Virus record (IMG/VR): IMGVR_UViG_3300038393_000202
Location: 1 to 24,030 of that record
Direction: 5' to 3' (one strand)
Length of the DNA: 24,030 nucleotides
From: a virus
Lineage: Duplodnaviria; Caudoviricetes
The notes under the pieces are model-generated. The model saw only the letters and a list, made by a program, of their open reading frames with translations. It did no database searches and had not been told where the DNA came from. How positions within the stretch are numbered: position 1 is the stretch's first letter; every line of letters begins with the position of its first letter. The translations under genes were made by a program, and so were the position numbers. This document shows positions 1 through 24,030 of the stretch, one piece after another.

Positions 1-172
1 CGAGTGCGTTCATCTCCACGGAGCCTGCGGTTACGGTGTTGAGCGTCCGCTTGTAATTGAGGTTGCGGTCGAGGAGGTCGTATCTGAAGGCAGTCCTTCT
101 GTCACCCCACGGCGAATGGAGCGCAAGGGCTACGACTGACGCATCGTAGCCCCCACGGGATAGCGACAACAT
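1..172 (-). CDS. Tail-tip/baseplate hub-like protein, N-terminal part (runs off the window)
   Basis: ATG at 172 with GGAG upstream, 6 nt after the previous stop. Open to the window edge (MLSLSRGGYDASVVALALHSPWGDRRTAFRYDLLDRNLNYKRTL...). Function from position only. Confidence 0.6.
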   Translation of the reverse strand, partial: MLSLSRGGYDASVVALALHSPWGDRRTAFRYDLLDRNLNYKRTLNTVTAGSVEMNAL

Positions 173-178
173 GCACTA

Positions 179-3094
179 TCACACTCCTTCCTCGTAGGCG
201 ACGGCAAACACATCCACCTCGCACCAACCACCCCAACGCTCGTCTGTGATGGGCAACTCTCGGAGGACACCCCACACCTTGCGGCCACGATGGTCACGCA
301 CACAGACCGTGTTCATGCGGTCGAAGAACCCTTCTAGCGCAGAGCGGTCGTCGGTATCGTCTGGGAGTGCAATCCGTACCCGCAGGTTGCGGTCACGCAT
401 GTTGCCGTCGAAGTTGACCACGGGTGCGGTACGACCCACGAAGCGGAACTCGCCACTCACGGTCTTGCGTGTGTCCTGCACCGCCACCTCGCGGAACTGG
501 AAGAGGTGGTACGTGCCGCTTGCGTCGAGCGGGTCGTGGACGTGAAGACCACCAGAGAGCGTCACGCTCGCGCTTGCCACGTTGCTGTCGGTGGCGGTGC
601 CGTTCGCACCTACCGCCGTAACCTTGTAGTCGTAGACCTTGCCACTCGCCACCGCGTAGTCGTCGTACGAGGAGTTCGCTGGCAACTGCGTAGCGATGCG
701 CCCGAACGCGCCACCGCTCTCGCGGCGGTAGAGGTCCACGTACGAGGTCGCAATCGCGCCCACGGGGTTTGTCCACGTCACGCCGATGTATCCTCCATCG
801 TCGTTGCCGAGAGCACCCGTCGTTGCCGCGCTTACGGGGGTGTAACTGACCGTGAACGTGCGTACGACCTGCACGGACGCAACGCCCTTCGCATCCCACC
901 CCGTCAACTTCAACTTGTACGAGCTACCGTTGGCTAGACCGCTGATGTTCACGGACGGCGGGTTCGTTGACGTGACCTTGCCGTAGTCGGTGACAATCAC
1001 ATCGGCGGCGGTCGTAAGCACCCACTGGTAGGCGCTACTGCCCTCGCTCTCGGGATCGCTGATGGTGCCCGTCGCCGTGAACGACGACGATGACACCGTA
1101 GCACCGTCACTCGCTGGGTTGGTGATTGCGGCGGTAGGTTTGGCGCTACACCAGAACGTCGCCAACGTCGAGTACGGTCCAACCACGTCGGAGGAGTCCC
1201 ACGTTCGGACCTTCCATTGGTACTGCGTGTTGTTGGTGAGCGTGCCCGCCGCAAGCGTGTGCGACTGCGTGGACGATGCCACCTTCCCACTGTCGTAGGC
1301 GGTTGTGCCATCGCTCGCCTTGACGATGAGCAACTGATACGACGCCTGTGCGTCACCGTCAGCGTCGTTGTGCGTCCACGTGAACGCGGCAGAACCCGTG
1401 GCGTCGTAGTTGTCGCGGGTGAGGCTGGTCGGGGCGGTAGGGGCTTGGTTGAGTGTGACCGTCTCCGAGTATACGCCAGATGCGCCAACCATGAGGAAGG
1501 GAATCGCGTTGCCTGACTCCACCACTCGCATCGAATGCGTAAGGTTTGTGGAGTAGGCGACCGTCGTCTCGATTGCGCCTCTGTCGGTGACACCACCCGT
1601 GCTTGGGTTCACTACCCACAGACCGGGGTAGCCCGCGTTCGCTAAACCAGTTCCACGCCTGCCGATGACGGCAATCTGCCCTAGTGACGGCACGCCTACC
1701 GCCGCAATCGCACCGTCTCCCGTGACGATGGTGGTGGTAGGTCCAATGTCTGCAACAAGACCCGCCGTGCTCCATAGCTTGCCATCGAGGAGCCAGTAAT
1801 GGGTAGAGAGGCCACTGATGCCTACAGGTGTATTCGTGGCAGTCGCGCCCGACAATAGCACAGCGGGAGCAGAAGAGTCGGCGGGGCGGGTATAGATGGA
1901 ACTACCCGCCATGTAGAGAGCCTTAGCGTTACCAGAAGCATCTACGCTGAACTCAATCCGTGTGCCAGTGACCGGGGAGGGGCCCATCCAACTGGTGATG
2001 CCGCCACCAGTCACCGCGCCTCCAGTGTCCACCGTCCAAGTAAGGACATCTAGGAACTCGTTACTGTCAGTGGAGCGTACCGTCACAAACCCGATGCGCA
2101 AGGTCTTTGTTGACCCAGCCGTTCCCGAGACTACAATCCGCGGGTTTACTCTGGAGAACAAACTGGAGCCGGATTGTATCGTCAGTGCCGTAGATGACGT
2201 GAAGGATAGTCGGTCAGCCGATGGCACCCACCTATTCAACGAAAAGGTCTCGCTGTAATTAGCGCCAACAACGCACCAGAGAACGCCGTCAGCGTCAACC
2301 GTCAGGTCTACTCCGAGCGCCGATACCATGCTTACGCCTGCAATCTTCGTCCATCCGGTGCCCTTGTTGACATAGACTTCGTTGTTCGAGCCGGATGCGG
2401 TGCTGACCGCATAATGCGTCCCGTCGCTCAGTCGTGCGATGCGGTGACCGCTCGGCGTAGAGCTAAACCCCGACGACGCCACCACCAGCGTCGGATCGAT
2501 CACTACCACATCACCCGCCGCGAACCGTTCCGCCAACCACGCAGGGTCAACGCTGATACGCAGAACGCGCGCGTCGTCGCTTACGTGCGGCAGTACGCTC
2601 ACGGTGCCCGTCGTAGTCGTCACCTTCCCCGTCTCGGTGTTGATGGCGCGGATGACGGGAGTAGGCACCAACGCGACTACTTCGCCCGCGAGGTTGCGGA
2701 AGGTGCCATCGCCGTCGAGTGTCAGGTTCTCCAACGTCAGCACCTCGTCGAAGTCGCTGATGCCGGGGTCGGAGTGCAACCACACCTCCTGCTTGGCGCT
2801 GTCACCGTAGAACTTGAGCTTCACGTCCGCCCGCGACGAGATGCGGAACAACGCCATGTTGTCCGAGTAATAGTCGTCCTTCGCTCGACGGATGTACGGG
2901 TGCGATACTGTCACGCTTCCGCCGCCAAACTCCATGCGGTAGACGCTCGCCTCTTCCTCACCCTCGCGCTCGGTTACGTAGACCTTGACGGGTTGGTCAG
3001 TCGCGGTAACGCCCACACGCTTCCACCGCTCGCCAACGGCAGTCTCCACCAACTCCTGCCGCTCTTGCTCAATCGCCGCAACTACTGACGGCAT
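179..3094 (-). CDS. Large minor tail protein with fibronectin-III/Ig-like repeats (tail tip or adhesin), 971 aa
   Basis: Start moved to ATG 3094 (MPSVVAAIEQ), which has GGAGGTGA upstream. FN3-like segments (NQAPTAPTSL..FTWTHND..YQWKVRTWD; YKLKLTGWD; YDYKVTAVGANG), a Ser/Thr/Gly-rich beta region, and position directly after TMP. Confidence 0.75.
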   Translation of the reverse strand: MPSVVAAIEQERQELVETAVGERWKRVGVTATDQPVKVYVTEREGEEEASVYRMEFGGGSVTVSHPYIRRAKDDYYSDNMALFRISSRADVKLKFYGDSAKQEVWLHSDPGISDFDEVLTLENLTLDGDGTFRNLAGEVVALVPTPVIRAINTETGKVTTTTGTVSVLPHVSDDARVLRISVDPAWLAERFAAGDVVVIDPTLVVASSGFSSTPSGHRIARLSDGTHYAVSTASGSNNEVYVNKGTGWTKIAGVSMVSALGVDLTVDADGVLWCVVGANYSETFSLNRWVPSADRLSFTSSTALTIQSGSSLFSRVNPRIVVSGTAGSTKTLRIGFVTVRSTDSNEFLDVLTWTVDTGGAVTGGGITSWMGPSPVTGTRIEFSVDASGNAKALYMAGSSIYTRPADSSAPAVLLSGATATNTPVGISGLSTHYWLLDGKLWSTAGLVADIGPTTTIVTGDGAIAAVGVPSLGQIAVIGRRGTGLANAGYPGLWVVNPSTGGVTDRGAIETTVAYSTNLTHSMRVVESGNAIPFLMVGASGVYSETVTLNQAPTAPTSLTRDNYDATGSAAFTWTHNDADGDAQASYQLLIVKASDGTTAYDSGKVASSTQSHTLAAGTLTNNTQYQWKVRTWDSSDVVGPYSTLATFWCSAKPTAAITNPASDGATVSSSSFTATGTISDPESEGSSAYQWVLTTAADVIVTDYGKVTSTNPPSVNISGLANGSSYKLKLTGWDAKGVASVQVVRTFTVSYTPVSAATTGALGNDDGGYIGVTWTNPVGAIATSYVDLYRRESGGAFGRIATQLPANSSYDDYAVASGKVYDYKVTAVGANGTATDSNVASASVTLSGGLHVHDPLDASGTYHLFQFREVAVQDTRKTVSGEFRFVGRTAPVVNFDGNMRDRNLRVRIALPDDTDDRSALEGFFDRMNTVCVRDHRGRKVWGVLRELPITDERWGGWCEVDVFAVAYEEGV

Positions 3095-3144
3095 ACACTC
3101 ACCTCCACGAATGGCTCTCTCTACATAGGCGGTGGATAGGTACA

Positions 3145-3176
3145 CGAAAAGGCGGCACCCGTCTCCGAGTACCGCC
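3145..3176 (-). terminator. Intrinsic terminator after the TMP gene
   Basis: Minus strand GGCGGTACTCG-GAGA-CGGGTGCCGCC-TTTTCG: 11-bp stem with G.U pairs, GNRA loop and short U tract. Confidence 0.65.
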
Positions 3177-3182
3177 CGTTCG

Positions 3183-6100
3183 CTATACGCGCACCGCTTG
3201 TTGCAATCCGCTGAACAACCGCACAACCTGCCGCTCGATGGTCCCATCGGGCAGGCGAACGTCTACCGTGCCGTAGAACTGCATGGCAGACAACCCGCGT
3301 TGAATCGCCCCGACGAGAGCGCCCATGTCCCACGACGGCATCGACGGCGACGAGCGCATGACGGTTGCCAGCGCCTCCGAGAGCATCGGCACGGCGTACC
3401 GGCGAGGTAGCACCATCTCGTCGTCACCCGCTTCGGCGAGGATGGAGAGGTAGCCGCCACTACGCGCCTTGGCGAATCCGCCTTCCGCCATCATGTTGAT
3501 GCGACCGTTACCTCCACCACCGCCGCCGCCCGAAGGTACAGGCACGGGCGGTAGCGTGACGGTCTTGCCAGCGGTGCCCATGCCACTGAGAGCGGAGTTA
3601 ACCGCGTTGATGGCAGACTGCAACGACGGCAGACCCGCGTTGATGCCGCTGACGATGTTGCCGATGAGCGACGACGCCTTCTTGTAGAACTCAGGGTCGA
3701 GTGCCGCCATCTTCGCCAACTGACCGACGACCTTCTCGTCAACGCCCTTCAACGCTTCGTCGATGGCGGCAGAGGACTCCTCCAAGTCCTTCTTGTTGTC
3801 CTCAAGCGCGGTCTTGCGAGCCTCCATCTCCGACTTGATGTAGGTGAGTAGCGCCTGTAACGCCTCGGTCATGACGCGTTGTTGCTCCTGCAACGCCTCC
3901 TGCTCGGCCTGCAACTTCTCCTTGCGGAGTTCAGCCTCCTTGCGAGCGGCGTCCATCTGGTCTTGGATGGACTCGCGTGCGTCCTGCTTGTCCCACTCGC
4001 GGCGTTGTTCCGCCCACGTCTGCTCCTCCTCCGCAACCTGCTTCCGCAGAGCGGCGAGTTCGAACGGGTCGGTCGTCCACACCATCTGGTCGTGCAGAGC
4101 CTTCAACCGCTTGGTGTGCTCATCGGTTGACTTCTGACGCTCGTCCTGCTTGTCCTGTGCGTCGAGAGCGTCAAGTTGGACCTGCAACGCCGCCAACTTC
4201 GTCTCCAACTCGCGGTCGATGCTCTTGAGTTCGTTGGCGATAGCCTTGAGGCGGTCCTCGGTGGCATCACCAACAGCCTCCAAGTACCCTTCGGCGTTGA
4301 ACGCGAACGACTTGAGCATGGCAAGGTCGGACTTCATCAATGAGGCGAACGCCGCGGGGTCGAGGTCGCCAAGGTCGACGTTCTTGAACGCGGCGAGTGC
4401 ATCGTTGATGAGCGACTGCACACCGCCCATCGACGGCATGGTGGCACCAGTGGGTAGCCCCTGCAAAGCACCGAACGCCTTCTCAAGCGCGTGACGTGCA
4501 TCACCGCGACTGTCACCGCGACCGGCTTCGTCGTAGAGGGTGAGTACGTCTTCGAGCAACTTCACCTGCGCGGCGATGTCCGACTTCTTCTTCTCCAGCG
4601 CCGACGTGATGCGGGAGGTCCACAACTCCTTGAACGCCTTCGCCTGCTCGTCGTTGAGAGCCTTCGTCGCAGATGCCGCCGCGCCCGTCGTGCGGTCCAA
4701 CTGCTCTAGGGCGAAGATGTAGGCGTCAAGGATGATGGTGCCGTCGTCGTACATCTGCTTGAGGTCGTCGAGGCTCTTTGTCAACTGGCGCGTGGCGGCA
4801 TTGTCCTCGCGGGCGAGGTCTGACTTCTCCTTCTGGATGCGTAGCCACTCGGCGGAGTTGCCGCCTGACGTGGCGAGCATCTTCTCCATAGCCGCACCAA
4901 GGTCAGCGTACGCCTTCTTGCCTTCCTCTGACGAGGTGTTGACCTTCGACTGCGCTTCTGCAAGTGCGGTGTAGGCGGCACGGGCGGATTCCGCCTGCTC
5001 GTGGAGTACCGCCTGCTTGTCGGAGAGCAATCCCGCCAGCGCCGCCCGCTCTGTATCAGCCTGCAACAACTCCTCGGTACTCGCACCCTCGCGGGTCAGG
5101 TACGCGATGCGCTCCTTGCGGATGGCGATGTCGCGCTCGATGGCGTCAGAACGGCGACCGATGGCGTCCGTCTCAGCGGTGATGTTGTCAACGATGGTGG
5201 CGATTTTACCCTTGCCGTCATCACCAGTTCCGAACTGACCGGCACCATCACCAGCGCCAGAGCCAGAACCACCGCCACCGTTGAGCTTGTCGAGTTCCGC
5301 GTAGAGGTCAGCGAGGAGCTTCTGCCGCTCAATCTTGCGCTTGTCGAGGATGGACTTCACCGCGCCGTTCATGCGGTCTTCGCTCTCGATGGCGGCGAGG
5401 TAGTGTTGAGCGGCAGACTGCATGTAGCCGTCCGACAGGCTCTTGAGGTCGTCACCCATCCCCTTGAGGAACGGCACCTTGCCAATCGTCTCACCCAAGG
5501 AGGCTGTAAACTTACCAGAGGACTCGAACATCCACCCAAGGAAGTTGTGCCACGCCTTCTTCATCGTCTCAATCACGCCGGTCCACCCAAGGGAGAGCAT
5601 GTCGAAGAACGTGAAGTCTTTCCACCAAGCGGCGTGCATGACATACAGTTCCTTGAGGGACTTCTTGACCTCCTCGATTTGGTCACGGAGAGCCTGCTTG
5701 TAGTCGGCGGTCTGCTTGTCGATCTCGGCGCGCAGGCTCTTGGTCTTCTCCTTCTCGGCGTTGACAACGGTATCAACCGCGTCTTCCGCGAAGTGCGCGT
5801 TCTCCAAGCGAGCGGCAGTTTCCTCGCCAAGTGCGTCCGTCACTTGTTGGATGACCTGCGCCTGCTTGTCCGCCGCACGAGTAACCCCATCAGGGTCGTC
5901 ACCCGCGAGAGCATCTTGCCGCGCCTTCTCCAACGCACGCCACTCGTCAGCGTGCTTCTTGATCGCAAGCACGTTGTCGGCGTGAACCTTTGCCTGCGCT
6001 TCGAGCGAACGGATGGAGCCGTCCATTTCCGACTGCAACTGCGCAAAGGTGTTCTGTAGGCGGTTGACGTTCTTGTCCATGACGTAGATGGCACCGCCGA

Positions 6101-8252
6101 CGATGGCGAGAAGTGCGAGGATGCCCGCGAACTCCACGGCAGACCCGCCCTTAAGAGCGGCGGCAAGCCCACCCGCATCGCGCATAGCTTGAATCTGCTT
6201 GCGCACGCCCATCAGAGACTCAGCCAACCCAAGACCAACCGTGTACTTCATCGCCATGTTCAGAGCGCCGACGCTACCCATCAGCAGACCCGTCGCAATT
6301 GCCGCCTTCCGAAGAGTCGGAGGCAAGTCATTGAACCACTCCACCGCCGAGCGCCCCACATCGACTGCGGCCTTGAACGAGTCGAGCACGCCTCCATCCT
6401 CTGCGAGCGCGTACCCGAACTCTTGGAACGCCGCCTTCATCGACTCGACCTTCTTCGAGGCAGTCTGCATGGTGCGCTCGTTCTCGCGCATCGAGTAGCC
6501 TAGCGCCTGCTCCTGCGTGTTGACGACCTCTTGGACCTGCGCGAAGTTCTTGAGGAGCGCGATGAAGTAGTTGCGGCGGTAGACACCAGCACCCGTCTGC
6601 ATGATGTCGCGCTTCTGAAGGTCCGTCCACTCCTCCAGCGTGCCGGTCGCATCTGCCATCGACTCCGAGAACATGCCCGCGAGGTCTGCCTGCTCCATCA
6701 TCGAGTCCTGCACATCGGTACTCAGACCGTCCCAATTCTTAGCGAGGTCCGAGATGATGTCGTAGACAGGACGCAACTTATCGGTAGCGGCGTCTGCAAA
6801 GGCGGGGATGCCGCTACCTTGCAACGTCTCCAAGAACTTGCCCTTCGACATGTAGGAGATGATGGAGTTAAGCGAATTTCCGACTTCCTTGCCAGAACGT
6901 CCAGAGGCGGTTTTCATCGCCGTCAGCAGACCAATCGTCTGCTCAAGGGTGATGTTGGCGTTTTTCGCCGCACCGGACGAGCGAAGAAGACCATCCACCA
7001 AGTCCTGTGATGTGACGGCGTACTGATCGGCGACGAGGTTAATCTTGTCGATGACGCCCGTGAGCTGGTCGGCTTGCAAACCCCACTGAGACATGATACC
7101 GATGAGCGACTGAGTGGCTTGCTCCGCATCAAGTTCAGCTGTGTTGAGAGCCAACAACGAGGCGCGAGTGAGTTCGATGCTCTGCTTCACGTCGTAACCA
7201 GCCTGCGCCCAACGGAGCATCACGTCATGGACATCTTGGAAGGAGAACCCGAACTCCTGTCCTAATTCAAAGATAGCCTTACGCATGTCTTCCAACTTGA
7301 ACAGCGGGTCTTCCATAACGCGCCCAAGTTCAATCATCTTCATCTCGATGGAAGAAACGTCGTCGATGCCAGCCCGTATCGCCTGCATACCACCGAATGC
7401 CACGGCCCCAGTAAATAGCCAATCCAACCTGCGATTCAGCATAGAACTGAAACGTCCACGCTGATCGGCGGCGAGAGTAGACACTTGCGCGGCAATCGCC
7501 TTTGTCTCCGCTTGGTTCGCCGCGACCTGCTTGACCTGCTCTGCGGTCAACTGCTTTCCGAGCGCAATCTGCTCCTGATATTCCTTCGTCTCTTGCCGCA
7601 AGACGGCAAGCCGGTCCTTGATAACGCCATCGCCGACGCGCTCCATTTTGATGCGCGACTGAATGGCGGCGAGTTGTGCCTCCAGTTGCGGAAGCGACGA
7701 CTCGGACGCGCCGCGCACCTTGTCAGCGGCGGCGGAATCGGCGGCTTGCTTCTTCGCTTCGGCGGCTAGTTGCTTGTCAACGGCGAGTCCGTGAGCAAGA
7801 CGCTCCGTTTCCCGTTGCGCGTCCTGCTTCGCCTTCTCTGCCCATGCCGCGTTGACTTCCTTGGCGGTTCGCGCCTCTTCGGTAGCGCGTTGCTTGTCCT
7901 GCGCCGCCTTCTGCGCCCACATCTGCTCACTTTGTTGGATGCGCTCCTTCTCGGCGTTTGCCATCTCGCGCTCTACGGCGAGACCGTGTTGCAAACGTTC
8001 CTTGTCGCGTGCCGCATCTTGCCGTGCCTTCTCTGCCCACATCGCTTGTGTCTGCTTAACAATCTTGGCATCCTGCGCGGCCTTCTGCTTCCACGCAGAC
8101 TCCATCTCCTTGGCGACACGAGCGGCTTCCTTGCCCTGCTTGTCAAGGTTGCGCACCTCGTCAGCAAGGTCTTTGACAGACTTCGCGGCAAGGGTTGTAT
8201 CGAGTTGAATCTTGCCGATAATCCGGGTTGACGCATCATCACGTTCAGGCAT
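3183..8252 (-). CDS. Tail tape measure protein, 1689 aa
   Basis: Very long Ala/Gln/Glu/Lys-rich helical protein with a TP901-like core (GYDVKQSIELTRASLLALNTAELD...INLVAD...SGRSGKEVGNSLNSI), hydrophobic segments and a C-terminal MAEGG..LAEAGDDEMVLP motif. G-rich RBS upstream. Confidence 0.93.
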   Translation of the reverse strand: MPERDDASTRIIGKIQLDTTLAAKSVKDLADEVRNLDKQGKEAARVAKEMESAWKQKAAQDAKIVKQTQAMWAEKARQDAARDKERLQHGLAVEREMANAEKERIQQSEQMWAQKAAQDKQRATEEARTAKEVNAAWAEKAKQDAQRETERLAHGLAVDKQLAAEAKKQAADSAAADKVRGASESSLPQLEAQLAAIQSRIKMERVGDGVIKDRLAVLRQETKEYQEQIALGKQLTAEQVKQVAANQAETKAIAAQVSTLAADQRGRFSSMLNRRLDWLFTGAVAFGGMQAIRAGIDDVSSIEMKMIELGRVMEDPLFKLEDMRKAIFELGQEFGFSFQDVHDVMLRWAQAGYDVKQSIELTRASLLALNTAELDAEQATQSLIGIMSQWGLQADQLTGVIDKINLVADQYAVTSQDLVDGLLRSSGAAKNANITLEQTIGLLTAMKTASGRSGKEVGNSLNSIISYMSKGKFLETLQGSGIPAFADAATDKLRPVYDIISDLAKNWDGLSTDVQDSMMEQADLAGMFSESMADATGTLEEWTDLQKRDIMQTGAGVYRRNYFIALLKNFAQVQEVVNTQEQALGYSMRENERTMQTASKKVESMKAAFQEFGYALAEDGGVLDSFKAAVDVGRSAVEWFNDLPPTLRKAAIATGLLMGSVGALNMAMKYTVGLGLAESLMGVRKQIQAMRDAGGLAAALKGGSAVEFAGILALLAIVGGAIYVMDKNVNRLQNTFAQLQSEMDGSIRSLEAQAKVHADNVLAIKKHADEWRALEKARQDALAGDDPDGVTRAADKQAQVIQQVTDALGEETAARLENAHFAEDAVDTVVNAEKEKTKSLRAEIDKQTADYKQALRDQIEEVKKSLKELYVMHAAWWKDFTFFDMLSLGWTGVIETMKKAWHNFLGWMFESSGKFTASLGETIGKVPFLKGMGDDLKSLSDGYMQSAAQHYLAAIESEDRMNGAVKSILDKRKIERQKLLADLYAELDKLNGGGGSGSGAGDGAGQFGTGDDGKGKIATIVDNITAETDAIGRRSDAIERDIAIRKERIAYLTREGASTEELLQADTERAALAGLLSDKQAVLHEQAESARAAYTALAEAQSKVNTSSEEGKKAYADLGAAMEKMLATSGGNSAEWLRIQKEKSDLAREDNAATRQLTKSLDDLKQMYDDGTIILDAYIFALEQLDRTTGAAASATKALNDEQAKAFKELWTSRITSALEKKKSDIAAQVKLLEDVLTLYDEAGRGDSRGDARHALEKAFGALQGLPTGATMPSMGGVQSLINDALAAFKNVDLGDLDPAAFASLMKSDLAMLKSFAFNAEGYLEAVGDATEDRLKAIANELKSIDRELETKLAALQVQLDALDAQDKQDERQKSTDEHTKRLKALHDQMVWTTDPFELAALRKQVAEEEQTWAEQRREWDKQDARESIQDQMDAARKEAELRKEKLQAEQEALQEQQRVMTEALQALLTYIKSEMEARKTALEDNKKDLEESSAAIDEALKGVDEKVVGQLAKMAALDPEFYKKASSLIGNIVSGINAGLPSLQSAINAVNSALSGMGTAGKTVTLPPVPVPSGGGGGGGNGRINMMAEGGFAKARSGGYLSILAEAGDDEMVLPRRYAVPMLSEALATVMRSSPSMPSWDMGALVGAIQRGLSAMQFYGTVDVRLPDGTIERQVVRLFSGLQQAVRV

Positions 8253-8267
8253 GTAAACACCCCCCCT

Positions 8268-8313
8268 ACAAAGCGAAGGAGTAGGTACTACCGTACCTAC
8301 TCCTTCGCTTTGT
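8268..8313. terminator. Perfect 21-bp inverted repeat (weak bidirectional terminator or RNA-processing stem)
   Basis: ACAAAGCGAAGGAGTAGGTAC (8268-8288), loop TACC, GTACCTACTCCTTCGCTTTGT (8293-8313). The hairpin is certain; its function is inferred. Confidence 0.6.
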
Positions 8314-8336
8314 GGGACTGCGCCTTAAGGCTCGCC

Positions 8337-8422
8337 GCCAAATAGAACCGCGCCTCGCCAGTCCTGTCCATCCCTGACCCCGCCATACCACGCCTTTGCC
8401 GTACCGCGCCTTGCCTCGCCTC
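8337..8422 (-). repeat. (NN-GGY)n pentamer array B, putative gapped guide RNA
   Basis: Minus strand GA-GGC GA-GGC AA-GGC GC-GGT AC-GGC AAA-GGC GT-GGT AT-GGC GG-GGT CA-GGG AT-GGA CA-GGA CT-GGC GA-GGC GC-GGT (8422-8347): 15 units, 12 GGY, one extra A. Then in-register TC-TAT TT-GGC. Confidence 0.9.
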
Positions 8423-8484
8423 GTTAGCCTATCTCCTCAGCGGTAGGAGGCTACCCTACCGGACTCCCCGAAGGGAGTTTCGAT
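8423..8484 (-). ncRNA. Type II hammerhead ribozyme HH2 with pseudoknot
   Basis: Minus strand ATC-GAAA-CTCCC-TTCG-GGGAG-TC^-CGGTAGG-GTAGCCT-CCTACCG-CTGAGGA-GAT-AGGCTAAC. Complete core (CUGANGA, GAAA, GUC), stems I-III, and loop I TAGCCT pairing with 3' AGGCTA. Predicted cut between 8462 and 8461. Confidence 0.9.
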
Positions 8485-8574
8485 GCCGCGCCAGACCGTG
8501 CCTTTCCATTCCCCGCCCATCCTGACCTTGCCAGACCATGCCCCGTCACGCCAAACCCCACCTTGCGGTGCGAC
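8485..8574 (-). repeat. (NN-GGY)n pentamer array A, putative gapped guide RNA
   Basis: Minus strand GT-CGC AC-CGC AA-GGT GG-GGT TT-GGC GT-GAC GG-GGC AT-GGT CT-GGC AA-GGT CA-GGA TG-GGC GG-GGA AT-GGA AA-GGC AC-GGT CT-GGC GC-GGC: 18 units in exact 5-nt register (12 GGY, 3 GGA, 2 CGC, 1 GAC). Confidence 0.9.
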
Positions 8575-8637
8575 GTTAGCCTATCTCTTCAGTCGTGGTC
8601 GGCCATCTCCACAAGACCGGATTACTCCGGTTTCGAC
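8575..8637 (-). ncRNA. Type II hammerhead ribozyme HH1 with pseudoknot
   Basis: Minus strand GTC-GAAA-CCGGA-GTAA-TCCGG-TC^-TTGTGG-AGATGGCCGA-CCACGA-CTGAAGA-GAT-AGGCTAAC. Complete core; stems differ from HH2 but still pair; loop I TGGCC pairs with 3' GGCTA. Begins immediately after the HNH stop. Predicted cut between 8615 and 8614. Confidence 0.88.
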
Positions 8638-8928
8638 TCAACCATTCCACACCAGTTCGCGCCAGTTCGGGGGGATGATTCCTTTCGCCAGCGCCGACGC
8701 GATCATCCCTCTGTGACGCTGGTCGTCGCGAAGTACGTGACACTTGTAGCAAAGAGTCCGAAGGTTCTTCAAAGAGTTGTCCGCATTCTTTCCGCTCTTG
8801 ATGTGGTCGATGTGGCACTCTTGGAGAGACTGCGGAGCTTGACAACGAACACACCGTCTCCCGTCGCACTCCCATACAATCCGCCTAAGTTCCCGCCACA
8901 CTTCTTTAGGAGGACGTTTCTTAGGCAC
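8638..8928 (-). CDS. HNH endonuclease (McrA-like zinc-binding), 96 aa
   Basis: DGRRCVRC...CHIDHIK...NSLKNLRTLCYKCH = CxxC-DH-N-CxxCH signature. GTG start at 8928 overlaps the end of the RAMP gene by 8 nt. Confidence 0.88.
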   Translation of the reverse strand: MPKKRPPKEVWRELRRIVWECDGRRCVRCQAPQSLQECHIDHIKSGKNADNSLKNLRTLCYKCHVLRDDQRHRGMIASALAKGIIPPNWRELVWNG

Positions 8929-9535
8929 CCCGCTTCGCCTTCTCCTCCTCGATTTCGAAGGACTCAACCACAAAGCGCCCAAATCCGATGCCACGACCAT
9001 CGCCAAGGCCAACGAGCCTTCCCGCATCGTGAATGACCGCTTGCATCTCGCCGCGACTAACAATCGTCACGTCCCAAACGATGGTGAAGGAGCATGACCA
9101 GCCAACAGAAGCGGCTACGCGATAGCGGACGTTGCGGCCCTTGGTGGCTTTGTTGACGACCCCTCTAACATCGAGGTACACGGGTTCATCGACGGTGTTA
9201 ATTAGGTCGGGGTAGATGTTGTCGGGTACGAATCGGTCAACGAGGATACGGTCATCCATTATTTGAAGCGTAGCCGCTACTAGGGACTGGATACTCCCCT
9301 TTCCCTTCTTAGTGTGCTTCGCCGCATCCCGCAAGCACCCGAAAGCGTAACTCGGCTCAAGATACAACTGCTTGTCCTTGGTCATCAGAACAGTGCGCTT
9401 CCACTCTTCTGGATCGTTGCCCGCTACCCCTGTGCGCTCCTTCTTCTCCAGAGGTAGCGCATCCGGGCCAAAGCGGTGCCAAAGAATCGGGCGTGTCCCA
9501 CGAATCGAAACCCGTGCCGTTGCGATGTTTCCCAT
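8921..9535 (-). CDS. Stand-alone RAMP/Cas7-like RNA-binding protein (Vipr-like), 204 aa
   Basis: N-terminal strand VSIRGTRPILWH, LYLEPSYAFGCLRDAA (resembles the RAMP P.IP.SSLKG.LR motif), and C-terminal glycine-rich loop AGRLVGLGDGRGIGFGRF. Strong GAGGAGG RBS. No other cas genes in the window. Confidence 0.78.
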   Translation of the reverse strand: MGNIATARVSIRGTRPILWHRFGPDALPLEKKERTGVAGNDPEEWKRTVLMTKDKQLYLEPSYAFGCLRDAAKHTKKGKGSIQSLVAATLQIMDDRILVDRFVPDNIYPDLINTVDEPVYLDVRGVVNKATKGRNVRYRVAASVGWSCSFTIVWDVTIVSRGEMQAVIHDAGRLVGLGDGRGIGFGRFVVESFEIEEEKAKRGA

Positions 9536-9583
9536 GCCTCGTGTCCTCCTCGTTCAGAATGTTGAATCCTAGTCCCAAGCACA

Positions 9584-9612
9584 GTTATACACCATGTCGA
9601 TATCACTGTCAA
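9584..9612 (-). promoter_or_regulatory. sigma70/sigmaA promoter for the RAMP-HNH-ncRNA unit
   Basis: TTGACA (9612-9607), 17 nt, TATAAC (9589-9584). The -35 overlaps the HTH stop codon. Confidence 0.8.
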
Positions 9613-9794
9613 CCCTCTTCTTTAAGGACAGGCTTCTTCAACTCCGCCACGTCATCGGCGCGAAAGTGGTTCTCCTTGCTACCGACCATCTTGTATGCCT
9701 TGATTCCGCCGCTCTTGATAAGCCGTTGTAAAGTCGGACGTGAGATTCCCAACTCCTTCAACACCTGCGCCGTAGTCAACCATTCCTGTGACAC
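9609..9794 (-). CDS. Excisionase/MerR-like helix-turn-helix DNA-binding protein, 61 aa
   Basis: WLTTAQVLKELGISRPTLQRLIKSGGIKAYK..FRADDV pattern typical of HTH_17/excisionase proteins. GGAAGGGGGAG RBS before GTG. Confidence 0.85.
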   Translation of the reverse strand: MSQEWLTTAQVLKELGISRPTLQRLIKSGGIKAYKMVGSKENHFRADDVAELKKPVLKEEG

Positions 9795-9817
9795 GCCATC
9801 TCCCCCTTCCGTGAATC

Positions 9818-9846
9818 AGTATAAGACAATTCATACACCATGTCAA
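9818..9846 (-). promoter_or_regulatory. sigma70/sigmaA promoter for the HTH gene
   Basis: TTGACA (9846-9841), 17 nt, TATACT (9823-9818). Confidence 0.8.
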
Positions 9847-9870
9847 CACGTCGAATCTATTAGATTTGTG

Positions 9871-9900
9871 TTGACTATCGTTGATACAGTATGATACAGT
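9871..9900 (+). promoter_or_regulatory. Possible divergent promoter for ORF 9956
   Basis: TTGACT (9871-9876), 18 nt, TACAGT (9895-9900) with TG at 9892-9893. Overlaps direct repeat TGATACAGT (9882-9890 and 9892-9900). Confidence 0.45.
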
Positions 9901-9955
9901 TTGAACCAAGGATGAAATCCCCACCTGACGCAACACTCTGAGGAGGTCGTCACAC

Positions 9956-10372
9956 ATGGCTAGGAATCGTCGGTTCAAGTTGCCGGATACGCTGACGGAA
10001 AAGGACTGGAACACCCTGCTATCGGTCGCCGTTGATTACGCGATGTGCGAAAACATGGGAGCCTTCATGTCGCACGTCGAGTCCTTTACGTCTACAGTGT
10101 CCGTCATGTGCGGGTTGGAAAGTCCCGAAGTCGCCAACGGGCTAAAGACAACCGCGAAGTCATTCCTCAAGCAGATTGAAGACATCCAAACCGACATGAT
10201 GCTCGCGGCGGCTTCAGCTGGTATCGCCATAGGTAAGCGCGAGGGTCTGCGGGCTGGAATAAAGGCACTCGGCGATAGGTCAGCTAAGAACATGCTTCGA
10301 CTGCTCACGGCCATCACGAGCGACAGGGCCGCAGACAGCACACTCAAGAGCGTTAACAAGGTGACAGCATAG
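9956..10372 (+). CDS. Hypothetical helical protein, 138 aa
   Basis: GAGGAGG RBS at 9940-9946, ATG start, downstream hairpin. No recognised motif. Confidence 0.7.
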   Translation: MARNRRFKLPDTLTEKDWNTLLSVAVDYAMCENMGAFMSHVESFTSTVSVMCGLESPEVANGLKTTAKSFLKQIEDIQTDMMLAAASAGIAIGKREGLRAGIKALGDRSAKNMLRLLTAITSDRAADSTLKSVNKVTA

Positions 10373-10379
10373 AACGAGC

Positions 10380-10421
10380 GAGGCTAGAGGCGTAAGGGGT
10401 CCCCCCCGGTCCTCTAGCCTC
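10380..10421 (+). terminator. Hairpin after ORF 9956 (possible terminator)
   Basis: GAGGCTAGAGG (10380-10390) pairs with CCTCTAGCCTC (10411-10421). 20-nt loop and poor U tract. Confidence 0.4.
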
Positions 10422-10431
10422 ATGGTTTGGA

Positions 10432-10460
10432 TTGAACTTTCTATAGGTTCATGTTAATCT
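10432..10460 (+). promoter_or_regulatory. Possible promoter for the membrane protein gene
   Basis: TTGAAC, 17 nt, TAATCT with extended -10 TG (10452-10453), in an AT-rich spacer. Confidence 0.45.
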
Positions 10461-10484
10461 ACACTTGTAAAGGAGGGATTGGTT

Positions 10485-10835
10485 ATGGAATGGCGTTGCA
10501 CCCGTTGCGGGTCCGACCACATCAATCACAAGCCCAAGAGTGAAATGGGAACGATACCGCTCACAATCCTCATCGCTGGCGGGTTGACCGTTATCGCCTG
10601 GAAGGTGATAGGCGCGCTCACCAACGGCGGAATGTTGGAAGGCGCTATCCTCTTCTTCATGCTCTGCATCGTCACCGTGCCGTTGGTGCTCGTGATTGCT
10701 GTCGTCATCGCATCCGCCATCACCGGCGAGGGCAAGATGCACACCGCAACCTGCCACAACTGCGGCAACGAGTGGCATGAAAAAGGGGCGTGCCCGCCTA
10801 AGCAGACCGCCCCTTCTAGCCATCCATCACGTTGA
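10485..10835 (+). CDS. Small membrane protein with split zinc ribbon (CxxC-2TM-CxxC)
   Basis: AGGAGG (10471-10476) 8 nt before ATG 10485. CTRC, two hydrophobic stretches, then CHNC. Confidence 0.75.
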   Translation: MEWRCTRCGSDHINHKPKSEMGTIPLTILIAGGLTVIAWKVIGALTNGGMLEGAILFFMLCIVTVPLVLVIAVVIASAITGEGKMHTATCHNCGNEWHEKGACPPKQTAPSSHPSR

Positions 10836-11055
10836 ACTTGCCAGCGAACTTCATCACATCGTCGAGCGAGTCTGCCGAAAGGCTCTCCTCGACGGGCGGG
10901 GTGTTCGACTTCTTGCCGCCGCCCTTACCCACCATGCCGAACGCCCCGATCTTGAACATCCCCGCCTTGTCAGCGTAGAGGTTAATCTGCGGGATGGTCA
11001 GTCGCAGGATGTCGTCATGGCGCAAAGAGGTGTTGGCGACGAGGAACCCAATCAC
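10816..11055 (-). CDS. Tail assembly chaperone second ORF (gpT-like), probably a frameshift extension
   Basis: Follows the chaperone gene; DDILRLTIPQINLY motif. Frame is open upstream to 11163 and lies in the -1 frame across the upstream stop. Confidence 0.6.
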   Translation of the reverse strand: MIGFLVANTSLRHDDILRLTIPQINLYADKAGMFKIGAFGMVGKGGGKKSNTPPVEESLSADSLDDVMKFAGKFNVMDG

Positions 11056-11120
11056 ATCATCGAGTGTCCACGCCTCCCCCGACGCCTTTGCGTTGGGGGT
11101 TTCGTCTGAGGAAGCGGTGG

Positions 11121-11453
11121 TTAGCCCGATATTCCACCGATGGCCTTGAGGCAGTCTGTCACGTCAGCCGTCGTCCACCCGTCGTTCTGCACGTTGTCGA
11201 ACGTGACGGGTTCACCCTTGTCGGTGCGAACAGCTTTGCCGAGCCAGTGGACGAAGCGTTCCCGCCCTTCGCCAGCTTGCACGAGGTAAAGCGCGTTGTA
11301 CGCCCACAGGTACTCCTCGCCGAACGCAATCGCATCCGTGACGAGAAGGGGGAGCACCTTGTACGTTTGCCCCCCCGCCTCGAAGTCCTTCGCCCGCGCA
11401 AGCAACTTGTCTAAGTCAGTGTACTCGCGCTCGGGCTTACCCTTCGGTGCCAT
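11121..11453 (-). CDS. Tail assembly chaperone (gpG-like)
   Basis: 110 aa directly after the major tail gene, with AGGAGG RBS. Confidence 0.7.
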   Translation of the reverse strand: MAPKGKPEREYTDLDKLLARAKDFEAGGQTYKVLPLLVTDAIAFGEEYLWAYNALYLVQAGEGRERFVHWLGKAVRTDKGEPVTFDNVQNDGWTTADVTDCLKAIGGISG

Positions 11454-11464
11454 CAGTCACCCTC

Positions 11465-12217
11465 CTAGCTTTCGATGGCGAGTTCGTAGACTTCCTCACC
11501 GGCAGGCGGGTCGTCCACCATGAACGTGACGCTCCAACCAGTTGGAGTGTTACTCCGCTCGGGCGATGCGATGTCACCATCGACAGTGACGCGGTTGTAG
11601 GTCAGCGACCACACCTTGCTCACGCCCTCGTTCTTGGCGTCCACCGCCTTGCCAGCGATGGTAAGCGTGAAGGCGTCAGAGTTGGCATCCTGCGCCAGCG
11701 TCGAGGACATGCCCGTAACGGAGGTGTCGTAGACGATGGTGATGTACTTGCCAGCATCAGCGGCGTTGAACGTCATCACGCTCGCGGCGAGTACGTACTC
11801 GCCAACGGCAGGAGTGGTCACTCCCGTATCGAACGGCGTCTCGTCCTGCTCCTGCACGGCCTCACTGTCCGCAACGGGCGTCTTGGAGAGCGTCACCGTG
11901 TACGGCGCGGAGGACGGGATGCGTGCAGGCTGAATAACCCGCACAATCTTGCCAGCGCCTGTCGTAACGGTCGCACCCTTCAGCGCCTCCGCGAACTTCG
12001 GCACGTACGAGTTAAGCGCGAGAGTGACCTTCGCCTCCGCCCCCGTTGTGTAGGACCGCCCGAACTTGCCGTTGCCGTTGTTGAGCTTGGTCTTCTGGAT
12101 GGTCGTGCTCTCCGTGATCTTGTCCAGCATACCAACGAACAGGAAACGTGCGGAGTCCCGCTGGCGAATCAGCTCGACGTTACCCGCTTCCTTGAATACG
12201 AGTTCCGTAACGCTCAC
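11465..12217 (-). CDS. Major tail (tube) protein
   Basis: 250 aa, Thr/Ala/Val-rich beta protein between tail terminator and chaperones. Confidence 0.75.
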   Translation of the reverse strand: MSVTELVFKEAGNVELIRQRDSARFLFVGMLDKITESTTIQKTKLNNGNGKFGRSYTTGAEAKVTLALNSYVPKFAEALKGATVTTGAGKIVRVIQPARIPSSAPYTVTLSKTPVADSEAVQEQDETPFDTGVTTPAVGEYVLAASVMTFNAADAGKYITIVYDTSVTGMSSTLAQDANSDAFTLTIAGKAVDAKNEGVSKVWSLTYNRVTVDGDIASPERSNTPTGWSVTFMVDDPPAGEEVYELAIES

Positions 12218-12230
12218 TCAATCATCCCCC

Positions 12231-12641
12231 TCATATCACGTTGTGGTGCTTAAACCGAACCGCCTCGCAGTAGAAACCAGAGGCGGTGGGCATATCTGGT
12301 AGGTGCGCATCGAAGATGAGACGCATCTGCCCTACGTCGCGCTTGTGCAGGAGCGCATGGACTCGTCCTATCGCCTGCTGGGCGACGTGTGACTGTGCCA
12401 GCGGTACGTACACGTCAATCTCCACCAACTGCTCAGGCATGTCCACGTTGCGACTTCGCCGCGACGGTGGCTTGAACACGGTGATGCGCTTGACGTTCTC
12501 CGCGAGTGCACCGGGGTCACGCCGCTTGACGACGTGTGCTTTGGCGTCTGCCGCGCTCCACCCCATGAGCGACTGCACTTCCACGTCAGCCACAATCGCC
12601 TTCCACACGTCGGTTAGGTCGCCATACGGGTCGAAAGCCAC
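12231..12641 (-). CDS. Tail terminator/completion protein
   Basis: 136 aa, VEIDVYVP..IGRVHALL pattern, directly upstream of the major tail gene. Confidence 0.65.
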   Translation of the reverse strand: MAFDPYGDLTDVWKAIVADVEVQSLMGWSAADAKAHVVKRRDPGALAENVKRITVFKPPSRRSRNVDMPEQLVEIDVYVPLAQSHVAQQAIGRVHALLHKRDVGQMRLIFDAHLPDMPTASGFYCEAVRFKHHNVI

Positions 12642-12645
12642 GGCA

Positions 12646-13200
12646 TCACCTCCCGTCCACTATCAGGTAGCGCCCCCAATCGACGCCGTTGAACGCCTCC
12701 TGCACCACCGCCTGCATCCGTCCCTGCTCCATCCACCGCATCGCAGTCTGTAACGCGTGTGACGGTAACTTTGGGCGGAACTTGCCGCTAGGCACCATCT
12801 CAAGGTTCTTGCCAGCGTTGCGACCAGAGGAGTACCGAGTCTCCCCGAAGATGGTTTCATACTCACCCTTGGGGCGACCCACTATCGCGTTGCCCGTTCG
12901 AAGTGGATTCCACAGCGAACTCGCGCGGTACTCATCTAAAGCGGGGTTGTCAGTAGGTCCGTCCATCAGACTTCCGCGCCCGTGCTCGTCCATCGCCGCC
13001 CACGCACCACCAACCACCTCCGCGGCGATGATGCCAGCAACCTCCGTCACATCGCCCTCGTACCACGAGTCGGCGTGCTCACGGTCGCGCATACCCGCCT
13101 GCGTCTCGCGGAGGAGTTCGTCCTGCAACTGCACCATCGCGGCGAGTAGGTTGCGCTTCAGGTCAGCGATGGCGGCGTTGGTGTCGAAGCGAACGCCCAC
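12646..13200 (-). CDS. Neck/tail completion protein (HK97 gp10-like position)
   Basis: GTG 13200 after AGGGGGTGG. AAMDEHGRG and PSHALQTAM resemble the gp10-like EYGT and P.PFL motifs. Confidence 0.6.
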   Translation of the reverse strand: MGVRFDTNAAIADLKRNLLAAMVQLQDELLRETQAGMRDREHADSWYEGDVTEVAGIIAAEVVGGAWAAMDEHGRGSLMDGPTDNPALDEYRASSLWNPLRTGNAIVGRPKGEYETIFGETRYSSGRNAGKNLEMVPSGKFRPKLPSHALQTAMRWMEQGRMQAVVQEAFNGVDWGRYLIVDGR

Positions 13201-13211
13201 GCCACCACCCC

Positions 13212-13394
13212 CTAGACGTAGCGCACGGGACGCCAACCATCAGGAACCTTCCAACTCAACCCTACGACGTGACCAGCGGAGGCGAAATGGTAGGAGACGC
13301 CCGTGACTAGACGGTGTGTTGTCCATACGCTTCGGTCCATCAACGCCACCACGTCCATGACGCGGAAAGCCAACCAATCAAGTACGTCACTCAT
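13212..13394 (-). CDS. Hypothetical protein, 60 aa
   Basis: ATGA overlap with the upstream stop and GGGGAGG RBS. Fills the gap between connector genes. Confidence 0.5.
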   Translation of the reverse strand: MSDVLDWLAFRVMDVVALMDRSVWTTHRLVTGVSYHFASAGHVVGLSWKVPDGWRPVRYV

Positions 13395-13948
13395 CGGTTG
13401 TCCTCCCCAAGTTGCACCCGCACGACGCCGCTCATGGCTACGTCGTCGATGCTCTCCACGCGGTAGTTGCGCCCGTTGTAGACGAGGCGGTCGAGCACTT
13501 GCACCCCCATCGACGACGGCAGTTGGAAGATGTAGCGCGTCTGGTCGAGCAGTCCGGGGTCGTCGGCACGTAGACGAGCGGTGACAATCTGCCCCCATGC
13601 TGGTGTTGACCCTAGCGAGGTCCACGCTTGGGTGTCGTTACCGTCGTCATCCTTGCCTTCAACCAACCGCTTGTGCTCCACCGTCACGTTGCACTTGACC
13701 GCGAACCACTCCTGCACGCCGAGTGAAGGCGGCGCAGTCTGCACGAGGTACGACTCGCCGTTCACCGTGAACACGTCACCGCTGACGAGCATCGCATCCA
13801 CCAAGATGATGCCCGTCCACTCGCCGTCACGGTTGGCTACATCGCCGCTCGTACGGACACGCTTCATACTCACCTTCGACGACACCGCGGGAGTGCGCTG
13901 AATGACGCACGGTTGTCCATATTGCTTTAGGTATGAAACCGCGTACAT
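13391..13948 (-). CDS. Head closure/head-tail joining protein
   Basis: C-terminal GVQVLDRLVYNGRNYRVESID motif of SPP1 gp16-like proteins; similar N-terminal GDVFTVNGESYLV. Confidence 0.7.
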   Translation of the reverse strand: MYAVSYLKQYGQPCVIQRTPAVSSKVSMKRVRTSGDVANRDGEWTGIILVDAMLVSGDVFTVNGESYLVQTAPPSLGVQEWFAVKCNVTVEHKRLVEGKDDDGNDTQAWTSLGSTPAWGQIVTARLRADDPGLLDQTRYIFQLPSSMGVQVLDRLVYNGRNYRVESIDDVAMSGVVRVQLGEDNR

Positions 13949-13969
13949 TCGCTCACCCCCTCGTTGTCG

Positions 13970-14599
13970 TTAGGCAACCCACGTCTCGCCCGAGTCGATG
14001 TCCATGAGCGTCAGGTTCCCGCCGTAAGCGGCACCCGTGTCTATACCCACCTTGTCCTCGCCGTACCACGGCTCCCACTTCATCTCACCGTGCAGATTCG
14101 GCGTCGGGGTATGTCCGAAGAACACCTTCTTGCCACGGTAATACTCGTAGAACTCACCGCGAATCCAACAGAGGATGCCTTCACCCTGATTCTCTAGCGG
14201 GTAATCCGCAAGGACGCCAGCGTGAACTAAGATGCAATCCGGTTCCTCGTGGTAGAGAGGTAGACTGTCAAGCCATTCCAACACATCCTGCGGAGGAAGA
14301 CCATCGAAGTCTCGAACGGTCGTCCTTCCGCCGTTGTGTTGCACCCAAAACGCGTGAGCGATTGGGTCACGACTCGCCTCAACAGGCATGGCGTCGTGGT
14401 TGCCCTTCAAGGCGATAGCCCCATCCGCAACGAGCGCCCGCACAATCTCCACCGTCGCCTTGCTGTCGGTGCCTCGGTCAACGTAGTCTCCAAGAAGGAA
14501 CAGCCTGTCCACCTTCGGCTCATAGCCCGCCTTGGCGAGCACTTGCAGAAGGCGATGCCCTTCGCCGTGAATGTCGCTAACCACTAAGCGTCTGCCCAT
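13970..14599 (-). CDS. PPP-family Ser/Thr protein phosphatase (metallophosphoesterase), 209 aa
   Basis: Motifs SDIHG, LGDYVDRG, KGNHD, VHAG, FGHTP, GIDTGAAYGGNLT. Start moved to ATG 14599 with G-rich RBS. Confidence 0.92.
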   Translation of the reverse strand: MGRRLVVSDIHGEGHRLLQVLAKAGYEPKVDRLFLLGDYVDRGTDSKATVEIVRALVADGAIALKGNHDAMPVEASRDPIAHAFWVQHNGGRTTVRDFDGLPPQDVLEWLDSLPLYHEEPDCILVHAGVLADYPLENQGEGILCWIRGEFYEYYRGKKVFFGHTPTPNLHGEMKWEPWYGEDKVGIDTGAAYGGNLTLMDIDSGETWVA

Positions 14600-14613
14600 A
14601 TCGTCACCCCCCC

Positions 14614-15024
14614 CTACCTCTGCGGTCCTGCCAAGCCGAAGAACCCGCGCCCCGTGTTTGGCATGTCGGCGTCGAGTTTGCCAAGGTACTTGTCGCGTTC
14701 GGCTTCGAGGTTTGCCCTCTTCCTCTCCCAATCGACCGTTACCTCGTACTCGCCACTCGGACCCTTCTGGCGCGACGGTAGCCGTGCCGCCATAGAGTCC
14801 ACGACGATGTGGGCACACTCGCACACAACCGCCGCTTCAAGGTACACGCGCTTGTCATCGACGAGCGATTCCCACCCGTCCACGGCACCGATGACGTTAG
14901 CCTCTGCGACGGTAATCACTTCGGGTTGCTGGAGGACCGCATCGGGGAGGTAGGAATCATCGACGCCCACCTTCGCCCGAACGCGGTCCTGCCAGCCAGC
15001 GGCGGTCAAGATGCGGTTACTCAT
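14614..15024 (-). CDS. Head-tail adaptor/connector
   Basis: 136 aa directly after the capsid gene. Helical N-terminus, then KGPSGEYEVT strand as in gp15-like adaptors. Confidence 0.7.
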   Translation of the reverse strand: MSNRILTAAGWQDRVRAKVGVDDSYLPDAVLQQPEVITVAEANVIGAVDGWESLVDDKRVYLEAAVVCECAHIVVDSMAARLPSRQKGPSGEYEVTVDWERKRANLEAERDKYLGKLDADMPNTGRGFFGLAGPQR

Positions 15025-15040
15025 CCCGCATCACCCCTAA

Positions 15041-16147
15041 CTACGCGTCGAGGTCTAGGACACGGCTCGCCTCGACGAACTGCTTCGAGAAGCCGCTGTT
15101 CTCGCTCATGGTCATAATCTGAGTCTGGTTCGTGATGAACCGCTGTGCCTCAGAGATGACGGAGCCAGCCTCGACGTACTCTTCGATGCTCGCGGCCTTG
15201 TTGAAGCCAACCACCTTCTTGCCGGTGAACCCGGCATCCGCGATATCCTCGTGCCACAGAAGAGTCGTCTCCCCCTGCGGCATCTGCGGCGTGCCCATCT
15301 TGATGCTGTTGAGGTCGCCATTGACCATCAGCGAGAGCACCTGCTGTGCGTTCAGGTTCGGCACCTGAGTCAGCACGATGTCCACGAAGGCATCCTTCGT
15401 CGCAACGAGCGTGTTGCAGGAGAAGACATCGAACTTCATCAGGAAGTTCAGCCACGCCTTCGCGGTCAACGTGCCAGAGGCGGCAGAGTCTAGGTCCGAG
15501 AGGCTGTCCACCGGAGCGGCGTTGCCGTTCCCGTCGCCCTTGATGAGCGTGTAGATAGCTTCCTCCGCCTTGTCCAGAGCCGCATCACCGACGATGAACT
15601 CGATGAGGCGCTGGAACATCGGAATGGTCATGCGCCGAATCGCCTCGTACGAGCCGTCGATGGCGCGACCGTACTTGAAGAAGCGAACCGCCTGCTCACG
15701 GGTGCTGATCTTGGAGACCGGCAGTTCCGTGCGCTCGGTGATGCGCCGCTTCTTGGTCTTACCGCGAGCAGGACGGTCTAGGTACGGCGTCTTAACGAGG
15801 TCGCCCTGAATGGTGTTGCTCGCACCGACGAGGGCGTTGAGGATGTTGTTCCGCGCGTACGCAGAGCGAATCGTGCGGTTGACGAACTCGGGGAAGAGGG
15901 TCTTGTTATCATCGGTCAGGAAGAAGGTCTCGACGGTCGAAGCCTTCAGACCGAGTTCGGGAACGTCCTTGGTGAAGATGCCACGAGCCTTGAGTTGGCG
16001 CTCAAAGGCATCGAGCATAGAACCAGCGGGCGTCGGGTCCATCTCCTCCAGCACCTCGGAGAAGGTCTTCACGCGACCATCATCGTGCTTGCGACCGTAC
16101 ATGTCGAACGCAAGGCTCAGCTTCGCAATCTCCATACTGTCTGTCAC
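15041..16147 (-). CDS. Major capsid protein (HK97 fold)
   Basis: 368 aa; TLFPEFVNRTI, ITERTELP, KYGRAIDGSYEAIRR, LIKGDGN motifs; expected position. Confidence 0.88.
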   Translation of the reverse strand: MTDSMEIAKLSLAFDMYGRKHDDGRVKTFSEVLEEMDPTPAGSMLDAFERQLKARGIFTKDVPELGLKASTVETFFLTDDNKTLFPEFVNRTIRSAYARNNILNALVGASNTIQGDLVKTPYLDRPARGKTKKRRITERTELPVSKISTREQAVRFFKYGRAIDGSYEAIRRMTIPMFQRLIEFIVGDAALDKAEEAIYTLIKGDGNGNAAPVDSLSDLDSAASGTLTAKAWLNFLMKFDVFSCNTLVATKDAFVDIVLTQVPNLNAQQVLSLMVNGDLNSIKMGTPQMPQGETTLLWHEDIADAGFTGKKVVGFNKAASIEEYVEAGSVISEAQRFITNQTQIMTMSENSGFSKQFVEASRVLDLDA

Positions 16148-16159
16148 TCCCCTTTCTGA

Positions 16160-16570
16160 TTAGCCCAAGAACACGACGGCGGTGTTCGCGGTCGCATCGA
16201 CAGACTCAACCTTCGGGCCGTACTTGGTCGCCGCAAGCGTCTTCACCGCACCAGCGCCGTTGACAACCACCACGTCCTTGACGGCAGGCTCCGAGCCATC
16301 GACGACGGGTACGGTCGCGTAACCACGCTTCTGCACGGTCACGTAGCCGTCGTACTCGTACTGAACGATGACACCCTCCAGCGCATCGCCATCAGTGCCG
16401 TAGCCAACGGTGTCGGCGGCAGTCAGGGCCACAGCCTTGCCGATGACGGCGGCACGGTTCAGGGTCGTCTTGCCATCACCAGCGAGCGTCTTCAGCCCGT
16501 TGTCAGCGATGTAGGTTGCGTTCCACGCGCCGATACCCTCGCGGTCGATTCCACCACGTCCGTAAGCCAT
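16160..16570 (-). CDS. Capsid decoration/cement protein
   Basis: 136 aa Gly/Ala/Val-rich (GKAVAL..LEGVI..DGYVTVQKRG), between protease and capsid. Confidence 0.7.
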   Translation of the reverse strand: MAYGRGGIDREGIGAWNATYIADNGLKTLAGDGKTTLNRAAVIGKAVALTAADTVGYGTDGDALEGVIVQYEYDGYVTVQKRGYATVPVVDGSEPAVKDVVVVNGAGAVKTLAATKYGPKVESVDATANTAVVFLG

Positions 16571-16592
16571 GTATCAATCACCCTCCTTGTAG

Positions 16593-17954
16593 TTAAGCCT
16601 TGAACGCCGAATCAGGAACGTCGCGCTTCTTGCTTGCCGTCTCAGTCGGTTGCGTTACACGACCGGGAGCAAGCGACTCCTTCGCCTTCGCCTTGAACTG
16701 GTCGCACATCTTGTTCAGCGTCTCAACGGATGCGTTGGCAAGCAGTTCAACGTAGGTATCACGAGCAAACGCATTACCGTCTGCACGAACGCCCCACGTC
16801 AGAACATCCTCCATCTTCTCGGCCTTGAGCATCTGACCGTCCTTGGCGAGTTTGAGCAGTTCGTCACCACCCATCTCCTTGCCAAGCACATCGACGACCC
16901 GCGAAGCATCAAGAACCACGGCACCAGTCGCGTCGAACTCCTCGAACATAGCACCGTCCAGCTTGCCAGCCAGTTCGGTGATGTTGATGCCCTGCGAGTT
17001 CGACAACTCCACGACCTTCGCAAACATCTCATTCGCCTGCTCGACGGTCAGCCCGTGCTTCTCAGCCTCCTCACCGAAGGCATCCCACTTGGACTTCTCA
17101 CCCTCCACCTCTTCACCACCCTTCGCGGTCGTCTCAGAACCAGAGGCAATAGAAAAAGACCCCCTCTTGGCGAGAGCGTCCTTCCTAGCAAAGAGAGTCA
17201 CGTTGTTCGCGCTGAAGGCGGCGAACACTTGAGCGCCAACTGGCAGGCTCACGATGTCCTCCACCGCGAACGCTTGCATCGCGCCCTCACCCTTAGCGCC
17301 CTTGTCGGTAGGCGTTTCGCTCAACGCCTCCGCTGTCGGGTAGGCACCAGCGAATACGCCGCTCAACTCGAACTGGTCGCCCGGAGGCTTGGCGATGATG
17401 TAGCACGTCTTCCCGTCGTACGTCCTACCCGGATAGTGCTTACACCCGTCGTCACGGTTCTTGTCGCGGATGTCTAGTCCGCAGATGGAGCACTCCGACC
17501 GACTCCACCCGATGCCTACCGAGTGGTCACGTAGCGAACCGTCCTCGATGGACTCGATGAACTCGTCGGTCTTTACCCCGTCCTTCTCGCGTCCACGCGG
17601 CACGTAGGCGTCACCGAAGAGTCCATACGTCTCGCCTTCGAAGTCACTCGACGGACGTACCTCTGCGTCGTAGATGCGCCCGAGCGTGATTACACCCTTC
17701 TGGTCACTCAGCCCGAACCACGCACTCCAACGGTGATTCAACATCAGCGACACGTCACCGTTTCGCCCGTTCTGCGCGTACTGCTCCAGCAGTTCCTTGC
17801 TCAACTTGATGTAACGGTGTGGAATAGGCCCGTCCCCCACTTGCTTCACGGGGTACGTGAACACCTCATCGGCGGCGAACGGTCGCTTCGTCAGCCGGTT
17901 GATCTTCGCCAACTGCTCTGGCGTTGGCACGCCATACTTCTGCTGGTCAGCCAT
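16593..17954 (-). CDS. Prohead protease with C-terminal scaffold
   Basis: LMLNH, DGSLRDHSVG, zinc-finger CSICG..C.HYPG, ELSGVFAGA; acidic helical C-terminus. ATG 17954 is well spaced from GGAGGTG. Confidence 0.8.
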   Translation of the reverse strand: MADQQKYGVPTPEQLAKINRLTKRPFAADEVFTYPVKQVGDGPIPHRYIKLSKELLEQYAQNGRNGDVSLMLNHRWSAWFGLSDQKGVITLGRIYDAEVRPSSDFEGETYGLFGDAYVPRGREKDGVKTDEFIESIEDGSLRDHSVGIGWSRSECSICGLDIRDKNRDDGCKHYPGRTYDGKTCYIIAKPPGDQFELSGVFAGAYPTAEALSETPTDKGAKGEGAMQAFAVEDIVSLPVGAQVFAAFSANNVTLFARKDALAKRGSFSIASGSETTAKGGEEVEGEKSKWDAFGEEAEKHGLTVEQANEMFAKVVELSNSQGINITELAGKLDGAMFEEFDATGAVVLDASRVVDVLGKEMGGDELLKLAKDGQMLKAEKMEDVLTWGVRADGNAFARDTYVELLANASVETLNKMCDQFKAKAKESLAPGRVTQPTETASKKRDVPDSAFKA

Positions 17955-18180
17955 CCTTGCCATCACCTCCCGCAATAGGTTCCTTGTAGGTACGCGGTAG
18001 CGTCAGAGTGCAACCGCAGTCGCCAATGCACGCCAGCGGCGAACTACCGCTAATCACCCCACCCGTCGCGTACTCCCTTTCCGCCAAAGACTCGGAGACG
18101 GGCTTGCGCTCCATCGGCGCTTCCGCCCACTTCCCGTGTAGCCGCATCCACCCGCCCGCTCGCACCATCGTCGCGTCCAA
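17947..18180 (-). CDS. Hypothetical protein, 77 aa, overlapping the portal 3' end
   Basis: AGGAGGTGG RBS 11 nt before TTG 18180. Stop overlaps the protease start. Confidence 0.45.
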   Translation of the reverse strand: MDATMVRAGGWMRLHGKWAEAPMERKPVSESLAEREYATGGVISGSSPLACIGDCGCTLTLPRTYKEPIAGGDGKDG

Positions 18181-19534
18181 GCGTCACACCACCTCCTAAG
18201 CCAAAACTCACCCGCACCTCTTCCGCTGGGTCTCCAGCGGCACCGTTGCTCCCCATGACTTCAGAGGCGGCAACGTCGTTCGTGACCCACCCCATCTTGA
18301 CTGCAATCGCGTAGAACTTCTGCCACGCGAGTTTGACCTCTGCCCTCTCCAACTCAGCCTGCCAGTCGATGGTCTTGTGCGTGAACACAGGCACCGCTTG
18401 GATGCCCTGCGTTCGTAGCCACAACCGCGCAATCTCCTCGACGAGACGCTTCGAGCCGCGCTGGATGGACTGCAACATGGTCACGAAGATGCGGAACTGC
18501 ACCGTTGACCAAGTTTCGGTAGTGCCCGACGTACGCCCCATGAAGACGCCCAACTGCTTCAGACCGCTCATGGTCTGCACGTCGAGCATTTCGTTGATAG
18601 CGCGCACGTCCACGGAGCGCGTGACCTCGCCCCCCTGCGTCTTGCCAACCTCGATGTCATCGGTGTGCACGAAGGAGTCGTCAGGCTTGAGACCACGAAG
18701 GTAGGTTTCAACCTCCTTGACGCGCTCCGCAATCCACTCCCGTTGCTTCTTGGCGTCACCCTTGACAGAAGGCGGCATGGCGGACATCAACCGCTCAAGG
18801 ATTAGCTTGATGTCGTAACGAGGCCAGCCTTGATTGTGGATGACCGCTTGCAGGTCGGAGCGAATCTGCATCTGAAAGTCTTCGGCGTTGATGGCTGGCG
18901 CGAGGAGCAACGTGCCGCGCGGGTCGCCGAACAACGGGTCCATCGGCACGTAGAAGAAATTGGCATCGTCAAGCGACACCTTCTTCATCGCCTGCTGTTG
19001 GTAAGGGACGTAGCGCCCCTTCGCCTTGTCCAACTCCCAATCAATCGTCTGCGGGTCGATGATGTGAACCTCGGTGATGTCGTCCAACGACGGCGCTACC
19101 TCGACTTCCACCATCTGGTTGCCACGGACGTAGGCGCTACGGTGCAACTGCTCAATCAGCCCGTCAAGCCCTGCATTGCTCACGGCGTTGATGCGCGAGG
19201 CGAACGAGCGCCACGCATTCTCCACCTCCGTCAAACGCCGCCCCTTCGACCGCGAGTTCACGCCGTAGAACGCCATCTCGTGCCCCTGCGACGACAAGCG
19301 CACAACGTTGTTCACCGCCATCGACACGTCAGGTGACGTGCGAATCAGGTGCTCTAGCGCCTCCACCTCGTCAGCAATCTTGCGCAGGGTGTCCAAAGCA
19401 TTTGACACCCGCGAGCGATGCGGCGAGAGCGTGCCGCCCCACGAGTGCTCGATGACGGCGGTAGTGCGCCCTGCCATCACAGGTTCGTCGGCATCCTTGG
19501 GCTTACGAGGAGCGAACCAGTCCTTCCATCCCAC
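18050..19534 (-). CDS. Portal protein
   Basis: 494 aa after the terminase; IIDPQTI, DPRGTLLLAPA, HNQGWPR motifs. Confidence 0.85.
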   Translation of the reverse strand: MGWKDWFAPRKPKDADEPVMAGRTTAVIEHSWGGTLSPHRSRVSNALDTLRKIADEVEALEHLIRTSPDVSMAVNNVVRLSSQGHEMAFYGVNSRSKGRRLTEVENAWRSFASRINAVSNAGLDGLIEQLHRSAYVRGNQMVEVEVAPSLDDITEVHIIDPQTIDWELDKAKGRYVPYQQQAMKKVSLDDANFFYVPMDPLFGDPRGTLLLAPAINAEDFQMQIRSDLQAVIHNQGWPRYDIKLILERLMSAMPPSVKGDAKKQREWIAERVKEVETYLRGLKPDDSFVHTDDIEVGKTQGGEVTRSVDVRAINEMLDVQTMSGLKQLGVFMGRTSGTTETWSTVQFRIFVTMLQSIQRGSKRLVEEIARLWLRTQGIQAVPVFTHKTIDWQAELERAEVKLAWQKFYAIAVKMGWVTNDVAASEVMGSNGAAGDPAEEVRVSFGLGGGVTLGRDDGASGRVDAATREVGGSADGAQARLRVFGGKGVRDGWGD

Positions 19535-19552
19535 TCACTCACCTCCTCTCAA

Positions 19553-19578
19553 TGAAAAAGACCCCTTCACTTAGGGGT
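19553..19578 (-). terminator. Intrinsic terminator between terminase and portal
   Basis: Minus strand ACCCCT-AAGTGA-AGGGGT-CTTTTTCA. Confidence 0.55.
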
Positions 19579-19591
19579 GCTCGTAGGTATG

Positions 19592-21340
19592 CTAGTTGTA
19601 CGCACGCTTGCCACCACCGATGGTCACGCCGCCGAAAGAGCCGAACCACGGCATCTCCATCTCGGCTTGGTTGTAGTCCTTGTAGAGCATAATCATCATC
19701 GCCACGAGGTCATCGTGACTGCCGCGAGGTGCGGAGTAACGGGTAACGCCCGTCTCGGAGATGGTGTACTTGTACTGCTTCAACTCCGCGAGTAGCGCCT
19801 CGTGCGGTGGGAAGGAAATGACACGTTGCTCCATGAGGAAGGCGAGGTGGTTGACCATCTCGTCCTTAAGCGCGTTCGTCCAGTGGACAGGTTCGATGTT
19901 GACACCCTGCTTGTCCAACTGCGGCCCGATGGTCTTGCCCACGCCCGTTTCGTCGAAGCGCACCGTGGCGAAGTTATACTTGCGGGAGATGCCAACCACA
20001 CGGTCAATCTGCGCCGCATACGGCACGCCCGTCCAGTGGAAGACCTCTACACACTCGCCGGTAGACTCTTTGAGCACGCCGACTGCCGCGTTGTCCACCT
20101 TCGCGCCGATGTCCCATGCGACGAGATAGCGTTCGCCCTCTTCCGCAACAGATGGCCCGTTGTAGGTAGCACACTTCTCAGGGTCCACGAACACCGAGTC
20201 GGCTTCGGCGATGAATTCCGCCAACCGTTCCTGTCTGAACTGGCGGTCGCTCACCATCTTGCGCTCGGCGTCAAGTTCCGCAGGGTCAAGATACGGGTTG
20301 TCGTAGGACGTGAAGTGCCACGACTCGTAGCGCGAGTTGTACTTCTCGTCGCCCTGCCTGCCCATGCGGTACAGTTGATACCAGAAGTGCTGAATGCCGG
20401 TAGGGGTTGAGTTGGCGAGGATGATGCCGCCCTTGCCGTTTGGACCACGCATCGGGCGGTTGACGCGTCCGAGCAGGTACGTCCACACGCGCTCTAGGTC
20501 AGCGATACGGCTTGCTTCCGTGACGAGCACGATGTCCAATCCAACCGAGACGAGCGCGTTCGGGTCGTCAGCAGAACGTACCTCAATCAACCCGTAGCCA
20601 CCGTTGTCATCGAGCGGCTTTGTGCGCAGGGTCTTGGACCCCTCCCACACCTGCTCCGTCCACTCCTTGGGGAAGTAGGCGAGTAGTTCGCGCCAAATCT
20701 GCTCCGACAGCTTGTAGTTCGGCGCGATGAGGAATCCGTGAACACGCGGTTCCAACTGCGTGAGGCTCCGATCTTCGCTCATCAACTTGCCGTACTGAAG
20801 GATGAACTCGTTGATGAGACAGCGGTCCTTTCCAAAACCTGCTCCGCAGTTAAGTATTTTAAATCGCGCTAAAGAATCGTGAATTAGTTGTTGTGCAGGA
20901 TGCGGAACGTATGCCGACGTTGCCTCCACCACGCGAACGCCACCGTTCTTCTTCGCCTCCCTGCACTCAGGGCACAAGTCACCGTCACGGTAGAACTTCT
21001 GCGTCTCGTCCTTGGCCTTGCCCGACGACAACCGCTTCCGCTCGAACGGATTCCCGCACTCAATGCAGTTGGCGTACGGCAACTTGTCCTCCGAGTAGAA
21101 GGCCTTACCATACGCCATGACCGCATCACGCAGGAGCATCTTCTGCCCGTTTGGAGCGATGCCGCAGGCTATGCGGGGGTTAGCACCCGCCTTGTACGTC
21201 CTGATGGTGGCTTGTGAAACACCGAGCACCGCCGCCGCTTCCTGCTCCCCGATGAACTGCTCCATTAACTGCGCGTAGTCCTCATCGTCATGGATGAGCC
21301 TACCGCGCGAACCGCGCCCACGCCGCGTCGTGATTGTCAT
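19592..21340 (-). CDS. terL: Terminase large subunit with N-terminal HTH and zinc-finger extension
   Basis: YVPHPAQ Q-motif, Walker A-like CGAGFGKD, Walker B-like IVLVTEAS, STPTG, SYDNPYL; nuclease AWDIG..D, FDETGVG, HDDLV. Confidence 0.92.
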   Translation of the reverse strand: MTITTRRGRGSRGRLIHDDEDYAQLMEQFIGEQEAAAVLGVSQATIRTYKAGANPRIACGIAPNGQKMLLRDAVMAYGKAFYSEDKLPYANCIECGNPFERKRLSSGKAKDETQKFYRDGDLCPECREAKKNGGVRVVEATSAYVPHPAQQLIHDSLARFKILNCGAGFGKDRCLINEFILQYGKLMSEDRSLTQLEPRVHGFLIAPNYKLSEQIWRELLAYFPKEWTEQVWEGSKTLRTKPLDDNGGYGLIEVRSADDPNALVSVGLDIVLVTEASRIADLERVWTYLLGRVNRPMRGPNGKGGIILANSTPTGIQHFWYQLYRMGRQGDEKYNSRYESWHFTSYDNPYLDPAELDAERKMVSDRQFRQERLAEFIAEADSVFVDPEKCATYNGPSVAEEGERYLVAWDIGAKVDNAAVGVLKESTGECVEVFHWTGVPYAAQIDRVVGISRKYNFATVRFDETGVGKTIGPQLDKQGVNIEPVHWTNALKDEMVNHLAFLMEQRVISFPPHEALLAELKQYKYTISETGVTRYSAPRGSHDDLVAMMIMLYKDYNQAEMEMPWFGSFGGVTIGGGKRAYN

Positions 21341-21771
21341 TCGCCCTCACCATCCCCATCCACATGCACCTCTGCGGTCTGGGTGGCGAAGTTGAACTTG
21401 AACACGGTGCGCGACTGGTTAGCCTTCTTCCGTGCCTCCTTGCGTTGTGGCACCATGTCGTCGAGGATTTTGCCACGCTTATCCGTGAGGATGCCGAACG
21501 CAATCGCCTTATCCTTGACGGGCACCTCGTCCCACTTGGTGCGCTTCAGCGACTCACCGATGTCGCCAAGGATGGCGTCCAAGTCACCGATGCGCTCTAC
21601 ATCCTTCTCACGAGCGGCAACAGCGGCGGTCTTGACCTTCTCCTCCAACGCCGCAACCGCCTTCGCTACCTCGTCCACGACGGCGACCGCGCTCCCCGCG
21701 TCCTCCAGCGGCGGCACGTCCACGTCGATTACCACATCGTTCGGGTCCACCTTCTTGCGTCTAGGTGCCAT
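21337..21771 (-). CDS. Probable terminase small subunit
   Basis: ATG 21771 after AAGGAGG; ATGA overlap with terL. AIAFGILTDK helix resembles small-terminase oligomerisation segments. Confidence 0.6.
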   Translation of the reverse strand: MAPRRKKVDPNDVVIDVDVPPLEDAGSAVAVVDEVAKAVAALEEKVKTAAVAAREKDVERIGDLDAILGDIGESLKRTKWDEVPVKDKAIAFGILTDKRGKILDDMVPQRKEARKKANQSRTVFKFNFATQTAEVHVDGDGEGE

Positions 21772-22339
21772 CTGCACACACCTCCTTCTTCCAACCGTCA
21801 CGAACTCTCATCAACACCGCTTTCCGCGCTAGCGCCCGTAGCTCGTCCAACGACAGTACCGCCGCGAGTCTGTCCTGCAACTTCCGCCGTGGCGCACTAC
21901 TCAGCCCACGCGCCCGTCCAAGTTCCTTGAGTGCGGCGTACATGTCGTCGCGCCACATGAGCGCGGCTAGGTAGACAGGTTGAATCGCTGGATTGGGACT
22001 TGCCTCTCGGTAGATAGTGAACGCCACCTTGTCGCTCGCGGGCACAACAAGAACGCCCCACCACTCAGGCAGGACGGCAAGAGCCTTGTCGAGGTGGCAA
22101 GCGGCGGTGACGAGCCAGCAACGGTCGAGAACGCGCCCGTAGTAGCGCACCTGCCGCCCTAACCGTTGAACGGAATCAACCGGACTCTTAATCTCGAATC
22201 CAACCAGTTCGTCACCGCACAACACCACGTCCACGATGGATGAACCACTACAGACGCCCATCTCGTTGACGAGAGCGGCATTCGGATGGCGTTCCGCTAG
22301 GTAGGCGTGTAGCGCACGCCGTATCTCAGGGTCACGCAT
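21761..22339 (-). CDS. sce7726-family PD-(D/E)xK nuclease-like protein
   Basis: DPEIR..L, NEMG..VDV...GFEIKSPVDSVQRLGRQVRYYGRVLD, LPEWWG, ALMWRDD pattern. AGAGGAGG RBS. Confidence 0.75.
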   Translation of the reverse strand: MRDPEIRRALHAYLAERHPNAALVNEMGVCSGSSIVDVVLCGDELVGFEIKSPVDSVQRLGRQVRYYGRVLDRCWLVTAACHLDKALAVLPEWWGVLVVPASDKVAFTIYREASPNPAIQPVYLAALMWRDDMYAALKELGRARGLSSAPRRKLQDRLAAVLSLDELRALARKAVLMRVRDGWKKEVCADGT

Positions 22340-22380
22340 GACGACACCTCCTCTACCAACTGCCCGTCGTAGGTAGAGGC

Positions 22381-22410
22381 TTGACTATACACCACGTCAA
22401 CATGTATAAT
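22381..22410 (+). promoter_or_regulatory. sigma70/sigmaA promoter for the small plus-strand operon
   Basis: TTGACT (22381-22386), 18 nt, TATAAT (22405-22410). TTGAC-N10-GTCAA dyad overlaps it. Confidence 0.7.
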
Positions 22411-22441
22411 CAGCGTGAAGGTTCGCACTAGGAGGGATGCC

Positions 22442-22690
22442 ATGCCAGCAGGTAGACCGCGCAAGCACGACGCCGCCAAGGTCAAGCGCGTAAGCCTCGT
22501 CACCACCACCACCCGCGCGAACACGCTCGACATCGCCGCCGAGTACATGCGCGTGCACACCGCCGTTGACGCCGACCGTAACGCGCTCATCAACGCCGCC
22601 ATCGACGCATGGGTGGCATCGCACGCCACGCTCGTAGAACAGGCGGTGACGTGGTGGAAGAAGGGCAAGAAGCCACCTAAGGAGGGGTAG
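22442..22690 (+). CDS. Probable ribbon-helix-helix DNA-binding protein, 82 aa
   Basis: AGGAGGG RBS. GRPRK, then strand VKRVSLV, then helices (RNALINAAIDAW). Confidence 0.6.
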   Translation: MPAGRPRKHDAAKVKRVSLVTTTTRANTLDIAAEYMRVHTAVDADRNALINAAIDAWVASHATLVEQAVTWWKKGKKPPKEG

Positions 22691-22691
22691 T

Positions 22692-22808
22692 GTGTACCCG
22701 ACGCTAGAAGCAATCGAGAACATGGTTCGCAAGTCGATGGGGCAACGACCGATGACACCGCGACAACGCCGCAGATTCCGCAAGCGTGTAGGACAAGGCA
22801 AGGTGTAA
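22692..22808 (+). CDS. Arginine-rich peptide, 38 aa
   Basis: AAGGAGGGG before GTG 22692; MYPTLEAIENMVRKSMGQRPMTPRQRRRFRKRVGQGKV. Below the ORF-track cutoff. Confidence 0.5.
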   Translation: MYPTLEAIENMVRKSMGQRPMTPRQRRRFRKRVGQGKV

Positions 22809-22828
22809 CCACCGAAGGAGGATGCGAA

Positions 22829-23005
22829 GTGATAACCGCACTACGCCGCATGTTCACGTTTGGTCGCAACCGTTCTCTCGACTACAACCGCCTGCACGGG
22901 CAGTACCGCGTCGTCTACCATGACGGCAAGCGGAGTCAACCGTTTTGCCGTGATGTGGCAAACGACTACGCTCGCATGTTCGGCGGGAAGGTGGTGGCGA
23001 AGTGA
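22829..23005 (+). CDS. Hypothetical protein, 58 aa
   Basis: GAAGGAGG before GTG 22829; stop overlaps the next start (GTGA). Below the ORF-track cutoff. Confidence 0.6.
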   Translation: MITALRRMFTFGRNRSLDYNRLHGQYRVVYHDGKRSQPFCRDVANDYARMFGGKVVAK

Positions 23006-23214
23006 CCATCACGAAGTGCGAGTGTGGCGGAAGACTCGACGTGGTGCGCACCGCTATCCTCGTGACGATAGCACCCGTAAACCCGAAGACGGGAGAGTGG
23101 GGCAAGGCGAAGAAGGTATGTGTCGTCGATGAAGATGGCGGCATCCCGAAGTTCATCTGCCGCAAGTGCAAGCGAGAGTGGCACCCCGTGTTTCACCGAT
23201 GGCCACAAGGATAG
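23002..23214 (+). CDS. Small zinc-ribbon protein, 70 aa
   Basis: CECGG and CRKC pairs; coupled start; followed by a terminator. Confidence 0.6.
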   Translation: MTITKCECGGRLDVVRTAILVTIAPVNPKTGEWGKAKKVCVVDEDGGIPKFICRKCKREWHPVFHRWPQG

Positions 23215-23217
23215 AGA

Positions 23218-23255
23218 AACCCCCACCTTCACAACGATGGTGGGGGTTGTCTTTT
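23218..23255 (+). terminator. Intrinsic terminator between convergent units
   Basis: AACCCCCACC (23218-23227) pairs with GGTGGGGGTT (23239-23248), then GTCTTTT. Confidence 0.7.
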
Positions 23256-23282
23256 GCACGCGCCGATGTAAGAAAATGGTGG

Positions 23283-23483
23283 TTACTTGATGCGCGGAGG
23301 TGGGTTCTTGATGACGATTGCCCCGCGCTCCCACGGTGGGATGCTACCGCTACAACCACGCGGTCGTGGCGTGGGCGGATTCACGGTACTGCCGTTCCGT
23401 CGAGTGCCACCGGAAACGCGAGCGAGTCCCACGATGGCGAGAAACCCCGTGACGACGAGGACGGCGGGGAGGAGTAGTGGCAT
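23283..23483 (-). CDS. Small membrane-anchored hypothetical protein, 66 aa
   Basis: GAGGGGG RBS; hydrophobic N-terminus MPLLLPAVLVVTGFLAIVGL. Confidence 0.5.
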   Translation of the reverse strand: MPLLLPAVLVVTGFLAIVGLARVSGGTRRNGSTVNPPTPRPRGCSGSIPPWERGAIVIKNPPPRIK

Positions 23484-23485
23484 GG

Positions 23486-23794
23486 CTACTTCCCCCTCTC
23501 CGAGCGAACGACGTTGTTCAGCCCCGGAAGCGCCCACTCCACCCGTTGGCAACTGACGTGACCTTCGGCGTCACCGTAGAGGATGCGGGCTATCTCCTCG
23601 CTGTACACCGCAGAACTCGTCCAATACTGCGGCGTACTCCATCCCTGCCACATGTGCAGTACCACGAAGTCAAAGCGCCCGTCGCCGTGCGGAATCCACC
23701 CGTACGCGCCCACTTGGTCGTCACCCGGAAGGTAGCGGTCCCACGTCACGAACGGCAACTTTTCCATGAACGGCGCGAGTTCGGTGATGTGCAT
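23486..23794 (-). CDS. Hypothetical protein, 102 aa
   Basis: AGGAG RBS before ATG 23794; tight packing with neighbours. Confidence 0.6.
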   Translation of the reverse strand: MHITELAPFMEKLPFVTWDRYLPGDDQVGAYGWIPHGDGRFDFVVLHMWQGWSTPQYWTSSAVYSEEIARILYGDAEGHVSCQRVEWALPGLNNVVRSERGK

Positions 23795-23796
23795 TG

Positions 23797-24030
23797 CTAC
23801 TTCTCCTGCACGACGAAACCCAACGCGGCCTTGCGCTTCTGGTGCGCGTCGTAGCCCCATGCCGCCATCATGCCAAGGTGACGCGCCCTACCGCTGGCGA
23901 ACGTGGCGGGGTCGTAGAGCATCCCCTCGATGTCGTGGCGGTAGTCCCACAGTTCGCCAAGTGTCACGTTGTCGGCGTCAACTACCACCTCTAGGGCTAG
24001 TCCGAGCGGGTGGAGGAGCGTGCGGTTAAT
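23797..24030 (-). CDS. Hypothetical phage protein, start outside the window
   Basis: Frame is open from the window edge: INRTLLHPLGLALEVVVDADNVTLGELWDYRHDIEG... Confidence 0.6.
   Translation of the reverse strand: MNRTLLHPLGLALEVVVDADNVTLGELWDYRHDIEGMLYDPATFASGRARHLGMMAAWGYDAHQKRKAALGFVVQEK

Follow-up and report, generated by a model that had tools for sequence, protein, structure and literature searches.

A phage-borne Vipr-HNH cassette upstream of a tape measure gene as a candidate RNA-guided homing endonuclease

The stretch of DNA analysed here (the window, 24,030 nt) comprises positions 1-24,030 of IMG/VR record IMGVR_UViG_3300038393_000202 (Duplodnaviria; Caudoviricetes), and represents the minus-strand late region of a tailed phage, with terminase, portal, capsid and tail genes. 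Its tape measure protein (TMP) gene (3183..8252, minus strand; 1689 aa, PF10145) forms the downstream flank of the block described below and is the putative target gene. The upstream flank consists of two small minus-strand ORFs (10816..11453), which are putative tail assembly chaperones by position and synteny only, a family search of the two having given no match. The end of the first chaperone ORF lies 2,868 nt from the TMP gene, whereas this distance does not exceed 430 nt at 28 of the 42 loci that could be measured among 72 TMP-family loci (the remaining 14 carry inserts of other sizes), and the block between the putative chaperone ORFs and the TMP start is an insertion.

Read along the minus strand, this block opens with a promoter-like site (9818..9846; 11/12 consensus bases, a consensus match only) that faces a small HTH gene (9609..9794, PF12728), a vipr gene (8921..9535) encoding a 204-aa RAMP protein with a glycine-rich loop, and a gene for a 96-aa HNH nuclease (8638..8928, PF01844), the start of which overlaps the vipr stop. 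There follow a hammerhead-type core (core 1, 8583..8637), vrRNA guide array A with 18 NN units (8485..8574), a second core between the two guides (core 2, 8431..8484), vrRNA guide array B with 15 NN units (8347..8422) and then, ahead of the TMP start, a 24-bp inverted repeat (8265..8316, without strand assignment). Two ORFs of 138 aa and 118 aa, the latter with a hydrophobic middle, occupy the opposite, plus strand of the inserted block (9956..10835); neither had a homolog in the fetched Vipr loci, and the HTH gene was absent beside the other Vipr loci examined. The inverted repeat folds with a z-score of -10.6 and may mark where the guide B RNA ends on its 3' side; no U-tract terminator was found at this locus. 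Rfam matches to microRNA families at the hairpin fell below threshold and were rejected.

The block is a VIPR locus. A profile built from 24 Vipr relatives matched a single PDB sequence, the SUSP1 Vipr of 36pp (E = 1.3e-9, residues 8-192), and the top Foldseek matches of the 204-aa protein were Csm3/Cas7 (model pLDDT 68), while a single-sequence tblastn of Vipr against an annotated phage collection gave no match. The Vipr homolog has the RAMP fold with its G-loop, both arrays lie beside vipr on the same strand, and an accessory vap-type gene (HNH) is present. As described in the parts of Yoon et al. (bioRxiv 10.64898/2026.04.26.720920) available to us, VIPR guides are of GGY/NN type with a one-base skip that is aligned to the wobble position and protects against synonymous escape; the same source reports ribozyme-spaced arrays (types I and V), HNH among the accessory proteins, and no self matches of at least 80%. 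The likeness at the present locus extends to the Vipr RAMP protein, GGY/NN guides, wobble-aligned skip, accessory gene, hammerhead-spaced arrays, HNH accessory and self matches below 80%. Arrays in that account hold about 9-16 GGY/NN repeats (bioRxiv 10.64898/2026.04.26.720920); those here hold 15 and 18 units, and several of their scaffolds are GGA/GGG or one-mismatch variants. As to type, the HNH fits the nuclease types (III, V), while the published text and legends assign ribozyme arrays to types I and V.

Within the HNH protein, the core residues (D41, H42, H64 and three of four cysteines) and residues of the C-terminal tail were invariant in 43 sequences, and 109 of 145 family members matched a stricter HNH motif pattern. 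Modelled as a complex with two copies of Vipr, HNH scored 0.61 (best control, 0.02), relative to a mark that 116 of 157 solved pairs and 2 of 215 mismatched pairs attained and that is roughly applicable here. Runs shared at least 86% of contacts with a partner pLDDT of at least 82, and had HNH tail residues 73-89 contacting Vipr at residues 75-82 and 160-169. The modelling thus supports binding of HNH to Vipr through this C-terminal tail (residues 73-89). The two hammerhead-type cores, located by pattern search, are the only two in the window and have the expected CUGANGA, GAAA and UH elements and three stems (core 1 in the order GAAA, stem III, UC, stem I, CUGANGA, with an open stem II). Their stems, of 6/6/3 and 6/8/3 pairs, differ in sequence, and cuts are predicted after 8615 (core 1) and after 8462 (core 2). 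Rfam detected no hammerhead in the window.

Array B begins with its first NN at 8422 on the minus strand and ends with its last NN at 8351-8350, its 15 units being separated by GGN scaffolds with a single 4-nt scaffold following unit 6. When guide B was scanned with a one-base skip over both strands of the window, the top site was 8240-8196, 110 nt from the array, where it lies in frame on TMP codons 5-19 (8196..8240, minus strand) with third codon positions skipped, and matches 22/30 bases (9/15 dinucleotides). No site in the window scored above 17/30 with a skip of 0 or above 18/30 with a skip of 2, so that the signal follows the one-base, wobble-aligned skip rule. In the 3' half of the guide, six of seven units match this site. 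A sequence-only reading of the window had proposed both this parse and this match, which we could reproduce, and its hand binomial estimate (about 5e-8 per site and 2e-3 per window) agreed with our recomputed values of 3.8e-8 and 1.8e-3. Shuffled NN strings seldom did as well, a score of 22 anywhere in the window being reached by 18/3000 unit shuffles and 5/3000 base shuffles of guide B. By local score the match has p = 0.066 over the whole window and p = 0.0125 when only sequence up to 700 nt from the cassette is considered. The match of guide B to the TMP start is real but modest by itself; it is the family data that carry the weight.

The same reading held that guide B specifies a related phage's TMP gene while sparing self, and expected near-perfect in-frame hits at TMP 5' ends; none was found in the databases searched. 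The exact gapped pattern had no match in IMG/VR for the whole of guide B or for its 5' nine units, and one match each, outside any TMP, for its 3' nine units and for the guide A core. Across 72 TMP-family viral loci the top scores were 21/30 for guide B and 24/36 for guide A. None of 120 TMP homologs beat self for guide B, the phage's own N-terminus fitting best, and the 120 proteins reached at most 25/36 against guide A (self, 23/36). Annotated phages contained distant TMPs only, and TMP residues 1-60 retrieved only themselves from 1.84 billion representatives; because these first 60 residues have no relative there, there was little power to find a guide B target.

Guide A gave no significant match in its own window (2867 of 3000 shuffles reached the window best). 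When 54 distinct TMP genes were aligned and scanned with it, the best position was codon 379, where the mean of 19.9/36 exceeds the null (15.3 ± 0.85; p = 2e-4). The corresponding own near-match, which is weak, lies in a conserved motif, from TMP codon 379 onward (7065..7118, minus strand), about 1.1 kb inside the gene. Guide B was without family-level signal on the same 54-gene alignment. By sequence, both guides thus appear to point at a TMP, probably one absent from the databases searched.

How guides relate to neighbouring genes was examined in a family set of 175 fetched loci with a Vipr homolog (176 including the window), 145 of the 176 having HNH directly downstream of Vipr. A total of 264 guides (226 distinct) were parsed, and subsets of 174, 206 and 107 were scanned, the rest being dropped for short flanks. 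In the own-locus scan, 26 of 174 guides had a match at p <= 0.02. For the 107 guides with long flanks, matches at p <= 0.01 numbered 10 within the first 600 nt and 1-3 in each of five farther bins; as controls, skips of 0 and 2 gave 0 and 1 such matches and the flanks of other loci gave 1 and 1. Near-flank matches (p <= 0.05 within 700 nt; n = 206) were found for 33 of 168 guides in HNH loci and for 0 of 38 in the others. Counted per Vipr cluster, this becomes 30/89 with HNH vs 0/13 without (Fisher p = 0.008), a comparison in which HNH and clade are confounded because the 13 HNH-less clusters mostly belong to one divergent clade (they include four loci with HNH possibly cut off).

The 33 near-flank matches lie at a median distance of 169 nt (30/33 within 350 nt), on both sides of the cassette, on both strands and anywhere in the flanking genes. 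Their identity is 53-83% (median 69%) and reaches at least 80% in only one of the 33, and the 80% self threshold of the published controls would miss these sites. A wobble-aligned ORF is present at 30 of the 33, an observation of little weight given the lack of a null and the richness of GC-rich DNA in shadow ORFs. Most guides (135/168 in HNH loci) have no flank match, so many guides serve other targets. Very similar cassettes adjoin many unrelated genes (portal, terminase, TMP and tail genes), and at one site the cassette is patchy, with Vipr or HNH in 3 of 72 TMP loci; identities of Vipr and HNH are only moderately correlated (Mantel 0.35).

Cassette-free alleles could be compared with guides at two other sites in the family. 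The ten-unit core of the guide at locus L026 had 24 exact matches in IMG/VR, 24/24 of them in frame in portal genes. The cassette-free loci L251, L259 and L264 are 88% identical to L026 in the portal and 91-94% in the terminase, and in these three and L268 the terminase end lies 344-503 nt from the site, vs 2,133 nt in L026, and Vipr and HNH are both missing. The L026 guide matches cassette-free alleles at 28-29/32 bases and self at 25/32, 20 of the bases matching by construction. Three other guides, which were not used in choosing the cassette-free loci, likewise fit the cassette-free allele better than self (L025, 33/38 vs 22/38; L159, 27/34 vs 23/34; L028, 22/26 vs 18/26), and the other 11 of 15 guides in the portal group (four loci) had no such match. 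At the second site, where the L113 guide was compared with four tail genes, each lying immediately after its upstream gene, it matches 44, 43, 41 and 41 of 50 bases in these, vs 33/50 in self.

Targets of the kind expected for homing, i.e. a neighbouring gene in element-free relatives with self diverged, were seen by sequence for five guides, all belonging to relatives and divided between two sites, and for none at the present locus in the databases searched. An intact nuclease gene lies between conserved phage genes and is missing from relatives at the same site. The carriers L025 and L026 share their first 40 portal codons, which are only 48-63% identical in nucleotides to those of four relatives, although these relatives are 82-93% alike among themselves in the three pairs compared. 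From its sequence, this portal 5' tract looks foreign and resembles a co-converted tract. Two points count against homing, in that windows of low identity also occur deeper in the portal gene and better-fitting alleles are also found in other carriers (L159, L028 and L003). For the claim that the target lies in a related phage's TMP and that self is spared, the support is thus by analogy, from the two family sites where cassette-free relatives beat self and from the TMP motif spelled by array A; for array B itself, no better-than-self match was found.

Free-standing phage homing endonucleases, in the accounts available to us, cut the neighbouring genes of relatives, spare a diverged self and are copied together with their flanks (PMC2988022, PMC13565253). 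The closeness of near-matches to the cassette across the family points to homing, and we favour, with moderate confidence, the reading that the cassette upstream of the TMP gene (Vipr, HNH and two guide arrays) is an RNA-guided free-standing homing endonuclease directed against a sister phage's TMP. The hammerhead cores are predicted to release the guides, Vipr would polymerise on a guide and read DNA two bases in three, as in published VIPR work, and HNH is predicted to dock on Vipr via its C-terminal tail. The TMP gene of a co-infecting sister phage would then be cut near the guide site, and repair from the carrier genome would bring the cassette and the carrier's resistant gene end into the sister. 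Differences at codon positions 1-2 of the carrier's own site (8/30 bases for guide B) would protect the carrier itself. For the family as a whole we lean, a little less firmly, towards regarding Vipr-HNH cassettes as widespread RNA-programmed homing endonucleases, or phage gene drives, that are re-sited by acquiring a new wobble-skipping guide against a neighbour gene, with the HNH-loaded Vipr filament acting as a compact programmable nuclease. Weighing against homing are the want of a better-than-self target for guide A or B in the databases searched, the majority of guides without a flank match, the confounding of HNH with clade, and the distance of the guide A site from the gene start. An HNH domain acting alone may do no more than nick DNA.

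The main rival, which we regard as unlikely but which explains most of the same data and can coexist with homing, is exclusion of siblings without copying, whereby the complex would cut or block the tail gene of a sister phage, so that the carrier prevails in co-infection, and would adjoin its target since weapon and resistant allele must stay linked. It accounts equally well for the closeness of the matches, the imperfect match to self and the better-fitting empty alleles, and carriers can target each other; homing and competitor killing are indeed described as likely to act together (PMC13565253, in the portion available). The occurrence of similar cassettes beside many unrelated genes and their patchiness among TMP loci point to mobility, however, and a foreign-looking 5' tract that moves with the cassette fits conversion. 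It is improbable, in our view, that the locus performs plain VIPR silencing of a rival TMP gene with the HNH as an independent selfish passenger. Silencing, not cutting, is the sole activity demonstrated for VIPR in the published material available to us, which also speaks against homing, and the moderate correlation of Vipr and HNH identities agrees with a passenger; but HNH is present in 145/176 loci, the genes overlap, the conserved tail is predicted to bind Vipr, and silencing gives no reason for targets to adjoin the cassette.

Regulation of the carrier's own gene, with guide B binding the TMP start weakly and tuning tail gene expression, seems very improbable. It would agree with the own site being the best guide B fit found, at a gene start and with the 3' half matching in six of seven units, yet near-matches in relatives lie on either strand and anywhere in the flanking genes, empty alleles beat self, and an active nuclease would harm self. 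That guide B matches by chance is hardly credible, even though the window-wide p ranges from 0.002 to 0.066 depending on the score and no true target was found; the match is in frame and 110 nt away, guide A is also TMP-like, and the family-wide pattern comes with negative controls.

The cassette differs in several respects from the closest known systems. In the accounts available to us, VIPR is directed at satellites, at other prophages and at rival VIPR loci, with silencing as the output, as in the silencing of a satellite and the SUSP1 conflict described by Lopez et al. (10.64898/2026.10.15.759431); other VIPR preprints concern structures (10.64898/2026.04.26.720927) and a language model (10.64898/2026.10.21.760802). 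By contrast, guides of phage-borne Vipr-HNH cassettes match homologs of their own flanking genes, and the nuclease types III and V are described in print as host defence-island systems. Free-standing homing endonucleases known from T4-like phages (seg and mob, with intronless homing and marker exclusion) share with it a nuclease gene between conserved phage genes and have, as proposed for the cassette, a target in a neighbour gene hundreds of bases off, a self spared by sequence difference and a co-converted flank (PMC2988022, as far as available). In these enzymes DNA is recognized by the protein, whereas here recognition would fall to an RNA guide that can be exchanged and is carried by a separate RAMP filament, and the HNH has only 96 aa. 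OMEGA systems (TnpB, IscB) would be similar in that an RNA-guided nuclease is aimed at the element-free allele, in their case for transposon homing (PMC13565253, in the portion available). In OMEGA systems the flank itself serves as a contiguous guide, the target being the empty junction; the guide here sits in repeats, is gapped and differs from the carrier's own flank, and the cassette is without transposase.

The NNx code set out in the sequence-only reading, including a wobble skip that counters synonymous escape, is correct and, like pairing with either strand, has already been published for VIPR in the text available to us (bioRxiv 10.64898/2026.04.26.720920), so it is not new. The present analysis adds a family-wide test with controls, empty alleles from two sites and a model of Vipr-HNH binding; no report of VIPR flank targeting or homing was found in the literature covered, and journals outside it or published data files could contain one. 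Should the homing reading be true, VIPR would have a second job, selfish spread instead of silencing, which would explain near-identical cassettes scattered over phages of many phyla. It would also be the first nuclease-active VIPR, with a protein of 204 aa and another of 96 aa, and the origin of gapped guides would become testable by comparing guide, own allele and target allele side by side.

Among six other sequencing runs and the probable source run, identical pieces of the cassette occurred in other runs, with one contig bridging 7665-8288 unchanged, and no joint skipping the cassette was present in the runs examined. In run X1, a sister TMP contig, traced to a point short of its 5' end, carries 10 differences in 7995-8108.

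Several loci carry guides that match, at the same position, the flanking allele of another carrier, with 29 of 32 guide bases fitting the gapped site versus 25 of 32 at the carrier's own site in L026, L159 and L028, and 28 of 36 versus 25 of 36 in L158 and L003. These cross-carrier fits hint that occupied alleles may compete by guide swapping. A Vipr-HNH-guide cassette also lies in another phage with a TMP of the same family (L016/L017), at the same chaperone-TMP site as in the window; its guide gave no flank match. Flank matches are also absent from a divergent, AT-rich Vipr clade without HNH (L010-L012, L042-L048), some loci of which have very long multi-guide arrays.

Sequencing run X1 yielded a sister TMP contig that shows 10 differences over 7995-8108 of the window and stops at 8108; contig depth falls from ∼10 to 5.7 over 8108-8124. 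This is a hint that the run may hold a sister phage with a different TMP 5' end. Just ahead of the TMP ribosome-binding site ends a 24-bp hairpin (8265-8316) that has no U tract and could influence TMP expression.

Two hammerhead-type cores, recognized by sequence pattern, lie at 8431-8637. Stem II is open in both, and because its 3-bp halves bracket guide A, the guide A unit, once released, could close on itself. Only 12 of the 176 loci gave such cores close to Vipr in the pattern search; one of them, L060, has seven.

Elsewhere in the window, two ORFs on the strand opposite to the cassette (9956-10835), in a block with 53% GC versus 60% in the window, are preceded by a divergent promoter-like site (9871-9900). 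Neither has homologues in the fetched loci, and one has a hydrophobic middle. A calcineurin-like phosphoesterase gene (13970-14596) is located amid the head-tail joining genes.

Follow-up and report, generated by a model that had tools for sequence, protein, structure and literature searches.

The VIPR cassette and its setting

The array that holds two predicted hammerhead ribozymes in the viral record IMGVR_UViG_3300038393_000202 (positions 1 to 24,030, the whole stretch analyzed, hereafter the window) is a VIPR locus and not a CRISPR-like one. In the reading that we consider probable, the hammerheads would cut two guides out of the transcript, Vipr would be guided by them to the tape-measure gene of related phages, and an HNH protein encoded in the same cassette would cut that gene. 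The locus combines a vipr gene whose product has a RAMP fold, GGY/NN tracts beside vipr, and an accessory (vap) gene, here encoding the HNH protein. No cas gene was found among the window proteins scanned, no CRISPR-like repeat family was detected, and a single RAMP is present.

The minus strand of the window encodes a phage morphogenesis module, with terminase, capsid, and tape-measure genes recognized by Pfam and a portal gene recognized by PHROG. The public sequencing runs that match it best are from soil and rhizosphere DNA, with no RNA run among those listed as matching; positions 8124-9223 recur with zero differences in a contig of one public DNA run, possibly the source sample. The cassette is located immediately upstream of the tape-measure gene and is ordered as promoter, small HTH gene, 204-aa gene, 96-aa HNH gene, two hammerhead units, and 24-bp hairpin. 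Its features are as follows.

9818..9846, minus strand: sigma-70-like promoter, 11/12 consensus matches
9609..9794, minus strand: 61-aa HTH_17 (excisionase/MerR-like) gene, Pfam PF12728, E 2.8e-11
9584..9612, minus strand: second promoter-like site, directly upstream of vipr, read by eye and not flagged by the promoter scan
8921..9535, minus strand: Vipr (RAMP fold, 204 aa), assigned by structure and profile matches
8638..8928, minus strand: HNH accessory gene (96 aa), PF01844, E 1.2e-7
8574..8637, minus strand: type II hammerhead 1, predicted cut 8615/8614, 5-pair pseudoknot
8462..8614, minus strand: predicted 153-nt vrRNA 1, bounded by the putative cuts of the descriptor
8483..8572, minus strand: guide tract 1, 18 pentamers (2 CGC-NN, then 16 GGN/GAC-NN)
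8422..8484, minus strand: type II hammerhead 2, predicted cut 8462/8461, 6-pair pseudoknot
8345..8420, minus strand: guide tract 2, 5 + 10 pentamers (15 units), one extra A at 8395
8265..8316, minus strand: 24-bp hairpin, z -9.4, no T run after the hairpin
3183..8252, minus strand: tape-measure protein gene (1689 aa) flanking the cassette, PF10145, E 1e-30

The hairpin at 8265..8316 is likely the 3′ end of vrRNA 2. The HTH_17 gene product is a possible regulator of the cassette; identical copies of an 11-nt motif occur in the two promoter-like sites on either side of its gene (9844 and 9598, minus strand) and are possibly an operator for autoregulation. Between the tail genes and the cassette lie two ORFs on the opposite strand (9956-10372 and 10479-10835, plus strand), one without a family match and the other a likely zinc-ribbon membrane protein; a similar small gene is present in L001. 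Elsewhere in the window, a calcineurin-like phosphoesterase (13970-14824, minus strand) is encoded amid the head-tail genes and a phrog_984 protein (21761-22339, minus strand) upstream of the terminase region. The closest viral relative (L001:977-4136, 70%) has vipr, HNH, and a tract with no hammerhead, and is positioned after tail-tube-like and chaperone-like genes and before what appears by eye to be a tape-measure start.

Two type II hammerhead units

We searched the window with a type II descriptor consisting of the stem II 5′ strand, GAAA, stem III, NUH, stem I, CUGANGA, and the stem II 3′ strand. It returned exactly two units, both on the minus strand, with starts at 8637 and 8484; a search of 60 order-1 Markov windows on both strands gave none. 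Both units have the CUGANGA and GAAA core, an NUH site, and three stems with stem II open; hammerhead 1 includes one G-U pair in stem II, and the 3′ segments of the two units are 18/19 identical. The original prediction, made from the sequence alone, had described the same core, stems, pseudoknots, and 3′ identity, all of which are borne out here, and its cut positions and 153-nt spacing were reproduced by the descriptor. It had also read the differing stems of the two copies as covariation, for which two copies alone are insufficient.

The pseudoknot between loop I and the 3′ tail was not a criterion in selecting units. Over 100 distinct units of the subfamily, it averaged 5.33 pairs in the native combination vs 4.39 when tails were swapped between units, and the native mean exceeded all 500 swaps (maximum 4.69). 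An Rfam scan, the check proposed with the original prediction, reported neither unit of the window, which fell short of the RF02276 gathering score, though four homologous units in L090 and L020 scored above it and a fifth just below. Pseudoknot-free minimum-energy folding did not yield the hammerhead fold (z ~0). In pseudoknot-free folding of the precursor, stem I of hammerhead 1 had a pair probability of ~0.04 vs 0.6-0.8 for hammerhead 2; unit 1 may therefore be slower. A MAFFT alignment of 9 units misplaced stem III and was used only for the sequence-only model. Among relatives, the L020 hammerhead at 951-1015 has CCGAUGA as a variant core, and its pseudoknot is identical to the one in window unit 2. 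In L090 the array has four hammerheads and then ends, at 1830-1870, in a hairpin resembling the 5′ half of a ribozyme in degenerate form, as a terminal repeat might.

We are highly confident that self-cleavage at 8615/8614 and 8462/8461 would free the guide RNAs from the vipr-HNH message. The predicted vrRNA 1 comprises the 3′ half of ribozyme 1, tract 1, and then the UUCG hairpin of ribozyme 2 as a 3′ cap.

Guide tracts built of pentamers

The stretches between the ribozymes, on which the original prediction was silent, are tracts of GGN-NN pentamers, the mark of VIPR guide RNAs. Unbroken runs reach 12 and 10 units, vs a longest run of 6 in 200 Markov windows, and the last NN of tract 1 doubles as part of stem II of hammerhead 2. 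Among the GG-type units, 24/31 are GGY and 7/31 are not. Tracts were also found in 73/94 related loci (14 of them viral, the others the best 80 of 213 metagenomic loci), where GGA or GGG accounts for ~11% of units. Together with the replacement in this clade of SUSP1 Vipr W178 by Gly, this frequency suggests a looser third position.

The Vipr and HNH proteins

Structure comparison matched the 204-aa protein to Csm3 (Foldseek E 1e-8) and to VIA (Z 10.5, rmsd 4.1 over 164 residues), and it has a RAMP fold with thumb and G-loop, encoded outside a CRISPR locus. For comparison with SUSP1, the vipr gene of that phage was picked out by its flanking tracts and by the residue numbers in the structure paper. 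Family alignment of the two proteins gave a probability of 97.5% (E 6.8e-12; 31% over 166 columns), both match phrog_4652, and SUSP1 residues H17, R138, D177, and R179 align to H20, R139, D179, and R181 of the window Vipr, with W178 replaced by G180. A tblastn search of cultured phages with Vipr gave no match. Vipr homologues number 1880 in all. In the published structures, each Vipr binds one GGY unit (10.64898/2026.04.26.720927). There is little doubt in our minds that one Vipr would bind per pentamer here and that DNA would be read with a one-base skip, as in SUSP1.

The HNH gene overlaps the vipr stop, and its own stop abuts hammerhead 1. A homologue is encoded at most 800 nt downstream of vipr in 53 of the 60 loci long enough to tell, within the set of 94 that includes the best 80 of 213 metagenomic loci. 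Residues D40, H41, and H63 and four Cys are invariant in 22 aligned sequences. That the HNH protein cleaves DNA, rather than only aiding repression, is in our estimate slightly the better supposition. A tract of L022 matches the C terminus of the window HNH at the residue level (2/100 shuffles), which may reflect targeting of rival cassettes or chance.

Both guides resemble the adjacent tape-measure gene

We decoded the guides by the published VIPR one-base-skip code, in which NN pairs are read and one base is skipped; natural VIPR targets have been called at a match threshold of 80%. Below that threshold, each guide has a match in the tape-measure gene.

8193..8237, minus strand: guide 2, tape-measure codons 6-20, 21/30 NN bases (70%), in frame
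7062..7115, minus strand: guide 1, tape-measure codons 380-397, a conserved core motif, 20/36 NN bases (56%), in frame

The guide 2 match was equaled genome-wide in 8/300 shuffles, no skip length other than 1 stood out, and among in-frame gene starts, a test chosen after the match was known, it was equaled in 2/3000 shuffles. When compared at the residue level with all six frames of the whole window, each guide had its best match in the tape-measure gene (guide 1, 25/2000 shuffles; guide 2, 13/2000), while in a foreign control 2/104 guides of relatives reached 1 in 100 against the window. Guide 1 agrees with the tape-measure family motif at its near-invariant T, I, Q, and W columns (156-160 of 160 homologues). 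The two CGC units of tract 1 lengthen this match, and guide 1 limited to its 16 GG-type units gave no significant match (199/2000 shuffles). This resemblance of both guides to the adjacent tape-measure gene, together with the own-locus matches and codon swaps of relatives described next, is the part that we did not find in print in the literature located.

Own-locus matches and codon swaps in relatives

For the relatives, we tested 66 guides from 45 loci of at least 3 kb, with 9 duplicate loci dropped and own loci masked. At the base level, 9/66 guides matched their own locus at 1 in 100 or better vs 0/264 foreign pairings; at the residue level, 12/66 resembled their own neighborhood vs 4/198 foreign-locus controls, and one or two of these 12 may be chance. 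The other 54/66 guides had no own-locus match. A second look at 9 loci yielded 8 matches in 7 of them. Each match is in the gene beside the cassette, 19 to 1181 nt away, with 5 within 140 nt; the loci reach only 3 kb, which limits the distance of a match. The matched flanking genes include portal, AAA ATPase, and HerA, and several matches (L040, L070) are close to the flanking gene's 3′ end, beside the cassette.

We then combined the 12 residue-level matches with the two window guides. The same Leu, Ser, or Arg was specified by guide and own gene at 38 positions, and at 29/38 the gene used the other codon family, vs 16.3 expected from its own codon usage (p 3e-5). This signal comes from the relatives; the window gives two such positions, one swapped and one not. 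Since codon-family swaps are the only synonymous changes visible to a wobble-skipping guide, the own alleles appear selected to escape, and we regard the swaps as a likely sign of self-escape.

Searches for outside targets

For neither guide was a target of 80% or more found in a plausible element. Exact-pattern scans with guide 2 returned 0, 13, and 23 viral stretches, with a best match of 22/30 bases and no convincing tape-measure start; the guide 1 scan returned 86 viral stretches, the best at 23/32 bases. The one genome match for guide 1, 26/32 bases and antisense in a Bacteroidetes SpoU methylase gene, was rejected as chance, the skipped base falling by eye on codon position 1. Against the 94 related loci (the 14 viral ones plus the best 80 of 213 metagenomic), the window guides did not beat shuffles; they had no match in five viral records scanned and never fitted tape-measure homologues at more than 9/18 residues (guide 1) or 8/15 (guide 2). 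We found no close relative of the tape-measure N terminus, with none above 60% in cultured phages, and 0 viral stretches with the tail-plus-tract pattern.

Hammerheads are an optional part of the array

Of the same 94 loci, which comprise the 14 viral ones plus the best 80 of 213 metagenomic and include some duplicates and incomplete loci, 4 carried the hammerhead; a hammerhead linker was present in 3/29 related loci having two adjacent tracts; in L020, L023, and L085 no ribozyme precedes the first tract. On a quick tree built with no bootstrap, the five hammerhead carriers require at least 3 changes across well-supported branches, incomplete loci blurring absence. The same hammerhead subfamily occurs in 81 viral loci (L196-L276), where 80 matches fold as hammerheads and neither a tract nor Vipr was found nearby. 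The array hammerhead looks like a common phage motif that was recruited more than once. Other conserved hairpin-like linkers occur in this clade's arrays (L039, L078, L083, L075, L084, L065, and L061); those of L039, L061, L075, and L078 had no convincing match in Rfam.

Discussion

In the mechanism that we favor, the two hammerheads would cut one transcript into two guide RNAs, and Vipr would coat the freed guides, one protein per pentamer. The complex would attack the tape-measure genes of related phages by one-base-skip reading, with the HNH protein cutting the rival gene and the own allele escaping by divergence. That the targets are homologous tape-measure alleles from which the own allele has diverged is, judging by the guide matches and the codon swaps, likely.

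An extension of this mechanism, which we put forward tentatively and think rather less probable, is that the clade of Vipr and HNH represents a free-standing homing element guided by RNA. The guides would be aimed at the cognate allele of the gene beside the insertion site (the tape-measure gene in the window; a portal, AAA ATPase, HerA, or other gene in relatives), and HNH would break that allele in cassette-free kin, so that repair templated by the carrier would either copy the cassette or exclude the rival; the carrier's allele would escape by Leu, Ser, and Arg codon-family swaps. Both the resemblance to the flanking gene and the codon swaps are observed, and no near-perfect cognate allele was found. 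Two of the VIPR preprints do not contain the word homing, and no paper combining VIPR, vrRNA, and homing was found in the 2026 literature searched, a search that mostly did not extend to subscription journals.

The main rival to cutting is repression alone. Processing and targets would be the same, with the complex only repressing tape-measure transcription in a rival such as a satellite or related prophage and HNH acting as a DNA-binding helper. In the available parts of the relevant preprints (10.64898/2026.04.26.720920; 10.64898/2026.10.15.759431), no VIPR activity other than repression is demonstrated and no nuclease activity is shown for an accessory protein, and SUSP1 satellites carry a tape-measure gene homologous to that of their helper (10.64898/2026.04.26.720920; 10.64898/2026.10.15.759431). 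Guide 2 also points at the 5′ end of the gene. However, the catalytic and zinc residues of HNH are invariant in the 22 sequences, and the L040 and L070 matches fall by the 3′ end of the flanking gene rather than at a promoter; we consider repression alone unlikely, though the most serious competitor.

Alternatively, the guides could be copies from the own flanking gene that are now decaying or that tune its expression through weak binding. It is indeed the own gene that gives the best matches known, and the scans yielded no outside target. Yet guides and gene differ mostly by conservative residues and by Leu/Ser/Arg codon-family swaps, which indicate protein-level homology and selection against self-pairing and not drift, and matches of 56-70% are below the 80% used for natural targets. 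We consider this origin improbable.

The original prediction saw a CRISPR-like array in which self-cleavage replaces a processing nuclease and yields contiguous guides with a constant 5′ handle for RAMP loading, perhaps circularized by RtcB. Hammerhead cleavage leaves 5′-OH and 2′,3′-cyclic phosphate ends, which both RNAs would carry, and both would begin with a similar ribozyme half, but the spacers are pentamer tracts, most related arrays have no ribozyme, first guides occur without a handle, and a circle would probably restore an intact hammerhead, which makes this account very improbable. What stands of it is a ribozyme that may act in place of the nuclease, and RAMP loading; both fit the evidence and have already been described for VIPR arrays (10.64898/2026.04.26.720920). 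The information of the 153-nt RNA would reside in the NN pairs of its GGY/NN tract and not in a contiguous guide. A handle is not needed, given one Vipr per GGY, the first tracts of L020, L023, and L085, and the 3/29 hammerhead linkers. Circularization is unsupported: no RtcB match was found among the window proteins scanned, and because the 3′ halves of both units start with an identical stem II strand, joined ends would rebuild a complete hammerhead and presumably be cut again.

A ribozyme-spaced array is already published, so the cassette adds a member and a compact test case of ~1.3 kb with Vipr, HNH, and two predicted self-released guides. The added pattern outweighs the array: in this clade, guides point at homologues of the adjoining gene, and the own genes carry codon-family swaps at the sites the guides match. 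If this is true, it would name natural targets for nuclease-bearing VIPRs, provide a self/non-self rule for a PAM-less system, connect an ancestor of class 1 CRISPR with homing-type selfish spread, and offer a small, naturally occurring RNA-guided DNA nuclease that processes its own multiplex guides.

Comparison with known systems

Hammerhead-interspersed VIPR arrays are described in 10.64898/2026.04.26.720920 (figs S19-S20), with examples from types I and V and a statement that they are confirmed by sRNA-seq; the headline of the original prediction was therefore known. As here, the published arrays have vipr, one accessory gene, and GGY/NN tracts split by predicted hammerheads. According to the same preprint, types III and V, which bear nucleases, occur mostly in defence islands, whereas the present cassette, with its HNH accessory, lies in a phage tail module. 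Going by the legend of fig. S21, we would guess that it is type III. That preprint states that there is no self-match at 80% or more, and its available part does not describe sub-threshold matches to flanking genes; supplements of 10.64898/2026.10.15.759431 include self-targeting scores, and the comparison also took in a further preprint (10.64898/2026.10.21.760802).

The type II VIPR of SUSP1 has a homologous Vipr, the same repeat code, and targets in elements related to the carrier phage. In contrast to the window cassette, it has a DNA-binding Vap1 and a 3′ pseudoknot tail, with a ribozyme unmentioned in the available parts of the two sources, and it represses a satellite recombinase (10.64898/2026.04.26.720927; 10.64898/2026.10.15.759431). 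The tracts of the window are longer than those of SUSP1 (18 + 15 units), and GGA/GGG is commoner. The ribozyme units share the open stem II, hairpin stems I and III, and loop I/3′-tail pseudoknot described for type II pseudoknotted hammerheads (PMC3088659; RF02276), although the RF02276 model reports neither.

For the homing interpretation, the nearest precedents are SegF, SegG, and MobE of T-even phages, intergenic free-standing homing endonucleases that act against a neighboring gene of related phages and lead to marker exclusion (PMC2988022). Their targets lie hundreds to thousands of bases from the insertion site, and the neighboring-gene geometry of the present cassette recalls this arrangement. 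Those enzymes recognize DNA by protein (PMC2988022), whereas here RNA guides would specify the site, with cutting and mobility putative.

Follow-up and report, generated by a model that had tools for sequence, protein, structure and literature searches.

A VIPR-associated HNH nuclease in a phage tail operon as a candidate for RNA-guided intronless homing

The window investigated here, the whole 24,030 bases of a virus record (Caudoviricetes; IMGVR_UViG_3300038393_000202), carries terminase, portal, capsid and tail genes on its minus strand, and on the same strand an inserted cassette separates the tail genes from the tape measure protein (TMP) gene. Judging from its genes and arrays, this cassette is a VIPR system (a Vipr protein with GGYNN guides), and the clade of its small HNH nuclease is tied to Vipr across genomes in a near-obligate manner. 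The best explanation, to which we give about an even chance, seems to be RNA-guided intronless homing: the guides would likely direct the HNH protein to the TMP gene of a relative co-infecting the cell, and the cassette would be copied in during repair of the cut, together with the resistant allele.

The cassette and its parts

Read along the minus strand, the cassette runs from a promoter match through an HTH gene, the 204-aa RAMP gene and the 96-aa HNH gene into 385 non-coding bases, which hold, in this order, hammerhead 1, 16 GGYNN units, hammerhead 2, 15 units and a 24-bp hairpin (Table 1). Among the contigs of four DNA runs, a single contig of a public soil run, possibly the source sample itself, is identical to the window over 8124-9223, and no joints skipping the cassette were found.

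Table 1. Features of the cassette and of the adjoining TMP gene (positions in the window)
Feature	Position	Strand	Basis
Tape measure protein (TMP), 1689 aa	3183..8252	-	PF10145, E 1e-30
Own TMP site homologous to guide 1 target, 5/16 dinucleotides, predicted resistant	7062..7109	-	
Own TMP site homologous to guide 2 target, 8/15 dinucleotides, predicted resistant	8193..8237	-	
24-bp hairpin, between array 2 and TMP start	8265..8316	.	Folding z -9
Guide array 2, 15 units (one of 6 nt), decodes to diverged TMP codons 6-20	8345..8420	-	
Type II hammerhead 2, cleavage predicted after 8462	8431..8484	-	Descriptor search
Guide array 1, 16 GGYNN units, decodes to diverged TMP codons 382-397	8483..8562	-	
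Type II hammerhead 1, cleavage predicted after 8615	8583..8637	-	Descriptor search
HNH nuclease, 96 aa, VIPR accessory (vap) gene	8638..8928	-	Pfam HNH, predicted structure, alignment of 149
Vipr RAMP protein, 204 aa, glycine-rich C-terminal loop	8921..9535	-	Foldseek to Csm3/Cas7 chains
HTH_17 protein, 61 aa, upstream of vipr	9609..9794	-	Pfam, E 2.8e-11
Sigma-70-type promoter match, 11/12, ahead of HTH-vipr-HNH	9818..9846	-	Consensus match only

The HNH gene extends from a GTG at 8928 to a TGA ending at 8638. The RAMP ORF (8921-9535) ends 8 nt beyond the HNH start codon, and a type II hammerhead (8637-8583) begins directly behind the HNH stop; this confirms the initial annotation in describing the HNH gene as overlapping the RAMP stop and abutting the first hammerhead. 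A longer 141-aa frame opening with TTG was disfavoured, because the homologues share the start position of the 96-aa form. Pfam HNH (PF01844) covers residues 26-66 of the protein (E 1.2e-7) with no second Pfam family, and the structural model is one compact domain (pLDDT 92.5); no extra DNA-binding domain was detected in the 96 residues by Pfam or in the predicted structure, and the earlier remark that no separate DNA-recognition domain is obvious thus holds. D41, H42, H64, C26 and C60 are present in all 149 aligned HNH proteins of the clade; going by HNH motifs, we take C26, C29, C60 and C63 to be zinc ligands and D41-H42, N55 and H64 to form the active site. The C-terminal 25 residues are conserved and clade-specific. 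Foldseek gave weak matches only, the best of them to T4 endonuclease VII (E 0.007), and the protein weakly resembles the defence HNH domains of ZorE/PtuB and Cap5. In GenBank phages neither vipr nor the HNH gene was found, the lone partial HNH match being 39% identical.

VIPR systems, described in 2026, consist of a minimal RAMP protein and guides of GGY/NN units (10.64898/2026.04.26.720920). The model of the 204-aa protein (pLDDT 88) matches Csm3/Cas7-type chains (Foldseek E 1e-8), its glycine-rich loop is conserved and no Pfam family was assigned to it. The window contains no CRISPR-type repeat family, the RAMP gene lies outside a CRISPR locus, and where 9-16 tandem GGY/NN units are expected beside vipr, arrays of 16 and 15 are present; the assignment to VIPR follows from the lone RAMP protein together with these arrays. 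Decoding also conforms to the 1-nt skip of VIPR, since guide 2 fits best with a skip of 1, in frame in TMP, and a guide of a sister cassette fits a relative at 13/14 units; skips of 0, 2 and 3 gave nothing beyond chance for the window guides. As in VIPR types III and V, the vap gene encodes a nuclease (an HNH protein with an intact predicted active site), and the locus is set in a phage tail operon, not in a defence island. According to the text available of the original description, type II VIPR was shown to bind DNA under the direction of its guides, with a 1-nt skip, and to repress, hammerhead-interspersed arrays occur in types I and V, HNH is among the accessory (vap) domains, and nucleases are encoded only by types III and V, which show enrichment in defence islands and probably act by destroying targets (10.64898/2026.04.26.720920); the available text of the structure paper calls the role of the accessory genes unclear (10.64898/2026.04.26.720927). 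A VIPR with HNH and hammerheads is already published, and the parts of the cassette are known.

The type II hammerhead has a catalytic core and three stems and is open at stem II. The descriptor for it matches both window copies and 24 of 159 related loci, with no matches on 1.67 Mb of distant flank; Rfam models match neither of the window hammerheads, and free-energy folding lends these two no support (z about 0). By eye, loop I seems to covary with bases past stem II in L020, L031, L054, L102, L169 and others, which appears as for a pseudoknot. The hairpin, for which no U-tail terminator was called, is a possible end of the cassette transcript. A long hairpin between the last array and the TMP start was seen in four cassettes (window, L134, L102 and L021). 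In the window it extends into the ribosome-binding region of TMP, whose start at 8252 lies 93 nt past array 2, so that the gene sits past two ribozymes and the hairpin.

The HTH_17 protein is a possible regulator of the cassette, and its gene is not conserved beside related cassettes. One 12-mer occurs twice on the minus strand: at 9844-9833 it overlaps the promoter match that precedes the HTH gene, and at 9598-9587 a second, near-consensus promoter (9612-9584, identified by eye) that precedes vipr. The HTH protein may use this 12-mer as an operator. The same insert bears two plus-strand ORFs opposing the tail operon, encoding a 138-aa protein of unknown type (9956-10372) and a 118-aa membrane protein (10479-10835) with zinc-ribbon-like ends, and a similar small ORF adjoins the cassette of L102.

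Co-occurrence of HNH and Vipr across genomes

Scans of three collections seeded with the HNH protein, with the best 80 of 95 matches retained for genomes and the best 80 of 251 for metagenomes, gave 201 loci with 171 distinct HNH sequences, 166 of which could be tested (the other five have too little upstream DNA). In 161 of these 166, a co-directional vipr gene lies no more than 1.2 kb upstream; the HNH gene overlaps the vipr stop in 80 of the 161, by the same 8 nt in 30. Of the five HNH loci lacking vipr, four retain an array. Viral Viprs at 50% identity or above are accompanied by HNH in nine of nine cases, those at 37-39% in none of five. The distances among HNH and among Vipr proteins are correlated as well (Mantel rho 0.53 for 149 pairs, the maximum after shuffling being 0.19), and similar cassettes share 59-75% identity in HNH and 58-72% in Vipr. 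Association of this clade with the RAMP gene had been put forward as a check on the coupling seen in the window, absence of such association counting against it, and the check was passed: the HNH clade is tied to Vipr, nearly obligately.

L141, one of the five loci lacking vipr, and L134 represent the same phage without and with vipr, the deleted form keeping HNH and array; L141 could borrow Vipr from a co-infecting phage. At L130:6082-9572, two vipr copies lie about 2.9 kb apart with a TMP gene adjoining.

Guides and the genes beside them

The window guides were decoded by the 1-nt skip rule and scored by dinucleotide matches. Guide 2 yields a variant of TMP codons 6-20 (8/15 dinucleotides, 21/30 nt) in which the non-matching codons are conservative changes, and across the whole window 1 shuffled guide in 2000 attained its amino-acid score; at the nucleotide level it is modestly above chance, 19 of 1000 shuffles reaching 21 nt. 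Guide 1 yields a variant of codons 382-397 (5/16 dinucleotides, 17/32 nt) with a score reached by 24 of 2000 shuffled guides, and at the nucleotide level no signal was obtained, the TMP site not being its top match in the window. The statement that the cassette sits directly upstream of the gene its arrays resemble therefore stands for the position and for guide 2, and is weak for guide 1; judged from these comparisons, the resemblance is real but partial. The self matches of the window guides (31-53%) are well under the 80% threshold for targets used in the available text of 10.64898/2026.04.26.720920, and the simplest reading would be that a related TMP gene was the one for which the guides were written, the own allele not being a target. 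A passage on the mismatch tolerance of guides was not found in the available text of 10.64898/2026.04.26.720927 and 10.64898/2026.10.15.759431.

A true target of the window guides, sought in IMG/VR with two exact patterns, gave no matches; a pattern with two mismatches had one match in 401 genomes, in an unrelated surface protein, and this was taken as chance. Searches with the TMP N-terminus returned itself only, the TMP query found nothing in 401 and in a further five genomes, and no relative of the major tail protein was found in IMG/VR. Guide 2 fits none of 119 related TMPs better than the own allele, which is the top (tied) fit among all 120, and guide 1 fits best at 9/16, as opposed to 6 for the own allele.

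A more complete comparison is offered by a sister cassette located at the terminase-portal junction, which among the portal relatives of L117 (best 80 of 242) is present in two, L117 itself and L198. The terminase-portal gap measures 2005 and 2449 nt in the two carriers versus 375 nt in five close relatives. The first guide of L117 fits its own portal gene at 10/14 units and that of five of seven close cassette-less relatives at 12-13/14; over 74 cassette-less relatives, 45 fit better than L117, 21 equally and eight worse. The first guide of L198 fits its own portal at 7/18 and five of the seven close relatives at 12-14/18; the remaining two, which are identical, show no improvement over the carrier. 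It should be noted that the decision to trim the guides to 14 or 18 leading units was made with the data in view; at full length, carrier and relatives score 10/18 versus 13/18 and 7/21 versus 14/21. The other guides of these two cassettes have no target in the portal family. The first 200 nt of the carriers' portal genes are 53-73% identical to the five close relatives and 84-89% to each other, and the remainder of the gene is mostly 80-90% identical to these relatives. As the carriers share a divergent 5' segment in a gene otherwise similar, the predicted resistant segment seems, on this alignment, to travel with the cassette in L117 and L198. The expectation that cassette-less alleles fit the guides better was thus borne out at the terminase-portal junction, in five of seven close relatives, and found no close relative to be applied to in the case of the window TMP.

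For a broader view, 157 guides from 105 loci of at least 5 kb were scored locally against their own flanks, with cassettes masked and 60 shuffles per guide. Seventeen guides resemble flanking sequence at a z of at least 3 and 140 have no neighbour match, and none of the guides exceeds 69% in its maximum self match. A distance of at most 2 kb from the cassette applies to 16 of the 17 matching guides versus 57 of the 140 others (p 3e-5), and neighbour-matching guides occur at 12 of 42 viral or metagenomic loci versus 3 of 63 genome loci (p 0.001). The set of passing guides depends on the parser: a strict one gave 11 of 133 at z above 3, and a greedy one merged arrays, whereby the window, L102 and L107 fell from the top list. 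Three cassettes set in differing tail modules (window, L134 and L102) have a last guide whose decoded sequence is a variant of the N-terminus of the TMP beside it; for L134 the z of this guide is 3.8 with the greedy parser and 1.7 with local scoring. HNH-less viral VIPRs, a small control of five loci, have neighbour matches in none of 17 guides. A virion or packaging gene flanks 17 of 39 annotated viral or metagenomic loci, TMP doing so in eight, with some flanks picked by hand. In 8 of the 35 bacterial clade loci scanned (out of 63), the nearest long ORF is a defence gene, a count given without a background rate; neighbours of this kind agree with the published description of nuclease-bearing VIPRs.

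Some of the best-fitting alleles sit in phages which themselves carry a cassette (L213, L161), and this fits guide warfare as well as homing. A guide of L152 (L152:4227-4291) fits the vipr gene of L021 at 12/13 dinucleotides and its own vipr less well, and may on this match be directed against VIPR. Three guides, L213:2137-2221, L178:858-942 and L178:469-553, decode to HNH-like motifs, two of them like small phage HNH genes and one like the N-terminus of a rival VIPR HNH (8/17, near background). Guides of the related cassettes L109, L173 and L194 together tile a short segment, L161:2003-2110, within one large ORF (12/17, 18/24 and 14/19); L194 has a homologue of this ORF, and its guide fits the own copy poorly.

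Readings of the cassette and known systems

In intronless homing, an intergenic nuclease cuts a neighbouring gene at a site hundreds to thousands of bases off, followed by break repair and co-conversion, and the seg and mob genes of T4 are precedents for such a layout (PMC2988022, PMC13565253 for the process, PMC2988022 for the genes, in the text available). Applied to the window, one transcript would span vipr, HNH and arrays, from which the two hammerheads, observed in their anatomy, are presumed to free the guides. Vipr would coat a guide and read DNA with a 1-nt skip, as extrapolated from type II VIPR, and the HNH protein, devoid of a specificity domain of its own, would nick or cut at the site bound by Vipr. 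The carrier presumably escapes cutting because its own allele mismatches about half of the dinucleotides. Recombinational repair may then spread the cassette, and rivals failing to repair would be excluded. As a generalisation, which in our judgement falls somewhat short of an even chance, phage VIPR-HNH cassettes could be RNA-programmable free-standing homing endonucleases, i.e. a mobile two-gene element that inserts at structural junctions of several kinds (tape measure, portal, terminase) and, at each, acquires an 80-nt guide that re-aims it at the relatives' version of the adjoining gene. The bacterial copies beside defence genes count against homing, which is not needed there. The initial annotation had proposed that the RAMP-guide complex recruits the HNH protein against the TMP gene of a co-infecting phage, for exclusion or homing; its coupling of HNH to Vipr and the distinction from packaging nucleases are upheld, and the better fit of cassette-less alleles is upheld in the sister portal family only.

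Exclusion of siblings or superinfecting phages, through guide-directed destruction of competing relatives and with no meaningful homing, appears unlikely as the whole account, yet deserves serious attention, for all coupling and allele data fit it. According to this reading, the cassette stays by its target gene as linkage to the resistant allele stops recombinants from cutting themselves, and the junction tolerates inserts; two unrelated small ORFs occupy the same junction, and the cassette has a match to a sigma-70-type promoter of its own. Guides matching the alleles of other carriers, the vipr gene of another locus (12/13) and HNH-like motifs would likewise be expected, and VIPRs are reported to act on competing elements (10.64898/2026.10.15.759431, in the text available). 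What exclusion alone leaves unexplained is the presence of the same cassette in several unrelated structural junctions with guides locally matched each time, as well as the divergent portal 5' segment common to both carriers. Improbable, in our opinion, is an HNH protein switched on by target binding to cut without specificity, so that the co-infected cell dies or DNA is broadly degraded in an abortive manner. The lack of a specificity domain, the weak likeness to ZorE/PtuB and Cap5, the collateral cutting of Cas5-HNH (PMC10910872, text available in part) and the chromosomal copies adjoining defence genes would all agree with it, but non-specific killing gives no reason for phage targets to lie within about 1 kb of the cassette (16/17).

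Still more improbable is a Vipr that only represses a TMP gene, that of a rival or its own, with the HNH protein as passenger or non-catalytic helper. Repression is the sole activity demonstrated for VIPR (10.64898/2026.04.26.720920, as far as its available text extends), guide 2 spans the first TMP codons, and the own allele shares the top rank for this guide among the 120 TMPs; against this, the catalytic residues are invariant (149/149), the coupling of HNH to vipr is near obligate and the self matches are far under the 80% threshold of that paper. An ordinary HNH protein, either of the packaging type or a stand-alone, protein-guided homing endonuclease standing beside vipr by chance, would account for the size and the generic HNH profile matches, and is nevertheless very improbable. 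Terminase-associated packaging HNH proteins are encoded beside the terminase genes and are independent of other systems, but here the HNH gene lies 10.7 kb from the terminase gene (terL), many bacterial genome loci carry the clade, there is no extra DNA-binding domain, and vipr is absent in only 5 of 166 loci, four of them with an array; the co-occurrence count already contradicts this reading. A packaging identity, named in the initial annotation as the case that would overturn its proposal, was rejected on the distance from terL and the linkage to vipr.

The clade supplies a conserved 96-aa nuclease, guides predicted to be self-processing and predicted pairs of sensitive and resistant alleles, and guided cleavage is therefore directly testable. 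If homing holds true, it would provide a selfish reason for phages to possess RAMP-guided nucleases before their use in host defence, and a homing element could escape the dead end of target loss by swapping the guide, not the protein. RNA-programmable homing, if true, would make the HNH protein the natural nuclease of a PAM-less guided cutting system of 300 residues, and would imply a guide-writing step which samples local sequence. For tool building it is of relevance that Vipr and HNH together are very small (204 + 96 aa) and that type II VIPR is PAM-less. Neighbour-directed homing by VIPR was not found in the literature covered, subscription journals and bioRxiv supplements lying outside the search. 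The word 'homing' is absent from the main texts of three VIPR preprints and, for 10.64898/2026.04.26.720920, from the supplement text, and 'tape measure' from the main text of the latter, whose figures and data files may contain such loci. The VIPR papers, in the text available, report repression only and no cutting VIPR, leaving accessory nucleases open.

Compared with known systems (the cited sources being available in part), the cassette shares with the nuclease-bearing VIPR types III and V the Vipr RAMP protein, GGY/NN guides, the 1-nt skip and one accessory gene, and with the VIPRs of 10.64898/2026.04.26.720920 in general the HNH vap domain, hammerhead-interspersed arrays and the lack of a self match at 80%. 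Unlike the published nuclease VIPRs, which are described as enriched in defence islands and as host immunity, it is borne by a phage in its tail operon, with guides pointing toward the homologue of a neighbouring essential gene. The SUSP1 type II VIPR is phage-borne too and aimed at competing mobile elements (10.64898/2026.04.26.720920, 10.64898/2026.10.15.759431); however, it acts by transcriptional silencing, lacks a nuclease and encodes a DNA-binding vap1, and its target is a satellite recombinase rather than the homologue of a neighbour. Cas5-HNH and Cas8-HNH Cascade, in which an HNH domain added to a RAMP complex brings about guided cleavage of dsDNA (PMC10910872), would resemble the cassette in joining HNH to a RAMP-based RNA-guided system; in these, HNH is fused to a Cascade subunit, CRISPR spacers are contiguous and a PAM is needed, whereas the HNH protein of the window is a separate 96-aa gene product. 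With Seg and Mob of T4 the cassette has in common a nuclease gene between conserved genes, a neighbouring target and an allele-based distinction of self and non-self (both here predicted from the guides) and, in the sister portal family, empty sites in relatives. Of the traits of homing endonucleases, a neighbouring conserved target with a differing own allele is thus present by prediction, and a DNA-binding domain within the nuclease is not, the protein being a single 96-aa HNH domain. In contrast to Seg and Mob with their fused DNA-binding domain, specificity would come from swappable RNA guides, several per element, and a separate RAMP filament; the cassette would thereby work like free-standing homing endonucleases without being a classical member of them.
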